From Candidatus Dormiibacterota bacterium (lineage in GTDB: Bacteria > Chloroflexota > Dormibacteria > Dormibacterales > Dormibacteraceae): 64,000 nucleotides of DNA. This document shows, in pieces, positions 1 to 64,000 of the stretch. Position 1 is the stretch's first letter; each line of letters opens with the position of its first letter. The stretch covers positions 210-64,209 of the forward strand of contig DAIOCN010000016.1 in the NCBI GenBank assembly GCA_036747295.1. Reading direction: 5' to 3'. Under the pieces are notes generated by a model that was given only the letters and a program-made list of their open reading frames with translations, had not been told where the DNA came from and ran no database searches. Position numbers and translations under genes: made by a program.

Positions 1-955
1 CGTGCCAGGCGTCGGTCAGCTTGAACAGGGCGACCAGGTCGGGATCCCAGAGGGTTCCGGCGCCTTCCTGGATGGCGGCTCGAGCCTGGCCGAGAGTCAG
101 TCCGCGGCGAGACGGCCGATCCGAGACCAGGGCATCGAAGCCGTCGCAGATCGCGACGATTCGAGCGGCGACCGGGATCTGGTCGCCGGCCAGCCGATCC
201 GGGTAGCCCGCGCCGTCAAGACGCTCGTGATGGTGGCGCACGATCGGCATCAGCGCGGATGCGGCGCGAAGGGGCGCGATGATCTCGGCGCCCAGGCTGG
301 GATGCTGCCGGATGAGCGCCATGTCCTCTTCGTTGAGGCTGCCGCCCGCGGCGAGGATCCGGTCGGGCAGTCCGATCTTTCCGATGTCGTGGATGAGCGT
401 CCCCCTGTAGAGGTCGGCCAGGGCCTCCGGGCTGAGCTTGGCCGCGTGGCCCAGGGCCCACGCCATCCGCGCCACCCTGATCGAGTGGGCCTCGGTATAC
501 GGGCTCCTGGCGTCGACCGCCCGAGCAAGTGTGAATACGACCTGCTCGGCATTCTCCATCCCGTCGCGGGCGTGCTTCATGCGGAGCAGGGAGCGGACCC
601 GAGCCACGATCTCGTCGCGATCCACAGGCTTGGTGAGGTAGTCGTCGGCGCCGGCCTCGAGGCTGCGGATGCGATCCGTGGTGGCGCCGAGTCCCGACAC
701 CATAACGATCGGGAGCATCGAGGTGACCGGATCGGCGCGCAGCCGGACGCAGAGCTCGAAGCCGTTCATCCCGGGCATCATCACGTCGAGCAGGAGGACG
801 TCCGGCGGCGCAGCCGCGATCGACGCGATGGCCTCGGCGCAATTGCACGCGGTGACGACCTGGCAGCCGGCGTGGCGGAGCACTTCGAACATCAGCTCGC
901 GGTTGAGCTCTTCGTCGTCGACGACCAGGACGCGTCCAGTCTCGGGCACCCGCAC
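1..955 (-). CDS. Response regulator with C-terminal HD-GYP phosphodiesterase domain (RpfG-like); 3' end lies outside the window
   Basis: Absent from the ORF track because its stop lies left of the window. My reverse translation from GTG at 955 reads MRVPETGRVLVVDDEELNRELMFEVLRHAGCQVV (receiver domain). Positions 181-240 give RHHHERLDGAGYPDRLAGD (HD-GYP signature). The frame stays open to position 2. The + ORF 2..1099 is its antisense shadow. Confidence 0.85.
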   Translation of the reverse strand, partial: MRVPETGRVLVVDDEELNRELMFEVLRHAGCQVVTACNCAEAIASIAAAPPDVLLLDVMMPGMNGFELCVRLRADPVTSMLPIVMVSGLGATTDRIRSLEAGADDYLTKPVDRDEIVARVRSLLRMKHARDGMENAEQVVFTLARAVDARSPYTEAHSIRVARMAWALGHAAKLSPEALADLYRGTLIHDIGKIGLPDRILAAGGSLNEEDMALIRQHPSLGAEIIAPLRAASALMPIVRHHHERLDGAGYPDRLAGDQIPVAARIVAICDGFDALVSDRPSRRGLTLGQARAAIQEGAGTLWDPDLVALFKLTDAWH

Positions 956-1139
956 ATCGTGGCGACCCGCAGCGGCATGGCTTCGGCGTTCGGGAGTCGA
1001 ATTGGCGTCAGATCGACGCGGCCAACCCGCGCCTCGAGCGGTGGTGCGGCCAATCAGGATCGTGACCTCTCCCCAAAACGCTGTGCCGGTTCTCCCTAAA
1101 TCTCGTGATTGAACCGGGGCCGCCGGCTGGCTACCGTGA

Positions 1140-1340
1140 GTGGCCTACATGGAGACACATCACACGCTCCGCCGAATCAACGACCTGGGGGCTCTCCTCG
1201 CGGCGATCCTCAGCCGGGACTCCGACGCGCGGCTCTCGGACGTCCCCTGGGCGTCCGACCACGCCTCCGCCGACCAGCCTCTCAATCTGCGGCTGGGCCG
1301 GCCAGACGTGATGGACGAGCCCGCCAGCCGCAGCGCCTAG
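1140..1340 (+). CDS. Hypothetical small protein (66 aa; ATG at 1149 is an alternative start)
   Basis: ORF track. Strong G/C preference at codon position 3 in this frame. No recognisable motif. Confidence 0.35.
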   Translation: MAYMETHHTLRRINDLGALLAAILSRDSDARLSDVPWASDHASADQPLNLRLGRPDVMDEPASRSA

Positions 1341-1404
1341 AGCTTGCCGACCGCCGGTCTTAGGCTTTTCTCAGGAACCGCAATTACCGTGACCTGACCG
1401 AGCC

Positions 1405-1620
1405 ATGGGACGCAAGTTGCGCGAGACCGACGAGGACAGGGATTGGAGCGCGCTCGCGCTCCGCTCGCGCAGCAACCCTTCGCTGGCGGCCAGGGCCCGG
1501 CTCGGGGCCCGGCGCGTCGCGGCGACGGCCCCCAGCCCAGTGTCCCCGGTCCCCGCGGCGATCTCGCCCGACGGCAGGCCGTTCTGGTGGGATGGCCGGC
1601 GCTGGACCGATCAGGCTTAG
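1405..1620 (+). CDS. Hypothetical small protein with C-terminal DUF2510-like WWDG motif
   Basis: The ORF ends in SPDGRPFWWDGRRWTDQA. The same SPDG-x3-WW(F)DG-x2-W motif occurs twice at the N-terminus of the 38993..39629 gene. GC3 bias supports coding. Confidence 0.45.
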   Translation: MGRKLRETDEDRDWSALALRSRSNPSLAARARLGARRVAATAPSPVSPVPAAISPDGRPFWWDGRRWTDQA

Positions 1621-1732
1621 TCGGGATCCACCGCCCGCTCCCGCGCTTGCTGCCGGATTGATTCTTGACACGGCCTGCCGACAGGCGTGAGATGGCATGC
1701 GCGCAGGCCGTTCAGCGGGGAGGGTGCAGAAA

Positions 1733-2677
1733 ATGGTCGGTAACGAGCACGCGATCGATCGGGCGAAGGTCCACTACAAGTGGGATCGCTCACTGGAACC
1801 GGCGGTCGAGATCGAGCCAGGCGACGTGGTGCACTTCGAGACCGAGGAGGTGACGGACGGGCAGCTCAAGCCGGATTCCCCCGCCTCCGATCTCCTGAAC
1901 CTCGATTTCGACCGGCTCTATCCGCTGGCCGGACCCGTCTTTGTGAAGGGAGCGGAGCCGGGTGACGCGCTGGAGGTCGAGATCCTCGAGCTGCGGCCCC
2001 TGGACTGGGGCTGGGCCGGCCTGATCCCTGGCCTCGGCCTTCTGGCGGAGGACTTCCCGGAGCCCTACCTGCGGGTCTTCGACCTGAAGAACGGCGAGTT
2101 CGCGGCCCTGCGCGACGACATCCGCATCCCCATCCAGCCGTTTTGCGGAACCATGGGCGTGGCGACCGACGAGGCCGGACCGGTGGACGTGCTGCCGCCG
2201 ACCAAGGGCGCCGGCAACGTGGACACGCGGCACCTGACCGCGGGCACGCGGCTGCGCTTGCCGGTGTTCGTCAGCGGAGGCCTGTTCTCGGCCGGCGACT
2301 GCCACGCCGCCCAGGGCGACGGCGAGGTCTGCGTCACAGGGATCGAGTGCCCGATGCGCTTCTCGCTGCGGTTCAACCTCCTGAAGGGCGCCGCGCCGCG
2401 GCCCTGGAGCTACCAGTTCACGACCCCGCCCGGCAGCCTGCAGGCACGGTCCGACAGGGCCGGCTACCTCGCGATGACAGCCCTCGGCCCGGACCTGATG
2501 GAGAACGCCAAGAACTCGGTGCGCGACCTGATCGGATGGCTGGGCCGCGAGAGAGGCCTCGGCGCGCCCGATGCCTATATCCTCTGCAGCCTGGCCGCCG
2601 ACCTCAAGATCAGCCAGATCGTCGACCAGCCGAACTGGGGCGTCTCCGCATACCTTTCGCTGGGGGTCTTCACCTAG
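1733..2677 (+). CDS. Acetamidase/formamidase family amidohydrolase (FmdA_AmdA)
   Basis: Family-typical motifs GNVDTRHL and AGDCHAAQGDGEVC. A GGAGG Shine-Dalgarno lies 9 nt before ATG 1733, which I prefer to the track start at 1697. Confidence 0.85.
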   Translation: MVGNEHAIDRAKVHYKWDRSLEPAVEIEPGDVVHFETEEVTDGQLKPDSPASDLLNLDFDRLYPLAGPVFVKGAEPGDALEVEILELRPLDWGWAGLIPGLGLLAEDFPEPYLRVFDLKNGEFAALRDDIRIPIQPFCGTMGVATDEAGPVDVLPPTKGAGNVDTRHLTAGTRLRLPVFVSGGLFSAGDCHAAQGDGEVCVTGIECPMRFSLRFNLLKGAAPRPWSYQFTTPPGSLQARSDRAGYLAMTALGPDLMENAKNSVRDLIGWLGRERGLGAPDAYILCSLAADLKISQIVDQPNWGVSAYLSLGVFT

Positions 2678-2752
2678 CAGAATCCCGCGCCTCGGGCCGG
2701 GCGCAGGCGTTTGGAAGGAGCGATTTTGCCCACCGCTTCGTAAAGTGGAGGG

Positions 2753-4108
2753 GTGAGATTGTCCTGGCACAGCGCTCGCTGGGTCCTGATAGGGGCCCTG
2801 CTCGTGGCTCTATTGGCCGGCGCGGGATCCGTGATTCTGGCCGGACAGTCAGTCACGGCGGCCCAGGCCGAGTACGCTGCGGCCGGCCGCAGCCTTGACG
2901 TTCAGCTCGCCGCAGCCGCCCAGGCCGGGTACGGCGAGCAGGACCTGCAGCCGGTCCAGGACCAGCTGACGCTGGTGCGGGCAGCTCACCTGCCGCTGCT
3001 GGTCTGGGCCCAGCCTGGCTTCTACTCGAACCAGGCCTCCCGCCTGCGCGGGCTGCAGGCTGACCTTCACCAGACCCAGGCCCAGGTCGACCAGAACGCC
3101 AAGCAGGACCTGGACCAGCAGCTCGCCACCGCCAAGACCGGGATCGACCGCGCTCGCACGATCGACGTCGCCGACGCCCAGACGACCGGCCTGGCGGGAC
3201 GCTACGACGACCTGGTGAAGCGGCAGTTCGCCGCGACCACGATTGCGGACGTCCGCAAGGCGGACACCGACGCCAAGACGCTGGTCACCGACGTGATCGC
3301 CGCGGGCAGCCAGCAGACGGCCGAGAACACGGCCATCCAGACGGTGGCCGACACCCTGACCCAGCAGGGCGCCAGCCTGGCCACAATGCAGAGCCTGGGC
3401 AACACCTCGCTGGCAGCGGGCCGAAACGACGCCACCGTGGCCGCTTACGAGGCCAAGCCGGGGCGCTTCGCGGCGCTCACGCAGCTGATGGACGCCTACA
3501 ACCGCATGGAGCACTACGCTGCGCGGATCGGCTCAGCAGATCCCCAGCAGGCGGCCTTCGGGACGGCCGCCGTGCAGCGCTACGCCGGGCTGGTCCATTC
3601 CCAGCTGATGCAGAACCTCGGACCCAAGCACGTCATCGTCTCGTTCGAGGCCCAGCACGTCTGGGTCTACGACGCCCAGAAGGTCGTGCTGGAGTCGGCG
3701 GTGACGACCGGCATCCGTGGCTCCACCGCCTACGGGACCGACTTCGGACCGATGAAGGTGCTGCACAACGATCATCCCTTCAAGATGCACTCGCCCTGGC
3801 CGAAGGGCTCGGTGTACTGGTACCCGGACACGGTCGTCCAGTGGACGGTGTTCTTCACCAACAGCGGCGAGTCCTTCCACGACGCATCGTGGGAGTCCGA
3901 CTACCAGTTGGGGCCGGGCTCGCAGTACAACGCCTCGACCCGCAGCCACGGCTGCATCCACATCCCCTACAGCGACGCCCAGTGGCTCTACGGCTGGGCC
4001 GACGTCGGCACGCCGGTGGACGTCGTGCCGGGTGACGGCCAGCCGCTCGCCGCCCAGCTGGCCGAGATGACGACCGACGACCAGGGCGTCCCGCTGAACC
4101 CGGCCTGA
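2753..4108 (+). CDS. L,D-transpeptidase (YkuD domain) with N-terminal membrane anchor and long Ala/Gln-rich helical region
   Basis: N-terminal TM WVLIGALLVALLAGAGSVILAG. C-terminal YkuD catalytic motif STRSHGCIHIPYSDAQWLY. Confidence 0.85.
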   Translation: MRLSWHSARWVLIGALLVALLAGAGSVILAGQSVTAAQAEYAAAGRSLDVQLAAAAQAGYGEQDLQPVQDQLTLVRAAHLPLLVWAQPGFYSNQASRLRGLQADLHQTQAQVDQNAKQDLDQQLATAKTGIDRARTIDVADAQTTGLAGRYDDLVKRQFAATTIADVRKADTDAKTLVTDVIAAGSQQTAENTAIQTVADTLTQQGASLATMQSLGNTSLAAGRNDATVAAYEAKPGRFAALTQLMDAYNRMEHYAARIGSADPQQAAFGTAAVQRYAGLVHSQLMQNLGPKHVIVSFEAQHVWVYDAQKVVLESAVTTGIRGSTAYGTDFGPMKVLHNDHPFKMHSPWPKGSVYWYPDTVVQWTVFFTNSGESFHDASWESDYQLGPGSQYNASTRSHGCIHIPYSDAQWLYGWADVGTPVDVVPGDGQPLAAQLAEMTTDDQGVPLNPA

Positions 4109-4219
4109 TCTGCTGACCCGGATGCGGCCGCTGGGCGCTGGTCAGCGCATCGCCGGGCCACGTGGCGGAGTCTAGCCAGGCTGGCGGCCACCGGAGCCCG
4201 GGCTCGGGGCGAGAGGCCC

Positions 4220-4801
4220 TCAGTCGAAGAGCAGTGCGTACCCTCGGCGGGGATGGGTGCGCAGCTCGGCGGGCAGGGCCACCTGGGCCAGCTTCTCGCG
4301 CACGCGCACGATGTAAGTGCGGACCTGCTCTGACGAGAGCCGGCGGTCCTGCCAGGCCATCGCGGCGATGGCGGTCGTGTTGAAGTCGCGGCCAGGGTGT
4401 CGGAGCAGAAGGTCCAGCAGCTGCGACTCGCGGCGGGTCAGCCGGACCTCACGCCCGCGATGCCGCAAGCGTCGCGTGGCCACGTCGAAGTCCACGCCGG
4501 CCAACTGCATGCTGCGCTTGTCCCAGAAGTCCAGGCGTTCCCGGACGTGGTGGATGTGCGCCCGCCTGGTGGCCAGGTCGCCGCTCTCGACGCCCCGCCG
4601 CGCCGACTCGGACATCCCTTCCAGCTCGCCGCTCATCCGGCCCAGCTGGGCGGAGTGGAAGGACAGCAGCTCCTGGTAGACGTTCACCCAGTGGCGCGCG
4701 TCGAGGGGGTGCTCGGTGTCCGGGTCCTCGCCGACGATCAGGCCGGGGGCCTCGACTGCGGTGTCTGACTTCTCTTTGCTCTTCGGCATCTCAAGGTCCA
4801 T
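4220..4801 (-). CDS. Receiver-less OmpR/PhoB-type winged-helix DNA-binding protein with an unassigned N-terminal helical domain
   Basis: The C-terminus LTRRESQLLDLLLRHPGRDF...VRTYIVRVREKLA...THPRRGYALLFD matches the Trans_reg_C pattern. N-terminal residues 20-100 are paralogous to the neighbouring 95-aa protein. Confidence 0.75.
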   Translation of the reverse strand: MDLEMPKSKEKSDTAVEAPGLIVGEDPDTEHPLDARHWVNVYQELLSFHSAQLGRMSGELEGMSESARRGVESGDLATRRAHIHHVRERLDFWDKRSMQLAGVDFDVATRRLRHRGREVRLTRRESQLLDLLLRHPGRDFNTTAIAAMAWQDRRLSSEQVRTYIVRVREKLAQVALPAELRTHPRRGYALLFD

Positions 4802-4894
4802 TGCTCAGGTTGCTGAACTTGCAAAGATCGCGCTACGGCGAAATTTTGCGACGGGCGTTGCCGCAAAGTCCAGCCCCCAACAGCATCGCGGCGT

Positions 4895-5182
4895 CTAGGC
4901 AGTGGCCGGGCGGAGCCGGGCTTCCCAGTATCCGAACCGGCGCTCGAATCGCGCCAGCTCCTCTTTCAGCATCTTCATGTCGTCTCTCTCGAGCTCGGCT
5001 CGGGCGTCCTTCTGGAGACCTTCGAGCATGCCTCCGAGGGACCGTATCAGCGACCTCTTAGTCGCGATCAGCTCGCGGTAAACGAGGGTCCAGTGGGCCG
5101 CGTCCTGGGACGACGGGTTGGGCGCGTCTTCACCGGGTAACAGGCGGTCGGGAGCCATGGGATCCACCATTCCTTCCGCCAC
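4895..5182 (-). CDS. Hypothetical 95-aa helical protein, stand-alone copy of the N-terminal domain of the 4220..4801 regulator
   Basis: GEDAPNPSSQDAAHWTLVYRELIATKRSL...LEGLQKDAR...RFGYWEAR aligns with GEDPDTEHPLDARHWVNVYQELLSFHSAQL...LEGMSESAR...RLDFWDKR. Good GC3. Confidence 0.55.
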   Translation of the reverse strand: MAEGMVDPMAPDRLLPGEDAPNPSSQDAAHWTLVYRELIATKRSLIRSLGGMLEGLQKDARAELERDDMKMLKEELARFERRFGYWEARLRPATA

Positions 5183-5361
5183 CGACCAGATCAGCTGTCC
5201 AGGGTTCGCCGGCCCGGGGGGAAGGTGCGGGCGAACGAGACCCTGGGGCGCCAGTATGCGCCTTCAAGTTTTTCGTCGCGCGAATCGCTGACACGAAACC
5301 TGGCAATTGCGATATCAGAGAGGGGTCCCCCCGAAGGCGGCGGCACTTAGAATCGGCGTGC

Positions 5362-5859
5362 ATGATCGGCTGGCGCTTCTACGACTCGAATCCGCTCCGG
5401 GACGCCCTGGAGCAGATGGCCGCCGAGCACCGCCGGCGGCCCGGGCGCGGCGAACCGATGCCGATCAACGTCTACGAGGATTCGGGAGCGGTCGTCGTCG
5501 AGGCTGCTCTGCCGGCCGTTACGGCCGAACGCGTGGACCTGAGCTGCAGCGAAGGCCTGCTGACGATCAGGGCCCGGGCCGATATCCCCGAGCGCGAGTA
5601 CATCCACCAGGAGATGGGGACCGTCGACTACCTGCGCCAGGTGGTGCTGCCGGGCGACTGCCGGTTTGACGAGGCGGAGGCCTCCTTCGACTCGGGCATC
5701 CTGACCATCCGGGTGCCCAAGGTGAAGCTGAAGACGCCCGAGAAGATCCGCATCCAGGTCACGAAGCGCGATTCGGGGCAGACGCTCGAGGCCCATCCCG
5801 GCAGCGGCTACTCCGAGGTCAAGACCCCCATCCGCAAGCGGCGCCCGAAGGCTCAGTAA
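5362..5859 (+). CDS. Small heat-shock protein, Hsp20/alpha-crystallin family
   Basis: Alpha-crystallin domain pattern: PINVYEDSGAVVVEAALPAVTAERVDL...GLLTIRA...ASFDSGILTIRVPK. Confidence 0.85.
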   Translation: MIGWRFYDSNPLRDALEQMAAEHRRRPGRGEPMPINVYEDSGAVVVEAALPAVTAERVDLSCSEGLLTIRARADIPEREYIHQEMGTVDYLRQVVLPGDCRFDEAEASFDSGILTIRVPKVKLKTPEKIRIQVTKRDSGQTLEAHPGSGYSEVKTPIRKRRPKAQ

Positions 5860-6671
5860 AAGACGGTCTTCCGGCGCGGCAGCATCCGGTCGACCGCGGC
5901 CTGGATCGAGCCCCGCACCTCCTCCGAGATCTCCAGCACCAGCGCCGGGTCCTCGGCGGCCTCGGGACCCAGCGCCACAGTGTCGACGGGCTCGCCGAAG
6001 GCGATGAACCACTTCGACGGCAGCGGCATCACGCCAACCGGGCCGAGGAGGGGGAAGGTCGCGGTGAGCGGGAACGAGGGCAGCCCAAACAGGCGGGCCA
6101 GCACGGGCACGTCGGCCACCACTGGGTGGACCTCCTCACTGCCGACCACCGCGACCGGGATGATCGGGGAACCCGTCCGGAGAGCGACCTGGACGAAGCC
6201 GCCCCGGCCGAAGCGCTGGACCCGGTAGCGCTCGCGGTAAAGCTTGGCGGCCCCCTTGACGCCCTCCGGGAAGACGCCCACCAACTGGTCGCGCTCGAGC
6301 AGGGTGGTCGCGTTGTCGGGGTGGGCCAAGACGTTCCCGGTGCGCAGGAGGAACTGCGAGATGAACGGCAACCGGAAGGCCCAATCAACGACCAGCATCC
6401 GGGCGTGCCGGGGCTGCAGGTGCTCCAGCCAGATGGCGGTCCGGATCATAGCGCCGTCGTACGGCACGACTCCCGCGTGGTTGGCCGCGAGCAGTGCGCG
6501 CCCGCTCGCAGGGACGTTCTCCACGCCCTCCGACTCGACGCGCCAGTAGCGGCGGTACAGCCACTCGGCGACCGGCAGCCCGACTCGCTCGGTGAACTCG
6601 GCGTCGAACCCGAAGTCGTCGATGGGGGCGGCTGGGAGCGCGGGCTCGGCCACCCTGAGGGCTCGGGCCAT
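5853..6671 (-). CDS. PlsC-family acyltransferase (lysophospholipid acyltransferase-like)
   Basis: Acyltransferase blocks LLAANHAGVVPYDG and VGVFPEGVKG. Confidence 0.7.
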   Translation of the reverse strand: MARALRVAEPALPAAPIDDFGFDAEFTERVGLPVAEWLYRRYWRVESEGVENVPASGRALLAANHAGVVPYDGAMIRTAIWLEHLQPRHARMLVVDWAFRLPFISQFLLRTGNVLAHPDNATTLLERDQLVGVFPEGVKGAAKLYRERYRVQRFGRGGFVQVALRTGSPIIPVAVVGSEEVHPVVADVPVLARLFGLPSFPLTATFPLLGPVGVMPLPSKWFIAFGEPVDTVALGPEAAEDPALVLEISEEVRGSIQAAVDRMLPRRKTVFY

Positions 6672-6741
6672 CGCTCGATTATGGGCGGGTGGGCGCTACG
6701 CCGGGATCGGTGGATCCGGCTAAGATCGCCTTGGCCTCGCC

Positions 6742-7674
6742 ATGGCACTCGACTTCCAGGCCGCATCTGACGAATACCTCGGCTGGCTCCAGCTGGAAGC
6801 CAATCGCAGCCCGAACACGGTCCGTGCCTACGCCGCCGAGCTGCGCCGGCTGGCGGCCTTCCTGGCTGGGCGCAGCCACTCGCTCCGGATGGAGGATCTC
6901 GTCCATGAGGATCTCCGGGCCTTCCAGCGCCACCTTGCGCTGACGCTCAAGAGCCCGGCTTCGCGGGCGCGGGCGCTGGTGGCGGTCCGCTCCTGGCTGC
7001 GCTGGCTGGCGCGGGAGGAGCTCGTCAAGAACGACCTCTCGAACCGGATCACCCTGCCCAAGCTGGAGCAGCGGCTGCCCAAGCCCATGCAGCCCGACGA
7101 GCTGACCGACCTCCTGGCCGCGCTGCCCTCCGAGACCCCGTTGGACAAGCGCGACAAGGCGCTCGTTAACTTCCTGATCAGCACCGGCTGCCGGATCTCA
7201 GAAGCGCTCGCCCTCGACCGGACCGACGTTCCCCGCCAGGGCAACCGGCTGATCGTGACCGGCAAGGGCGCCAAGCAGCGCGCGGTCTACCTTACGGCGG
7301 ACGCCAAGGCGGCCGTCGACGATTACCTCCTGGCCCGAACCGACACCTGCATGGCGCTGTTCGTCAACTACGACCGCTCGGCGCCCAGGGGCGGCGAGCG
7401 CCGGCTCACCGCGGCCGGTGCTCAGTACGTCGTCCGGCGCCTGCGGGCCAGGTTCGGGGCCTGGTCCTTCAAATCCCCGCACGTCGCCCGCCACACTGCC
7501 GCAACCACCCTGCTGGAGGTCACCGGCGGCGACGTGCGCCTGGTCCAGGAGGTCCTTGGCCACGCCAACCTGAACACCCTGCAGGGCTATACCAAGATCG
7601 TGGACGCGCGCAAGCAGGAGGCCTACAAGCACTACCAGGAGTACCTGGACGACAAGAAACGGGAGGTGAGGTGA
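6742..7674 (+). CDS. Tyrosine recombinase, XerC/XerD-like
   Basis: N-terminal SAM-like domain plus catalytic C-terminus ARHTAATTLLEVTGGDVRLVQEVLGHANLNTLQGYTKI (R..HxxR..Y). Confidence 0.85.
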   Translation: MALDFQAASDEYLGWLQLEANRSPNTVRAYAAELRRLAAFLAGRSHSLRMEDLVHEDLRAFQRHLALTLKSPASRARALVAVRSWLRWLAREELVKNDLSNRITLPKLEQRLPKPMQPDELTDLLAALPSETPLDKRDKALVNFLISTGCRISEALALDRTDVPRQGNRLIVTGKGAKQRAVYLTADAKAAVDDYLLARTDTCMALFVNYDRSAPRGGERRLTAAGAQYVVRRLRARFGAWSFKSPHVARHTAATTLLEVTGGDVRLVQEVLGHANLNTLQGYTKIVDARKQEAYKHYQEYLDDKKREVR

Positions 7675-8633
7675 GGACCCGCCTGACCGAGGTGCTCGGC
7701 ATCGAGCACCCGGTGATCCTGGGCGGCATGGGCAGCGGCAGCACCACGCCCGAGCTGGTGGCCGCGGTGGCGGAGGCGGGCGGGCTCGGCATCAACGGGG
7801 TCAGCCGCTACCCGGCCGAGCGGGTGGCCGGGGTGGCTGCTGGTATACGCGCACTGACCGACCGGCCTTACGGGCTGAACCTGCTCCTGTTCATGAGCGA
7901 CGACGCCGCCGTCGACGCGGTGCTGGCGGAACAGCCGGCCGTGTTCTCGACGGCCTGGCCCTGGCCGGACCAGGACCTGAAGCCGATCTTCGAGCGAGCC
8001 CACGCGGCCGGCGCCACGGTGGTCCACCAGGTCGCCGGGGTGGAGGAGGCCAGGCGCGCGGCCGAGGCGGGGGCGGATGTGATCGTGGCCCAGGGAACCG
8101 AAGGCGGCGGCCACGTCGCCCTCATCTCGACACTAGTGCTGACGCCGATGACCGTGCGCGCCGTCTCCCCCCTTCCGGTAATCGCGGCAGGCGGCATCGC
8201 CGACGGCGCCGGGCTGGCGGCGGCCCTCATGCTGGGCGCGGAGGGCGTTCTCCTGGGGACCCGGTTCCTTGCCACCGTCGAGTCGCCGTGGCCCGAGGCA
8301 TGGAAGCAGGCCATCCTGGCCAGCGACGGCCACGACACCATGCTCTCGGAGATCCCGGACATCGCCCGGGCGACCGTCTGGCCCGGTGCCTTCGACCGTT
8401 CCTGGCGCAACCGCCTGATCGAGGAGTGGGCCGGCCGCGAGAACGAGCTACGCCAGCGGCGGACAGAGATCGGCCGCCGGATGGCGGAAGCCAAGGAGCG
8501 CGGCGAGACCGACTACGGCGAGCTCAACTTCGGCCAGGTCGCGGGCCTGATCGGCGAGATCCTGCCCGCGGGCGAGGTGGTGCGCCAGATGGTGGCGCAG
8601 GCCGAGGAGCTGCTCGGAAAGGCCACCGGCTGA
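7671..8633 (+). CDS. Nitronate monooxygenase (NMO / 2-nitropropane dioxygenase-like FMN enzyme)
   Basis: LGIEHPVILGGMGSGSTTPELVAAV and VIVAQGTEGGGH motifs. The GTG start overlaps the recombinase stop (GTGA). Confidence 0.8.
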   Translation: MRTRLTEVLGIEHPVILGGMGSGSTTPELVAAVAEAGGLGINGVSRYPAERVAGVAAGIRALTDRPYGLNLLLFMSDDAAVDAVLAEQPAVFSTAWPWPDQDLKPIFERAHAAGATVVHQVAGVEEARRAAEAGADVIVAQGTEGGGHVALISTLVLTPMTVRAVSPLPVIAAGGIADGAGLAAALMLGAEGVLLGTRFLATVESPWPEAWKQAILASDGHDTMLSEIPDIARATVWPGAFDRSWRNRLIEEWAGRENELRQRRTEIGRRMAEAKERGETDYGELNFGQVAGLIGEILPAGEVVRQMVAQAEELLGKATG

Positions 8634-8668
8634 GCTGAGTCCGAGCGCCGAGCGGTAACTGGAGGCGC

Positions 8669-8781
8669 AGTACCCCGGTAATGCGGCATTCCGACCTGTT
8701 CGGAGCCGCATTACCCGGAGAACGCGGCATTCCGACCCTGTTCGGAGCCGCATTACCCGGAGAACGCGGCATTCCCAACCC
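8669..8781. repeat. Tandem 41-42 bp hairpin-forming repeat (2 full copies plus partial flanks) in a convergent intergenic region
   Basis: Copies at 8683-8723 and 8724-8765, with partial copies at 8669-8682 and 8766-8781. Each unit folds as GCGGC-AT-TCCGA / loop CC(C)TGT / TCGGA-GCCGC, followed by ATTACCCGGAGAAC. Confidence 0.8.
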
Positions 8782-8794
8782 GCTACCTCTTGGG

Positions 8795-9766
8795 CTACGT
8801 GCCGGGGGTTGCGAGCATGACCCAGGTGGCGCCGGCATCATCCGTTCGCTGCAGCGAGCCACGAACCGTCGCATAGCCCACCGAGGCGTCCGCGAACGCG
8901 ATCTCTGGCCGTACGGGTGCCGCCTGCGAATAGCTCATCGCCCAGGGCTGCCAGGTGTGGCCGGCATCGTCGGTGGCGACGCCGTCCCGGCCTGGCGACG
9001 AAACCCAGCGCATCGCCGTCACGAGGGCCCCGATCGGGGTTCCGTTCGGCCCGGCTCCGATGTGCGGCCAGGTCGTCCCGCCGTCGAGCGAGCGGAACAC
9101 CTCCGACCCGACGGCCACCAGCAGCTCAGCGCCGGCTACGAGCACCGGTCCCGCGACCGCGGCCTGGCCCGCCGAAGCCGGGACCGGAGCAGAGCGCGAC
9201 CACGTGGCACCGCCGTCCGCCGTCCGGTAGACGACCGGCGCCTGGCCGGCCCGAATGCCTGTCACAAATGCCCGCTGTCCGTTCACGAGGGTGAGCCCGG
9301 TGAGCACCTCTCCCGATTGGAGGTCGCTGAGCGTGCGCGCCACCTGCCAGGACGCTGCGCCGTCGGTCGTCCGCCAGAGCGTGACGGCCGTCGGACCGTC
9401 ATGCGACTCGACCCAGCCAACGGTCTCCGAGATGAAGCTCACGTCCACGATGCTCCCGTCCGGCAGCGACCGCAGCGCCCAGGTCGCGCCACGATCCCTG
9501 GAAAAAAAGAGGTAGCGGGCGTTGGCCAGCGCCCACACCATGTCGTGGGAGGGAGCGCTCACCCGCAGCGATCCTGGCAGCTGCACCAGGGGCGTCCCGG
9601 TGGGCGCCGGAGTCGGGGCCGGCGGCAGGGGCGAACCCGCGATGGGGGATGCCGACGCCGCTCCCGGCGACGCGGTGCGGGGCGACGGTGCCCCGCCGGG
9701 CGTACACCCCAGCAGCATCAACGCCGCTGCCGCTGTCCAGCACCACGTCATCGATGGTCGGCACAT
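8795..9766 (-). CDS. Secreted lipoprotein, BNR/Asp-box (Ycf48-like) beta-propeller
   Basis: Signal peptide with lipobox (MCRPSMTWCWTAAAALMLLGC). Repeated Asp-box-like turns: SRDRGATW, TTDGAASW, TADGGATW, SLDGGTTW, TDDAGHTW, TDDAGATW. Start chosen at ATG 9766 rather than 9832. Confidence 0.75.
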   Translation of the reverse strand: MCRPSMTWCWTAAAALMLLGCTPGGAPSPRTASPGAASASPIAGSPLPPAPTPAPTGTPLVQLPGSLRVSAPSHDMVWALANARYLFFSRDRGATWALRSLPDGSIVDVSFISETVGWVESHDGPTAVTLWRTTDGAASWQVARTLSDLQSGEVLTGLTLVNGQRAFVTGIRAGQAPVVYRTADGGATWSRSAPVPASAGQAAVAGPVLVAGAELLVAVGSEVFRSLDGGTTWPHIGAGPNGTPIGALVTAMRWVSSPGRDGVATDDAGHTWQPWAMSYSQAAPVRPEIAFADASVGYATVRGSLQRTDDAGATWVMLATPGT

Positions 9767-9907
9767 ACTCTGCGCGGCACCCGCCCAGCCATGACCTTCA
9801 ACACTGACGCATTCCAGCGCTTCGAGCAGCAAGCCTGGCAGCGCACGGCGCGAGGCGGGATGGGGGTTAGCGCCCGGCCGAGTCGCTGATCGGCCTGCGG
9901 TTAGGCT

Positions 9908-11986
9908 GTGAGTTTGGCCGCCTTCCGTCGGCCAGTGTTCGGGGGCTGCAGCACGTCTACGCGCGGACCGCTTGAGTTGGAGCGACTACAAAGGGCGATC
10001 GACCTGCCTCGGAGCGTCCGGCTTGTCCTCCTGAGCTTTCTGATGCTCTTCCTGGAGTTGGCGCTCATTCGGTGGACGGGTTCCAAGATCCTCTACCTGT
10101 CCTACTTCTCGAACTTCGTGCTGCTGGCGAGCTTCCTCGGCATCGGCGCCGGCTTCCTCCGCGCCCGCTCGGCGCGCAACCTTTTCCAGCTGGCGCCGGT
10201 GCTGCTGGCGGTCCTGGTCGCGTTCGTCCTCGTCTTCCCGGTCCAGATCGAGCGCTCGGGCAACGAGCTCATCTTTTTCGGCGCCCTCCAACAGAGCCGC
10301 AGCGGGCTTCCGATCTGGATCACGCTGCCGGCCATCTTCGTGGTGGTAGCGGCCGTGATGATGACGGTCGGCGAGGGCGTGGGCCGAGCCTTCGTCGAGT
10401 TCGAGCCGCTGCAGGCCTACCGGCTCGACATCATCGGCAGCATCGCCGGCATCGCCGCGTTCTCGCTGCTCTCGTTCGACGGGGCGCCCCCTGTCGCGTG
10501 GGCCCTGATCGTGGGCGTCCTGATCGTGCTCCTGCTCCTGCCGACAGTCAGGCCCTTCCAGCTCGTTTCAGTGGCCGCCCTGGTGCTCATGCTCGGGATC
10601 GAATCCGTATCGCCGCTGGAATCCTGGTCGCCCTACTACCGAATCACCCTCAGCCCGCAAGCCAGCGGCGCCATCTCCATCTCCGTCAACGGCATCCCGC
10701 ATCAAACGATCGAGACCGTCGAGCAGCGCCGGGCCTCGGTGCCGCTCTACTTCCTGCCCTACTCGCGCCTGGCGGCGCGGCCCGGTGACGTGCTGATCGT
10801 GGGCGCCGGCACCGGTACCGATGTGGCGATCGCACTGGCTCAGGGTGTCCAGCACGTGGACGCGGTCGAGATCGATCCTTCGCTCCACGACATCGGCGTC
10901 AAGCTGCATCCCGACCACCCCTACCAGGACCCACGCGTCACGACCTACATCGACGACGGGCGCGCCTTTCTGCAGCAGACCGACCACACCTACGACCTCA
11001 TCCTCTTCGCCCTGCCCGATTCCTTGACCCTGGTGGCGGGGCAGTCCTCCCTTCGACTCGAGAGCTACCTGTTCACGGTCGAGGCGATGCGGCAGGCGCG
11101 CACGCACCTGAAGCCGGGTGGTGTCTTCAGCGAGTACAACTACTACCGCGAGCAGTGGCTCATCGACCGCCTGGCCGCCACCCTTCAGTCGGTCTACGGC
11201 CACGCGCCGTGCCTGGATTCGACGGGCCGGACCGGGAAGCTGGCGCTCCTGAGCGCAAGCGTTGATCCCGCCTCGATCACCTGCCCTGCGACCTGGGACC
11301 CCGGAACCCGGGTGGTGCCGGCGGCGGCGACGGATGACTACCCGTTCCTCTACCTGCAACAGCGGGGCGTCCCTGGCCTCTACCTGGTCACGCTGGTCCT
11401 GATCGTGCTCGCGGCACTGGCGCTGGTGCGCGTGGCGAGCGGCCCGCTGAGAGGCATGGCAGCCCATGCCGACCTCTTCTTCATGGGCGTCGCCTTCCTG
11501 CTCCTCGAGACGAAGAACGTGGTGCAGTTCGCGCTGTTGTTCGGCACCACCTGGTTCGTCAACGCCCTGGTTTTCACCGGCATCCTGCTGGCCGTGCTGG
11601 CTGCTGTGACTGTGGCGGAGCACCTGCGTCTCAAGAGCGTGTGGCAGCTCTACGGCCTGCTGCTCGTGGCCATCGCCGTGGCCTGGCTGGTGCCACCCGA
11701 GTGGCTCTTGAGGTTGTCGCTGCTCCCGCGTTTCCTCGCGGCCAGCGCCATCGCCTTCGTCCCCATTTTCATCGCCAACCTGGTATTCGCCCAACGATTC
11801 AGGGGCGTCGGCTCCTCGAATGTCGCCTTCGGGGCCAACCTGCTCGGAGCGATGATCGGTGGCGTGCTGGAATACGGCGCCCTGGCGATCGGCTACCGCG
11901 CGCTGCTACCGGTCATCGCCGGTCTCTACATCGTCGCTCTGTTGCTGTGGCTGAGGGCTCAGCCGCAAGCCCGAGTTCAATCCTGA
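9908..11986 (+). CDS. Polytopic membrane protein fused to a spermidine synthase-like (aminopropyltransferase-fold) domain
   Basis: Multiple TM segments on both sides of a class-I methyltransferase-fold core: VLIVGAGTGTDVAIALAQGVQHVDAVEIDPSL...DLILFALPD. Confidence 0.75.
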   Translation: MSLAAFRRPVFGGCSTSTRGPLELERLQRAIDLPRSVRLVLLSFLMLFLELALIRWTGSKILYLSYFSNFVLLASFLGIGAGFLRARSARNLFQLAPVLLAVLVAFVLVFPVQIERSGNELIFFGALQQSRSGLPIWITLPAIFVVVAAVMMTVGEGVGRAFVEFEPLQAYRLDIIGSIAGIAAFSLLSFDGAPPVAWALIVGVLIVLLLLPTVRPFQLVSVAALVLMLGIESVSPLESWSPYYRITLSPQASGAISISVNGIPHQTIETVEQRRASVPLYFLPYSRLAARPGDVLIVGAGTGTDVAIALAQGVQHVDAVEIDPSLHDIGVKLHPDHPYQDPRVTTYIDDGRAFLQQTDHTYDLILFALPDSLTLVAGQSSLRLESYLFTVEAMRQARTHLKPGGVFSEYNYYREQWLIDRLAATLQSVYGHAPCLDSTGRTGKLALLSASVDPASITCPATWDPGTRVVPAAATDDYPFLYLQQRGVPGLYLVTLVLIVLAALALVRVASGPLRGMAAHADLFFMGVAFLLLETKNVVQFALLFGTTWFVNALVFTGILLAVLAAVTVAEHLRLKSVWQLYGLLLVAIAVAWLVPPEWLLRLSLLPRFLAASAIAFVPIFIANLVFAQRFRGVGSSNVAFGANLLGAMIGGVLEYGALAIGYRALLPVIAGLYIVALLLWLRAQPQARVQS

Positions 11987-12007
11987 CTTGCAGGCCCTGC
12001 ATTCCGC

Positions 12008-12751
12008 TCAAGCGCTCCGAGGCGCGGTGAGCGCCTGGTAGAAGGCCTCCGCCAGCGCTCCCGCGCCGAGGGTGCTGGGGTGGAACCCGTCGCTGCTCAG
12101 GTATTCGGGGTGCTGGGAAACCGTCAGCCCGGCGCCGGCGAGGTCAACGACCACGGCACCGTGTGCCGATGCCACCCGCTGGATGGCCGCGTTGTAAGCG
12201 GCGACCAGCGACCGCACCTCGCTGAGCGGCGGGATTCGCACGCCCTGGAGCGGGCAGCGCGGTGATCCCCGCTCGCAAGCCGCGGCCGCGGGCAGCTCAT
12301 CGATGGGAGGTGTGCTGGCGATCGCCACCCTCGTTCGGCCGCCGGCGCTCAAGGCGGCCACGATCCCGTCCAGCCGCTGCCCGAAGTCGGCGGCGGGGAC
12401 GCCGGCCACCAGGTCATCGACGTTGAAGAACACGGTGGCCAAATCGGCGTGGAGGCCCGCGGCCACCGGGAGCTCGTCGGTGAGCGCTGCGGCGGTCGTC
12501 TCGGAGGGGATGCCCAGGTTGTAGAGCGTGAGGTCGTGGCTGGCGCTGAATCGGCCCAGCAGCTGCTGAGGAAAGGCGTCGCGGCCTGGCTGTTGGGTGC
12601 CGGTGCCGAACGTCTCGCTGGCGCCGACGGCTACATAGACCAGCGGCGGCAGCACCCGAGCCGGGGGCGCCGTCGAGGCGGGGGTGGGCACGCCGGCCGC
12701 GCACGCGCAGATGACCGGCGCCAGCAGCAACACCAGCGCGCGCCTGATCAC
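12008..12751 (-). CDS. SGNH/GDSL-family hydrolase, secreted (probable lipoprotein)
   Basis: Signal peptide. Block I YVAVGASETFGTG and block V SSDGFHPS. Confidence 0.75.
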   Translation of the reverse strand: MIRRALVLLLAPVICACAAGVPTPASTAPPARVLPPLVYVAVGASETFGTGTQQPGRDAFPQQLLGRFSASHDLTLYNLGIPSETTAAALTDELPVAAGLHADLATVFFNVDDLVAGVPAADFGQRLDGIVAALSAGGRTRVAIASTPPIDELPAAAACERGSPRCPLQGVRIPPLSEVRSLVAAYNAAIQRVASAHGAVVVDLAGAGLTVSQHPEYLSSDGFHPSTLGAGALAEAFYQALTAPRSA

Positions 12752-14070
12752 AGCGCCCCGATCGCCTCCCGGGCCGGCAGCCGCGCCGCCTGGAGCGCGG
12801 GCACGGCGCCGGCCAGCATCGCCAGCATGGCCGTGCCCACTGGTGCGATGACCGCCAGCGAAACCGGGACCTGGGTCAGGTCGACTCCCTGCAGGCCCTG
12901 GGCGGCCAGGTAGGAGTTGACCTGGAGGCCGATCGTCCAGGCCACGGCCAGGCCGGCCAGCGTTCCCACAACGCCGCCCGCCACGCCGAGCACCGCGGCT
13001 TCGAACAGGAACCAGGCGAGGATGTCGCTGTCGTCGGCGCCGATCGCCTTGAGCACCCCGATCTCGCGCCAGCGCTCGCGGACGGCGGCCAGCAGCGAGT
13101 TGGCGATCCCCAGCACGGCGATGCTGACAGCCACCAGCCCGATCCCGAACAGGACGATGTCGACGACGTGCAGGTAGCGCAGGACCGACGCCACCAGGTG
13201 CTCGGGGGCCGAGGAGGCGTAGCCGAGGCTGAAGATCTCCTCGCGCACGGCGTGGACGTGGTCCAGCCCGTCCGCCACCACCACCAGGGCGCTGAAGCCG
13301 GAGGTTATCCCCGGCAGCACCCTGGGGTCGGGGTCCCCGGTGAGCGCGAAAGCGCGCGCCGCCTGGGCCTGGTCCATGGGGACCAGGAAGTCGCCATCCT
13401 GGATCGACTGGCTGACGACGCCCACCACCATCGCGCCGATCCAGCGCCCCTGCAGGTGGTCGGCCGCGCCGGTGACACGCGGCGTGCCGAAGTCGACGAA
13501 GGTGCCCAGCACTGAGACCCCGCGTTCCGGCCCGACCAGGATGCGGTCCAGGTAGGACTGGGTGACGGCCACCTCGTTCATCGAGTGCGCTCCCGGCAGC
13601 CGCCCGAACAGGACGGTGACGGGCAGCCCGCTCCCCTGGGTCAGGTCGGCGCCCACCAGCGCCGAGTTGTAAGGCTGGGGGTCGTTCTGACAGCCGGGTC
13701 CGGCGGCGTGCTCGACCGGGCAGGGCACCGCCAGGGTCGGGATCGCCAGCACGGTGGCCACCCCCGAGACGTAGGGCGAGCTGCGGATCGCCTGCACGGT
13801 GCCGAGGTCGATGTCGTGGTGGCCGCTGGTGTGCAGGTAGTCGCTCTGCAGCGCGTCCGCGCTGGGGCGCGAGTCGTCGACGTGGATGGCGGCCAGCGGC
13901 CCGCCCTTGCTGAGCTGGCTCACGACCCGGCTGTCAGCGGTGGCGGCGATCGCCACCAGGGCCACCAGCAGCGCGCTGCCGAGGGCCACCGCCAGGCCGG
14001 CGAGCAGGCTGCGGCCTCCGCGCCGGCGCAGATTGCGCATGGCCAGCGTGGAGATGTCGAACGGGCTCAC
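12748..14070 (-). CDS. ABC transporter permease, FtsX/MacB-like
   Basis: N-terminus AMRNLRRRGGRSLLAGLAVALGSALLV, a large periplasmic loop, and a C-terminal 3-TM FtsX domain. Its start overlaps the stop of the ATPase gene. Confidence 0.85.
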   Translation of the reverse strand: MSPFDISTLAMRNLRRRGGRSLLAGLAVALGSALLVALVAIAATADSRVVSQLSKGGPLAAIHVDDSRPSADALQSDYLHTSGHHDIDLGTVQAIRSSPYVSGVATVLAIPTLAVPCPVEHAAGPGCQNDPQPYNSALVGADLTQGSGLPVTVLFGRLPGAHSMNEVAVTQSYLDRILVGPERGVSVLGTFVDFGTPRVTGAADHLQGRWIGAMVVGVVSQSIQDGDFLVPMDQAQAARAFALTGDPDPRVLPGITSGFSALVVVADGLDHVHAVREEIFSLGYASSAPEHLVASVLRYLHVVDIVLFGIGLVAVSIAVLGIANSLLAAVRERWREIGVLKAIGADDSDILAWFLFEAAVLGVAGGVVGTLAGLAVAWTIGLQVNSYLAAQGLQGVDLTQVPVSLAVIAPVGTAMLAMLAGAVPALQAARLPAREAIGAL

Positions 14071-14792
14071 GGGGTCTGCTCCGCGCGGCCTCGGGTGAGG
14101 ATGATCCGGCGGTCCGCGCGGGCCGCCACCTCATGCTCGTGGGTGACCACGACCAGAGTGCAGCCGGCCGCGGCGCGGGCGCGGTCGAGTGCTTCCAGCA
14201 CCTGGGCGGCGGTGTCGTCGTCCAGGTTGCCGGTTGGCTCGTCGGCCAGCAGGAGCCGGGGCTGGTTGGCGAGGGCGCGCGCGATCGCAACCCGCTGCCG
14301 CTCGCCGCCGCTGAGGGCACCGGGCAGGTTGCCACGGCGATCCGCCAGGCCCATCTGGTCGAGCAGCTCCAGTCCTCGCCGGCGCTGCTCGGCGCGCGGG
14401 CGGCCGGCCACGGCCATGGCCAGCTCGACGTTCTCGAGGGCGGAGAGCGAGTCCAGCAGCCCGAAGTGCTGGAACACGAAGCCGATCGTCCGCCGCCGGT
14501 ACTCGGCCAGCTGGCGGCGGCCCATGCGCTCGAGAGGCTCGCCGTCGACGCGGACGCTGCCCGTCTGCACCGGTTCCAGGCCGCCGAGCAGCGAGAGCAG
14601 CGTGCTCTTGCCGGCCCCCGAGCGACCCATCACGGCAACGTGCGCTCCGCCGGGGATCCGCAGGTCGATCCCGGTCAGCACCGTCGTCGCTCCGTAGGCG
14701 TGGTGCAGCCCGGCGATCTCGACCTCGGCGCCGGCCACGGTCGGGGCGGTTGGGGGTTCCTCGAGCAGCGCGACGGCCCTGCCGGCCATCAC
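14067..14792 (-). CDS. ABC transporter ATP-binding protein (MacB/LolD type)
   Basis: Walker A GRSGAGKSTLL, signature LSGGERQRVAIARAL, Walker B LLLADEPTGNLD. Confidence 0.9.
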   Translation of the reverse strand: MMAGRAVALLEEPPTAPTVAGAEVEIAGLHHAYGATTVLTGIDLRIPGGAHVAVMGRSGAGKSTLLSLLGGLEPVQTGSVRVDGEPLERMGRRQLAEYRRRTIGFVFQHFGLLDSLSALENVELAMAVAGRPRAEQRRRGLELLDQMGLADRRGNLPGALSGGERQRVAIARALANQPRLLLADEPTGNLDDDTAAQVLEALDRARAAAGCTLVVVTHEHEVAARADRRIILTRGRAEQTP

Positions 14793-14901
14793 TCGAGGTT
14801 ATCGGGGACCGAAAGCCGGGGTCGCGATTGATCGTCGGCAACGCGATCTCTCAGCCGATTCTCAAGGCCGCTTCAGGCCTGGGCCGCACAGTGCGTCTCA
14901 C

Positions 14902-15429
14902 GTGGTCCCTGGGCTCCTCTCAATCGCAACCCGCGCGGCCGGCCTCGTCAGCGCCGTGGCGCTGATCGCCGGCTGCGGGGCAACCACCACGGCCACCGCC
15001 GGCGCCGGCCCTTCTACAGCCACCTCCCCCCGGACGGTGTGCACGGCGCCGAGCCCGCGACCCTCTGGCGGCGGCGGGTTCCAGAGGCCGGTGGCGAGCG
15101 GAACTGTGACCAGTGTCGGCAGCGGTTCGCTGACGGTGCTGGACCGGACGTCCGGCGGCCCGGTGCAGGTGACCTTCGACTCATCGACAAAGATCCAGAG
15201 CGGAGGCCAGCCTGGCAGCGCATCCGATGTCCAGACCGGGGTCGCGGTCTCCGTGCAGGGCCAGAGGCAGGCCGACGGCAGCGTGCAGGCCACCTCGATC
15301 ACGGTGCGCCCGGCTGGGGCAGGTGCACCTGGGGCCGGCGCACCTGGGGCCGGTGCCTCACCCGGGGCTGGTCCCTCGCCCCGTCCAGGCGGTCGCCGCG
15401 GTTGCCCGAGCCCAGCCACCGCGAACTAG
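14902..15429 (+). CDS. Lipoprotein, DUF5666-like
   Basis: Lipobox ALIAGC. GTVTSVGSGSLTVLD...VQVTFDSSTKIQ...VSVQG pattern. C-terminal GAGAP low-complexity repeat. Confidence 0.6.
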   Translation: MVPGLLSIATRAAGLVSAVALIAGCGATTTATAGAGPSTATSPRTVCTAPSPRPSGGGGFQRPVASGTVTSVGSGSLTVLDRTSGGPVQVTFDSSTKIQSGGQPGSASDVQTGVAVSVQGQRQADGSVQATSITVRPAGAGAPGAGAPGAGASPGAGPSPRPGGRRGCPSPATAN

Positions 15430-15447
15430 GCCGCCCGATCGACAGGT

Positions 15448-15816
15448 AGCGCCGTATCGATGGCGGGACCACGCCGATTCGATCAGCCGCGGACTCTGGC
15501 ATAGCGCTCCGCGGACATAGCCTCCAAACCAGTGGAACTGTGACTTCGAAACCACTGCGGGGCCCGCCGCGACCGCATCGACTCCACCGGCAAGGTCACG
15601 CTTCGCTATCTCAGCCGGCTTCGACATATCCCGGTCGGCGCAGTTCACCGCAACCGCAAGGTCCTGCTTCTAGTAGCTGGCGCCGACGTTAGTGTCGTCA
15701 CCACCGACGGGACACTCATTCGGCACCTCACACTCGACCCGAATCGAAGCTACCAGCCCCTCGGCGGCCGCTGGCCTGTGCACAATGTCCCGCGACGACT
15801 GTCAACGATGTCCTGA
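15448..15816 (+). mobile_element. Degenerate C-terminal remnant of an rve-type (IS481-like) transposase; no start codon and an internal stop
   Basis: My translation of 15544-15816 gives LRNHCGARRDRIDSTGKVTLRYLSRLRHIPVGAVHRNRKVLLLVAGADVSVVTTDGTLIRHLTLDPNRSYQPLGGRWPVHNVPRRLSTMS*. This matches the conserved C-terminal tail of actinobacterial IS481-family transposases. The frame is closed by TGA just upstream, and no DDE core is present. Confidence 0.6.
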
Positions 15817-15826
15817 GACATGAGAG

Positions 15827-18094
15827 TCAGGAGGGCCAGTAGGAATCGAACCCATTGATCAGCTGGCGGGCAATTTCCCCAACCGGCAGCTGACTCGTCG
15901 CCGATCCGGCAGTTGCCCGGGGATCGGCAAGAGGGGGCTGAGCTCCTTGACTCCCGGCGCTCGGCGCGACTGTCGCTGGGTGGCGGGGCCCTGAGCCGCT
16001 GGGCGCGGAGTGAGCCGCGGAACCGAGCGGCGCTGAATTTTTCGGTGGCGCCTGCGCCGCGGGACTGGGCGTCGCCGGACTCACCGCTGGAGCCTGCGCC
16101 ACGGGACTGGGCGTCGCCGGACTCACCGCTGGAGCCTGCGCCACGGGACTGCGCAGGCTTCCGATGACCACCCGGCCGCCCTGGTCCACGGCGACGCAAA
16201 GGCTGCTGCTGGGACAGGACACGCCGGTCAGGAAGTTGGAGCCGTCCACATTCGTCAGCGTCCAGTCCGCCGCCCCCCCGGTGGGGTTGCTGGAGGTGAG
16301 GACGTTGCCGCCCTGATCCACGGCGACGCAGAAGCTGTTGCTGGGACAGGACACGCCTGACAGAGCATTGGAGACATCCACGTTGGTCAGCGTCCAGGCC
16401 CCCGGCCCCCCGGTGGGATTGCTGGAGGTGACCACGTTGCCGCCGCCGTCCACGGCGACGCAGAGGCTGCTGCTGGAACAGGACACGCCGGTCATGAAGT
16501 TGGCCCCGACCACGTTGGTCACCGCCCAGGCCCCAGCCCCCCCGGTGGGGTTGCTTGAGGTCACCACGTTGCCGCTGCCGTCCACGGCGACGCAGAGGCC
16601 GCTGCTGGGGCAGGACACGCCGAACAGACCATTGGAGCCGACTATGTGGGCCACCGTCCAGGCCCCCGCCCCCCCGGTGGGGTTGGTGGAGGTGATCACG
16701 TTGCCGCTGCCGTCGACGGCGACGCAGAGGGCGCTGCTGGGACAGGACACTGCGTTCAGGACGTTGGAGCCGTCGACGCTGGCCACCGTCCACGCCGCCG
16801 CGCCCCCGGTGGGGTTGCTGGAGGTGACCACGTTGCCGAGGTTCTTCGTGCCCACGGCGACGCAGAGGCCGCTGCTGGGACAGGACACTCCGAACAGGGA
16901 ATCGGCCCCGGCCACGTTGCTCACCGTCCAGGCCGCCGACCCCCCAGTGGGGTCGCTGGAGGTGATCACGTTGTCGCTCTGGTCCACCGCGACACAGAGG
17001 CCGCTGCTCGGACAGGACACTGCGTTCAGGACGTTGGAGCCGTCGACGTTGGTCACCGTCCAGGCGGACGCGCCGCCCGTGGGGTTGCTGGAGGTGACCA
17101 CGTTGCCGAAATTGTCAACGGCGACGCAGAGCGCGCTGCTAGGACAGGACACGCCCTCCAGGATGTTGCCGCCGTCCACCGCGGCTGCGGTCCAGGCCGC
17201 CGCCCCCCCGGTGGGATTGGTCGAGGTGAACACGTGGGCGGGGCCGTCCACGGCGACGCAGAGGCTGGTGCTCGGACAGGACACCCCGGACAGGACCTGG
17301 GAGCCCACGTTGGTCACCGTCCAGCCCGCCGCCCCCCCGGTGAGGTTTGTGGCGGTGACCACGTTGCCGAGCTCGTCCACCGCGACGCAGAGGCCGCTGC
17401 TGGGGCAGGACACACCCAACAGGAAGTTGGCGCCGTCCACATTGGCCACCGTCCAGGCCGCCGCTCCCCCGGTGGGGTTCGTGGAGGTGACCACGTTGCC
17501 GCTGCTGTCCACTGCGACGCACAGGCTGCTGCTGGGACAAGAGACGCCGAACAGTCCGTTCGAACCGTCCACGTGGGCCGCGGTCCAGGCCGCATTCCCC
17601 CCGGTGGGGTTCGTGGAGGTGATCACGAAACCGCCTTCGGCCACGGCGACGCAGAGGCCGGCGCTGGGACAGGACACGCCGTGCAGGGAGCCGGGCGCGG
17701 CGTTTTGGGCCACCGTCCAGGCCGCCGCCCCCCCGGTGGGGTTGGTGGACGTCACCACGTTGGCCTTCCCGTCCACGGCGACGCAGAGGCCGCTGGTGGG
17801 ACAGGACACGCCTGACATGAAGTTGGGACCGTCCACGTGGGTCACGGTCCAGGCCGCCGCCCCCCCGGTGGGGTTTGTGGAGGTGACCACGTTCCCGTTC
17901 TGGTCCACGGCGACGCAGAGGCCGCTGCTGGGACAGGAAACGCCTGAGATGAAGTTGGCGAAGAACGGCGGCTGGTGGTCGACGAGCACCGGTGCCGACC
18001 ATATCAACGGAGAGCCGGCTGCCAGGGCCACCGGGCTCACGAGTGCGAACCCTGCCGCCAACAGGGCGGCGCAGAGCACCACACACCGCCGCAT
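15827..18094 (-). CDS. Secreted tandem-repeat protein: 14 x ~43-aa Cys-x5-Cys repeats (propeller-like) plus a P/A/S-rich tail; family unassigned
   Basis: Signal peptide MRRCVVLCAALLAAGFALVSPVALAAG after ATG 18094, with AAGGAAG upstream. Fourteen repeats with consensus GVSCPSsgLCVAVDxxGNVVTStNPTGGaaAWTvtnVDGsNxL. The other long ORFs across this region are off-frame shadows of the repeat. Confidence 0.8.
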   Translation of the reverse strand: MRRCVVLCAALLAAGFALVSPVALAAGSPLIWSAPVLVDHQPPFFANFISGVSCPSSGLCVAVDQNGNVVTSTNPTGGAAAWTVTHVDGPNFMSGVSCPTSGLCVAVDGKANVVTSTNPTGGAAAWTVAQNAAPGSLHGVSCPSAGLCVAVAEGGFVITSTNPTGGNAAWTAAHVDGSNGLFGVSCPSSSLCVAVDSSGNVVTSTNPTGGAAAWTVANVDGANFLLGVSCPSSGLCVAVDELGNVVTATNLTGGAAGWTVTNVGSQVLSGVSCPSTSLCVAVDGPAHVFTSTNPTGGAAAWTAAAVDGGNILEGVSCPSSALCVAVDNFGNVVTSSNPTGGASAWTVTNVDGSNVLNAVSCPSSGLCVAVDQSDNVITSSDPTGGSAAWTVSNVAGADSLFGVSCPSSGLCVAVGTKNLGNVVTSSNPTGGAAAWTVASVDGSNVLNAVSCPSSALCVAVDGSGNVITSTNPTGGAGAWTVAHIVGSNGLFGVSCPSSGLCVAVDGSGNVVTSSNPTGGAGAWAVTNVVGANFMTGVSCSSSSLCVAVDGGGNVVTSSNPTGGPGAWTLTNVDVSNALSGVSCPSNSFCVAVDQGGNVLTSSNPTGGAADWTLTNVDGSNFLTGVSCPSSSLCVAVDQGGRVVIGSLRSPVAQAPAVSPATPSPVAQAPAVSPATPSPAAQAPPKNSAPLGSAAHSAPSGSGPRHPATVAPSAGSQGAQPPLADPRATAGSATSQLPVGEIARQLINGFDSYWPS
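16047..16157 (-). repeat. Perfect 42-bp direct duplication (2 exact copies plus partial flanks) encoding SPVAQAPAVSPATP
   Basis: 16061-16102 and 16103-16144 are identical (gggactgggcgtcgccggactcaccgctggagcctgcgccac). Confidence 0.9.
16157..17944 (-). repeat. Coding tandem repeat, 14 copies, period about 129 bp (diverged copies)
   Basis: Periodicity is visible in all six reading frames of the ORF track. Boundaries were derived from residues 80-675 of the 784-aa ORF. Confidence 0.85.
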
Positions 18095-18304
18095 CACCGG
18101 TTCATCTTCCTTGGCTCTCCCTTTGACGACGGATGGCCGCACCGGTGTGCCGCGCGCCAGTGTACGTGGTATCGGCCGCACCCTGTGGTGAAGCCTCGCC
18201 GGCGCGCCGCTGACAGGCGAAGCCGGTCTGCCGCGGGGTCGTCTGCCTCGACAGCCTCGCGCGTCTTCTTAATGGACGCTGAGGCCAATCCGTCCAAGGG
18301 CATG

Positions 18305-18335
18305 AAAAAGGGCGGTTCCGCATTCGAAACCGCCC
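18305..18335 (-). terminator. Rho-independent terminator of the 18366..18668 gene
   Basis: On the minus strand: GGGCGGTT / 10-nt loop / AACCGCCC followed by TTTTT. Stems at 18310-18317 and 18328-18335, U-tract at 18305-18309. Confidence 0.75.
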
Positions 18336-18365
18336 GACGTGCTTGCCGAAAGTAGCCGGCTTTGT

Positions 18366-18668
18366 CTATTCGTCCTCGATCTGGTTGAACATCAGGCTGT
18401 CCTGGATCTCGTACAGGGCGTCCATCGCCTCGGTGACCGACGACAGCCTCGGCTGCTGGGCGACTACCTCGGAGCCGGCGATCAGCTCGTCCAGGGCACT
18501 GGCGAGCGGACGCGGCATCACGTTCTGGTCGGCCAGGTTCAGCATCTCCAGCTCGTTCAGAAGCTGGTCGATGTAGCGCATCTTGTTGCGCCGGGCGTAC
18601 TTGGATTCGCGCTCCACCCGGCCCTGCGCTACGACTGTGTCGATTGCTACGCAGGCTTCCTCGATCAT
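18366..18668 (-). CDS. Hypothetical 100-aa acidic protein
   Basis: Clean GC3 signal, GGAG 8 nt before the ATG, a near-consensus promoter upstream and an intrinsic terminator downstream. No motif I can name. Confidence 0.65.
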   Translation of the reverse strand: MIEEACVAIDTVVAQGRVERESKYARRNKMRYIDQLLNELEMLNLADQNVMPRPLASALDELIAGSEVVAQQPRLSSVTEAMDALYEIQDSLMFNQIEDE

Positions 18669-18710
18669 CTTCGCTCCTGTTGCGGCTCTTCTCTTTGCTT
18701 AGACGACCCC

Positions 18711-18738
18711 AGTTTACGAACGCTCGTTTTTTTGTCAA
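18711..18738 (-). promoter_or_regulatory. Candidate sigma-70/sigA-type promoter (TTGACA-N16-TAAACT)
   Basis: The minus strand reads TTGACA (18738..18733), a 16-nt spacer, then TAAACT (18716..18711), about 40 nt upstream of ATG 18668. Confidence 0.5.
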
Positions 18739-18807
18739 GGCAGTACTTGAATAAATCCCCTCAGTGGGTCCGACGGCTGTGCTAAGCTCCCGCCAGCCAA
18801 GCCGGAT

Positions 18808-19455
18808 ATGCCTTCACTGATCGCCGGCCGCTCGACTCGGATGGAGGTCCTGGAGCTCCTGCGCCGCAAACAGGCGGCCAGCGCCGAGGCGATCAGCGCC
18901 GAGCTGGGGATCACGCCCAACGCCGTGCGGCAGCATCTCACCAATCTGGAGCGCGACGGCCTTGTCAAGAGCGAGCCCGTCCGGCACAAGCGGGGCCGGC
19001 CCTCCCTTCTCTTCTCCCTCACCGAGCGCGCCGACGCGTCCTTCCCCAAGCGCTACGGACAGCTGGCCACCATGGTCCTGACCGAAGTCCAGGAGATGGG
19101 CGGCCCGAAGGCGCTGGACGAGATCTTCAGAAGGGTCGCGCTCCGGCATGCGGAGTCGGTGCGCCAGGACATGGAGGGTCTCAGCTTCGACGACAAGCTG
19201 AAGCGGCTGGTGGCCTGGATCGGCCGGGCCGGCACCCTCGCCGAGAGCGAGGACACCCCGGACGGCGTCCGCGTCACCATCCACAACTGCCCCTTCCGGA
19301 ACACCGCGCTCAAGTTCCCCCAGGTCTGCACCATCACCCCCCACCTGATCAACGACCTGCTCGGCGCTCCCGTCTCGCAGGCCGAGTCGATCCACCGCCG
19401 CGACCCCTACTGCTCTTTCCTTGTCGAGCGGCCCGAGCCCTCTCCCGGCGCTTAG
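18808..19455 (+). CDS. ArsR-like HTH transcriptional regulator with a Cys-containing C-terminal domain
   Basis: RMEVLELLRRKQAASAEAISAELGITPNAVRQHLTNLERDGLV (winged HTH). C-terminal IHNCPF...CTITPHL...DPYCSF. Confidence 0.7.
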   Translation: MPSLIAGRSTRMEVLELLRRKQAASAEAISAELGITPNAVRQHLTNLERDGLVKSEPVRHKRGRPSLLFSLTERADASFPKRYGQLATMVLTEVQEMGGPKALDEIFRRVALRHAESVRQDMEGLSFDDKLKRLVAWIGRAGTLAESEDTPDGVRVTIHNCPFRNTALKFPQVCTITPHLINDLLGAPVSQAESIHRRDPYCSFLVERPEPSPGA

Positions 19456-20122
19456 CAGCGCCCAGGTCCGCGAGGTGGACCGCCTCTGCGCCGGCCGCTT
19501 CCGCCTGCCGGTGGAGTGGCTGATGGAGGCGGCCGGCTGGCAGGTCGCGCGCCACTGCCGGGGCCAGACGTATGTGGTCTGCGGCAGGGGCAACAACGGC
19601 GGGGACGGGCTGGCGGCCGCCCGCCACCTCCATCGCTGGGGCCGGCTGGCCGGCGTGGCCTGCCTCGACGCCTGGGCCCTCTCCGGTCCGGCCCGGCTGG
19701 AGGCCGACGCGCTGACCGCCCTGGGGGTGACGGTTGCGTCGGAGCCTGACTTCACCGACTCTCAGGTGGTGGTCGACGCCATCTTCGGGACCGGGCTCTC
19801 CCGCCCCGCCGAGGGTCGGGCCGCCGGCTGGATCGAGGCGGTCAACGCCAGCGGGCGGCGGGTGGTCGCGGTCGACGTCCCCTCGGGCCTGGACGCCGAC
19901 ACCGGCCTGGCCGGCGGGCCGGCGGTCCGCGCGACGCTGACTGTGACCCTGGGCCTCCCCAAGCCGGGGCTGCTGGCCGGCGAGGGCGCCGTCCTGGCCG
20001 GCGAGGTCTGGGTGGCCGACATCGGCGTCCCCTTGGAGGCCTATCGCGAGCTCGGCCTGGAGGTGCCGGCCCACCTCTTCTCCATTCATGACCGGGTTCA
20101 GCTCTCAGCGGTCCGCCTGTGA
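19421..20122 (+). CDS. nnrE: NAD(P)H-hydrate epimerase (YjeF N-terminal domain)
   Basis: VVCGRGNNGGDGLAAARHL and DAIFGTGL motifs. The start is uncertain because it overlaps the regulator gene by 35 nt. Confidence 0.8.
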   Translation: MSSGPSPLPALSSAQVREVDRLCAGRFRLPVEWLMEAAGWQVARHCRGQTYVVCGRGNNGGDGLAAARHLHRWGRLAGVACLDAWALSGPARLEADALTALGVTVASEPDFTDSQVVVDAIFGTGLSRPAEGRAAGWIEAVNASGRRVVAVDVPSGLDADTGLAGGPAVRATLTVTLGLPKPGLLAGEGAVLAGEVWVADIGVPLEAYRELGLEVPAHLFSIHDRVQLSAVRL

Positions 20123-21084
20123 CCCGGGAAGTCACCTGGGACAGGGGGATCTCGCTGGCCGGGCACGGCCTCTGGCTGGACCCCCTGGTCGTGCGGGAGC
20201 TGGCGTTCGTGTCGCACGCCCACTCCGACCACGCCCGGCGCCACAAGCTGGCGCTCATGACGGCGCCCACCCTGGGCCTGCTGCCGGGACCCCGGCGGCC
20301 GCGCCAGACTCGCCTCGTCCCTCTCGACCGCCCCGTCCCGGTGGGTGACGCCATGCTGACCCTGGTCGACGCCGGCCACATGCTGGGCTCGGCCCAGCTG
20401 CTCTTCGAACACGGCGGCGCCCGCCTGCTGTACACGGGCGACCTCAAGCTGAGACGAGGCTGGCAGCGCCCCGACACCGAGATCCCGGCGGTCGAGGTCC
20501 TGGTCGTCGAGAGCACCTACGGCCTCCCCCACTTCCGGTTCCCCGACCCCGACACAGTCGTCGAGGCGATCGCGATGTGGTGCCGGAAGGCCCTCGACGC
20601 CCGGGTTACGCCAGTCCTGCTGGCCCACGCCCTGGGCAAGGCCCAGGAGGTGATGCTGGCGCTGGCCCAGTACGGCTTCCGCTTTGCGCTCGAGGAGCGC
20701 TGCGTTCCCTTCGCCCGCGCCTACGAGCAGTCGGGTGTCCAGCTTCCCGACTGGATCGAGCTTGGCGAGGACGTCGAGGGCCGGGTGGTGGTCGCGCCGC
20801 CCGCCGGGAAGGATGCCGTCAGGCGCCTGGGGCGGTATCGGGCCGCGCTGGTTTCGGGGTGGGCCTGCGACCCCCACTTCTGGCGCCTTTTCGGGGCCGA
20901 CCTGGCGTTCCCTTTTTCCGACCACTGCGACTTCAACGAGCTGCTGGAGGTGGTCAAGCGCTCGGGCGCAGACCAGGTTTACACGGTCCACGGCTTCGCC
21001 GAGGACTTCGCCCGGCACCTGAAGCGGCGCGGCGTCCGCGCGCACGCCCTCCACACGACTGAGCAGCTCGCCTTCGCCCTTTAG
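20119..21084 (+). CDS. MBL-fold, DNA ligase-associated DNA damage response exonuclease-like protein
   Basis: N-terminus GLWLDPLVVRELAFVSHAHSDHARRH and overall beta-CASP-like layout. An ATP-dependent ligase lies 2 kb downstream. Confidence 0.7.
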   Translation: MTREVTWDRGISLAGHGLWLDPLVVRELAFVSHAHSDHARRHKLALMTAPTLGLLPGPRRPRQTRLVPLDRPVPVGDAMLTLVDAGHMLGSAQLLFEHGGARLLYTGDLKLRRGWQRPDTEIPAVEVLVVESTYGLPHFRFPDPDTVVEAIAMWCRKALDARVTPVLLAHALGKAQEVMLALAQYGFRFALEERCVPFARAYEQSGVQLPDWIELGEDVEGRVVVAPPAGKDAVRRLGRYRAALVSGWACDPHFWRLFGADLAFPFSDHCDFNELLEVVKRSGADQVYTVHGFAEDFARHLKRRGVRAHALHTTEQLAFAL

Positions 21085-21151
21085 CGCGCTCGCGAGCCGC
21101 TACGAGCGGCTGCGGCCCCTGAATGCCAATGACCGCACGCGCCTCCGTCTG

Positions 21152-21808
21152 ATGCTCGAACGCTGCCCCCTGCCGCCGCGACCCGCCATCCTGGAGGTCG
21201 GCTGCGGAACCGGAAAGCTGCTGCGCGAAGCCGCCCGGCAGGCCGGCGCCGGCGCGGCGGTCGGCGTGGACCCGGAGCCGGCGATGCGGGCGCAGGCCAC
21301 CGGGCTGGACGTGCGGGAGGGTCGGGCCGAGCGGCTGCCCCTGGACTCCGGCTGCTGCGACCTGGCGTTCTGCTCCCTCGCCTTCCACTGGGTCTCGGAC
21401 AAGCCGGCGGCCGCCGGCGAGCTGTGGCGCGTGCTGCGGCCTGGCGGCTGGGCGGCGATCTGGACGCTCACCCCGGAACACGTGCACGGCTTCCACCTGA
21501 ACCGCTACTTTCCATCTCTGCCCGCCGTGGACCTGGCCCGCTTCGAGGCCCCCGAGCTCTGGATGGCCCAGCTGGCGGCGGCCGGCCTGCGGCCGGTGCT
21601 GGAGCAGCAGCTGGTCCAGACGCGGGTCACAAGCGGCGGCCGCCTGGCGGCCGCCGTCCGCCAGCGCTTCATCTCCACGCTCTCACTGCTCCCCGAAGCC
21701 GAGTTCCAGGCCGGGGCGGCGGAGCTGGAGGCGGAGGCCGCCGGCGACCCCGGCCGGCGCGTCAGCTACCCCCAGACCTGGTGCCTGATCTGGGCTGCCC
21801 GGCAGTGA
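21152..21808 (+). CDS. Class I SAM-dependent methyltransferase
   Basis: Motif I ILEVGCGTGKLL and motif post-I VGVDPEPAM. Conserved-looking sequence continues upstream to 21083 without a canonical start codon. Confidence 0.75.
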   Translation: MLERCPLPPRPAILEVGCGTGKLLREAARQAGAGAAVGVDPEPAMRAQATGLDVREGRAERLPLDSGCCDLAFCSLAFHWVSDKPAAAGELWRVLRPGGWAAIWTLTPEHVHGFHLNRYFPSLPAVDLARFEAPELWMAQLAAAGLRPVLEQQLVQTRVTSGGRLAAAVRQRFISTLSLLPEAEFQAGAAELEAEAAGDPGRRVSYPQTWCLIWAARQ

Positions 21809-21827
21809 ACTCCCCCGATGAGCTCGC

Positions 21828-22175
21828 TTAGCGGAAGGCCCAGCCCGCTCGCGTCATGGCCTGCCGCAAGCCGCCGTCGGCGGCCGCCTTACGCGAGAGC
21901 TCTGAGAGCAGGCTGTCCACCCACTGGGCGGCGCCGCGGTCCGGGGTGAGCGCGAGGCCGGCCCTGCCCAGGCGCGCCCGGTGCTCGCCGCTCCTGAGCT
22001 CCCTGACCGGACCCTTGCGCACCAGCCCGCGCCGTTTGACGTCGATCCCGGGCAGGCTGCCCGCCAGGTAGTCGAGCAGCCCGCCCAGCTCGGTCCCGGC
22101 GCCGAGGGGCGAGTGGCAGAAGACGCAGACGCCGTGCATCGGCAGCGAGGGCGCCCGGCAGACCTGGCAGGTCAC
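21828..22175 (-). CDS. Hypothetical protein with N-terminal zinc ribbon (CxxC-x11-CxxC)
   Basis: MTCQVCRAPSLPMHGVCVFCHSPL. The GTG start overlaps the dppA stop (GTGA). Confidence 0.6.
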   Translation of the reverse strand: MTCQVCRAPSLPMHGVCVFCHSPLGAGTELGGLLDYLAGSLPGIDVKRRGLVRKGPVRELRSGEHRARLGRAGLALTPDRGAAQWVDSLLSELSRKAAADGGLRQAMTRAGWAFR

Positions 22176-22999
22176 CTGAGGATGACGGTCTGGCCCAACG
22201 CGAGCAGGACCAGCATGCAGCGGAAGACCTCCAGGTAGTCCTCGTGGGCGAAAGCCAGCGTGCGCCCGGCCAGCCGGCGCACTCCCGGCACCAGCTCGCC
22301 GACGTCCGCCATGGCGGTGTCGTGCACGTCGATCTCCATCTCCACCAGGCCCTCGACCCGGAGCGGGGGGATGTTGTCGAGGCGCTCGATCGCCCGGCGG
22401 GCGCCGGCGCGGATGCGGTCGCGGGCGACCTCAGGGTGGAGCGAGCGCGCGACGTAGCGGCCCATCGACTCCTTGACGACGACGCCCTCGACCTCGGTCA
22501 CGAACTCGTGCATCTCGCAGACCGCCGCCGCGTCGCCGGTGAAGAGCGCTACCGGGCAGCCGAAGTAGCCGCAGACCTGGCCGTTGAGGCTGCCCTCCGT
22601 CTGCCGGACGCCATTGAGGCGGACTTCGCGGGCGACCTTGCTCGAGTACGTGTGGTCGATCACGGCGTCCCGGGCGCCCGCACCGCCGTGGTAACCGACG
22701 AAGAAGGCTGCGTCGAAGCCCGGGCCCATCCCCTGGCACATGTACAGCGCCTTGGGGTACCCGGAGATGAGCTCGGCGGCCGGGTTGAGCTCCTCCGCCA
22801 CGAGGTTTCGGGCCTCGGCGTGGGAGTCGTTGACGACGATCTCCTGCGCCCCCGCCTGCAGCGCGCCCTCGATGGCGGCGTTGGCCTCCTGGGTCATCAG
22901 CCTGCGGCAGCGTTCGTAGTCGACCTCGCCCATGCGGCCCTGGTGGGGGTGGACGATGCCGGCCACCCCCTCGATGTCGACCGAGATGAAGATCCGCAC
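22172..22999 (-). CDS. dppA: D-aminopeptidase, peptidase family M55 (DppA)
   Basis: MRIFISVDIEGVAGIV...VVNDSHAEARNL...GYHGGAG is typical of M55. Confidence 0.85.
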   Translation of the reverse strand: MRIFISVDIEGVAGIVHPHQGRMGEVDYERCRRLMTQEANAAIEGALQAGAQEIVVNDSHAEARNLVAEELNPAAELISGYPKALYMCQGMGPGFDAAFFVGYHGGAGARDAVIDHTYSSKVAREVRLNGVRQTEGSLNGQVCGYFGCPVALFTGDAAAVCEMHEFVTEVEGVVVKESMGRYVARSLHPEVARDRIRAGARRAIERLDNIPPLRVEGLVEMEIDVHDTAMADVGELVPGVRRLAGRTLAFAHEDYLEVFRCMLVLLALGQTVILR

Positions 23000-23010
23000 C
23001 CTGCTGCCTT

Positions 23011-23223
23011 TTACTCCGTGTAGCGGCGGATCAGGCCATCCTCGCGGCCCTTCTCCTCCTGGTAGAGGTGGCAGGACTCGTAGTCGCGCACGCAGATCGG
23101 CGGGCTGTCGCGGAGGCTGAGCTTGCGCTTCGACAGGTGGTCGACGTGGCAGTCGAAGCGGTACACGCGGAGGGGCCCTCGGGTGTCCTTGACCAGCAGC
23201 TCGAGGTAGGGACAGCGGCGCAC
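23011..23223 (-). CDS. Hypothetical 70-aa Cys/His-rich protein
   Basis: These are the last 70 codons of track ORF 23011..24120. From GTG 23223 it reads MRRCPYLELLVKDTRGPLRVYRFDCHVDHLSKRKLSLRDSPPICVRDYESCHLYQEEKGREDGLIRRYTE. The remainder of that ORF is antisense to the ligase gene. An AAGG..AGG element precedes the downstream dppA start. Confidence 0.5.
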   Translation of the reverse strand: MRRCPYLELLVKDTRGPLRVYRFDCHVDHLSKRKLSLRDSPPICVRDYESCHLYQEEKGREDGLIRRYTE

Positions 23224-23238
23224 GTACGATAAGTTACC

Positions 23239-24909
23239 TTGCTCGAGTTCGCCCGCACGGCGGAGGCGATCGCCGCCACCTCCTCCACCCTCGAGAAGGC
23301 GCGCCTGCTGGCCGCCTACCTGCGCGACCTGCCTCCCGACGACCTGAGGCGGGCTGCGGTCTTCATGACGGGCCGGCCCTACGGCCTGGGCGAGCGCCGC
23401 AAGCTCAACCTGGGCTGGCGAGCGATCAGCAAGGTGGTGGAGCGCCTCTCCGGCCGCGACTCGGAGGAGCTGGGGGCTATCTTCCTCAAGCACTCCGACC
23501 TCGGCGACTGGGCCGCGGAGGCGCTGGAGGGGCGCACCCACCCGCACCCGACGAGCCTGGCCGACGTGGCGGCCGGGTTGGAGGCGATCCGCACCGCCGC
23601 GGCGGCCGCCGCCAAGCAGGAGCGGCTGGCCGAGCTGCTCGACCGGCTGGAGCCGCTCGCGGCCAAGTACCTCGTGAAGGTGCTTTCGGGGGAGCTCCGG
23701 ATCGGGCTCCAGGAAGGCATCGTGGAGGCGGCCCTGGCCCAGGCCTTCGACATCCCGCTCGACGCGGTACGCCGGGTCCACATGCTGACGGGCGACATTG
23801 GGGAGGCCGCCGTCCGCTGCCGGGCGGGCGACCTCGCCGACGCCCGGATCACGCTCTTCCAGCCCATCCGGTTCATGCTCGCCACGGCCGTCGAGACCGC
23901 CGACGAGGCGATGAGGCGGATGGCGACCTCGGCGGTCTGGACCGAGGAGAAGTACGACGGGGTGCGCTGCCAGGTCCACCGAAACGAGGCCGCGGCCGAG
24001 CTGTTCTCGCGTGACCTCAAAGAGACCACCCTGGCCTTTCCCGAGGTGGCGGAAGCGGCGGCCCGGCTCGACCGCGAGATCGTGATGGACGGCGAGATCC
24101 TGGCCCACCGAGAGGGCCATGTGCTCCCCTTCTTCGACCTTCAGCGCCGGCTCGGTCGCAAGGTCGTCTCAGCCAAGCTGCGCCAGGAGGTCCCGGTGGT
24201 GTTCGTGGCTTTCGACCTGCTCTATCTCAACGGCGACGTGGTCATGGACCAGCCGCTGGCCGAGCGGCGCCGGCTGATGGAGAGTCTGGGCCTCCAGCAC
24301 CCGTTCCTGCTGGCCCGGCTGGAGACCGCCAGCAGCGCCGCCGACCTGGACCGGATCTTCGCCGAGACCCGCGAGCGCGGCAACGAGGGCCTGATGGTGA
24401 AGGATCCGAACAGCGCCTACAGCCCAGGCCGGCGCGGGATGTCCTGGCTCAAGCTGAAGCGGCCGCTGGCGACCCTGGACTGCGTTGTCACGTCCGTCGA
24501 GTGGGGCCACGGCAAGCGCCGCGGTGTGCTCTCCGACTACACGTTCGCGGTCCGCGACGAGGCCGGCGGCCGGCTGCTGAATGTGGGCAAGGCTTACACC
24601 GGGCTGACCGACGCCGAGATCGCCACCATGACGCGCCACTTCCTGGCCCACAAGGTCGCGGACTACGGGCGGTCGCTCGCGGTCGATCCGGACACCGTGG
24701 TCGAGGTGGCGTTCGACGCGATCCAGCGCTCGGCCCGCCACAAGAGCGGATTCGCGCTGCGCTTCCCGAGGATCGTCCGCCTGCGGGACGACAAGCCGGT
24801 CTCCGAGATCGATACGCTGGACCGGGTGAGCGAGCTCTACGACCGCTACTTCGGGCGCGGGATCCCGCTCGCCGAGGTGGCCGAGGTGCCTGAGCCCGAG
24901 TCCCGATGA
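23239..24909 (+). CDS. ATP-dependent DNA ligase (ligase-associated-system type)
   Basis: Adenylation motif I EEKYDGVRCQVH, motif EGLMVK, and a C-terminal OB domain. TTG start. Confidence 0.9.
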   Translation: MLEFARTAEAIAATSSTLEKARLLAAYLRDLPPDDLRRAAVFMTGRPYGLGERRKLNLGWRAISKVVERLSGRDSEELGAIFLKHSDLGDWAAEALEGRTHPHPTSLADVAAGLEAIRTAAAAAAKQERLAELLDRLEPLAAKYLVKVLSGELRIGLQEGIVEAALAQAFDIPLDAVRRVHMLTGDIGEAAVRCRAGDLADARITLFQPIRFMLATAVETADEAMRRMATSAVWTEEKYDGVRCQVHRNEAAAELFSRDLKETTLAFPEVAEAAARLDREIVMDGEILAHREGHVLPFFDLQRRLGRKVVSAKLRQEVPVVFVAFDLLYLNGDVVMDQPLAERRRLMESLGLQHPFLLARLETASSAADLDRIFAETRERGNEGLMVKDPNSAYSPGRRGMSWLKLKRPLATLDCVVTSVEWGHGKRRGVLSDYTFAVRDEAGGRLLNVGKAYTGLTDAEIATMTRHFLAHKVADYGRSLAVDPDTVVEVAFDAIQRSARHKSGFALRFPRIVRLRDDKPVSEIDTLDRVSELYDRYFGRGIPLAEVAEVPEPESR

Positions 24910-25646
24910 AGCTGACGTTCATGGGCACCGCCGGCGCCCGCTTCATGGTCGCCAAGCAGTTCCTGGCCTCCGGCGGGTTGTTCCTCGAGGAGGGTGGGAC
25001 CCGCCTCTGCATGGACCCCGGGCCTGGCGCAGTGGTCCAGTACGCCAAGCGCAAGGTGGACGCCAGCCGCCTGGACGGCATCCTGATCAGCCACCGCCAC
25101 CTCGACCACTGCGGCGACGTCAACGTGATGATCGAGGCCATGACGGAGGGCGGCTTCCGGCCCCGAGGCACCCTCTTCTGCCCCTCGGACGCGCTCGACT
25201 CGGATCCGGTCGTCCTTCAGTACCTGCGCGGCTTCCCGCGGGAGCTGGTGCGCCTGGAGCCGGCCACGGGGTATCAGCTGGGCGAGATCAGCTTCCGGAC
25301 CAGTCCCCGGCACCCCCACGGCGCCGAGACGTACGGGTTCATCTTCGGGGACGGAAAGCTGGGCTGGGTGACCGACAGCGGCTACTACGAGGGGATCGCG
25401 GAGGACCACCGGGCCGAGGTCCTCATCATCCACACCGTGCTCATGGACTGCCGGCCGGAGCTTCCCCACCTCTGCATCGCCGATGCGGAGCGGATCATCC
25501 GCGAGGTCAAGCCCCGGCTGGCCGTCCTGACCCACTTCGGGATGACCGTGTGGCGCGCCCATCCCTGGGAGGTCGCGGAGGCGCTGGCCCAGCGCACCGG
25601 GATCGAGGTGAAGGCGGCCCGGGACGGGATGACGCTGGAGGTCTAG
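24906..25646 (+). CDS. MBL-fold metallo-hydrolase
   Basis: ILISHRHLDHCGD motif. The ATG overlaps the ligase stop (ATGA). Confidence 0.8.
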   Translation: MKLTFMGTAGARFMVAKQFLASGGLFLEEGGTRLCMDPGPGAVVQYAKRKVDASRLDGILISHRHLDHCGDVNVMIEAMTEGGFRPRGTLFCPSDALDSDPVVLQYLRGFPRELVRLEPATGYQLGEISFRTSPRHPHGAETYGFIFGDGKLGWVTDSGYYEGIAEDHRAEVLIIHTVLMDCRPELPHLCIADAERIIREVKPRLAVLTHFGMTVWRAHPWEVAEALAQRTGIEVKAARDGMTLEV

Positions 25647-25650
25647 AGGT

Positions 25651-26286
25651 CTAGCGGGGGGCGATGCTGGACGCCGCGACCAAGTCCGCCGTGGCGGGCG
25701 CGTCGATGATGGCGTCGATGAGGCCGTACTCGATGGCCTCCTCCGGCGACATGTAGTAGTCCCGGTCGGTGTCCTTCTCGACCCGCTCCAGGGCCTGCCC
25801 GGTGTGGCTGGAGATCAGCTTGTTGAGCTCCTCCTTTATCCGGATGATCTCGCGGGCGTGGATGTCGAGATCGGTGGCCTGGCCCTGAAGGCCGCGGCCC
25901 GAGATCAGCGGCTGGTGCATGTGGATCCGGGAGTTGGGCAGCGCGAAGCGCCTGCCCTTGGCGCCCGCCATCAGGAGCACGGTGCCGAAGCTGGCCGCCC
26001 GGCCGACGGCCACCGTCGAGACCGGCGGGGGCACGTACTGCATGGTGTCGTAGATGGCGAAGCCGGAGGCCACCGAGCCACCCGGCGAGTTGATGTACAT
26101 CTGGATCTCCTTCTCGGGGTCCTCCGCCGCCAGAAAGATCAGCTGGGCAACGACCAGGTTGGCGACCACGTCGTTGATCGGGCGGCCGATCATGATGATC
26201 CGGTCGCGGAGCAGGCGCGAGTAAATATCGAACGATCGCTCGCGGTTGCCGCCCTCGTTCTCGGTGACGGTGGGGACCCAGGCCAT
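25651..26286 (-). CDS. clpP: ATP-dependent Clp protease proteolytic subunit
   Basis: [16 protein letters not shown] (catalytic Ser), MHQP (His) and DTDRD (Asp). Confidence 0.95.
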
Positions 26287-26329
26287 GCTGGGCTCAAGTG
26301 TATCCAGACCCCCGTATATTCATTTCCAG

Positions 26330-26770
26330 GTGAGGACGGCGCTGGCTCCGGCCGACTTCTTTCATGCGCTGCCGGTCGCGCTGGCCCCGCGGCTTCCGGC
26401 CGGGCTCCGCGGCTTCGACGCTGCCCGCGGGCGGGGCCGGCTGATGAAGCTGGATTACGGCCACCGGGAGACCCACTTCGAGGTCTGGCACCACGTCCGC
26501 ACCGGCCGCGTCGAGGTCGGCCTCCACTTCGAGGGCCGCCCCGAGCTCAACCAGCGCGCCCTCGACTTCTTCCGGGAGCGGATGGTGGAGGTCAAAGGCG
26601 CCCTGCCGCGAGCAGAGTTGGAACCCTGGGAACGGGGCTGGGTGCGGCTCTACGAGACCCTCCCCGCACCCGAGCTGTCCGATGAGGTCCTGGCGCTGGC
26701 GGCGGAGCGGCTGGCCGCGTACATGCGGACCCTGCAACCGATCCTCGAAGAGTTCTGGGAGAAGCGCTGA
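26330..26770 (+). CDS. Hypothetical protein
   Basis: The coding frame is supported by GC3. GTG 26330 was chosen because the track start at 26246 overlaps the clpP start. No firm family call. Confidence 0.5.
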   Translation: MRTALAPADFFHALPVALAPRLPAGLRGFDAARGRGRLMKLDYGHRETHFEVWHHVRTGRVEVGLHFEGRPELNQRALDFFRERMVEVKGALPRAELEPWERGWVRLYETLPAPELSDEVLALAAERLAAYMRTLQPILEEFWEKR

Positions 26771-27913
26771 ATGGACCCCGTCGAAGCCAGGAACCTGTTC
26801 CCGATCACCGCGAAGTTCATCTTCATGAACCACGCCGGCGTCTCCCCGATGTCCGAGCGGGCGCGCGCAGCCGTGGAGTCGGTGATGGAGATCGCCACCT
26901 CGCGACCGGCGCCCGACGACTGGTCCCGCAACCACGCCGACGACCTCCGGGAGGCGATTGGGCGGCTGGTCGGGGCGGAGCCCGAGAGCATCGCCATCAC
27001 CCGCAGCACCGCCCATGCGGTGTCCCTCCTGGCCTGTGGCCTGGACTGGCAGCCAGGCGACAACGTCGTCGGCGCCCGCGGCGAGTACCCGGCCAACGTC
27101 TACCCCTGGATGGCGCTGAAGGACCGGGGCGTGGAGTACCGAATGGCCGAGCCGGTCGAGGGCCGCGTCACGCCCGAGTCGGTCCTGGCGCTCGTCGACG
27201 AGCGGACGCGCGTGGTCGCCCTCAGCCACGTCGAGTTCTGGAACGGCTACCGGCTGGACCTCGACGCGATCGGCAGCGAGCTCGATCGGCGCGGCGTGAT
27301 CTTCGCGGTGGACGCCATCCAGAGCGCCGGCGCGCTGCGCATCGACCTCTCCAGGCTGCCCGTGGACTACCTGAGCGCCGGCGCCTACAAGTGGCTGATG
27401 GGACCTGTCGGCATCGGTTTCTGCTACTGCCGGCCGGAGCTGCTCAGAAATCTGCGCCCAGCGCTGGTGGGGACCGGGAACATGAAGCGCAACAAGGAGT
27501 ACTTCGACTACGACTTCGACCTTGTCGAGACTGGGCGGCGCTTCGAGGAGGCGAGCATCTCGGTGCTGGACATGGTGGCGTTCGAGGCCGCCGTCGAGCT
27601 GTTCCTGGAGATCGGGACCGACGTCGTCGAGAAGCGCGTCCTAAGCCTCGCCCGCCAGCTTGGAGAGGGCCTGGCGGAGCGCGGCTACGAGCTCGTGGAA
27701 CCGTGGCCGCGGGAGCCCGGGGAGGCGTCCGGGATCGTGTCGTTCAGGAAGCCGGGGGCGCCGGCCCAGGAGATCCTGCGCGACCTCAACGCCTGCCACG
27801 TGGTCGGCCGGATCCACCAGGACTTCGTGCGCCTGGGGACCCATTTCTACAACACCGAGGAGGAGGTCGAGAGGGTGCTGGAACTCCTGTCCCCGCAGCG
27901 CGTGGATTCGTGA
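26771..27913 (+). CDS. Class V aminotransferase / cysteine desulfurase-like PLP enzyme
   Basis: Family layout with PLP-lysine context SAGAYKWLMGPVGIGF. The ATG directly abuts the preceding stop. Confidence 0.8.
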   Translation: MDPVEARNLFPITAKFIFMNHAGVSPMSERARAAVESVMEIATSRPAPDDWSRNHADDLREAIGRLVGAEPESIAITRSTAHAVSLLACGLDWQPGDNVVGARGEYPANVYPWMALKDRGVEYRMAEPVEGRVTPESVLALVDERTRVVALSHVEFWNGYRLDLDAIGSELDRRGVIFAVDAIQSAGALRIDLSRLPVDYLSAGAYKWLMGPVGIGFCYCRPELLRNLRPALVGTGNMKRNKEYFDYDFDLVETGRRFEEASISVLDMVAFEAAVELFLEIGTDVVEKRVLSLARQLGEGLAERGYELVEPWPREPGEASGIVSFRKPGAPAQEILRDLNACHVVGRIHQDFVRLGTHFYNTEEEVERVLELLSPQRVDS

Positions 27914-28563
27914 CCCGGCTGGTCCCGGTCCAGGTCACGGCGGAGCTCGAGGCTTACCTCGAGAGCCTCATCCCCGAGCGGGAACCGGTCCTCGCCCGGC
28001 TCGAGCAGGAGCTGGAAGCCGACAACGTGCCAGCGATCGGCGTCCAGGTGGGCAACCTGCTGCGCCTCCTGCTCCGGATGGTCGGCGCCGGGAGCGCGCT
28101 GGAGCTGGGTACGGCCGCCGGCTACAGCGGCATCTGGCTGCTGCGCGGCCTGGACCAGGGCCGGCTCGTCACGCTGGAGACCGACCCGGAGCGCGCCGAG
28201 CGGGCAAGGCGCAACTTCGCCGAGGCCGGGTTCGAGAAGCAGGCCGAGGTCCGTGAGGAGGACGCGCTGGCCTACTTGGAGCGGCCCGGCGAAAGCTTCG
28301 ACTGCGTGTTCAACGACCTCCTCAACTCCTTTCCCTCAGAGGCGGTCGTCGAGCGCTGCTTCGAGCTCTCGCTGACCCGGCTCCGGCCGGGCGGCCTGCT
28401 CATCGCCGACAACGCGCTGCGCCGGGGCGAGGTCGTGCGGCCGACGGGCCGCCAGGCCCGGAACGTGGCGCACTACAACCGGCTGGTGGCCGGGAGCCCC
28501 CAACTGGACTCGGTCGTGATCCCGATGCGGGACGGGGTCTCGTTGGCGCTGCTCAGGAAGTAG
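27910..28563 (+). CDS. O-methyltransferase, class I SAM-dependent (caffeoyl-CoA OMT-like family 3)
   Basis: ALELGTAAGYSGIWL...LVTLETDPERAERARRNF...FDCVFND...GGLLIADNAL. GTG 27910 overlaps the upstream stop (GTGA). The 5' part of track ORF 27391.. is off-frame over the aminotransferase gene. Confidence 0.8.
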   Translation: MTRLVPVQVTAELEAYLESLIPEREPVLARLEQELEADNVPAIGVQVGNLLRLLLRMVGAGSALELGTAAGYSGIWLLRGLDQGRLVTLETDPERAERARRNFAEAGFEKQAEVREEDALAYLERPGESFDCVFNDLLNSFPSEAVVERCFELSLTRLRPGGLLIADNALRRGEVVRPTGRQARNVAHYNRLVAGSPQLDSVVIPMRDGVSLALLRK

Positions 28564-29251
28564 GCGGCGGCCCTGGCCGGGCGTCCGGACCCTCGATCCA
28601 GACGGCTCCGCTCTTCGCGAACTCCTTCTTCCAGATCGGGACCGACTCCTTAAGGCGGTCGATGCCCCAGCGGCAGGCCTCGAACGCCTCGGCGCGGTGC
28701 GGGCAGGAAGCCGCGACGACCACGGAGACCTCGCCGATCTCGAGCCGGCCCGTGCGGTGAGCCATGGCGACCCGAGCGCTCGGCCAGCGCTGGCTGATCT
28801 CGTCCGCGATGGCTCGCATCTGGCGATCGGCCATCGCCGAGTAGGCCTCGTACTCCAGGTGGGTGACCGCCTCGCCGCGGGCGTTGTCGCGGACGACACC
28901 GCTGAAGGTGCAGATCGCGCCGGCGCCGGGGTGGGCGACGGCCGCCTCCAAGCGCCGGGGGTCGAGCGGGGCGAGCGTGATCTCGAAGAAGGCGCCCGCG
29001 CCGGCCGCGCCGCCGCTTACGGGAGGGATGAAGGCGACCTCGTCTCCGTCCCTGACCGCGTCGCTCCACTCGGCGAAGGTCTCGTTGCGGGCGGGCCGGA
29101 TCAGGGCCAGGTCCGATTCCAGCGCCGGGTGGCGCCGGCGCAGCTCCGCGTACACGTCTCGAATGGTGGCCCCGGCCGGAAGGTCGACCGGCTCTACGTC
29201 CGTGGCAGCCTGCTCGCGCAGGCGGGCGAAGAGCCGAGCCTTGATGCTCAC
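28553..29251 (-). CDS. Fused molybdopterin synthase, MoaD (sulfur carrier) plus MoaE (catalytic subunit), MoaX-like
   Basis: The N-terminal 80 aa end in FIPPVSGG (MoaD/ThiS C-terminal Gly-Gly). A linker AAGAGA follows, then a MoaE-like region: ICTFSGVVRDNARGE...LEYEAY...IWKKE. Confidence 0.85.
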   Translation of the reverse strand: MSIKARLFARLREQAATDVEPVDLPAGATIRDVYAELRRRHPALESDLALIRPARNETFAEWSDAVRDGDEVAFIPPVSGGAAGAGAFFEITLAPLDPRRLEAAVAHPGAGAICTFSGVVRDNARGEAVTHLEYEAYSAMADRQMRAIADEISQRWPSARVAMAHRTGRLEIGEVSVVVAASCPHRAEAFEACRWGIDRLKESVPIWKKEFAKSGAVWIEGPDARPGPPPTS

Positions 29252-29613
29252 ACGCCCAGTCTATGAGGGGGTCCCGAGACGAACACGTGCACCTCCTTGC
29301 CGGAGTCGAGCGCGCGCTCGACGGTGCGCCGCGTGCCCTCGGAGACTCCATCCCAGAAGGCGACCAGGACATCGCACTGGTCCACCAGGCGCTGGTTGCG
29401 CGCGGCGGCCGCCGCGGCGTCGCGCGCCTCCTCGAACGAGGCCGCCACCACCTTGACCGGCAGGCCACGCCCCCGCGCGGCCCGGGTCGCCGCGGCGTCG
29501 ACGCCGCTGGCGCTGCCGGTCACGAGGCTGGAGTCCTGAGGCAGAGTGGCGACGTACGCCTCAACGCCGCCCAGGTCGGCGTAGTGCCGGCTGCCGATGA
29601 TGCCGACCCTCAA
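29248..29613 (-). CDS. DUF2493 / SLOG-superfamily protein
   Basis: From TTG 29613: MRVGIIGSRHYADLGGVEAYVATLPQDSSLVTGSASGVDAAA...RNQRLVDQCDVLVAFWDGVSEGTRRTVERALDSGKEVHVF. The start overlaps the S9 peptidase stop (TTGA) and the stop overlaps the moaDE start (GTGA). Confidence 0.65.
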   Translation of the reverse strand: MRVGIIGSRHYADLGGVEAYVATLPQDSSLVTGSASGVDAAATRAARGRGLPVKVVAASFEEARDAAAAAARNQRLVDQCDVLVAFWDGVSEGTRRTVERALDSGKEVHVFVSGPPHRLGV

Positions 29614-31579
29614 GCCTTGAGGTGGCGGTCGAACCAGTCCAGCACAACCCGCATGTGGCGAAGCCGGTTCGACGGCCTGCCCATCACGACGACGGCATGT
29701 GGCTCGCCGTGGAACACGATCAGGTCCACCGGCTTGCCCATCTTGCGCAGCCGGACGAAAACCTGCTCGGCCTGCTCGAGCGGCGTCCGCAGGTCGCCGG
29801 TCGACGCGATCAGGCGGAGCGGTGTGGTGATGTCGGCCGCGTAGCTGGCCGGCGACAGCCGGTGGAACCGGTCCGCGTCCTCCCAGGGTTCGGCGCCGAT
29901 CGAGCCCTCGCCGAAGCTCCAGCCCACGTCGCTGGAACCGTAGAAGCCACCCAGGTGGGAGACCGGCCGCGCGGAGACGGCGGCTTTGAAGCGGTCCGTG
30001 TGGGTCACCACCCAGAGGGTGCTGAAGCCGCCATAGCTGGCGCCCCCCACGCCCAGCCGCTCGGGGTCGGCGAAGCCGGCGTCCTGCGCCCGGTCGACCA
30101 GGGCCATGAAGTAGGGAAAGTCGAGCTCGCCCCACTGACCCGTGAGGACCCGCGCGAACTCCTCCTCGTAGGTCTGGTGCCCGGCGGGTTGCAGTACACC
30201 ACCGCGTAGCCGGCGCCCGCCAGTACCTGGAACACGAACTGGAACGACCAGCCGTACGCGGCGTGCGGCCCTCCGTGGATGTAGAGGAGCGTGGGTACTT
30301 TGTGGCCCTCCTCGTGGCCGGGCGGCAGGACGGCCCAGGCGTCGATCTTCCGGCCGTCGTGCTCGAAGTCGAACTGGCGGACCGCGCCGATCGCCCGCTC
30401 GCACACCCAGGGGTTGGGATCGAAAAGGACACGCTCGTCGCTGCCGTCCAGGCCGGCCGCGCGAAGGCTCACCGGGTCCTCCAGCGAGGTCGACACGAAG
30501 GCCAGGACCTCGCCGCCGACGGCGGCGCCGATGATCACCCGCCGGCCCCCCAGGACCACCTCGGGAAGTGCACCCGAGTGCGCCCGGTAGAGGTGGACGG
30601 CGCCATGGTCGCCGATGTCGAAGTAGATGTGGCCGCCGGCCCAGATCGGATCCAGCGCCTCGCGGCCGGGGGCGGTGTCGGCCAGGACGGACGGGAGGCT
30701 GGAACGGCCGAGGTGGCGCGTCAGGCAGACATCCCCCACGAACACCCGCATGTGGCCGCCGCCGAAAGCGGCCAGTCGGTCGTCCCCGCGCACTGTGGCG
30801 ACGTGGCCCTCGGGGCTGACGGAGAAGGCCTCGGTCGGCTTCGAGTTGGCGGTCAGCGCCCGCACCGCGCCGCCCGCCGCCGGCACGGCGTACACCTCGT
30901 TCACCTCGCTGCGGTCATGGTCGGGGTTCCGGTTCCCCAGGAAGGCGATGTCATGGTCGTTGATCCAGCGCGGGCGGACGGGCTCCGACGGCCCGTCCGT
31001 GATCATGCCCAGCCCGCTGCCGTCCAGCTCGCACACCCAGACCTGGCGAGGCTCGTCGTCGAGCGGGCCCTGGCCGTCCAGCCGGTAGCGGAACCGTTCT
31101 ATGTGGCGGACGCGCTCCTGGTAGCGGCGCCGGGCCTCGGCCGGGTCGGGGGCCGGGCCGCGGTCGGGATCGTCGGGGTATTCCGGACGGCCGAGGAGAC
31201 AGAAGCGCTGGGAGTCCGGGCTCCAGGCGAACTCGTCGACACCCCGGGGCAGGGCAGCGACCTTGCGCGCCTCGCCACCCCGAAGGTCGACCACGAACAG
31301 GTCCTTGGCCCAATCCCGGTCCCGGGCGCCCAGGAATGCCAGCCAGCGGCCATCCGGTGACCAGCGCGGGCGGGCGTCCCGGCCGGTGCCCTGCGTGAGG
31401 GGTCGGGCAGCCTCTGAGCCGTCGCTGGGGACGACCCAGATGCTCGACCGCTGGCGGTTCTCCTCGGCGTCCTGCTCGGTGAGGACGAACGCTACCCGGC
31501 CGCCATCTGGCGACACGCGCGGATCGCCGATCATCCGGAAGGCGAGGATGTCCTCGGTGACAAGAGGGCCGGCTGACAC
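29610..31579 (-). pseudogene. S9 family serine peptidase (acylaminoacyl-peptidase-like, N-terminal propeller) interrupted by one frameshift near 30181-30190
   Basis: The N-terminal 510 aa are in ORF 30005..31645, up to YAVVYCNP. The catalytic domain continues in ORF 29610..30404: AGHQTYEEEF, GVGGASYGGF (Ser), TGDLRTP (Asp), FHGEPHAV (His). Adding one G in aacccgccggg restores NPAGHQTYEEEF. Confidence 0.8.
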
Positions 31580-31613
31580 GAGTGGGTAGGCTACCCGATC
31601 TTGCCGGAGGGAC

Positions 31614-33182
31614 CTAGCCTGCCGCTGAGCCACCCTCGGAGACATGGCTGATGTTCTCGTCGAACATCGCCTTGAGCTTCCGAGCCTGGCGGTCGTAATC
31701 GTCCGGGTCGCGCCACGCGCTCCGGGGGTCGAGGACCTGGTCCGGCACCTCGGGCACGCGCGTCGGGACGCGCACCCCGAAAACGCTGTCGGTGCGGGTG
31801 GGGACGTCGCGCAGCTTGCCCTGCACGACGGCGGTGACGATGGCGCGGGTGTGCGCTATGGAGATGCGCTGTCCCGTCCCGTAGGCGCCGCCGACCCAGC
31901 CCGTGTTGAGCATCCAGACCCGGGCGTCGTGATTGCGCACGCGCTCGATGAGCATGCCGGCGTACGTCTCGGGGGTGAGGGGCAGGAAGGGGGCGGCGAA
32001 GCACGTGCTGAACGTGGGCTCCGGCTCGGTGACGCCCCGCTCGGTGCCGGCCACCTTGGCGGTGTAGCCGGACAGGAAGAAGAAGCGGATCTGGTCCTCC
32101 TCCAACAGGGAGACCGGAGGCAGCACGCCGAAGGCGTCGGCCGACAGGAAGAGCACATTGCGGGGGTGACCGGCGTGGCCCGAGAGGTCGGCGTTGGGGA
32201 TCAGGTCGATCGGGTAGGCGGAGCGCGTGTTCTCGGTGAGGCTCTCGTCGTCGTAGTCGGGGACCCTGGTGTCGGGGTCGTAGACGACGTTTTCCAGGAT
32301 CGTCCCGAAATGGTTGGTCGCCGCGTAGATCTCCGGTTCCGCGTTCTTAGAGATCCGGATCGTCTTGGCGTAGCAGCCGCCTTCGAAGTTGAAGACCCCG
32401 GTATCGCTCCAGCCGTGCTCGTCGTCGCCGATCAGGCGCCGATCAGGCTCTGAGGAGAGCGTCGTCTTGCCGGTTCCCGAGAGCCCGAAGAAGAGCGCCA
32501 CGTCCGCTTTCCGGCCGACGTTGGCGGAGCAGTGCATCGGTAGCGTGCCCGATTCCGGGAGCAGGTAGTTGAGGGCCGTGAACACCGACTTCTTGATCTC
32601 GCCCGCGTACTGGGTGCCGCCGATGATCACCATCCGGCGCTTGAAGTTGACCAGGATGAAGGTCTCGGAGAGGGTGCCGTCCCGGGCCGGGTCGGCAGCT
32701 ACCGAGGGCAGCGACATCACGGTGAAGTCGGGCCTGAACCCCTCGCGCTCCTGCTCGGCCGGCCGGATGAACAGGTTGTGCGCGAAGAGGCTGTGCCAGG
32801 CGAACTGCGTCACGATCCGGACCTTGAGCCGGTAGCGGGGGTCGGCGCAGGCGAAGAGGTCCTGGACGTACACCTCGTTGCGGGCGATGTACTCGACCAT
32901 CCGCTCGAGCACCCCGTCGAAGTGCGCCTCGGAGATCGGCTGGTTGCCTTCGTGCCACCAGATCCGGTCGCGGGAGGTCTCCTCCTCGACGAAGAACTTG
33001 TCCTTCGGCGAGCGGCCGGTATGGCGCCCCGTCTCGGCGGTCAGCGCACCTGTGGAAACCACGGCGGCCTCGCCGTGCCGGATCGCGTGCTCGTAGAGCT
33101 CGGCCGGGGATAGGTTGTGCCAGCTCCGGACGATCCGCGGCACCCCGACGTGGTCGAGGACGGGGCGTTCCTGGAGCTGCAT
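31614..33182 (-). CDS. pckA: Phosphoenolpyruvate carboxykinase (ATP)
   Basis: Kinase-1a motif FFGLSGTGKTTLS, IGDDEHGW, and length of 522 aa. Confidence 0.95.
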   Translation of the reverse strand: MQLQERPVLDHVGVPRIVRSWHNLSPAELYEHAIRHGEAAVVSTGALTAETGRHTGRSPKDKFFVEEETSRDRIWWHEGNQPISEAHFDGVLERMVEYIARNEVYVQDLFACADPRYRLKVRIVTQFAWHSLFAHNLFIRPAEQEREGFRPDFTVMSLPSVAADPARDGTLSETFILVNFKRRMVIIGGTQYAGEIKKSVFTALNYLLPESGTLPMHCSANVGRKADVALFFGLSGTGKTTLSSEPDRRLIGDDEHGWSDTGVFNFEGGCYAKTIRISKNAEPEIYAATNHFGTILENVVYDPDTRVPDYDDESLTENTRSAYPIDLIPNADLSGHAGHPRNVLFLSADAFGVLPPVSLLEEDQIRFFFLSGYTAKVAGTERGVTEPEPTFSTCFAAPFLPLTPETYAGMLIERVRNHDARVWMLNTGWVGGAYGTGQRISIAHTRAIVTAVVQGKLRDVPTRTDSVFGVRVPTRVPEVPDQVLDPRSAWRDPDDYDRQARKLKAMFDENISHVSEGGSAAG

Positions 33183-33209
33183 CCTTTGATGATAGGCGAG
33201 GTCGGCGAG

Positions 33210-35180
33210 CTATCCCGCCACGCGCGCCGAGCGCCGGCGCTGCTTGCCGGACACGTAGTCCACCAGGATGTACTCGCCCAGCCGCTCCGGCGAGACGAAG
33301 AAAGCGCGGCCCTTGTTGATTCGCGTCATCTGGTTGATGAACTCGGTGAGATAGGGACCCCGCTCCAGCATGAACGTGTTGATCACGATCCGGTCCCGGG
33401 TGCAGCGCCGGACCTCCTTCAGCGTCTCCTGGATGGTGCGGAAGGTGGGCGGGTAGGCGAAGTAGACGCGGCCGTTGTCGAGATGGGCCGTGGGCTCGCC
33501 GTCGGTGACCATGATGATCTGGCGATTGCCCCGGTGCTTGGCCAGGAGCGAGCGGGCCACCTGGAACCCGTGCTGCATGTTGGTGCCGTAGACGTAGTCG
33601 TTGAGCGCGATCTGGGGCAGCGATTGCGGCTTCAGCTCCACGGCGTGGTTGGAGAAGCCGACCACGTACAGGCTGTCCCGCGGGAACTGGCTGCGGATCA
33701 GCGCGTCAAGCGCTATGGCGACCTTTTTGGCCGCCAGGAAGCAGCCGCGCAGAAACATCGAGCGGCTCATGTCGATCATCAGCACGGTGGACGCCTGCGT
33801 CGAGTGCTCGGTGCGGTGGATCACGAAGTCCGAAGGCTCGATGTGCACGGGAACCCCTTTGCCCTCGCGCGTCAGCGAGGTGAAGAGGGTCTCCTTCATG
33901 TCCAGCAGGAAGGGGTCGCCGTACTCGTACTCCTTCAGCTCTTCGCCGGCTTCCGTGCCGAGCCCGGCCCCCAGCATCCTGTGCTGGCCGATCCGGCTCT
34001 TCTTGAGCTGGTTGAAGATGTCCTTGAGAGCGCTCTGCCCGATCCGCCGCATGCCGCGCGGCGTCAGCTCCAGGCGGCGGTCCTTGCGCTCGACGTAGCC
34101 CGCCTTCTCGAGCACCTCGGTCATCTGGCGCAGCTGGTCCAGCTGCTGCCGGGCCTGCGGCCCCAGGACCTGCTCGGCCAGCCCGCGGTCAACGTCGTCG
34201 AGGCGGAAGCTGCCTCGCTCCAGCTGCGACTCCAGCCGGTCCATCTGCTGGAGGCGCTCCATCAGCCCCATCGCCTCCTGGAGGGAGAGCGGGTCGTCCC
34301 CGAAGAAGGGGTACCGCTCGGTCATCTCCGAGGGCGGCATCATCTGCTGCATCATCGCCCCGAGGCGGGCCAGCTCCAGGCGCAGCGAGTCGTCCGCGAG
34401 CAGCTCGTCCATCATCCGGCGCAGTTCGTCGCGCGCCTCCGGGGAGAGGCTCTGCAGCAGCGACTGCATCTGGGCCATCTGGCGCTGCAGGTGCTCCAGC
34501 AGCTGGTCGAGGGAGTCGATCTCGGGCGGGAACATGTCGCCGTACTTCTGCTTGAACTCCTGGAAGTTCGGCGTGAGCCCCTGCTGGCGCTGCTCGAGCA
34601 TCTGATTCAGGTCGCGCACCATCTCGCGGATCCGGCTCAGGTCCTGGCCTTTCATGCCCTCGATGGACTGCTTCATGCCCTGGAACATCTGGTCCACGAT
34701 CTGCTGCTGCAGCTTCTTCAGGAGGTCCTCGAACTTCTGGCGGGCCTCTTCGTCTATGAACTCGTAGTTGCGGAGCTCCTTGACGCGGCTGCCGAGGTCG
34801 TCGGGCATCCGGTCCAGCTGGTCCCGGCGCTGCCTGGCGATCCGCTCCATCAGCTTCTTGCCGTCAGGCGGCGCCTGCTCCACCTTGCGGTCGATGCCGG
34901 TGCGCTCGGTGTCGATCACGTCCTGCAGCTGCTCGCGGATCTGGTCGACTGTGGACTCGAGGTCGTAGCGCGAGAGCTCCTGCTCGCGCTGCTCGCGCAG
35001 ATCCTTCAGCAGCTGCTCCAGGCCCGGCATGTCCTCGTTGCCCCAGCGGTGGAGGCGCTGGAGGGCGGCCGAGAGGTCGCCGTAGCTCATCAGGTCGTCG
35101 GACAGCGCGTCCAGGACCTGGTCGGCGTCCAGCTCGTCGAGGTGCTGGGTGCCGTCCCAGCGGGAGTAGCGGGCTCTCAT
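33210..35180 (-). CDS. VWA domain-containing protein (long helical N-terminal region, C-terminal von Willebrand A domain)
   Basis: N-terminus RYSRWDGTQ. C-terminal MIDAS VLMIDMSRSM ... IIMVTDGEPTAH. Confidence 0.75.
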   Translation of the reverse strand: MRARYSRWDGTQHLDELDADQVLDALSDDLMSYGDLSAALQRLHRWGNEDMPGLEQLLKDLREQREQELSRYDLESTVDQIREQLQDVIDTERTGIDRKVEQAPPDGKKLMERIARQRRDQLDRMPDDLGSRVKELRNYEFIDEEARQKFEDLLKKLQQQIVDQMFQGMKQSIEGMKGQDLSRIREMVRDLNQMLEQRQQGLTPNFQEFKQKYGDMFPPEIDSLDQLLEHLQRQMAQMQSLLQSLSPEARDELRRMMDELLADDSLRLELARLGAMMQQMMPPSEMTERYPFFGDDPLSLQEAMGLMERLQQMDRLESQLERGSFRLDDVDRGLAEQVLGPQARQQLDQLRQMTEVLEKAGYVERKDRRLELTPRGMRRIGQSALKDIFNQLKKSRIGQHRMLGAGLGTEAGEELKEYEYGDPFLLDMKETLFTSLTREGKGVPVHIEPSDFVIHRTEHSTQASTVLMIDMSRSMFLRGCFLAAKKVAIALDALIRSQFPRDSLYVVGFSNHAVELKPQSLPQIALNDYVYGTNMQHGFQVARSLLAKHRGNRQIIMVTDGEPTAHLDNGRVYFAYPPTFRTIQETLKEVRRCTRDRIVINTFMLERGPYLTEFINQMTRINKGRAFFVSPERLGEYILVDYVSGKQRRRSARVAG

Positions 35181-35219
35181 CCGGCCATGCTAGAGGTTCG
35201 GCCGGGTCCGGCCGAACCT

Positions 35220-35933
35220 CTATACCTCGTCGCCGGGTTTGATGTCGAGCACACTGACGCCGCTCCCGACCAGTTCCTGGAGCTCGCTGGGCCGGCCCGT
35301 CAGCGGCGGGAAGGTGCCGAAGTGCATGGGCACCACGGTCTTGACCCCCAGCAGCTCGACCGCCTTGGCAGCCCGCTTGGGGCCCATCGTGTAGTAGTTC
35401 CCGATCGGCAGGAACGCCACGTCGAACTGGTGGAGGTCCGCGATCAGGCGCATGTCCGAGAACACGTCGGTGTCACCGGCGAAGTAGACGGTGAAGCCGT
35501 TCTCGAACTCGATCACCATCCCGCACGGCTCGCCGCCATAGATGATGGTCGTGGAGCCCGGCGGGTCGGTGATGCCGCAAGAGTGCTCGGCGTGGACCAG
35601 CGTGACCTTGATGCCGTCGAACTCGTGGGTGCCGCCCTTGTTGCCGCCGTCCACCTTCTCGATCCCCTTGCCGGCCATCCAGTTGGCGGTCTCGAAGATC
35701 GCGTGCACGGTGCAGCCGGTGGCTTTTGCGATCTCCACGCCGTCGTGGATGTGATCGAAATGGCCGTGAGTGATGAGCATCAGGTCGCAGGCGTCGACCG
35801 TCTTCAGATGCTCGGGTGCGACCGGGTTGTTCATCACCCAGGGATCGATCAGGACGGTTTTTCCGCCGGCGCTCGACACCTTCCAGCTGCCGTGCCCGAT
35901 CCAGGTGAACTTGACCCCCTCATTGATCCCCAT
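35220..35933 (-). CDS. MBL-fold metal-dependent hydrolase (UPF0173-like)
   Basis: From ATG 35933: MGINEGVKFTWIGHGSWKV...LMLITHGHFDHIHD...VPMHFGTFP. Confidence 0.8.
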   Translation of the reverse strand: MGINEGVKFTWIGHGSWKVSSAGGKTVLIDPWVMNNPVAPEHLKTVDACDLMLITHGHFDHIHDGVEIAKATGCTVHAIFETANWMAGKGIEKVDGGNKGGTHEFDGIKVTLVHAEHSCGITDPPGSTTIIYGGEPCGMVIEFENGFTVYFAGDTDVFSDMRLIADLHQFDVAFLPIGNYYTMGPKRAAKAVELLGVKTVVPMHFGTFPPLTGRPSELQELVGSGVSVLDIKPGDEV

Positions 35934-35937
35934 GCAG

Positions 35938-37143
35938 TTATCTCCCTGAGTTCGAATCCGGCCGGAAAAGTCCATGGTGCCATAGGCCGAGGGCGAAGAC
36001 GGCCAGGCCGGCGAGGGCCCAGACGTTGGGGAACGGGAGCTCGCAGGGCTGTCTGACGAAGCCAATCAAGGCGACCAGGAGGAGGGCCAGCGGCCAGGGC
36101 CGGGCCAGCTCTAGAGAGCGCACGGCGAGGAGCAGGACCAGCGGCAGCAGGGGCAGCCATTGGTAGGGGTAGACCTCGCCCGGGATGAGGGCCCCCAGGC
36201 CGAACCCGAGCGCCATGCCATACAGCGGCGACCAGCCGCTCCGACGCGCCGCGAGGACCGTGCCGCCCAACAGTCCCAGGTCGGTCAGGGCGGTCAGCGC
36301 CGACGCCAGGAGCGGGAGGTGGATCGGAGACCGGACAGGGCCGCTGGGGAGCAGGTAAGCCTGGCCCCCGAGGGCCCTCTGCCACAGGCCGGGTACCGAG
36401 GCGATGCCGCAGTCGGGGTCGGACGCGCCGGCCGCCGGCAGCAGGACGCCGCGAACGTACTGGAGCGGGTCCCCGAAGGGGATGAAGGCGATCGCGCTGA
36501 CCACCACGAAACCGAGGGCGAGCCCGGCCAGGAAGCGGGGTCGCGGGTTGCCGATCCCCATCGCCAGCGGGTAGAGCTTGAGCGCGCCCGAGACGCCGCC
36601 TGCGACACCGGCCAGCAGTGGCCGGCGGGCGTGGAGCGCAAAGGCGGCCATGCCGAAGAGCAGGACGGCGCCGCCCCGCTGGCCCGCGTCGAGGTCGGCG
36701 AAGAGCGGCGGGAAGTACGCGGCCAACAGCCAGAAAAGGGGCTGGGCGGAGGGATGTGCGGGTGCTAGGGCGCGGTACAGGACGAAGAGCGCCGTGACTA
36801 CGGCGAGAGCGTCCGTGGCTGTCCAGAGCTGGACCGCGAGACCCTCCGGCAGCAGCGCATAGGGCGCCGCCAGCCAGAGCTGGGCGGGCGGTGCCAGGAA
36901 GTGCAGAGTGCCAGGCACCGGCAGCAAGTGGCTGCGGGCCATGATCGAAGCGGTCAGCGGGTAGAGATCTCCGGGCCGGGTCAGCATCAGCCGCCCCGCC
37001 ATCCACCAGTTGCGGGCGTCGGGACGGTCGGGGGCGAGGGCGGTGTAGAAAGCGACGCGAACTGCGAAGACGGCGGCGAGCGTCCAAAGCAGCCAGGGCC
37101 GCGCCAGTACCCGCGCCAGTCGCTCGAATGGTCCTACTTCCAC
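35938..37143 (-). CDS. Polytopic membrane protein, DUF2029 / GT87-like glycosyltransferase
   Basis: About 10 TM segments. Contains a GDLYP...FLAPPAQLWLAAPYALLP loop and an LKLYP motif. Confidence 0.6.
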   Translation of the reverse strand: MEVGPFERLARVLARPWLLWTLAAVFAVRVAFYTALAPDRPDARNWWMAGRLMLTRPGDLYPLTASIMARSHLLPVPGTLHFLAPPAQLWLAAPYALLPEGLAVQLWTATDALAVVTALFVLYRALAPAHPSAQPLFWLLAAYFPPLFADLDAGQRGGAVLLFGMAAFALHARRPLLAGVAGGVSGALKLYPLAMGIGNPRPRFLAGLALGFVVVSAIAFIPFGDPLQYVRGVLLPAAGASDPDCGIASVPGLWQRALGGQAYLLPSGPVRSPIHLPLLASALTALTDLGLLGGTVLAARRSGWSPLYGMALGFGLGALIPGEVYPYQWLPLLPLVLLLAVRSLELARPWPLALLLVALIGFVRQPCELPFPNVWALAGLAVFALGLWHHGLFRPDSNSGR

Positions 37144-37316
37144 CTGCGCGTCCGGAGGAACTGGACGCAGCCCAGCACGATCTGGTAGGAGACGGAGGGT
37201 TGGCTCAGGGACAGGTCCTGGGCCGCCGCGCTGAAGCTGAGATGGTCAGCCACCGCCTTGAAGATGCGCAGCTGGTGGAGCGTGACCGCCTTGTCCAGCG
37301 CCAGCGGCTCGGCCAT
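37134..37316 (-). pseudogene. LysR-family regulator remnant (HTH domain only)
   Basis: LTLHQLRIFKAVADHLSFSAAAQDLSLSQPSVSYQI is a canonical LysR N-terminal HTH. The ORF then runs into unrelated sequence and stops after 60 codons. No substrate-binding domain follows. Confidence 0.6.
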
Positions 37317-37338
37317 CGGCGACTACGATAGGCGACGT

Positions 37339-38985
37339 ATGGCGGAGAGGGCCGATCGCAAGCCCCCAAAACTGAGCCCTGTCCGGCGCACCCCCAAGGC
37401 CGCCGGGAAGCGCGAGGCGCCCACCCGCACGCCCGCCACCGCGTCTGAGCAGAAGCTCAACCAGTATCGCAAGCGGCGCTACGAGGTTCTGCACCAGGGC
37501 GGCGAGGCGGGCGCCAAGCGGAAGGCGCAGGGCAAGCTCGGCGCCCGCGAGCGGATCGACCTCCTGCTCGACGAGGGCAGCTTCGTGGAGCTCGACATCT
37601 TCGCCACCACCCGGGCGACCGGCTTCGGGATGGAGGACAGGCGGATCCCGGGCGACGGTGTGGTCGTCGGCTTCGGCACCGTGGACGGACGCGAGGTGGC
37701 CGTCTACGCCTACGACCCCACGGTGCTGGGCGGCTCCCTGGGCGAGGTGACGGCCGAAAAGATCGTCAAGGTCCAGGAGCTGGCGCTGCGGAACCGCATC
37801 CCGATCGTGGGCATCAACGACTCCGGGGGCGCGCGCATCCAGGAGGGCGTGGTGGCTTTGGCCGGCTACGCGGACATCTTCTTCCGAAACGTCCGCTCGT
37901 CCGGCGTGGTGCCCCAGATCAGCGTCATCGCCGGCCCCTGCACTGGCGGCGCGGTGTACTCGCCGGCGATCACCGACTTCATCTTCATCGTCGCGGGGTC
38001 CGGCTACATGTTCATAACCGGCCCCGAGGTCGTGCGCGTCACGACCGGCGAGGAGGTCACCTTCGACCAGTTGGGCGGCGGCGAGGTGCACAACGTCCGC
38101 TCCGGCGTGGGCCACTTCCTGCCCAAGGACGAGGAGGAGTGCTCGGCGATGGTGCGTGAGCTGCTCTCCTACCTGCCCGCCAACAACACGGAGCAGCCAC
38201 CCTTCAAGCCCACTGCGGACGACTTCGAACGCGCCGACCCCGAGCTCCAGACGATCGTCCCGGACTCGCCCAACCTGCCCTATGACATGCGCGAGGTGAT
38301 CGTGCGGCTGGTCGACGATCGTCGCTTCCTCGAGGTTCAGCCCTTCTTCGCGCAGAACATGGTGGTGGGCTTCGGGCGGCTGGGCGGCCACCCGATCGGC
38401 ATCGTCGGCAACCAGCCCAAGGTGCTGGCGGGGGCGATCGACATCAAGGCCTCCACCAAGGCAGCTCGCTTCATCCGCTTCTGTGACGCGTTCAACATCC
38501 CGATCGTCTCGCTGGTGGACGTGCCCGGCTACCTGCCCGGCACGGCCCAGGAGCACGAGGGGATCATCCGGCACGGGGCCAAGCTCCTTTACGCCTACGC
38601 CGAGGCGACGGTGCCCAAGCTCACGGTTATAACGCGCAAAGACTACGGGGGCGCGTACTGCGTCATGTCACCCAAGCAGATGGGCGCGGACCTGAACCTG
38701 GCCTGGCCGACGGCCGAGATCGCGGTGATGGGCCCGGAAGCGGCGGTCAACATCATCTACCGGCGCGACCTGGTGGCGGCGGCGGACCCGGTGGCCAAGC
38801 GCAAGGAGCTGGTGGCGCAGTACACCGCGCGCTTCGCCAACCCCTACGTGGCGGCCGAGCGCGGCTACATCGACGACGTGATCGAGCCCCGCGAGACGCG
38901 CCGCGAGCTGATCCGCGGGCTCCAGCTCTGCCTGCGCAAGACAGTCGAGCGGCCCCCCCGTAAGCACGGCAACATCCCGCTCTAA
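37339..38985 (+). CDS. pccB: Acyl-CoA carboxylase carboxyltransferase (beta) subunit, propionyl-CoA carboxylase type
   Basis: GKLGARERIDLLLDEGSF, GGSLGE, DSGGARIQEG, and the second carboxyltransferase half with PKLTVITRKDYGGAY. Start chosen at ATG 37339. Confidence 0.9.
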   Translation: MAERADRKPPKLSPVRRTPKAAGKREAPTRTPATASEQKLNQYRKRRYEVLHQGGEAGAKRKAQGKLGARERIDLLLDEGSFVELDIFATTRATGFGMEDRRIPGDGVVVGFGTVDGREVAVYAYDPTVLGGSLGEVTAEKIVKVQELALRNRIPIVGINDSGGARIQEGVVALAGYADIFFRNVRSSGVVPQISVIAGPCTGGAVYSPAITDFIFIVAGSGYMFITGPEVVRVTTGEEVTFDQLGGGEVHNVRSGVGHFLPKDEEECSAMVRELLSYLPANNTEQPPFKPTADDFERADPELQTIVPDSPNLPYDMREVIVRLVDDRRFLEVQPFFAQNMVVGFGRLGGHPIGIVGNQPKVLAGAIDIKASTKAARFIRFCDAFNIPIVSLVDVPGYLPGTAQEHEGIIRHGAKLLYAYAEATVPKLTVITRKDYGGAYCVMSPKQMGADLNLAWPTAEIAVMGPEAAVNIIYRRDLVAAADPVAKRKELVAQYTARFANPYVAAERGYIDDVIEPRETRRELIRGLQLCLRKTVERPPRKHGNIPL

Positions 38986-38992
38986 GCCCGGG

Positions 38993-39629
38993 CTAAGCCG
39001 GCACCTTTTTCTGGGCCCAGGGGCCGTAACGCCGGTAGGCGCGCACCATCCAGACGAAGACCGCCAGCCAGCAGAGCTCCAGGACGATCTCGATCACCGC
39101 CAGCAGCACCGGTTCGTGGATGGCCTGCCCGTTCAATCCGGTCGGCGTGCCAATCCCGAACAGCTGCGCCACCTGGCCGGGAAGACCGAGGACCGACAGG
39201 ACGGTGGCGATCATCAGGAGCCAGTACATCCAGGTCCAGCGCTTGAGCGTGCCAAACGATGAGGAGCACCGTCCAGGCCAGGCCGACGACGGCGGCCACT
39301 GCGAGCGTTCCCGACATGACGGCGTCGAAGCCGCTGCGAAAGGCGGCCGGGTCGGAGCCCGCCGGCACCTGCATGCCGGCGAGCACGCTGTCTCTGATCG
39401 CGGGCCCGATGCTGGCAACGGCCCAGCCCGCCAGGAGGCTCGCGACCAGCGTCAGCGCGATCACGGCGGCCTGCAGAGGGCGCGTCCACTCGGTCGGCAC
39501 CCGCTTCGTCGCGGGTGCCCGGTTGGGCACCCAGCCCTGGCCGTCGAACCACCAGGCGCCGTCCGGCGAGACCGCCCGCACCCAGGTGCTCCCGTCCCAC
39601 CACCAGAGCTTGTCGGGCGAGTGGCTCAC
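38993..39629 (-). pseudogene. Membrane protein with two N-terminal DUF2510-like WWDG motifs; one apparent frameshift in a T3 run near 39255
   Basis: The N-terminal half is in ORF 38982..39629 (MSHSPDKLWWWDGSTWVRAVSPDGAWWFDGQGWV, then TM segments). The C-terminal TM half is in ORF 38993..39418 (WTWMYWLLMIATVLSVLG...). Deleting one T in atcgtttggc joins them in frame. Confidence 0.65.
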
Positions 39630-39664
39630 GGCGCCCAGCTTAGGGCTACCATCCCGGCACCGGG

Positions 39665-40807
39665 ATGGCGGACACGTTCTACGAGCCGCTCACGGCGCGG
39701 GACGCCTGGTTCCTCTACGCCGAGGGGTCCGACACGCCATTCGACATCGGCACCGTCTACGTCTTCGAGGCCGGCTCCCAGGTCCCGGGCGGCGGGGGCG
39801 CGCTTGCCATCGAGGAGTCGATCGCCCAGCGCCTGCACCTGGTGCCGCGCTACCGCCAGAAGCTGAACCGCGTCGCGTTCAACCTGGGCCACCCGGTCTG
39901 GGTCGACGGTCCGAATTTCGACCTCGGCTTCCACGTCCGGCACGAGGTGCTGCCCGAGCCCGCCGACGCCGCCCGGGCCCGGGCGGCGGTCGCCCGCATC
40001 CTGCAGCGACGGCTCGACAAGAGCCGGCCCCTCTGGGAGATGGCCGTCCTGCGCGGCCTCCCCGGGGGCCGGGTCATGATCGTCAACCGCACCCACCACG
40101 CGATGGTGGATGGCGTCTCGAACCGCGACATCATGTCGATCCTCTTCGACGCCACCCCCGGCGAGCCCCAGCCCCAGCCCCCGGCTGCGCCCTGGCGGCC
40201 TCGGCCGTCGCCCGGCAACCTGCGGCTGATCTGGGCTCAGCTCGTGGGGCGGATCCTGGGAACGGGCGGACCGGTGGCCAACCCCCTGGTCGGGCTGGCG
40301 ATGTGGTGGATGTCGTGGCGAGGTTTCCTGCAGCTGGGGCGCTCAGCCCGCGCCCACGCATCTTCTTCAACCGCAGCATCGGGCCCCAGCGCAGCGGTCG
40401 TGGCCTCAAGGTGCCGCTGGCCGGCCTCAAGGCCCTCAAGCGGCGATTCGGCTGTACGGTCAACGACGCCCTCCTCGCCATCGTGGGCGAGGGTCTCAAC
40501 GGCTGGCTGCGCGAGCGCGGCGAGCGGGTGCCCGGAGATGGTCCGGGTATTCATCCCGGTCAGCGTCCGCCAGCCCGGGGGTCGCGAGCAGATGGGCAAT
40601 CGAATCAGCGGCATGGTGATCGAGCTGCCGACCGGAGACCTGGCGTTCGAGGAGCGCCTCCGCCGTGTCCACGCCTCCACCGAAGGCCTGAAGCGCTCCC
40701 GCCAGGCGCTGGCCGCCGACCGGATCGCCGGCCTGGCGGGCTGGGCGCCTCCCAGCCTGCTGGTGCTGGCCGACACGATCGCCACGCCCAGCGCCATCGA
40801 GGGATAG
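39665..40807 (+). pseudogene. WS/DGAT (wax ester synthase / diacylglycerol acyltransferase) with two compensating frameshifts and a missing C-terminus
   Basis: Catalytic motif THHAMVDGVS. The middle conserved segment PRIFFNRSIGPQR...FGCTVNDALLAIVGEGLNGWLRERGERVP lies in another frame (ORF 39259..41028), roughly between 40340 and 40535. The original frame then returns: EMVRVFIPVSVRQPGG. The gene ends at 40807, about 90 aa short of the family norm. Confidence 0.75.
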
Positions 40808-40834
40808 AGCGGCGCGAACGGCCAGACCTCCAGC

Positions 40835-41054
40835 AGCTGGGCGCACCCACCGGGATCGCGAGCGCCGAGGCCAGGAAGGCGACCAGGAAGACCCAGAACA
40901 CCCAACGCCAGCGGTTCACGATTCCGATCGCGAGGACGCCCACCCAGAGCACCACGGCAAGCAGAAACGGCAGCGCCACACCCCGGGTCTTGAGCACGTC
41001 GTCGTACACGCCGGGAGCCGCCAGGTAGATCGCCACCACGGCCGCCGCGGCCAA
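40835..41054 (-). CDS. Fragmentary small membrane-protein ORF (3 hydrophobic helices); frame and 3' end ambiguous
   Basis: From TTG 41054: MAAAAVVAIYLAAPGVYDDVLKTRGVALPFLLAVVLWVGVLAIGIVNRWRWVFWVFLVAFLASALAIPVG. After that it becomes Arg-rich unless the frame shifts. It overlaps the truncated 3' end of the WS/DGAT gene. Confidence 0.25.
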
Positions 41055-41089
41055 CCCGCAGAAGCCGAGCAGCGCACTCTGGAGCCGGT

Positions 41090-43129
41090 TCAGGCGCCCC
41101 CCGCCTCCAGCAGCTCCTTGCGGGTGAGCTTCCGCGTGCGGCTGCCGGCGCGGCGCAGCGTCAACACCCGTTTCACGTAGTCGTCGACCGCGACCATGAA
41201 CTCGGCATGGCTCCAGGTGAGCGGGGAGACCGAGAGCGGCGCGCCGGTGTGAGGATCGAGCTGCTCGGAGAGCAGGCCACCCGGCATCTGATGTCTGACG
41301 GTCCAGTCGATGATGGCCCGGGCCGGCACCATGTCGGCCTCCGACCTGGCGCTGGCGATGTACCACTGGGCCAGCCAGAGCGTGCAGATGAACCAGGGGT
41401 TGCCGGGGCAGGTCGTGAGGTCGGGCTCCGCCTGAAAGTAGTGGTCGTCGGCGTAGCGGGCCTGGCCGCCGCTGGCCGCCCGGTTGGCCAGCTCGTCGCG
41501 GATGGCGTGCATCGTCTCGACGACCTGGGGTTCCGCCGGGCCGTACATTCCGAACCGCCAGAGCCCGCCGAGCGCGCTGTCAAGGATGGGATCGGCCGTC
41601 AGGGAGCCGTCCGGCTCGACGCTCAAGCGGCGGGCGAAGCGGCCCAGCTCTGGCCGGTAGAGGTGGCGGTCGGCCGCCTGCCGGAGCCGGTCGCGGGCCT
41701 CCTTCATCCGGAGCGCGAACCCGGCGTCGCCGAAGAGGTCACCGAAGTTCTGGGCGGCCTGCAGACCGCCCCACACGGCGCCGACGGTGAAGGCATGCAC
41801 CCCCCAGCGCTCCTCCCAGAGATCCCAGGAGGGCTTGACCAGGTCGTTGCGGTCGTCAAAGTAGCCGGCCATCCAGTCCGCGGCCGGCACCACCAGGGAG
41901 GTGTAGAGCTCGGCCACGAAATCGAGGTTGTGGTGGATGCGGAAGTGCTCCCACAGCGCCCACAGGACAAGCCCGGTCTCGTCCTCCTGGATGGGCAGCA
42001 CGCGCTCGCCGCCGGCGTCCATCCAGGCGTGCCAGGAGCTGCCCGGGTAGCCGTGCGGGGTGTACTTGTGGAGGAAGTAGCCGCCGGCACTGCGCACGTC
42101 GCGGCAGAAGGCGAAGAACTTGCGGGTCATATCCTCGTGGCCGGCCCGGTCCAGGGCGTTGGCGACCAGCGCACCGTCCCGCGGCCAGACGTAGGCATAC
42201 GTATCGCGCGCGAACTTGGTGATGTCGAAGTCGGTGGCGGCGACGATCCCACCCCGGTTGTCGGAGTGGGTCCTCACGGTCAGGACGCTGCGCCGGTACA
42301 GGCGCTCGACCTCGGGCCCCAGCTCGTCCGCGATGTGGCGGCGGTCCTTGTCCGACCAGACGGTCCAGTAGGTGGTGGTGCGCACGCGGTAGTTGGCCTC
42401 GCCCCGCTGCAGGATCAGCTCCTGGCCGTAGTTGGAGACGCTCTCGAAATTGCTGCCGACGCAGGCCCAGTGGGTCAGGGCCTTGCCTTCGAGTGCCGCC
42501 GCCGCGCCCAGGTCGAACTCGATCGTGCAGTCCACCGAGCCCTGCTCGATGGGGTTGCGGCTGAGGCTGCCGTCCTCGGCGTCCACCCAGGTGCCGGCGG
42601 CAGGGCCGCCCTTCTTGCCGGTGGCCCACGAGCTGATCCCGAACTCAGTCCCGGCCTGGCCGCCGAGCAGGAAGTAGCGATCGCCCTTGTAGGCGATGAC
42701 GGCCCTGTGCTTGGGGTCGTAGAGGACGGTGTTCCCGATGTCGGAGCCGTCGATGTACCAGTCGTAGTGGAAGAACACCTGGGCGGAGCGGAAGCCGGCC
42801 GGGCTGCTGACGCGCAGGTTCCGGATGAAATAGTCGCGTGCCATGTCCACGTAGTCGCCAAACCGGACCTCGATGCCGAGTCCGGCGTGGCGCAGGGTGA
42901 CCAGGGTCACCAGCGAGTCGCCGGAATAGCCGATCTCGCGCTCCCAGGCGGGGTCGCTCACCCAGACGAACTTGCCGTCCACCCGGAAGCCGGTCCGGCA
43001 GATGTTGCCCATCGTGTGGTTCGCCTCGCCCACCCGCGGCCAGAAAATGTCGCGCACCGCGTAGTTGGCGTCGTAGTTGACCAGGAGGTTGCCGTTCCCG
43101 ACCACGATGCTGCGGGGCATGGCGCGCAT
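41090..43129 (-). CDS. Glycoside hydrolase family 15 (glucoamylase / trehalase-like)
   Basis: N-terminus SIVVGNGNLLVNYDANYAVRDIFWP, a central (alpha/alpha)6 region with YAYVWPRDGALVANAL and WEERWGVHAFT. Length 679 aa. Confidence 0.85.
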   Translation of the reverse strand: MRAMPRSIVVGNGNLLVNYDANYAVRDIFWPRVGEANHTMGNICRTGFRVDGKFVWVSDPAWEREIGYSGDSLVTLVTLRHAGLGIEVRFGDYVDMARDYFIRNLRVSSPAGFRSAQVFFHYDWYIDGSDIGNTVLYDPKHRAVIAYKGDRYFLLGGQAGTEFGISSWATGKKGGPAAGTWVDAEDGSLSRNPIEQGSVDCTIEFDLGAAAALEGKALTHWACVGSNFESVSNYGQELILQRGEANYRVRTTTYWTVWSDKDRRHIADELGPEVERLYRRSVLTVRTHSDNRGGIVAATDFDITKFARDTYAYVWPRDGALVANALDRAGHEDMTRKFFAFCRDVRSAGGYFLHKYTPHGYPGSSWHAWMDAGGERVLPIQEDETGLVLWALWEHFRIHHNLDFVAELYTSLVVPAADWMAGYFDDRNDLVKPSWDLWEERWGVHAFTVGAVWGGLQAAQNFGDLFGDAGFALRMKEARDRLRQAADRHLYRPELGRFARRLSVEPDGSLTADPILDSALGGLWRFGMYGPAEPQVVETMHAIRDELANRAASGGQARYADDHYFQAEPDLTTCPGNPWFICTLWLAQWYIASARSEADMVPARAIIDWTVRHQMPGGLLSEQLDPHTGAPLSVSPLTWSHAEFMVAVDDYVKRVLTLRRAGSRTRKLTRKELLEAGGA

Positions 43130-43688
43130 GGTATCTCTGGACGCTGAAGTGGCGAGTGCAGAGCCTAGGGAACCATGGCAGCCGGAGATCCGCGTCGTGG
43201 CCTCGCCGCGGCGGCGGCGGACGGTCTCCGCCCGCCTGGTCGAAGGCGTCCTGGAGCTGCGCGTGCCCGCCTGGATGTCCCAGCGGGAGCGCGACGAGTG
43301 GGCCGAGAAGATGCGCCGGCGGATCGAACGCCAGATCCGGCGCGCGAAGCCGGCCGACGCCGACCTGAGCCGCCGGGCCCAGGGTCTGAACCGCCGCTTC
43401 TTCGAAGGCCGGCTGCGCTGGACCTCGATCAGCTTCGCCGAGCAGGAGAGGCGCTGGGGCTCCTGCAGCTACGTCAGCGGCGTGATCCGGATCTCCTCGC
43501 GAGCGGCCCGATTGCCCGCCTGGGTGCTCGACTACATCGTGGTCCACGAGCTGGCCCATCTGGAGCGCGCGGAGCACGGTCCGAAGTTCTGGGAGCTGGT
43601 CGCCGCCTACCCACTGGCTGAGCGGGCGCGCGGCTACCTGATGGCGCTCGACCACGCCGCCGGCGAGCTCGGCGTCGAGGATTACTAG
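43128..43688 (+). CDS. M48-family metallopeptidase, YgjP-like (DUF45)
   Basis: WGSCSYVSGVIRISSR...YIVVHELAHLERAEHGPKFW. Confidence 0.8.
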   Translation: MVSLDAEVASAEPREPWQPEIRVVASPRRRRTVSARLVEGVLELRVPAWMSQRERDEWAEKMRRRIERQIRRAKPADADLSRRAQGLNRRFFEGRLRWTSISFAEQERRWGSCSYVSGVIRISSRAARLPAWVLDYIVVHELAHLERAEHGPKFWELVAAYPLAERARGYLMALDHAAGELGVEDY

Positions 43689-43787
43689 ATTCAGACGTGG
43701 CGGGAAAGCCTGGCTCCGCCAGGCTGTCTGAGTCCCGAATTCAAGACGCGCACCAACCCGATAAGTCCTCTGGGGGGAGGAAGGGTA

Positions 43788-43816
43788 CTGGGGAGGAACC
43801 GCAGGTTCTTCCCCAG
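43788..43816. terminator. Strong hairpin immediately after the alcohol dehydrogenase stop; no U-tract
   Basis: CTGGGGAGGAA / CCGCAGG / TTCTTCCCCAG: an 11-bp stem with one G:U pair on the + strand or one mismatch on the - strand. A second hairpin AGCCTGGC-TCC-GCCAGGCT lies at 43707-43725. Confidence 0.3.
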
Positions 43817-43818
43817 AC

Positions 43819-44856
43819 TTAAGGGGTAAGAACGACCTTGGTGGCTTCCCGGGAGTCGAACAGCTGGTAGGCGCGGACGGCCTCGTCGAGCTTCATGCGG
43901 TGGCTGATCACCACTTCAGGGTGCAGGCGGCCGGCCGCGATCAGGTCGAGGAGCGGGCGCATGTACGCGTGCACGTTGGCGCAGCCTGAGCGATAGGTGA
44001 GGTCGCGCGTCCAGAAGTCCCAGTAGGGGAAGTCGGCGCTGACCTGGTTGGGAACGCCCACTGAGGACACGATCCCGCCTCCCCGCACGCAGTTGATCGC
44101 CGTCTCGATGGCCGCCATCTGGCCCACGCACTCGAGCGCCGAGTCGGCGCCCTGGCCGTGGTTGCGCATGGCGATCTCTTGCACCGGGTGGGCCGCCCGC
44201 ATGTCCAGCGGGACGGCCCCCAGCTGCTGGGCCAGCTCCAGCCGCTGGTCGACCTGGTCCACGGCGAACACGACGGCGGGGCCGAAGAGCTGGGCGCACA
44301 TGACCGCCATGAGGCCGACCGGGCCGGCTCCGATGACCGCCACCACGTCGCCGGGGACGATCTGCGCGCGCTCGGCCGCGAAGTAGCCGGTGCTCAGGAT
44401 GTCGCCTACGAAGATCGCTTGCTCGTCGAGCACCCCGTCGGGTATCGCAGCCAGATTGAGGTCGGCCCTGGGGACTACCAGGAACTCGGCCTGGGCGCCG
44501 CCCAGGCCCCCGGAATAGAAGCCGTTGCCGAAGATGGCGCGCTCCTGGCACTGGGCGAACCAGCCCCGCTGGCAGGGCCGGCAGTGCCCGCAGACCGCGA
44601 AAAAGGCGGATACGACGCGATCCCCGACCTTGAAGCGCCTGACGTCAGGCCCCACCTCCTCGATGACACCCACCATCTCGTGGCCTACGATGGCGCCCTC
44701 GTCCATCGGAGCGTTGCCGTGGTAGATGTGCAGGTCGGAGCCGCAGATGGCGCCCAGCGTGATCTTCACCAGGGCGTCGCCCGGGTCCTGGACAGCGGGC
44801 TTGGGGACCTCCGTGACCCGGAAGTCGCCCACGTCCTGGAAGGTGACAGCCTTCAC
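43819..44856 (-). CDS. Zinc-dependent alcohol dehydrogenase (MDR superfamily)
   Basis: GHEMVGVIEEVG, structural-zinc cysteines CGHCRPCQRGWFAQC, and Rossmann motif VIGAGPVGL. GTG 44856 (MKAVTFQD-type start) is preferred over 44904. A TACAAT box at 44869..44864 would make the mRNA nearly leaderless. Confidence 0.85.
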   Translation of the reverse strand: MKAVTFQDVGDFRVTEVPKPAVQDPGDALVKITLGAICGSDLHIYHGNAPMDEGAIVGHEMVGVIEEVGPDVRRFKVGDRVVSAFFAVCGHCRPCQRGWFAQCQERAIFGNGFYSGGLGGAQAEFLVVPRADLNLAAIPDGVLDEQAIFVGDILSTGYFAAERAQIVPGDVVAVIGAGPVGLMAVMCAQLFGPAVVFAVDQVDQRLELAQQLGAVPLDMRAAHPVQEIAMRNHGQGADSALECVGQMAAIETAINCVRGGGIVSSVGVPNQVSADFPYWDFWTRDLTYRSGCANVHAYMRPLLDLIAAGRLHPEVVISHRMKLDEAVRAYQLFDSREATKVVLTP

Positions 44857-44890
44857 GCGCCGGATTGTAGCGTCCGCTCCGGAGGTGGAG

Positions 44891-44919
44891 TTGGCAAGGC
44901 CCACGTTTGGCCCTATAGT
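44891..44919 (+). promoter_or_regulatory. Near-consensus sigma-70/sigA-type promoter TTGGCA-N17-TATAGT
   Basis: TTGGCA at 44891-44896, an exact 17-nt spacer, and TATAGT at 44914-44919. It lies 60 nt upstream of ATG 44979, which has GGAGGA 7 nt upstream. Confidence 0.5.
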
Positions 44920-44926
44920 GATAGAG
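44911..44926. promoter_or_regulatory. Operator-like palindrome CCCTAT-AGTG-ATAGAG overlapping the -10 box
   Basis: Inverted arms CCCTAT / ATAGAG (5 of 6 complementary) with a 4-nt spacer. The site overlaps the -10 box and the predicted transcription start. Confidence 0.35.
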
Positions 44927-44978
44927 CTGCTGTCATTATTTGACCGTCTTTATGGACGGTTTCATCTGGAGGACACCA

Positions 44979-45458
44979 ATGCAAACCTGGATTTGGGTGA
45001 TCCTGGTCGTGGCCGTGATCGCCGTCCTGCTCGGCCTCGCCATGGTGGGCGTGCGCAGCCGCCGGCGAGCGCCGTTCGAGACGCGCATGTTCCCGGCCAA
45101 CTACGTCGAGCCGTACGCCCGGCGCATCGAGGAGATCGAGAGGATGTTCGTCGACCAGCCGCGGGGGGCTGTAGCCGCCGCGAAGCTGCTGGTGGACGAC
45201 ATGCTCACCCGGCAGGGCTACCCCGTCCGGATGAGCCCTGAGGAACGGGTCCGCGACCTGCGCCACTTCGGTAAGGAGCGGGCAGGCCGCTACCGCACGG
45301 CGTCGGCCCTCAAGGACGATGCCACCACCGAGCACATGCGCAGGGCTCTGCAGCACTACCTCGGTCTGGCCGGCGACATGCTCAGCGACGCTCGCAAGGA
45401 GTACAAGGACGTGCCGGCGGCCGAAGACGCGAGCCAGGGCCGGGAGATCGCCGGCTAG
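44979..45458 (+). CDS. Hypothetical membrane-anchored protein (single N-terminal TM)
   Basis: MQTWIWVILVVAVIAVLLGLAMVG, then a soluble helical domain. GGAGGA RBS and a candidate promoter upstream. Confidence 0.6.
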   Translation: MQTWIWVILVVAVIAVLLGLAMVGVRSRRRAPFETRMFPANYVEPYARRIEEIERMFVDQPRGAVAAAKLLVDDMLTRQGYPVRMSPEERVRDLRHFGKERAGRYRTASALKDDATTEHMRRALQHYLGLAGDMLSDARKEYKDVPAAEDASQGREIAG

Positions 45459-45487
45459 CGATCGCAGCGCCCCCGTAGAGTGGGCGC

Positions 45488-46270
45488 GTGGGAAGGCTTC
45501 GCGGGGCGTCCGTCCTGGTGACGGGGGCCTCCAGCGGTATTGGCGAGGCGACGGCGCTGGCTTTCGCGCGCCAGGGCAGCCGGCTGGCGCTCTGCGCGCG
45601 CCGCCTGGATCGCCTGCAATCGGTGGCCGAACGCTGCCGGGCCGCGGGCGCCGTGGCCGTGACCGTGAGGCGGGCCGACGTCAGCCGGCGCGCGGAGGCA
45701 CAGGCATTCGTAGCGGGCGCGCTGGGCGACTTCGAACGGGTGGACGTGCTTGTGAACAACGCCGGGTTCGGGTGGCGAGGCCCGCTCCAGGACATGCCGC
45801 CCGAGCAGGTGGAGGCCCTGTTCGCAACCAACGTGCAGGGGCTCATCTGGACGACTCAGGCGGTTCTGCCGGGCATGCTGGAGCTCAACTCGGGAGTGAT
45901 CGTGAACGTGGCCTCGGTCGTGGGCTTTCGAGCCGCCCCCTACTCCGCCGTATATTCGGCCAGCAAGCACGCGGTGGTCGGTCTCTCCCACGCCCTGCGC
46001 GGCGAGCTGAGCGGGAGCGGGGTCAAGGTGACGGTCGTCTACCCGGGCACGACCGACACGGAGTTCTTCGAGAACGAGACCCCAGGGCCGCTCATGCAGC
46101 CCGCGTCGGCGGTCGCGGCCGCCATCGTCCGGGCCGCGCGCCGGCCCCGGCGCGACGTGATCATGGTCCCCTACCGGCTGGCGCACCTCGCCGAGCCCCT
46201 CTTCGGCGGCCTCATGGACCACCTGATAGGCGGGTTCCGGCGCCGCCAGGGCAGATCGGCTAGGCCGTAG
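45488..46270 (+). CDS. Short-chain dehydrogenase/reductase (SDR)
   Basis: VLVTGASSGIGEA, NNAG, and YSASKHAV. Confidence 0.9.
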   Translation: MGRLRGASVLVTGASSGIGEATALAFARQGSRLALCARRLDRLQSVAERCRAAGAVAVTVRRADVSRRAEAQAFVAGALGDFERVDVLVNNAGFGWRGPLQDMPPEQVEALFATNVQGLIWTTQAVLPGMLELNSGVIVNVASVVGFRAAPYSAVYSASKHAVVGLSHALRGELSGSGVKVTVVYPGTTDTEFFENETPGPLMQPASAVAAAIVRAARRPRRDVIMVPYRLAHLAEPLFGGLMDHLIGGFRRRQGRSARP

Positions 46271-47168
46271 CCGCCGCCGCCTCTTCGAGCAGTCGCTCCA
46301 GCTGGTGGGCGTTCTGGACCGAGTAGTTCGAGTAGTTGTTGTTCATGATCGCGTGGACCTCGGCCGTGCGTTCCTCCAGCTCGCGGATGCGGGGCACCCA
46401 CTCGCTCAGCTCCTCATCCGTGTAGAGGTACTGAAAGCGGACGCTGGGCGGCACTCCCTTCAGGTTCCAGGTCTCGTGGTTGCGGCCGTGGAAGCGGACG
46501 ATCGCCAGCTTGTCGGAGGTCGCCTCGGCCAGCGGCGGCATGCTGGTGCCGTAGCCCTGAGGCACGTCCACGGCAACGTAGGGGATGCCGCGGGAGCGTA
46601 GGAACGTGAGTGTGCCGGAGGCGTGCCGCTCGTCCAGCCACTCCCGTTTCCGGAACTCGACGGCCACCTGGAAGCCATACATGCGCTCCTGGCACTGCTC
46701 GATGTACGCCAGCGACTTGCTGGTCGGAAAGAACCAGGGCGGGTATTGAAAGAACACGGCCCCCAGCTTCCCGGCCACCTGGAGAGGCTCGAGCGCGTCC
46801 CGGAAGGCGTCCCAGGCGGCGTCGACGACGTCCGGCGGCAGGTTCTCGACATACAGGTCCTTGCCCTGCAACTCCTTCGGCACCCCCTCGCGGATCTCAG
46901 GCGGGAGAGCGTTGAACTTGGTCGGGTGCTGCGTGAAAAGGGAGAAGGACTTCACGTCGAACGTGAAGCTGTCTGGTGTACGGGCGACCCAGTAGTCCGA
47001 GTTCTTCCGCGTGGGCATCCCGTAGTAGGTGGAGTCCACCTCCACCAGCGGGAACTGGCTGGCGTAATACTGCAGGCGCTCCTCGGACGACGTCGCCCCT
47101 TTGGGGTAGAACAGGCCGGAGCCGATCAATGACTTGTCGATCCAGCCGGCGATGCCGCACTTCGCCAT
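46260..47168 (-). CDS. DUF72 (UPF0759, YecE-like) protein
   Basis: From ATG 47168: ERLQYYASQFPLVEVDSTYYGMP...WVARTPDSFTFDVKSFSLFTQH. Confidence 0.8.
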   Translation of the reverse strand: MAKCGIAGWIDKSLIGSGLFYPKGATSSEERLQYYASQFPLVEVDSTYYGMPTRKNSDYWVARTPDSFTFDVKSFSLFTQHPTKFNALPPEIREGVPKELQGKDLYVENLPPDVVDAAWDAFRDALEPLQVAGKLGAVFFQYPPWFFPTSKSLAYIEQCQERMYGFQVAVEFRKREWLDERHASGTLTFLRSRGIPYVAVDVPQGYGTSMPPLAEATSDKLAIVRFHGRNHETWNLKGVPPSVRFQYLYTDEELSEWVPRIRELEERTAEVHAIMNNNYSNYSVQNAHQLERLLEEAAAATA

Positions 47169-47230
47169 GGCCTCAAGTTTGCCCTCAGGCCCGCCGCCAA
47201 GGACAGCCGGATGACGAGCCCCCGAGCCGG

Positions 47231-48376
47231 TTAGCGGCTGAGGGTCGCCCCCAGGAGTCCCGCCAGCGAGAGCGCGCCCGCCAGCGCCAGCAGCACGCCC
47301 AGGCAACCGGTCGAGACCCCCTTCTTCTCCACGTTCTTGACCGGCGCGTCAGGACTGTCGGCAGGCGCGACGGGCGAGGCGACCTGGACCCCTGGGGAAG
47401 CCTCGGGCTGGGAAGAGGGCATCGACTGAGAGGGCCCATCAAATGCCCCCGCCGCGGCCATTGTCGACAGGTCGACGCCCGGTTCCAGGCCCCTGCGCCA
47501 GCCCGGGGTCAGCCGGTCGGCGACCCTGCTGAGCGCTTCGTCGAACTCATCGCCGGTCTGGAAGCGGGTCTCCGGCCGCTTGGCGAGCGACTTCAGCATG
47601 ACCTCCTCGAGCCGGGGGTCCAGCCCCGGGCGGTGGAGGGTAGGCGGCGGGGGCGGCGACTGCACGTGCTGGGCCATGAGGGTGAACGGCCCGGCCGCCT
47701 CGGTCGCGGTGAAGGGCGGCTGGCCGCAGATCAGCTCGTAGAGCATGACCCCGGCCGAGTAAAGGTCCGACCTGCCATCGACCTTGCTCGAGGCCACCTG
47801 CTCGGGGGACATGTACTGAGGCGTCCCCACGGTGGTCCCGGTGCGCGTTGCGGTGGAACCGCCCGTATCGTCGGTCAGCCGGGCGATGCCGAAGTCGGCG
47901 ACCTTGACCTCGCCCTCGTCCGATATCAGCACGTTCTCGGGCTTCATATCGCGATGCACGATCGAGTGCTTGTGCGCGTAGTTCAACGCCTGGAGAACCG
48001 AGTGCATGACTGCGAATGTTTGCGGCAGCGGCACCAGGCCGCGGTTCATCAGGTCCCGAAGGGACTGGCCGCGGACGAACTCCAGGATGATGTAGTTGGC
48101 CGCGCCGACCTGCTCCAGGTCGTGAACCTGCACCAGGTTGGGATGGCTGGTGCGGGCCATCACCCGCGCCTCCTGCAAGAAGCGCGTCAGGGCGGTGGAG
48201 TCGGCGGCCGAGTTGACGATCAGCTCCTTGATCGCGACCTCGCGGCCGAGACCGGGCTGCTCGGCCAGGTACACCGCTCCCATGCCGCCGCGACCGAGCT
48301 CCCGCTTGACCACGTATTTGCCGATGCGGCGGCCCTCGGGATGCGGCGCAGGCGCCGGCGGCGTGACCTCGCCCAT
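47231..48376 (-). CDS. Hanks-type Ser/Thr protein kinase, C-terminally tail-anchored
   Basis: GRGGMGAVYLA, VAIK, HRDMKPENVLI, DFGIAR, GTPQYMSPE. A single TM helix sits at the extreme C-terminus (CLGVLLALAGALSLAGLLGATLSR). Confidence 0.9.
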   Translation of the reverse strand: MGEVTPPAPAPHPEGRRIGKYVVKRELGRGGMGAVYLAEQPGLGREVAIKELIVNSAADSTALTRFLQEARVMARTSHPNLVQVHDLEQVGAANYIILEFVRGQSLRDLMNRGLVPLPQTFAVMHSVLQALNYAHKHSIVHRDMKPENVLISDEGEVKVADFGIARLTDDTGGSTATRTGTTVGTPQYMSPEQVASSKVDGRSDLYSAGVMLYELICGQPPFTATEAAGPFTLMAQHVQSPPPPPTLHRPGLDPRLEEVMLKSLAKRPETRFQTGDEFDEALSRVADRLTPGWRRGLEPGVDLSTMAAAGAFDGPSQSMPSSQPEASPGVQVASPVAPADSPDAPVKNVEKKGVSTGCLGVLLALAGALSLAGLLGATLSR

Positions 48377-48456
48377 AACGCGGCGAGCCTACCAGACGAG
48401 CGTTGAACGCGCGAAGGACCGGCGGAGAGCCACGAAAGTATGGCTATTTGTGGCTT

Positions 48457-48486
48457 TTGCGACGATAATTGCTGCCGCAGTCGCAA
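48457..48486. promoter_or_regulatory. 7-bp inverted repeat TTGCGAC-N16-GTCGCAA upstream of the DUF4870 gene
   Basis: Seen directly at 48457-48463 and 48480-48486, 27 nt upstream of ATG 48513 in an AT-richer stretch. Function unknown. Confidence 0.2.
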
Positions 48487-48512
48487 CCTGTCATTTCATT
48501 CGGAGGAACCAT

Positions 48513-48932
48513 ATGCAGAATCCGCCCCCCGGACCCCCGCCGGGCAACCCGCCGGGCAACTACCCACCGGCTGCTTCGAGCGGCATCAACACCAGGACGG
48601 GTGCGCTTCTGTCCTACCTATTGACGTGGGTGACCGGCATCATCTTCCTGTTCGTCGGGAAGGGGAATCCTGACGTCAAATACCATGCTGCACAGTCGCT
48701 GGTCTGGTTCGGTTCGCTCCAGGTGCTGGGCATCATCATCAACATCGTTTCGAGCTTCAACGGGCTCGGGTTCCTGGGCTTCGTCGGGCTTCTGATCGGC
48801 CTGGTGACCTTCATCTCCTGGCTCTACTGCCTGTACAAGGCGTGGACCGGGAACGGCGCGCGGTTCGAGCTTCCGCTCGTGGGGGGCATTGTCACGCCTT
48901 ACGCCGAGCAGCTCGCTAACAGCATCAACTGA
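48513..48932 (+). CDS. DUF4870-like small membrane protein with Pro-rich N-terminus
   Basis: GGAGG lies 6 nt before the ATG. LSYLLTWVTGIIFLFVGKGNPDVKYHAAQSLVWFG is typical of this family. Confidence 0.7.
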   Translation: MQNPPPGPPPGNPPGNYPPAASSGINTRTGALLSYLLTWVTGIIFLFVGKGNPDVKYHAAQSLVWFGSLQVLGIIINIVSSFNGLGFLGFVGLLIGLVTFISWLYCLYKAWTGNGARFELPLVGGIVTPYAEQLANSIN

Positions 48933-48943
48933 CGTCGCGATTC

Positions 48944-48978
48944 AAAAAGAGGGCCTCGCCTAGCGCGAGGCCCTTTTC
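48944..48978. terminator. Bidirectional rho-independent terminator
   Basis: AAAAA-ga-GGGCCTCGC / CTAGC / GCGAGGCCC-TTTT. Stems at 48951-48959 and 48965-48973. It serves the + gene ending at 48932 and the - operon ending at 48960. Confidence 0.75.
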
Positions 48979-49265
48979 ATTTCCTGCAGGGCCTCCTGGA
49001 CTCCCTCACGCAGCGAATCGCGCTCCTCGCGCGCGGCTGCGAGCTGCTCGCGCAGCCGGCGGTTCTCCTCTTCGAGGGCCCGCAGGCGGGGGTCCGGCTT
49101 GCCGGCCGCCGCCTTCATGTCGCCGGCCTCCAGCCGCAGCCGCTCGTTGGCGACCTTCAACTCCCGGCGCTCGGCCAGGAGCTCCTGGACGAGTGAGGGC
49201 TCAGGCCCCCGCGGCGGACCTGGCGCCCCCGTCGACATAGCGGCAGTGCCCGGGCTGGTACTCAC
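48960..49265 (-). CDS. Hypothetical coiled-coil protein (start may be ATG 49238)
   Basis: Heptad-like, charged sequence: LVQELLAERRELKVANERLRLE...LRALEEENRRLREQLAAAREERDSLREGVQEALQEMK. Confidence 0.5.
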   Translation of the reverse strand: MSTSPGTAAMSTGAPGPPRGPEPSLVQELLAERRELKVANERLRLEAGDMKAAAGKPDPRLRALEEENRRLREQLAAAREERDSLREGVQEALQEMKRASR

Positions 49266-49506
49266 GGAGTCGCAGATGCTCCATCTCGCCGCGCAGGTAG
49301 CGAGCCTTCACGGCGAGCGACTCGGAGAGCTTGGCGTTTTCGAACGGGTACCTGAACAGGTATTTGGAATCGATCAGAAGGCAGACGGACAGCCGATCCC
49401 CATCGTCCTCGTCCACGTACTTGTAGCAGGGCACGGTGCGGCGTGTGATCTGGCGGATCGGCACGCCGAGGACGCGGCCCCGGAAGACCTCGAGCGGCGA
49501 GCGCAT
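49201..49506 (-). CDS. Hypothetical 101-aa protein
   Basis: Strong GC3 signal: MRSPLEVFRGRVLGVPIRQITRRTVPCYKYVDEDDGDRLSVCLLIDSKYLFRYPFENAKLSESLAVKARYLRGEMEHLRL. Its 3' end overlaps the next ORF out of frame. Confidence 0.55.
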   Translation of the reverse strand: MRSPLEVFRGRVLGVPIRQITRRTVPCYKYVDEDDGDRLSVCLLIDSKYLFRYPFENAKLSESLAVKARYLRGEMEHLRLREYQPGHCRYVDGGARSAAGA

Positions 49507-49533
49507 GCATGGATGATGCTAGAGCTTCGGATC

Positions 49534-50469
49534 TCAACTGGCCAGAAGCGAGAGCTGTACCGGCTCCGGGCGCTCCACGGGCTCCAGGAAGGCGTTGGAG
49601 CGGCGGCCCACACCGTGCTCGGCGGCCAGGCGGCCGACCTCCCTCACGATCGGCCGCGTCAGCGCCTCGGGCAGGTAGGCGCGAGCGAAGTAGTCCGACT
49701 CGTACCGCGGCAGCAGCTCCGGCCAGTGCTTGGCGAGGGTTTCCAGGAAGTGCTCCCGGGTGCCCTCCCTGAGGTACAGGACGTTGGCCCAGATATGGGC
49801 GGCCCCCGCGTCGCGGGCGGCCCTGACCACCGCTGCCATCTGCTCCGGGCGGTCGCTGAGTCCGGGCAGGATGGGCGCCATCCCGACCCCGGCGCGGATC
49901 CCCGCGCTGACCAGGCGCTCCAGAGCGCGGAGGCGCTGGCGAGGATGGGCGGTGCCTGGCTCGGTGCGCCGCCCGATCTCGTCGTCCAGGGTCGGGATGC
50001 TGAAGTTGACGCTGGTCTTGGCCCTCCTCGCGAGGTCGCTGAGGACGTCGATGTCGCGGACGATCAGCGGGCCGCGCGTGATGATGCCGATCGGGTTGGA
50101 GAAGTCGTGAAAGACTGCCAGGCAGGCCCGGGTCAGGCGGTACTGGCCCTCCGCCGGCTGGTAGGGGTCGGTAGCGGCGCCCACCGCCACCCCCTCCCGC
50201 CGCCAGCCGCGCCGCCCGAACTCGCGACGCAGGACGTCGGCCACGTTGGTCTTGACGCGAACGGAGCGACCATAGCGGTCATCGGAGGGTCGGTCCGCCC
50301 GCTTCTCGAAGGCCCGGACGTAGCAGAAGGCGCAGCGGTGCTCGCAGCCCATGTACGGGTTCAGGGACCACTTGAAGGGCATCCCGCGGACCGGGTTGAG
50401 CGCGCTCTTGCACGGCTCCTCCAGGTAGGCGACGTCGACGCGGCGAGGCTCCGGGTCCACCTCTGTCAC
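49534..50469 (-). CDS. Radical SAM protein, Rv2578c / SplB-like (COG1533-type)
   Basis: CxxxCxxC cluster motif in NPYMGCEHRCAFCYVRAF, with the overall conserved layout of this family. Confidence 0.8.
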   Translation of the reverse strand: MTEVDPEPRRVDVAYLEEPCKSALNPVRGMPFKWSLNPYMGCEHRCAFCYVRAFEKRADRPSDDRYGRSVRVKTNVADVLRREFGRRGWRREGVAVGAATDPYQPAEGQYRLTRACLAVFHDFSNPIGIITRGPLIVRDIDVLSDLARRAKTSVNFSIPTLDDEIGRRTEPGTAHPRQRLRALERLVSAGIRAGVGMAPILPGLSDRPEQMAAVVRAARDAGAAHIWANVLYLREGTREHFLETLAKHWPELLPRYESDYFARAYLPEALTRPIVREVGRLAAEHGVGRRSNAFLEPVERPEPVQLSLLAS

Positions 50470-50499
50470 TATAGAACAAATGTTCGCCCGCCGGCTGTT

Positions 50500-51312
50500 T
50501 CATTTGACCGTTGAAGAGGGGCAGTAGTCGTTGAGGACGCAGCTCTCGCAGCGCGGCCGGCGGGCGTCGCAGACCCGGCGCCCGTGCAGGATCAGCCGCA
50601 GCGAGAGCCCAGTCCACTCCCGAGAGGGGACCATCGAGCAGACATAAGTCTCGATCTTCTCCGGGTCGCGGGTGGCGACCAGGCGGAGGCGGTTGGTGAG
50701 CCGGGTCACATGCGTGTCCACCGGGAAACCCGAGATCCCGAAGCCGACCCCCAGAATGACGTTGGCGGTCTTGCGGCCGATGCCGGGCAGCGTAACCAGG
50801 TCCTCCATGCGGCTCGGGACCTCGCCGTTGAAGCGCTCGACCAGCGCCCTGGCGCAGCCGATGATGGCTTTGGTCTTGGCCCGGAAGAAGCCGGTCGGCT
50901 TGATGATCCGCTCGACGTCGGCTGGGTCGGCCGCAGCCAGGTCGTGGGGCGTCGGGTAGGCCTTGAACAGGGCCGGCGTGACCGAGTTCACCATCTTGTC
51001 CGTCGTCTGCGCGGACAGGATGGTCGCGATCACGAGCTGGAAAGGTCCTTCGTGATCGAGCTCCATGATCTCCGCATAGACCGCTTTTAGGCGGTCGACC
51101 GTCAGCAGCGCACGGGTCCGGGCGCCGCGCGGCGGGGGCGGCAGCTTCGCGCGCCGCCGGGCCAGGCTCAGGGGCTTGGTGGGGCGCTTAGCCAAGGAAG
51201 ATGGCGCCGTAAGGGCGGGCTGCGCCCGCCTGATTGGGTCCGTCTTCCAGACGCCGACCAGCATCTGTTGGGGGAAGGGGGCCCGTGGGGGAAACACGCT
51301 TGTCTCCCCCAC
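50500..51312 (-). CDS. nth: Endonuclease III (DNA-(apurinic or apyrimidinic site) lyase)
   Basis: HhH-GPD motif LVTLPGIGRKTANVILG and a C-terminal 4Fe-4S cluster CDARRPRCESCVLNDYCPS. The N-terminal extension makes the start uncertain. Confidence 0.9.
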   Translation of the reverse strand: MGETSVFPPRAPFPQQMLVGVWKTDPIRRAQPALTAPSSLAKRPTKPLSLARRRAKLPPPPRGARTRALLTVDRLKAVYAEIMELDHEGPFQLVIATILSAQTTDKMVNSVTPALFKAYPTPHDLAAADPADVERIIKPTGFFRAKTKAIIGCARALVERFNGEVPSRMEDLVTLPGIGRKTANVILGVGFGISGFPVDTHVTRLTNRLRLVATRDPEKIETYVCSMVPSREWTGLSLRLILHGRRVCDARRPRCESCVLNDYCPSSTVK

Positions 51313-51317
51313 GTTGC

Positions 51318-51767
51318 TTAGCCAAGGAGCTTCTTGGCGACTCCCGCGATCCGGCCGCCGTCCACCCGCCCGGCGAGCCGCGCGGTGGCCGCCTTCATGA
51401 CCGCGCCGAAATCGCGGGGCCCCTGCGGCTTGACCTCGGCGATCACGGCGCGGAGCTCCGCTTCCAGCTCGGCGTCGCCCATCTCCGCCGGAAGGTAGCG
51501 GCGCAGCAGGGCGCTCTCGGCCTCCTCCTTGTCGGCGGCCTCCGAACGGCCGGCGTCGCGGTAGGCCTTGACCGCCTCCTCGCGCCGCTTGACCTCCTTG
51601 CGAAGCACCCGGATGACGGCCTCGTCATCTGTGACTTCCCCCGCCCCCGGCTCCTTCCCGGCCTGCACGATCTCGCTCTTCAGCATGCCCAGCGTGGTCA
51701 GGGCGAGCTCGTCCCGCTGCTTCCGGGCGTCGAAGAGGTCGTGCTCGACCCGCTCGTAGAGGGACAT
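51318..51767 (-). CDS. GatB/YqeY domain-containing protein
   Basis: From ATG 51767: MSLYERVEHDLFDARKQRDELALTTLGMLKSEI...LLRRYLPAEM...DFGAVMKAATARLAGRVDGGRIAGVAKKLLG. Confidence 0.85.
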   Translation of the reverse strand: MSLYERVEHDLFDARKQRDELALTTLGMLKSEIVQAGKEPGAGEVTDDEAVIRVLRKEVKRREEAVKAYRDAGRSEAADKEEAESALLRRYLPAEMGDAELEAELRAVIAEVKPQGPRDFGAVMKAATARLAGRVDGGRIAGVAKKLLG

Positions 51768-51813
51768 GGCCCCGATTGTCACACATGGTCCGAAGCGGGG
51801 ATAATCGGCACCC

Positions 51814-52971
51814 GTGGCGCTCCTGATCGGACCTGTCGTCGCACTCATCGGGGTTCTCGCCGCGTATTTCGTGCTCAGGACCCGGGCCCGGTCGCGGGCC
51901 TCGCTCTATTCGTCGCGCCGCACCGAGCTGCAGCGCGTGGCCGCCGCGCGGAGGGCGCACGCCCTCGATCCGCACGCCCCGAAAGGGAAGGGAAAGCCCG
52001 CAGCCGCTCCGGCGGCCTACCCGCCGCTGGCACCCGCCCCGGCTCCCGCTCCCGCTTCCGCCCCCGAGCCTCGGGCCGGCGACGCCTGGGACTCCTCGCC
52101 CACCCGACCCGCCGAGACGGTGCTGCCGCCCGCCGCGGCTGCGGCCGCCCCGCCCCAGCAGTTCGAGTCGTCGGCCCCGGTCGAGCCGCCCCCGGCTCCG
52201 GAACCGCCCGCTCCGGAACCGGTCTTCGTGGAACCGCCCGCTCCCGAATCAGTCTCCGTGGAGCCGCCCGCTCCCGAACCGGTCTTCGTCGAGCCGCCGC
52301 CACCGCCGCCACCGGCTCCGGAACCTATGGCCGCGGAACCGCCGGCCCCCGAGCCGATCCCGGAACCGCAGCCTCCCGCGGCCGCCGAACCGGTCGCCGC
52401 TCCCCCGCCGGCGCCCCCTCCTCCCCCGCCGATGGAGAGCGACTGGTCTGTCAGCATGGCGCCCAGCCCGCCGCCGCCGCCGCCCGCCCCGGCGCCGGCC
52501 CCGGAACCTGCCCCCGTGGCCCAATACCTCCCCCCCGGGGAGACGCTGGCCCCTCCTGAAGGCGCCTGGGAGTCGGCTTCGCCGGCACCGTCCGAGGCTG
52601 CCGTGGACGCCACCCCGGTGGTCCCGGAGGCCGCGGCCGCCGCCTCGCCGAGCTGGGAGGTGGCGCCGGACTCGTCGCACGACGCCAAGACGTCGCTCCA
52701 GGCTCAGCCGATCCCGGACGCCACCGACGCCGCGGCGACGCCTGCCGCCTGGAGCATCATCGGCGAGGGCGGCGCCGAGATCGCGCCCGGCGACCAACCC
52801 AGCTTCAGGGCCTCCAAGCGGGGCCGCAAGGAGAAGAGCTGGGACTCGGGGATCTACGGAGAGGAGCCCAAGGAGCCCGTCGCCCAGACCGTCCTCGGCT
52901 ACATAGGCCTGGTCGCCGCCCTGGTCGTGGTCCTGCTGGGCGTGATCCTGATGATCAGCGCGACGCGTTAG
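51814..52971 (+). CDS. Proline-rich bitopic membrane protein (TM helices at both termini)
   Basis: N-terminal TM LLIGPVVALIGVLAAYFVL and C-terminal TM VLGYIGLVAALVVVLLGVILMI, with about 300 aa of P/A/E-rich low complexity between them. Confidence 0.6.
   Translation: MALLIGPVVALIGVLAAYFVLRTRARSRASLYSSRRTELQRVAAARRAHALDPHAPKGKGKPAAAPAAYPPLAPAPAPAPASAPEPRAGDAWDSSPTRPAETVLPPAAAAAAPPQQFESSAPVEPPPAPEPPAPEPVFVEPPAPESVSVEPPAPEPVFVEPPPPPPPAPEPMAAEPPAPEPIPEPQPPAAAEPVAAPPPAPPPPPPMESDWSVSMAPSPPPPPPAPAPAPEPAPVAQYLPPGETLAPPEGAWESASPAPSEAAVDATPVVPEAAAAASPSWEVAPDSSHDAKTSLQAQPIPDATDAAATPAAWSIIGEGGAEIAPGDQPSFRASKRGRKEKSWDSGIYGEEPKEPVAQTVLGYIGLVAALVVVLLGVILMISATR
52201..52300 (+). repeat. 30-bp coding tandem repeat (about 3.3 copies) encoding EPPAPEPVFV
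   Basis: Units at 52201-52230, 52231-52260 and 52261-52290, plus a partial copy. Confidence 0.8.
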
Positions 52972-54475
52972 GCGCCGGCAGACGCCCCGCGAAGACCCTC
53001 GCCAGGGCCTCGCCTGACCAGGGCTTGCCCCCCTCCTCGGCCACGGTCTCCTCGGCCTCCGGGAGCGAGCCTTTCCGCCACTGCCGGCGCAGCCAGTCGC
53101 CCGCCTGGGGGCTCGCCCACCACCGCGGGCCGAAGCGCTCCCGAAGTCGCTCCTCCAGGGCGGCCTCGGCCAGCCAGGCGCGAAGGTAGTCGGCCGAGTA
53201 GTAGCCGCCGTCCCGGTCGAATTGCCACATCCGGGGGTCGTAGCGGAAGCCGGTGCGGGCGCCCAGTACCTCGGCGAACAGCCGCCGGCCCCGCGCGGGG
53301 TCCAGGGCATCGCCTGCGTACAGCTCGAGCTCATAGGCCAGCTTGCCCACGTAGCGGGTGAACATCATGAGGTCGACGCCGGTCAGGTCGGCTGCGATCC
53401 GGTCCGCCTCGGCGTCGCTCACGCCGGTGGCGCCGGCGATCCACTCCGGGTAGTGGCCGATCCGCTCGAAGAGGTAGGACCAGAGCTCCGCGTAGGCCAT
53501 CGAGCGGCCGAGATTGGTGAGCGGCCAGCCGAGGTCGGGATCGCTGAGGCCGTAGTGCAGGGCGTGGCCGGCCTCGTGCAGGAACGCGGCGTAGTCGTGG
53601 TTGCCGCCCCGCGGCCGGGTCAGCAGGTGGACCTCGCGGCCGGCGTCCGGTACCCAGACGGAGGCCCGCGGGTTCTTGGCGGGACGATCTTCGATGTCGA
53701 TCGTGATCGTCGGCGCCGAGAACAGCTCCAGGCCCAGGTCCTCGAACGTTCGCCGCATAGCCGGCTCGAAGCTCTCCTGGCGGAAGGCGAGGTCGTGCTC
53801 GGCGAGTCCGCGGAAGTAGCTGGTGTGGTGGCTCGGGCAGTCGCCCCAGCTCCGGCCGGCCGCCTGCATGCGCGGCTCGACCCAGGCCCGGTAGCGGTCC
53901 TGGGCGGCGTCGGCCACGCGCTGCAGCTCCCGGGCCAGGGACTTGTAGTCGACCTCTTTGAGGGTGGCCCAGAACCTGGTGTAGGAGTCGTGACCCAGCT
54001 CTCGCAGGACCAGCAGGGTGATCCGGTTCACCTCCAGCGCCAGGTCGTCGGCGCCGGCCATCACCTCGGACGTGAGGTCGCCGAGCAGCTCGCGGCGGGC
54101 GCGGTCCGGGTCGCGGGCGATCAGGGACTGGGCGCTGAAGAACGGGATCCGCTTGCCCTCCAGCACGACGGTGGCCGTGGCGTAGAAGGTGGTCAGCTCG
54201 TCCTGCTGGGCCGCAGTGCGGCGCTCGATGATGCCCTGGATGATCGCCGCCCGGACGCGCTTGCGAGCCTCGGCCTCCTGGCCGGTGGCGCTCTTGAGGG
54301 CGGCGCTGGCGGCACCGAGCGCGGCGTCCGAATAGAGCCACGAGTAGCGGTCAAGGATCGCGGCCGTGTCCTGCTCCTGCTTCAGCCCGGCCCGCACCGT
54401 CCGGCCCTCTGTCTGCAGCTCATGGTTGGAGTCTCGGAGGCCCTTGACGATGTCGTCGTACGTCATCACGGCCAT
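52955..54475 (-). CDS. M3-family oligoendopeptidase (PepF-like)
   Basis: Zinc motif AFLHEAGHALH with the downstream glutamate context AELWSYLFE. Length 506 aa. Confidence 0.75.
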   Translation of the reverse strand: MAVMTYDDIVKGLRDSNHELQTEGRTVRAGLKQEQDTAAILDRYSWLYSDAALGAASAALKSATGQEAEARKRVRAAIIQGIIERRTAAQQDELTTFYATATVVLEGKRIPFFSAQSLIARDPDRARRELLGDLTSEVMAGADDLALEVNRITLLVLRELGHDSYTRFWATLKEVDYKSLARELQRVADAAQDRYRAWVEPRMQAAGRSWGDCPSHHTSYFRGLAEHDLAFRQESFEPAMRRTFEDLGLELFSAPTITIDIEDRPAKNPRASVWVPDAGREVHLLTRPRGGNHDYAAFLHEAGHALHYGLSDPDLGWPLTNLGRSMAYAELWSYLFERIGHYPEWIAGATGVSDAEADRIAADLTGVDLMMFTRYVGKLAYELELYAGDALDPARGRRLFAEVLGARTGFRYDPRMWQFDRDGGYYSADYLRAWLAEAALEERLRERFGPRWWASPQAGDWLRRQWRKGSLPEAEETVAEEGGKPWSGEALARVFAGRLPAPNASR

Positions 54476-54489
54476 GATATCGACCGACC

Positions 54490-55710
54490 ATGCGGCTCCC
54501 GGTGCGGCTCTCGGACCTGCTGATCCTCTTCACGGCGGTTGACGTGCTGGTGCTCTACCTGGCGCTGTCGGCCGCGGGCCGTGGCGTCCTGGTGCTTCCC
54601 GTCCTGGTCGTGGCGGTGGTCCTCACGCGCGCCTACACCGCAGCTGCCTCCGACCGGCTCCGGCTCCTCGCGCTCCTGGCCCTGGTCGCAGTCCTCTTCA
54701 TGCTGCCGCAGGCGCTGCTCATCCTCTCCCGGCCGCCCCACGCGCCCATCCAGGACGGCCTGCTGATCACCGAGGCGGCCGCGCGCCGGCTGCTCGCCGG
54801 GCTCGATCCCTATGGCCATGGCTACCTCGACAGCGCTCCGTTGCGCGCCTTCTACGCGCCCGAGTTCCCGATCAACCCGCTGCTCGGTCACTACGTCTAC
54901 CCGCCCGGGGCCATCCTCCTGGCGACGCCCTTCCAGGCGCTCGGGGTGGACCTGGCCTGGCTCTGGGTGCCGGTGATCCTCGCGCTCGCCCTGGCCGCCC
55001 ACGCGGCGGCGGGCCGGGCCGGTGTCGTGGCGGTGGCGCTCAACCCCCTGCTGCTGTTCGACTACCTGTACCTCTTCAATGACCTCCTGTTCCTGGCGGC
55101 CACGCTGGCCGGCGTCGGGCTGCTGGCGAGGCGCCGGTTCATCGCCGGCGGAACGGCGCTGGGCGTCGCGCTGCTCCTGAAACAGCAGGCGATCCTGTTC
55201 ATTCCGTTCGCGGCGCTGCTGGCCGGTCGGCGGGGCTGGCTGCCGGCGCTGGCCGCAGGCGCGGCGACGGTCCTGCTGGTGTCGCTGCCCTTCCTGCTCT
55301 GGTCGCCGGGCGCCTTCCTGGGCGATACGGCGGCCTATTTCTACGGGTCGGGACTGGCCAGCTTCCCCATCCGCGGGCTCGGCCTGCCCGGGATGCTGGT
55401 GAGCCTCGGCGTGATCCCCAGCCGCTGGGCCGCCTACCCGGCCGGCATCCTCCAGGTCCTGGTGGCGCTGCCGCTGCTCGGGCTGGCGCTGGTGAGGCTG
55501 CACCGGCACTTCACCTGGCCGGCGTTCTGGGCCTGGCTGGGCGCGTTCTCGGTCGCGGTCTTCCTCCTCGGGCGGACGCTGGCGCCCAACTACGTGACGC
55601 TGATCGGGCTGCTGCTCACGCTGGCGATCGCCTCAGGGCTGGAAGACCCGGTGCCAGGCGCGGCCGTCGCCGGACGCCTCGACCATCCCGCCGGCGAGCC
55701 CGGCGTATAG
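54490..55710 (+). CDS. Polytopic membrane protein, DUF2029 / GT-C glycosyltransferase-like
   Basis: About 11 TM segments. The first loop GLDPYGHGY...FYAPEFPINPLLGHYVYPPGAILLATPF is typical of DUF2029. It is a paralog of 35938..37143. Confidence 0.55.
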   Translation: MRLPVRLSDLLILFTAVDVLVLYLALSAAGRGVLVLPVLVVAVVLTRAYTAAASDRLRLLALLALVAVLFMLPQALLILSRPPHAPIQDGLLITEAAARRLLAGLDPYGHGYLDSAPLRAFYAPEFPINPLLGHYVYPPGAILLATPFQALGVDLAWLWVPVILALALAAHAAAGRAGVVAVALNPLLLFDYLYLFNDLLFLAATLAGVGLLARRRFIAGGTALGVALLLKQQAILFIPFAALLAGRRGWLPALAAGAATVLLVSLPFLLWSPGAFLGDTAAYFYGSGLASFPIRGLGLPGMLVSLGVIPSRWAAYPAGILQVLVALPLLGLALVRLHRHFTWPAFWAWLGAFSVAVFLLGRTLAPNYVTLIGLLLTLAIASGLEDPVPGAAVAGRLDHPAGEPGV

Positions 55711-56502
55711 CACGCCGTCGCTGTCCGCGAAGGCGACCACCTCCCGGCCCGCGAGCGACTGCCGGCCACCCAGGTACAGCCCGCTGACCGTGGCCGCCGC
55801 CTGCTGGCCGGGCTCGTAGGCCCAGACCCCGGCGGGCAGGCGCCCGCTCTCCCGCCAGTCGCCGGCGCGGGCCTCGAACAGCCGGCCGTCCCAGGTGGCG
55901 GCGAACGCGGCGGCGCCCTGCCAGCCCACGCTCGTCACCCTCGCCGGTCCGGGCTGGCGGAGCCAGGTCAGCCCGGAATCCGCGGAGGTGAGGATCCCGG
56001 TCAGCGAACCGGCGGTCGCCCCCCCCTGGCTGCCGAACGCGATCGACTCGATCTCCGTCGCCTCCGCCGGCAGCTGGGAGCGCTGCCAGGTCGACCCCGC
56101 ATCGTTGCTCACCCACATCACCCCGGCCCAGGCCGCGGCCGCCAGGTGAGGGCCTAGGGCCGCCACCGCCAGGAAACGCCGGCCGGTCGGCGCGGCGCGC
56201 TTCCAGCTGCGCCCCGAATCGGGGGACACGAAGACACCGTCGTCCGCCCCCAGGACCAGCGTGTCTCCGGCCGCCAGGGCCAGGGGGCTCGCGGTCGGGA
56301 GCGCGAAGCGGCCGGCGACGCGCCCGGCCTGGTCGAGCAGCAGCAGGTGGCCGTGGCCGTCGGCGAGGTAGAGCCCACCGGCGGGCGCGGCGGCCATTGC
56401 CAGCCGGTAGCCGGCCCCGGAAGGGGCCGCGGCCAGCCGAAGGCCGAGCGCGGCGAAGGTCACCAGGGCGAGCCCCAGGACGGCCAGGAGGCGCGGCAGC
56501 AT
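55633..56502 (-). CDS. Secreted or anchored BNR/Asp-box repeat protein
   Basis: N-terminal hydrophobic segment MLPRLLAVLGLALVTFAALGL. Asp-boxes SPDSGRSW, SNDAGSTW, SADSGLTW and SGDGRAW. Confidence 0.65.
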   Translation of the reverse strand: MLPRLLAVLGLALVTFAALGLRLAAAPSGAGYRLAMAAAPAGGLYLADGHGHLLLLDQAGRVAGRFALPTASPLALAAGDTLVLGADDGVFVSPDSGRSWKRAAPTGRRFLAVAALGPHLAAAAWAGVMWVSNDAGSTWQRSQLPAEATEIESIAFGSQGGATAGSLTGILTSADSGLTWLRQPGPARVTSVGWQGAAAFAATWDGRLFEARAGDWRESGRLPAGVWAYEPGQQAAATVSGLYLGGRQSLAGREVVAFADSDGVLYAGLAGGMVEASGDGRAWHRVFQP

Positions 56503-56570
56503 CGGCCTATGTTGGCCCCTGGGCGCCCTTGCGTACGCGTAGGGCTGGTACCTTACGATCACGTTCGAGC

Positions 56571-58394
56571 GTGCTTCTTGAGATCCGCCTGCTCGGCCCC
56601 CCGCAAATCACGGTCGACGGCAGGCCGCAGGCGGCACCGAGAGGCCGCAAGGTCTGGGGACTCCTTGCCTATCTGGTCCTAACCGACCGGCAGCCGGCTC
56701 GGTCCTGGCTGGCCGGCCTTCTCTTCGCTGACGCCGACGACCCGCTCGGCGCGCTGCGGTGGTCGCTAGCCGAGCTGCGCAGGTTGCTCGGCCCGGGAGT
56801 CACGCTCGGCGGGGACCCGGTCGTATTGGGGATCCACCCCACGGCGGTCGTCGACGTGCTGAGCGCGACCAGTCGGGAGCCGGCGAAAACTGACGACCTC
56901 GACCCTGGCCGCGAGCTGCTTGAGGGGATGGATTTCGGGGCTTCACCCGGGTTTGAGGCCTGGCTGACGGCTGAACGCCGCCAGCTCACCGCGGCCTCCA
57001 TCGCGAAGGCCCGGCAGAGGGTGCTATCAGAGCTCGTGGCCGGCGATCCGGGAGCGGCGGCGCGCCTCGCCGCCCGCCTGGTCGAGGTGGACCCGCTCGA
57101 CGAGGGTGCCCAGGCACTATTGGTTCGCTGCCTGGTGACCGCCGGCGACCGCGCCGCCGCGACCCGGCAGTTCGCTGCGGCGCGCGAACTCCTGCGGCGC
57201 GAGCTTGGAGTCGATCCCGGGCCCGAGCTCGCGGCGGCCAATTCCGCCGCCGGTGACCCGGCGGCCGGTCGCCTGGGGTCTCGGCCCGGCCGCCTGGCGG
57301 TCGGACGCGCCCAGCTCGAGGCAGGGCAGGCAGCGATCGGCGCCGGCGCGCTCGACACCGGGATCGCCTGCCTCCGGGAGTCCGCCGCGGCCGCCTCGGA
57401 CGCCGGCGATCGGCCCCTTGAGGGAAGGGCGCTGGCCGAGTTGGGGTCAGCGCTTGTTCACTCGGTCCGCGGCAGGGACGGTGAGGGCGCGGCGGTCCTG
57501 CACGCGGCTCTGAGCATTGCCGAGGAGGCCGGCGATGACGGCCTCACCGCCCGTGCGGCCGGCGAGCTGGGATGGGTGGAGCTGCTCGGAGGCCGCTATC
57601 CGACCTCAATCGCCTGGTTCGAACGCGCGTCGGCGCTGCTACTGGACGATCCTGGCGCGAGGTCATGGGCGGACGCGAACCGCGGAGTGGCGCTCTGCGA
57701 TAGCGGGCGCCACGCCGCCGGGCTGGCGCTACTCGAGACCGCCGCCGGACTGGCCGAGGAGTCCGGCCACCAGAAGAACCTGACCTGGTCGCTCGCCTTC
57801 ATTGGGCGCTCCCGGTTGCTCCGGGGCGAGCTCGATCTCGCCCGCCTCGCGCTTGAGGCCTCACACCGCCTTGCCAGGGAGTTTTGGCCCTACTTCATCC
57901 CTTGGCCGGAAAGCCTGCTCGGCGACCTGGCACTGGCCGACACGAGCCCGGACCGGGCCCTGCCGCTCTACGAGGACGCTTTCGCTCACGCCTGTCACCT
58001 GGCCGATCCGTGTTGGGAGGGAATTAGCCTGCGCGGGCTGGGCCTTCACTCGGCCAGTACGGGCCGGGTGGACGAGGGGGTGAAGCAGCTCCTCGAAGCC
58101 TGCTTCCGGGCGGTGCGTTTCGATGACACCTATCAGTGGGCCGTCGCCTACTGCCGCGACGGGCTGGTCCAGGGCGGCGTGGCGGCGCGTTCGAGCAAAG
58201 CCACGGGCTGGGCCGCTGACCTCGAGACCATGGCCGGCCGTCTGGGCATGCACGAGTTCGCGGCGCGGGCGCATCTCTACCTTTCCGATCTCGGTAGCGT
58301 CAGAGCTCTGGAGGCTGCTCAGGCCCTTGCCGCCGAGGTTGAGAACCCTTCGCTCGACTCTCTCATCGCCTCACACGCTTCGTCACACGCCTGA
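56571..58394 (+). CDS. SARP-family transcriptional regulator (OmpR-type winged helix plus BTAD plus TPR-like C-terminus)
   Basis: From GTG 56571: VLLEIRLLGPPQITVDGRP...KVWGLLAYLVL...ALRWSLAELRRLLG. BTAD region: DEGAQALLVRCLVTAGDRAAATRQFAAARELLRRELGVDPGPEL. Confidence 0.8.
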   Translation: MLLEIRLLGPPQITVDGRPQAAPRGRKVWGLLAYLVLTDRQPARSWLAGLLFADADDPLGALRWSLAELRRLLGPGVTLGGDPVVLGIHPTAVVDVLSATSREPAKTDDLDPGRELLEGMDFGASPGFEAWLTAERRQLTAASIAKARQRVLSELVAGDPGAAARLAARLVEVDPLDEGAQALLVRCLVTAGDRAAATRQFAAARELLRRELGVDPGPELAAANSAAGDPAAGRLGSRPGRLAVGRAQLEAGQAAIGAGALDTGIACLRESAAAASDAGDRPLEGRALAELGSALVHSVRGRDGEGAAVLHAALSIAEEAGDDGLTARAAGELGWVELLGGRYPTSIAWFERASALLLDDPGARSWADANRGVALCDSGRHAAGLALLETAAGLAEESGHQKNLTWSLAFIGRSRLLRGELDLARLALEASHRLAREFWPYFIPWPESLLGDLALADTSPDRALPLYEDAFAHACHLADPCWEGISLRGLGLHSASTGRVDEGVKQLLEACFRAVRFDDTYQWAVAYCRDGLVQGGVAARSSKATGWAADLETMAGRLGMHEFAARAHLYLSDLGSVRALEAAQALAAEVENPSLDSLIASHASSHA

Positions 58395-58467
58395 CCCCAA
58401 GACTCGCAAACAAACCGGTGGCGAGTGGCCGCCGATGCAGTTGCTGAGACCAAGGAGGCGTGGAGTA

Positions 58468-58974
58468 ATGAGTGAGCAAGGCGAGGAGATCGCGCGGGAC
58501 TGCATGTCGGCGGTCCGGGCGGCTATCGAGTTCTGCGAGAGCTGCCCGGAGGAGGGCTGGACCGCCATCACCTCGGAAGAGGGCTGGCCGGTGGCAGCCG
58601 TCGTTCGGCACATCGCCGAGGGAGGCCGGGTGCTTGTCGGCTTCGCCCAAGAGATGGCGGCGGGCCGCGACGTGACCACGACCATGGCCGAGATCGACGC
58701 TTGGAACGCTGCGCAGCTCGATGACTGGTCGAAGACAACGCGCGCCGAAGCGATCGAGCTGCTGAGCGAGGTTCGCGACCTCGCCGCGCGCACTGTCCGC
58801 GGCTACTCCCACGAGCAATTGTCGGGGGAGCACATGTTCGCCATCTACGGCCAGCCCCGGACCACCGCACGGATGGCAGAGGGCTTCGCGCTTCACGCAC
58901 TCGAACATCTGGACAGCGCGCGAGCCGCAACCGGCCCGCTGCACGCCGTTCGCCCAGGGCAATTAAGCCGATAG
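58468..58974 (+). CDS. DinB-family (DinB_2 / mycothiol-dependent isomerase N-terminal-like) protein
   Basis: An AAGGAGG RBS precedes ATG 58468. Four-helix-bundle pattern with WPVAAVVRHIAEG and FALHALEHLDS. Confidence 0.6.
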   Translation: MSEQGEEIARDCMSAVRAAIEFCESCPEEGWTAITSEEGWPVAAVVRHIAEGGRVLVGFAQEMAAGRDVTTTMAEIDAWNAAQLDDWSKTTRAEAIELLSEVRDLAARTVRGYSHEQLSGEHMFAIYGQPRTTARMAEGFALHALEHLDSARAATGPLHAVRPGQLSR

Positions 58975-59068
58975 AACCAAGGCTGGCAAGACCCGGCCTG
59001 GTTCGCCGTGGACGGGCGTTTGATCGGGCGGGCGCCGCGTCCGCTATTCGAAGCCTGTGGACCAGCGG

Positions 59069-59995
59069 CTACCCGGGCCGGCTGCCGGCCGCGCCGATGA
59101 TCTCGGCGGCCAGCCGGCGCGCGGCCTCGGCGTCCGGCATGACCGTGTCCGTGACCACCACCCGGTAGCCGAGGGCCTCGACGGCAGGCCTGGCCTCCGC
59201 GTCGAGGTCGTCCAGGACGAACCAACCCGAGAACCCGCGGTACTCCTCGGCCACCCCGAGCGCCGTCGGCGGCTTGCCGAGCGCGCGCATCATGTCCACG
59301 GTCGGCCCTTTCAAGGAGCGGCCGCCCACGATCGGGCTGACGGCCAGGGTCCGGTCCCAGGGCAGGTCGGAGCGGACCAGGGCGGTGATCGGGGCGATCG
59401 AGATCAGCGGGTTGCTGGGCCCGATCACGACCAGGTCCGCGGTGCGGATCGCCGCCCGCGCCTCGGGCGCCGTCTGCGCCTGCTCCAGGCCCTTGAACTC
59501 GATCTGCTCCAGCCTCGGCCCGAGCTTCTCGCGAACGAAGTACTCCTGGAAGCCCAGCCAGCCCTTGTCGGTCAGGAAGCAGGTGCGAACCAGGTCGTCG
59601 GTCACGGGCAGCACCTGGGTCTGCAGGCCGAGCCGGCGGCCCAGGTCGAGCGCGGTCTCCGTCGGCCGGGCTCCCCTCCCCAGCATCTCGGTGCGCGCGA
59701 TGTGAAAGGCCAGGTCGCGGTCGCCCAGCCAGAACCAATCCGGCAGTCCCAGCCGGCTCATCTGGCCGTGGACCGCGAAGGTCTCGCCCGCCACCCCGAA
59801 GCCGGCCTCCTCGTTGAAGATGCCGGCCAGCCGGTAAAGGACGGCGTCGGTGTCGGGGCAGACGCGGAGGCCCCAGACGTCGACGTCGTCGGCGGTGTTG
59901 GTGATCACTGTCAGGTCGCCGGGCGCCAGCTCGGCCTGCAGGCCGACCGCCAGCTTGGCCGCCCCGGTGCCGCCCGCCAGAAGGACCACCCTCAT
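59069..59995 (-). CDS. cofD: 2-phospho-L-lactate transferase (F420 biosynthesis)
   Basis: From ATG 59995: MRVVLLAGGTGAAKLAVGL...VITNTADDVDVWGLRVCPDTD...IGPSNPLISIAPI. Confidence 0.9.
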   Translation of the reverse strand: MRVVLLAGGTGAAKLAVGLQAELAPGDLTVITNTADDVDVWGLRVCPDTDAVLYRLAGIFNEEAGFGVAGETFAVHGQMSRLGLPDWFWLGDRDLAFHIARTEMLGRGARPTETALDLGRRLGLQTQVLPVTDDLVRTCFLTDKGWLGFQEYFVREKLGPRLEQIEFKGLEQAQTAPEARAAIRTADLVVIGPSNPLISIAPITALVRSDLPWDRTLAVSPIVGGRSLKGPTVDMMRALGKPPTALGVAEEYRGFSGWFVLDDLDAEARPAVEALGYRVVVTDTVMPDAEAARRLAAEIIGAAGSRPG

Positions 59996-60717
59996 CTGAA
60001 CAGGTCCAGGTCGGCAGGGCGGATCAGGTCGCGGCCACGGCCGGGCGGGCCCTCGACCGTGTACCCGCGCACCACGGCGACGGGGATCCGGGCCGTCTTG
60101 CCCATGACCAGCTCGGCGCTGGCGGCGAGCTCGTCGGCCACCGCGATCACGGTTGCGTACATGGCCTGGCCGAAGTCGTCCTTCTGGCCTCTGTAGTCGA
60201 CCAGCGACGGCAGCCCGGCCACGCCCAACGCCACGTTTTCGATGCCCATCCGCCAGGCCCGCCCGAAGGTGTCGGCCACGATCACCGCCACCTCGGCTCC
60301 CGAGCGCTCGCGCAGCTGGGAGCGGAGGCGCTCCGCGCTCAGGTCGGAGTCCTCGGGGAGCAGGGTCACCGAGTCCTCGCCGGGCACGTTCGAGTGGTCG
60401 ATCCCGGCGTTGGCGCACACGTAGCCGTGCTTGGTCTCGACGATCAGGATGCGTTCCTGGCGAACGATGCGGACGCTCTCGTCCAGGATCAGCTGCACGA
60501 TCCGGGGGTCACCCTCGATCTGCGCGGCGAGCGACCTGGCCTGCTCCGAGACGGTGACCAGGCGGAGATCCCGAACCTGGCCCTCGGCCTTGGAGACGAC
60601 CTTTTGGGCCAGCACCACGATGTCCCCCGAGCGCAGCTGGAAGCGCTCGCTGATGAAGCCCGCCAGGTCGTCGCCCGGCTGCACCTCGGGCAGCCCTTCG
60701 ACGGGCAGCACCTGCAT
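59992..60717 (-). CDS. cofE: Coenzyme F420-0:L-glutamate ligase
   Basis: From ATG 60717: MQVLPVEGLPEVQPGDDLA...VVSKAEGQ...ANAGIDHSNV...VIVADTFGRAWR. The stop overlaps the cofD start (ATGA). Confidence 0.9.
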   Translation of the reverse strand: MQVLPVEGLPEVQPGDDLAGFISERFQLRSGDIVVLAQKVVSKAEGQVRDLRLVTVSEQARSLAAQIEGDPRIVQLILDESVRIVRQERILIVETKHGYVCANAGIDHSNVPGEDSVTLLPEDSDLSAERLRSQLRERSGAEVAVIVADTFGRAWRMGIENVALGVAGLPSLVDYRGQKDDFGQAMYATVIAVADELAASAELVMGKTARIPVAVVRGYTVEGPPGRGRDLIRPADLDLFR

Positions 60718-60719
60718 GG

Positions 60720-61313
60720 CTATCCGGCCGCCAGGCTGGACAGGTCGCCGGGCTCGTCCAGGTCCAGGGCGAGGGCGCTGGACTCGTAGAGGCCGAACCG
60801 GACGCCGCGGTCGGCTGCCTCGCGCTCGAACCTGGCCAGCGAGTCGTCGCCGAAGTGGAGCGAGACCACCTCGGGCGGCCGCAGATAGAGCGCGTTGGTG
60901 CCGCCCCGGCCGGTTGCGGGCGCCGCCAGGACCCCCCGCGGGCCGAGCCGACGGGCCCGGGCCAGCATCCCCTTCACCGCCCGCCGGCTGACCAACGGCA
61001 GGTCGCTGGAGAGCAGCAGCACCGCCTCGGCCTGGCAAGAGAGCGCGTGCTCGATGCCGCGCCGGGCGGCCGGGTTCTGGCCGGCCGGCTCCGACTCCAG
61101 CAGGACCTCGGCGCCGGCCAGCCGGGCCAGCTCGGCGGCCGCCTGGCTGCCGGCAACGGCCAGCACATGGTCGGCGGCCTGGGCGGCGGCCAGCGCCAGC
61201 TGGGCGTTCTGCCTCGCCAGGGCTTGCCGGGCCTCAGGCTCGAGAGCGCTCGCGAGCCGCTGCTTGGCCGTCTCGAAGTCCTTGATGAGGACGACGGCCC
61301 AGGTGCCGCCTAC
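60720..61313 (-). CDS. cofC: 2-phospho-L-lactate (phosphoenolpyruvate) guanylyltransferase; the conserved N-terminus lacks a canonical start codon
   Basis: The track ORF starts at GTG 61166. Family-typical sequence [48 protein letters not shown] continues upstream in frame to about 61313. There is no ATG, GTG or TTG before the in-frame stop at 61376..61374. Confidence 0.7.
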
Positions 61314-62311
61314 ACGGCGCGACGGAGGCGTGGCAGCAGCTCCTTCGCGTAGAGGTCCAGGAACCGGGCCTGGTCATCACCGGGCGCGTGGAAAACCAGG
61401 TGCGTGAACCCGAGGTCGAGGTAGGGCCGGATCTGCTCGACGTGCTCGTCGGGGTCGCTGGAAACCAGCCAGCGCGCCTCCGGGTTCTGGACCTTCTTCG
61501 CCCGCTCCTCCATCTCGCGGGGATTGTGGACGTTGGCCTTGTCCTCGGCGGGCAGGGCGAGGGCAGCCCAGATCCGGGTGTCGGCCAGTGCGCGGTCCCG
61601 GTCGGTGTCGAACGAAACCTTGACCTCGATCGTCTTCTCGATCTGGCCAAAGTCCCGCCCGGCCGCCTCAGCGCCCTCCCTGACGGCGGGCAGGAGCTTG
61701 TCGCGGTACAGCTCGACGCCCTTCCCGGAGGTGCAGATGAAGCCGTCGCCCTGGCGCCCGGCAAACCTGGCGGCGACCTCGCCGGAAGCGCCCACATAGA
61801 TCGGCACGGGCTGCTCCGGACGGTCGTACACGGTGGCGCCGTGCACGTGGTAGTACTCCCCGTCGAACTCGACGAAGTCCTCGTTCCAGAGCTTCCGGAT
61901 GAGCTTGGTGGCCTCACTCAACCGCCGAAACCGCTCGCGGAACTCCGGCCACTCGATGCCGATCACGGGCACCTCGTTCATGGACTCGCCGGTCCCGACG
62001 CCGAGGATGACGCGGCCCGGATACATGACGCCCAGGGTGGCGAAGGCCTGGGCCACAATCGCCGGATGGTAGCGAAAGGTCGGCGTGAGCACGCTCGTGC
62101 CCATCTCGACCCGCTTCGTGCGCTCGCCCAGCGCGCCCAGCCAGCTGAGGGAGAAGGGGGCGTGGCCGTCCGTGTGCCGCCAGGGCTGGTAGTGGTCGCT
62201 GACCCAGACGCTGTCGAAGCCGCGCTCCTCAGCCAGCACCGCGAACTCGAGAAGCTGGCGGGGGCCGAACTGCTCCGCGGAAGCCTTCCAGCCCAGCTTG
62301 AGTTCGCTCAT
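61310..62311 (-). CDS. fgd: F420-dependent glucose-6-phosphate dehydrogenase (LLM class)
   Basis: [62 protein letters not shown] is near-collinear with mycobacterial Fgd1 as I remember it. Confidence 0.9.
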
Positions 62312-62499
62312 CGCCTACGGGGAAAGTACCGCCTCCAGCTGAACGCGATTCCAGCGATTGCGGCGGCGGCCACAACCACCAGGAGCGCGGCCAGGCTGCC
62401 GAAATTGAACGTCCGGATGCCATCGGCCGTCATCCCCACGATCACCAGGACCGAGACCAGTATCAGGACCGCCAGCGTGATCGCCCGGTGCAGCTTCAC
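62308..62499 (-). CDS. Hypothetical 63-aa two-TM membrane protein
   Basis: From GTG 62499: [63 protein letters not shown]. The start overlaps the upstream stop (GTGA) and the stop overlaps the fgd start (ATGA). Confidence 0.5.
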
Positions 62500-62819
62500 T
62501 TCGGGAGGCGGGCCACGGCGTCGCGCAATAGTGCTTCCAGGTCCTCCAGCGAGCGGTCGCGCGTGAAGGTGCCGGCCTCCTCCCGATGCAGTTTCTCCCC
62601 CTCCCACCACAGCGCGCTGACCGCGTACTCCTCGGGCCGGGCATCGTCCCAGGCCACGTCCACGGAAGCCTCACCGGCGGTCAGCCGCCAGACCGGGTCG
62701 TCCCGGAAGAACTCGTGAAGCTTCAGGCCCCCGGCCTCGGCCACGCGCCGGATCGCGGGCGCGACCAGCTCGAAGGCCTGGTCCACCTGGCCCAGCTTGT
62801 CCCAGGAGGTTCCCGCCAT
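62496..62819 (-). CDS. Hypothetical 107-aa protein
   Basis: ORF track plus good GC3. It is the first gene of the minus-strand string leading into fgd-cofC-cofE-cofD. No motif recognised. Confidence 0.5.
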   Translation of the reverse strand: MAGTSWDKLGQVDQAFELVAPAIRRVAEAGGLKLHEFFRDDPVWRLTAGEASVDVAWDDARPEEYAVSALWWEGEKLHREEAGTFTRDRSLEDLEALLRDAVARLPK

Positions 62820-62843
62820 TCGTCCGTAAGCTTATTCGTCTCA

Positions 62844-63497
62844 GTGACAGTGCCTCGCGTCGTCCGGGTGGGCAGCGTGGAGTCCACGCAGGACCTCGCC
62901 CGCGGCCTGCCGATCGGGTCCGTGGTCGTCGCCGAGCACCAGAGCGCCGGCCGGGGCCGGGCCGGCCGGACGTGGGAGGCGCCGCCCCGGACCGCTCTGC
63001 TCGCGTCCTTCGTGCTTCCCTTCTCGCCCCTGGCCAGCCTAGCTGCGGGGGTGGCGGTGGCCGAGGCGTGCGGGCCCCTGGCGCGCCTCAAGTGGCCCAA
63101 CGACGTGCTGCTCGGCGACGGCAAGCTGGCGGGCATCCTGGTCGAGGTCCGCGGCGAGGTGGCGGTCGTGGGCGTGGGCCTCAACCTGACCTGGGCGCCC
63201 GCGGGTGGCGCCCTGCTCGGCGCCGAGGTCGACGAGCTGCTGCCGCGGCTGCACGAGTCGCTAACCCGCTGGAACGCCGCGCCCCCCGCGCAGGTGCTCG
63301 AGCGCTGGCGGGCGCTCTCCGCAACGCTGGGGCGCCGGGTGCGCCTGGAGCTGCCTGGGGAGACGCTGGTCGGCCTGGCCGAGGACGTGCTGCCCGACGG
63401 TTCGCTGGTCGTCGGCGGCCGGGCGTTCGCGGCCGGCGACGTCATCCACCTACGAGACGCAGCAGCTCCGGCAGAACCTCCCCCGAGCGGCCCCTGA
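62844..63497 (+). CDS. birA: Biotin--[acetyl-CoA-carboxylase] ligase (group I, no HTH)
   Basis: HQSAGRGRAGRTWEAP and RLKWPNDVLLGDGKLAGILVE. GTG 62844 or 62850 is the start. The 3' tail overlaps the convergent sirtuin gene. Confidence 0.85.
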   Translation: MTVPRVVRVGSVESTQDLARGLPIGSVVVAEHQSAGRGRAGRTWEAPPRTALLASFVLPFSPLASLAAGVAVAEACGPLARLKWPNDVLLGDGKLAGILVEVRGEVAVVGVGLNLTWAPAGGALLGAEVDELLPRLHESLTRWNAAPPAQVLERWRALSATLGRRVRLELPGETLVGLAEDVLPDGSLVVGGRAFAAGDVIHLRDAAAPAEPPPSGP

Positions 63498-64000
63498 CAA
63501 CCGCGTCGGCCAGGTGGTCGAAGGGCGTGGGCTCGGCGTTCACGATGACCAGCGGGGCGCCGGCCTGGGCCGCCACCAGGGGCACGTCCGCGGCCGGGTA
63601 GACGACCAGCGAGCTGCCCGCGACTAGCATCAGGTCGCAGTTCCGCGCCAGCTCGAAGGCGTCGCTGACCGCCTGCTCCGGCATCGGCTCGCCGAACAGC
63701 ACGACGTGCGGCTTCAGGTGACTGCCGCCGCAGAGTGGGCAGCGAGGCGGCATCTCGACGTCGAGCCGGGCCTGCACGCCGGCCCGCGCCTCACGATTCC
63801 CGCAGTCGAGGCAGACGACGCTGCGGCCGTTGCCGTGCAGCTCGACCACGTTCCGGCTGCCGGCATCCAGGTGCAGTCCATCTGTGTTCTGCGTCACGAC
63901 GGCCGCCAGGTGCCCGGCCTCCTCCAGGCCGGCAAGAGCGTAGTGGCCCGGGTTGGGACGCGCCTCCCGAAAGGTGGTCCAGCGCTCCTTCGAGACGGTC
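63442..64000 (-). CDS. cobB: NAD-dependent protein deacylase (Sir2/CobB family); 5' end lies outside the window
   Basis: PNPGHYALAGLEEAGHLAAVVTQNTDGLHLDAGS, zinc ribbon CLDCGN...CPLCGG, and VLFGE. The frame is open to position 64000. Confidence 0.85.
   Translation of the reverse strand, partial: TVSKERWTTFREARPNPGHYALAGLEEAGHLAAVVTQNTDGLHLDAGSRNVVELHGNGRSVVCLDCGNREARAGVQARLDVEMPPRCPLCGGSHLKPHVVLFGEPMPEQAVSDAFELARNCDLMLVAGSSLVVYPAADVPLVAAQAGAPLVIVNAEPTPFDHLADAVVRGRSGEVLPELLRLVGG

Follow-up and report, generated by a model that had tools for sequence, protein, structure and literature searches.

The window analysed here, a stretch of 64,000 nucleotides from a Candidatus Dormiibacterota bacterium (contig DAIOCN010000016.1), carries on its minus strand a complete coding sequence of 755 codons plus stop (15827..18094, from the ORF list), which runs from an ATG at 18094 to a stop codon at 15827-15829 and whose frame stays open upstream of the ATG as far as a GTG at 18181. 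The first-pass annotation had described a reverse-strand ORF of tandem, cysteine-paired repeats, and the ORF list, Tandem Repeats Finder (TRF) and a direct reading of the sequence all bear this out. We refer to it as the propeller gene. An identical 755-aa product has been called by JGI gene callers on 3 independent metagenome contigs, GC3 of the gene is 0.87, and it is a genuine gene. That there is no real protein here, the ORF being either a chance product of a high-GC DNA repeat or the complement of a true gene in the antisense frame (16338-18191, plus strand), has next to no probability. At 617 aa the antisense ORF is long, and its GC3 is likewise high, at 0.89, but it is the propeller frame that is conserved in thousands of homologs, whose product gives confident AF2 folds, to which the Pfam match is confined (alternative frames were scanned without any match) and in which conserved positions are under purifying selection (dN/dS 0.25); this explanation is already effectively refuted.

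Gene context, leader and tail

A putative, weakly supported ribosome-binding site, AAGGAAG, can be read 11 nt 5' of the ATG (18106..18112, minus strand). An intrinsic terminator of the upstream 100-aa gene lies at 18310..18335 on the same strand (a stem of 11 bp, 8 of them GC, and then a T-run), and by implication the propeller gene forms a transcription unit of its own. One flank of the gene holds a DUF5666 protein and an ABC ATPase/FtsX pair, and the other holds the 100-aa ORF and an ArsR-type regulator. The gene had been placed between a transposase remnant and a lower-GC island, and acquired status had been suggested for it. No transposase match came up when every flanking ORF and frame was scanned with Pfam. 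GC3 is 0.89 in the upstream small gene and 0.87 in the propeller gene, near the 0.91-0.95 of the ABC, FtsX, ArsR and YjeF neighbours, and no mobile-element signal was found, and we rejected the idea of a foreign island; by its GC3 the upstream small gene looks native. The window's neighbour genes were absent from 75 genome loci except for generic ABC ATPases, and clustering of the ORFs that flank relatives gave no recurrent partner, so that the mapping of homologs yielded a taxonomic spread (Actinomycetota, Dormibacterota, Chloroflexota) but no conserved neighbourhood.

The product begins with a predicted Sec-type signal peptide, MRRCVVLCAALLAAGFALVSPVALA followed by AG (aa 1-26; 18017..18094, minus strand), which on direct reading has the n/h/c layout of such leaders and an A-x-A site, as had been proposed. 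It contains two cysteines in addition to the 28 of the repeats, and AF2 places a helix at residues 2-15 with low pLDDT. Relatives have equivalent leaders, or lipoboxes instead, which supports the extracytoplasmic location suggested earlier, and export of the propeller protein probably follows the Sec route. The leader is followed by a conserved N-terminal segment, SPLIWSAPVLVDHQPPFFANFIS (aa 27-50; 17945..18016, minus strand), delimited by the family consensus and by AF2 pLDDT. It includes a conserved 'PLxWxAP' strand at aa 27-37, which in the family reads PLxWxAPxxxDxQPP.

The C-terminal end (aa 647-755; 15830..16156, minus strand) is a P/A/S-rich tail that is disordered by composition and pLDDT (31-45), with 24 A, 21 P and 17 S in the last 110 aa and a short low-confidence helix at aa 740-749 in the AF2 model. 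Within it lies a 42-nt tandem repeat of 2.5 copies, 96% identical (16046..16151, minus strand, TRF), which encodes SPVAQAPAVSPATP units. A direct reading of the tail found no LPXTG, no hydrophobic anchor stretch and no TM helix, in keeping with the earlier statement that the protein ends without sortase signal or membrane anchor. The tail does not resemble the C-terminal domains found in relatives. A decayed C-terminal domain was considered and rejected, since a tblastn search of 14800-16300 with the tails of relatives detected nothing past the last blade.

The repeat array and its predicted fold

TRF finds a period of 132 nt at 16175-17958 (13.5 copies, 78% matches), and hence a repeat of 44 aa, where the first-pass annotation had given 43 aa. 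TRF, repeat parsing, blade HMM matches and AF2 strands together delimit 13 full blade repeats (aa 51-623; 16226..17944, minus strand), one of which is 43 aa and another 46 aa long, with the consensus GVSCPSSxLCVAVDxxGNVVTSTNPTGGAAAWTVxNVDGxNxLx. The fourteenth of the 14 tandem repeats originally counted is truncated: GVSCPSSSLCVAVDQGGRVVIGS (aa 624-646; 16157..16225, minus strand) aligns to HMM positions 1-21, and comprises strands A-C only (AF2 strands at 622-629, 632-637 and 641-646). The blade total is nevertheless 14, made up of the 13 full repeats and of this C-terminal three-strand partial repeat together with the N-terminal 'W' strand. Every repeat, the truncated one included, has its C-x5-C pair, for a total of 28 cysteines, as had been stated, whereas the NPTGG..W turn, also thought to occur in every repeat, reads NLTGG in repeat 5 and SDPTGG in repeat 8 and is absent from the truncated fourteenth.

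The blades of the propeller protein share a mean pairwise identity of 69% (range 55-82%), which places it among the highly repetitive beta-propellers in the sense of Pereira & Lupas 2022 (PMC9218822), that is, those with a median internal blade identity above 60%. At the DNA level the blades have a mean identity of 78% and a synonymous divergence of about 0.40. On this divergence the array is neither an assembly artefact nor a very recent amplification, and the earlier view of it as old and diverged holds. Positional orthology of blades was sought across relatives and rejected: identity is 0.58 between blades of the same index and 0.57 between blades of other indices, the best-matching blade sits at the same index in only 14% of cases, and one tandem paralogue pair likewise lacks it. 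This loss would fit either saturation at a few free sites or concerted evolution and re-amplification. The variable positions fall in the B-C and D-A' loops and in the outer strand D. A dN/dS of 1.9 at 12 of them was not accepted as positive selection, because the sites were chosen post hoc and strong GC3 bias lowers dS. No ligand- or sugar-binding residues were identified.

AF2 models the full-length protein with pLDDT above 95 in the repeats and a pTM of 0.77, and the best PDB matches of this model by Foldseek are tandem 7+7 propellers (2ymu, 4nsx, 1nr0, Gemin5 and UTP proteins), with alignments that span 640-720 columns and TMq up to 0.61. A fragment of the first seven repeats is modelled as a closed domain (pLDDT 94, pTM 0.90) and matches exclusively 7-bladed propellers (Ycf48, WD40; TM 0.65-0.79). 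Each repeat in the models has four strands and a 3-residue helix, and in every blade of both models DSSP places this short helix just before the invariant Trp of the C-D loop. The blade numbers of relatives cluster at 7, 14, 21 and 28, with maxima at 7, 13-14, 20-21 and 27-28. These models, matches and counts support a fold of the 14 blades as two seven-bladed beta-propellers with one blade per repeat, as the first-pass annotation had proposed from the repeat length and strand pattern. The N-terminal segment (aa 31-40) reaches a pLDDT of 92 in the full-length model and falls to 59-71, with no strand, in the seven-repeat model, which suggests that the 'W' strand completes the last, C-terminal blade in a Velcro closure.

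Both cysteines are kept in 2827 of 2833 blades of the family (99.8%), and the losses are six single and zero double; with both residues near-invariant, a comparison of co-loss has only these six single losses to work with. DSSP has strand A extending to repeat position 6 and strand B beginning at position 9, a register that by itself does not set Cys4 opposite Cys10, and the two-residue A-B turn suggests that the two would lie diagonally. An intrablade disulfide between the cysteines of each C-x5-C pair is plausible.

Relationship to known propeller families

The only Pfam match of the propeller protein is to Tachylectin (PF14517), a marginal one just above threshold, at 38.8 bits against a gathering cut-off of 29.8 (E 1.2e-9 for the whole protein), the best-matching part being aa 420-616, aligned to positions 6-220 of the 230 in the profile. 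An NCBIfam search of the protein gave no match. The description 'family unassigned' must be amended to the extent that the Tachylectin gathering score is passed, but it stands in that there is no dedicated model, name or function. Among the 120 best relatives, whose Pfam lists were precomputed, Tachylectin is again the commonest propeller match, yet it occurs in a minority of them; most relatives show it faintly (as P0003 does) or not at all. Searches of PDB sequences, run with the protein and with the family and blade profiles as queries, brought up no meaningful relative, nor did they reach tachylectin-2 (1TL2).

In blades of the tachylectin/VCBS type the C-D loop consists of a G, a short helix and a W, and a GW motif in the D-A' loop links the tachylectin-like families (PMC8023676). 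The C-D loop of the propeller protein, NPTGGAAAW, has this G and W with a W-anchored short helix (across 835 blades G27 is kept in 79%, G28 in 86% and W32 in 100%), whereas its D-A' loop reads V-D-G-x-N-x-L-x and contains no Trp. The C-D loop had been taken for a stretched Asp-box. It reads S-x-[ND]-P-x-G-G-x3-W, with a helix inside, where an Asp-box would have S-x-D-x-G-x-T-W; BNR, BNR_2, PSII_BNR and sialidase profiles gave no Pfam match at E<=1 in the protein, and BNR-type profiles are absent from the lists of the 120 relatives, and the loop fits the tachylectin/VCBS type instead. The single hint towards an Asp-box is structural, in that Ycf48 tops the Foldseek list of the half-protein.

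Among known systems, the tachylectin-like propellers of the VCBS supercluster (Pereira & Lupas, PMC8023676) are thus linked to the propeller protein by a profile match above the gathering score. They share with it four-strand blades, the short helix before the conserved C-D loop Trp and Velcro closure by a permuted strand. Secretion and high internal repeat identity are also common to both, at 69% here and 54% in tachylectin-2 (PMC4735018). Highly repetitive tachylectin-like members from Actinobacteria, where this family also occurs, have already been surveyed (PMC8023676, PMC9218822; the supplements of PMC9218822 contain no accession list). The propeller protein differs from tachylectin-2, which has five blades of 47 aa, in having two 7-bladed rings made of 44-aa blades, 14 in all, in an invariant C-x5-C per blade, in the missing D-A' GW motif and in having no detectable sequence similarity to the PDB tachylectin sequence. 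The best full-length structural matches are WRAP of Nostoc punctiforme (Npun_R6612, PDB 2ymu), which likewise has 14 near-identical blades in two 7-bladed propellers (PMC9218822), and the double WD40 propellers Aip1, Utp21 and Gemin5; the likeness is one of fold only, as sequence identity is at most 15% and the WD40 Pfam profile (GH...WD signature) has no match in the propeller protein. WRAP, part of a STAND ATPase, is a cytoplasmic protein that was amplified very recently (PMC9218822), whereas the propeller protein would be exported, is Cys-paired and has a blade dS of about 0.4. The seven-repeat half has as its top Foldseek match Ycf48/HCF136 (E 1e-13, TM 0.66-0.74), a photosystem II assembly factor that also forms a single closed 7-bladed ring in an extracytoplasmic (lumenal) setting. 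Identity is only 12-13%, however, Ycf48/HCF136 is not highly repetitive, has no Cys pairs and acts in a different biological setting, and its PSII_BNR and BNR profiles do not match here at E<=1. The PLL-family lectins of Photorhabdus (e.g. PLL3, PMC6943638), bacterial 7-bladed multivalent lectins, may serve as a functional analogy, but they are single propellers and no sequence relationship to them was detected.

The propeller protein has more than 5900 homologs, and the family exceeds 10,000 clusters at 50% identity, every one annotated 'hypothetical'. Its hosts are Solirubrobacterales, Acidimicrobiales, other Actinomycetota, Dormibacterota and Chloroflexota MAGs, in some genomes with several paralogues, at times in tandem. 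It is a very large, unnamed and unstudied family of uncultured soil bacteria.

Candidate functions

We lean, with moderate confidence, towards an exported, non-catalytic binding protein. After Sec export and cleavage of the leader, 14 blades of 44 aa would fold into two seven-bladed beta-propellers, the last C-terminal blade being completed by the N-terminal 'W' strand. In the oxidising extracytoplasmic space the C-x5-C pair around each A-B hairpin would most likely form a structural disulfide and so staple the inner part of the propeller. Fourteen near-identical loop sets on such a scaffold would make binding multivalent, as in tandem-repeat propeller lectins such as tachylectin-2, whose type binds GlcNAc/GalNAc at sites between blades. 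The likeliest ligands would be repetitive, namely glycans of cell walls or soil polymers, and the binding module is possibly lectin-like. Since only the disordered P/A/S-rich spacer follows the propellers, the protein is probably released or loosely wall-associated; the same module occurs in many paralogues on Ig-like stalks, on lipid anchors or within RHS toxins. Against this reading stand the best structural match of the half-protein, Ycf48, which is a protein-binding assembly factor and not a lectin, the marginal Tachylectin match, the missing D-A' GW motif and the lack of a conserved gene neighbourhood.

In a rival reading the propellers are not a lectin but a scaffold for binding proteins or peptides, or an adhesin module; their faces would recognise proteins, such as those on target cells or partner proteins of the envelope, in the manner of WD40 and Ycf48 propellers. 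We consider this a possible but rather doubtful account. The top Foldseek matches of the half-protein are Ycf48, with bound D1 peptide, and WD40 domains, and by general propeller topology the variable B-C and D-A' loops correspond to the partner-binding face of WD40 propellers. Domains fused to the module in relatives include Big_3_5, TIG, PKD, He_PIG, cadherin-like, PASTA, ricin and RHS/DUF6531; some of these form Ig/cadherin/PKD adhesin-like arrays, and in P0192 and P0217 the module lies inside an RHS polymorphic toxin. The likeness among 7-bladed folds is generic, however (TM about 0.7 to many families at a sequence identity of at most 15%), the sole sequence-profile link leads to a lectin family, and a repetitive ligand suits 14 near-identical sites better than a single protein partner does.

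It is improbable that the protein is a structural component of the cell envelope, an S-layer-like or wall coat built of Cys-stapled propellers with the P/A/S-rich tail as a wall-spanning spacer. The tail itself, the several and sometimes tandem paralogues per genome, and the lipoprotein variants and PASTA fusions among relatives agree with such a role, as does the location of P0003 in an island of very large secreted proteins; the propeller protein, however, has no anchoring or self-assembly domain, SLH or sortase signal, and the presence of the module inside RHS toxins is ill-suited to a pure coat.

Many propellers are enzymes, and the central channel might hold the active site of a glycosidase, lyase or cofactor-dependent dehydrogenase, with the cysteines binding a metal or cofactor, which we regard as highly improbable. 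Judged by topology, the 14 cysteines of each propeller would gather where the A-B hairpins approach the axis, and two relatives have weak PQQ_2 matches in their Pfam lists. No enzyme-family profile in Pfam or NCBIfam matched the propeller protein, however, nor is there a catalytic domain among the Pfam entries of the 120 best relatives or in scans of 7 giant relatives. Because the blades are near-identical, no single blade holds a unique active site or blade-specific catalytic residues; the conserved positions are the usual core and turn residues, and the family's fusions join the module to binding or stalk domains and to no cofactor or electron-transfer partner. Binding would thus be favoured over catalysis.

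A broader extension of the binding reading, to which we give a fairly low probability, is that the C-x5-C, 44-aa, seven-bladed propellers of uncultured soil Terrabacteria (Actinomycetota, Dormibacterota, Chloroflexota) are a large extracellular family in its own right and serve as a diversifiable recognition cassette. An invariant Cys-stapled scaffold would present in each blade some 12 loop and rim positions that evolve fast, with the blades scrambled or homogenised within genes to the point that no positional orthology is left, and would lend target specificity to adhesins, lipoproteins and RHS toxins.

The propeller protein alone opens no long-standing question. If the exported, non-catalytic binding protein is the true reading, it would be a compact representative of one of the larger uncharacterised exported families of uncultured soil and permafrost Actinomycetota, Dormibacterota and Chloroflexota, and a natural Cys-stapled, highly symmetric 7+7 propeller in which to study origin by blade amplification. 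A first structure with a ligand would annotate thousands of 'hypothetical' proteins, and would identify the targets of the recognition modules in some RHS toxins and giant adhesins.

The propeller gene and its surroundings

The minus-strand reading frame of the propeller gene is open from a GTG at 18181 down to the stop codon at 15827-15829. Translation from the ATG at 18094, the start chosen in the first-pass annotation, gives a product of 755 aa, and the identical product is annotated on three independent JGI metagenome contigs carrying the locus. The parsed translation begins with a leader, MRRCVVLCAALLAAGFALVSPVALA, which ends before AG. Residues 27-50 form a conserved segment, residues 51-623 hold 13 full repeats and residues 624-646 a truncated one, and the C-terminal 110 aa are an A/P/S-rich tail in which neither an LPXTG motif nor a hydrophobic anchor was found. 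Eleven of the full repeats are 44 aa long, one is 43 aa and one is 46 aa. The array is real and was well described in the first-pass annotation, and all 28 of its 28 repeat cysteines are indeed present as C-x5-C; its period is 44 rather than 43 aa, however, and the account of the partial end repeats and of a flanking 'transposase' did not hold. At the DNA level, Tandem Repeats Finder detects a 132-nt unit (13.5 copies, 78% matches) at 16175-17958 and a 42-nt unit (2.5 copies, 96% matches) at 16046-16151. Mean identity between blades, that is, between repeats, is 69% in protein and 78% in DNA with a synonymous divergence of approximately 0.40, so that the array is neither an artefact of assembly nor the product of very recent amplification, in keeping with the earlier view of it as old.

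GC3 of the propeller frame is 0.87. An antisense ORF of 617 aa (16338-18191, plus strand, GC3 0.89) spans the repeat array and has a repetitive sequence of its own (…TATQRPLLGQDTP…). Its best Pfam match is not significant (E 0.016), alternative frames of the propeller gene have neither profile matches nor homolog support, and the antisense ORF is a shadow ORF of the kind typical of high-GC repeat genes.

The downstream neighbours of the propeller gene are an opposite-strand DUF5666 protein, an ABC ATPase and an FtsX/MacB permease; the upstream ones are a 100-aa ORF that has a strong terminator of its own, a regulator of the ArsR type and a YjeF_N protein. Strand calls conflict at 14898-15429, where a plus-strand ORF (14902-15429) matches Pfam DUF5666 (E 2e-10) and a rival JGI call places a 134-aa minus-strand gene (14898-15302) with no Pfam match; the plus-strand reading seems the more likely. 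The 100-aa ORF (18366-18668, minus strand) is acidic and helical-looking with a GC3 of 0.89, has a sigma-70-like promoter match at 18738-18711 and a strong intrinsic terminator at 18335-18310, matches no Pfam family and is absent beside all 75 related loci. The GC3 of this small upstream gene is native-like, which does not bear out a lower-GC island, and no transposase remnant was found in the flanking ORFs. Relatives have no recurrent neighbours, whether the window's own or of any other family, and the propeller gene is apparently transcribed on its own. To call it accessory is fair because the family is paralogue-rich and without synteny; that it was acquired has no support.

Two further tandem repeats occur in the window. 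A 42-nt unit (2.8 copies, 90% matches) at 8661-8775 lies at the start of a 402-aa ORF (8681-9889, plus strand) with no Pfam match, and a 30-nt unit (3.3 copies) at 52200-52298 falls in the most GC-rich kilobase (GC 0.77), where GC skew is strongly negative. A 692-aa ORF with a spermine/spermidine-synthase-like domain occupies 9908-11986, where GC is lower (0.66) and AT skew strongly negative.

Predicted fold and cysteine pairing

A full-length AlphaFold2 model, built with a 118-sequence alignment, has a mean pLDDT of 86 (>95 across the repeats) and a pTM of 0.77, and each repeat forms four strands with a three-residue helix directly before the invariant Trp. Tandem 7+7 propellers make up all of its top PDB matches, namely 2ymu (Nostoc WRAP), Utp21, Aip1, Gemin5 and SSU-processome UTPs, aligned over 640-720 columns with a TMq of up to 0.61, a value beyond the reach of any single propeller. 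A half model of the first seven repeats (aa 27-357; pLDDT 94, pTM 0.90) matches only 7-bladed propellers, with Ycf48 first (E 1e-13, TM 0.66-0.74) and then WD40 domains (TMt up to 0.79). Independent counts in relatives, made with a blade HMM derived from the propeller protein, cluster at 7, 13-14, 20-21 and 27-28, and one Dormibacterota MAG ORF of 1852 aa (locus L013, 6480-12035) has 28 blades (4 x 7). Models, structure matches and blade counts all support the 2 x 7 arrangement first proposed. The N-terminal 'PLIWSAP' segment is ordered in the full model (pLDDT 92 for aa 31-40) and unstructured in the half model (pLDDT 59-71), and the last repeat lacks its fourth strand, from which we infer that the N-terminal strand takes its place and closes the ring at the C-terminal blade in Velcro fashion.

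In samples of 835 to 2833 blades, the nearly invariant residues are Cys4 and Cys10, Trp32 and Pro25, and Ser3, Ser22, Gly17, Gly27 and Gly28 (about 80-90%). Variable positions are 7-8, 15-16, 29-30, 33-36 and 40-44. In a propeller of the usual topology, the A-B hairpin with the cysteines and the C-D loop (NPTGG-helix-W) would presumably occupy one face and the variable B-C and D-A' loops the opposite one.

Both Cys4 and Cys10 are kept in 2827 of 2833 blades, and losses are too rare for a coupled-loss test to inform. Exported proteins are oxidised in Actinobacteria, and near-absolute conservation together with an export signal fits structural disulfides. By DSSP, strand A ends at repeat position 6 and strand B begins at 9; taken literally, this register is a two-residue turn that would put Cys4 and Cys10 diagonally on opposite sheet faces, so that an intrablade bond would require a bulge at Cys4-Pro5. 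Another option is a bond from Cys10 of one blade to Cys4 of the next. Exact connectivity aside, one structural disulfide in each blade is likely.

Family membership and array evolution

Tachylectin (PF14517) is the sole Pfam match above threshold (38.8 bits, gathering score 29.8, E 1.2e-9) and covers nearly the entire five-blade profile. NCBIfam gave no match, and PDB sequence and profile searches found no relatives. BNR, Asp-box and WD40 models have no Pfam match at E<=1 and are absent from the precomputed Pfam lists of 120 relatives; in those lists Tachylectin is the most frequent propeller match, present in a minority of the relatives. The 'stretched Asp-box' suggested earlier is thus unsupported at the sequence level; the rank of Ycf48 as top structural match is the sole hint in its favour. 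The protein shares the G...helix...W C-D loop of tachylectin/VCBS-type blades (PMC8023676) but lacks the GW motif of their D-A' loop, and it is set apart from tachylectin-2 by its blade number, repeat length and motif set and by the Cys pair in each blade.

Of 8000 candidates in a word-indexed search, 5911 scored as homologs, and an exhaustive scan over 1.84 billion representatives at 50% identity returned 10,293 proteins at E<=1e-3, 2,274 of them at E<=1e-30; none of the relatives listed has an informative name. In a survey of one genome per species, all 75 best loci come from MAGs, of Solirubrobacterales/Thermoleophilia, Acidimicrobiales, Actinomycetes, Mycobacteriales, Candidatus Dormibacterota and Chloroflexota, with multiple, sometimes tandem, copies in several genomes. 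Secreted actinobacterial propellers of tachylectin-like families were described by Pereira & Lupas (PMC8023676), and the same authors report highly repetitive tachylectin-like propellers from Actinobacteria and Cnidaria only (PMC9218822); by its features the propeller protein fits the latter description (internal identity 69%, threshold 60%). It belongs to a huge, unnamed and unstudied propeller family nearest tachylectin-like blades.

Its blades are no more similar to same-index blades of relatives than to others (0.58 vs 0.57), and the best match has the same index in 14% of cases. Two adjacent 14-blade paralogues in an Actinomycetes MAG (locus L004, 6363-13946) likewise lack positional correspondence, which could reflect saturation at few free positions, homogenisation or re-amplification. 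dN/dS is 0.25 at 32 conserved positions and 1.9 at 12 variable positions, the latter biased by post-hoc site choice and GC3 constraint.

Architectures of relatives and putative function

Relatives carry Sec leaders or lipoprotein lipoboxes, and downstream of their propellers Big_3_5, TIG, InlB-B-like, PASTA, Ig, PKD, He_PIG, cadherin-like or ricin modules. In two giant relatives, P0192 and P0217, a 14-blade propeller of the same Cys-pair type comes immediately before RHS repeats; P0217 also has an RCC1 propeller and DUF6531 upstream, the latter as in polymorphic toxins. In both, the module lies inside a polymorphic-toxin architecture. The neighbourhood of P0003, the closest long relative (L079/L080, 1-19579), is a run of very large secreted proteins, including a GH25 muramidase, a cadherin/Big_9 protein, an NHL/Vgb-lyase-like propeller, a 1160-aa unknown and a PQQ_2 propeller. 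The propeller protein itself is a minimal form, two propellers and a disordered spacer that resembles no tail of the relatives and has no decayed domain behind it.

No fused catalytic domain was found in the relatives examined, and no blade has residues unique to it. Together, export signals, fusion partners, absent catalytic domains and equivalent blades point to a putative recognition module that is extracytoplasmic, non-catalytic and multivalent. Our leading specific guess is a lectin-like role, drawn from the marginal relationship to Tachylectin and from the argument that 14 sites are equivalent; its chief rival is protein binding.
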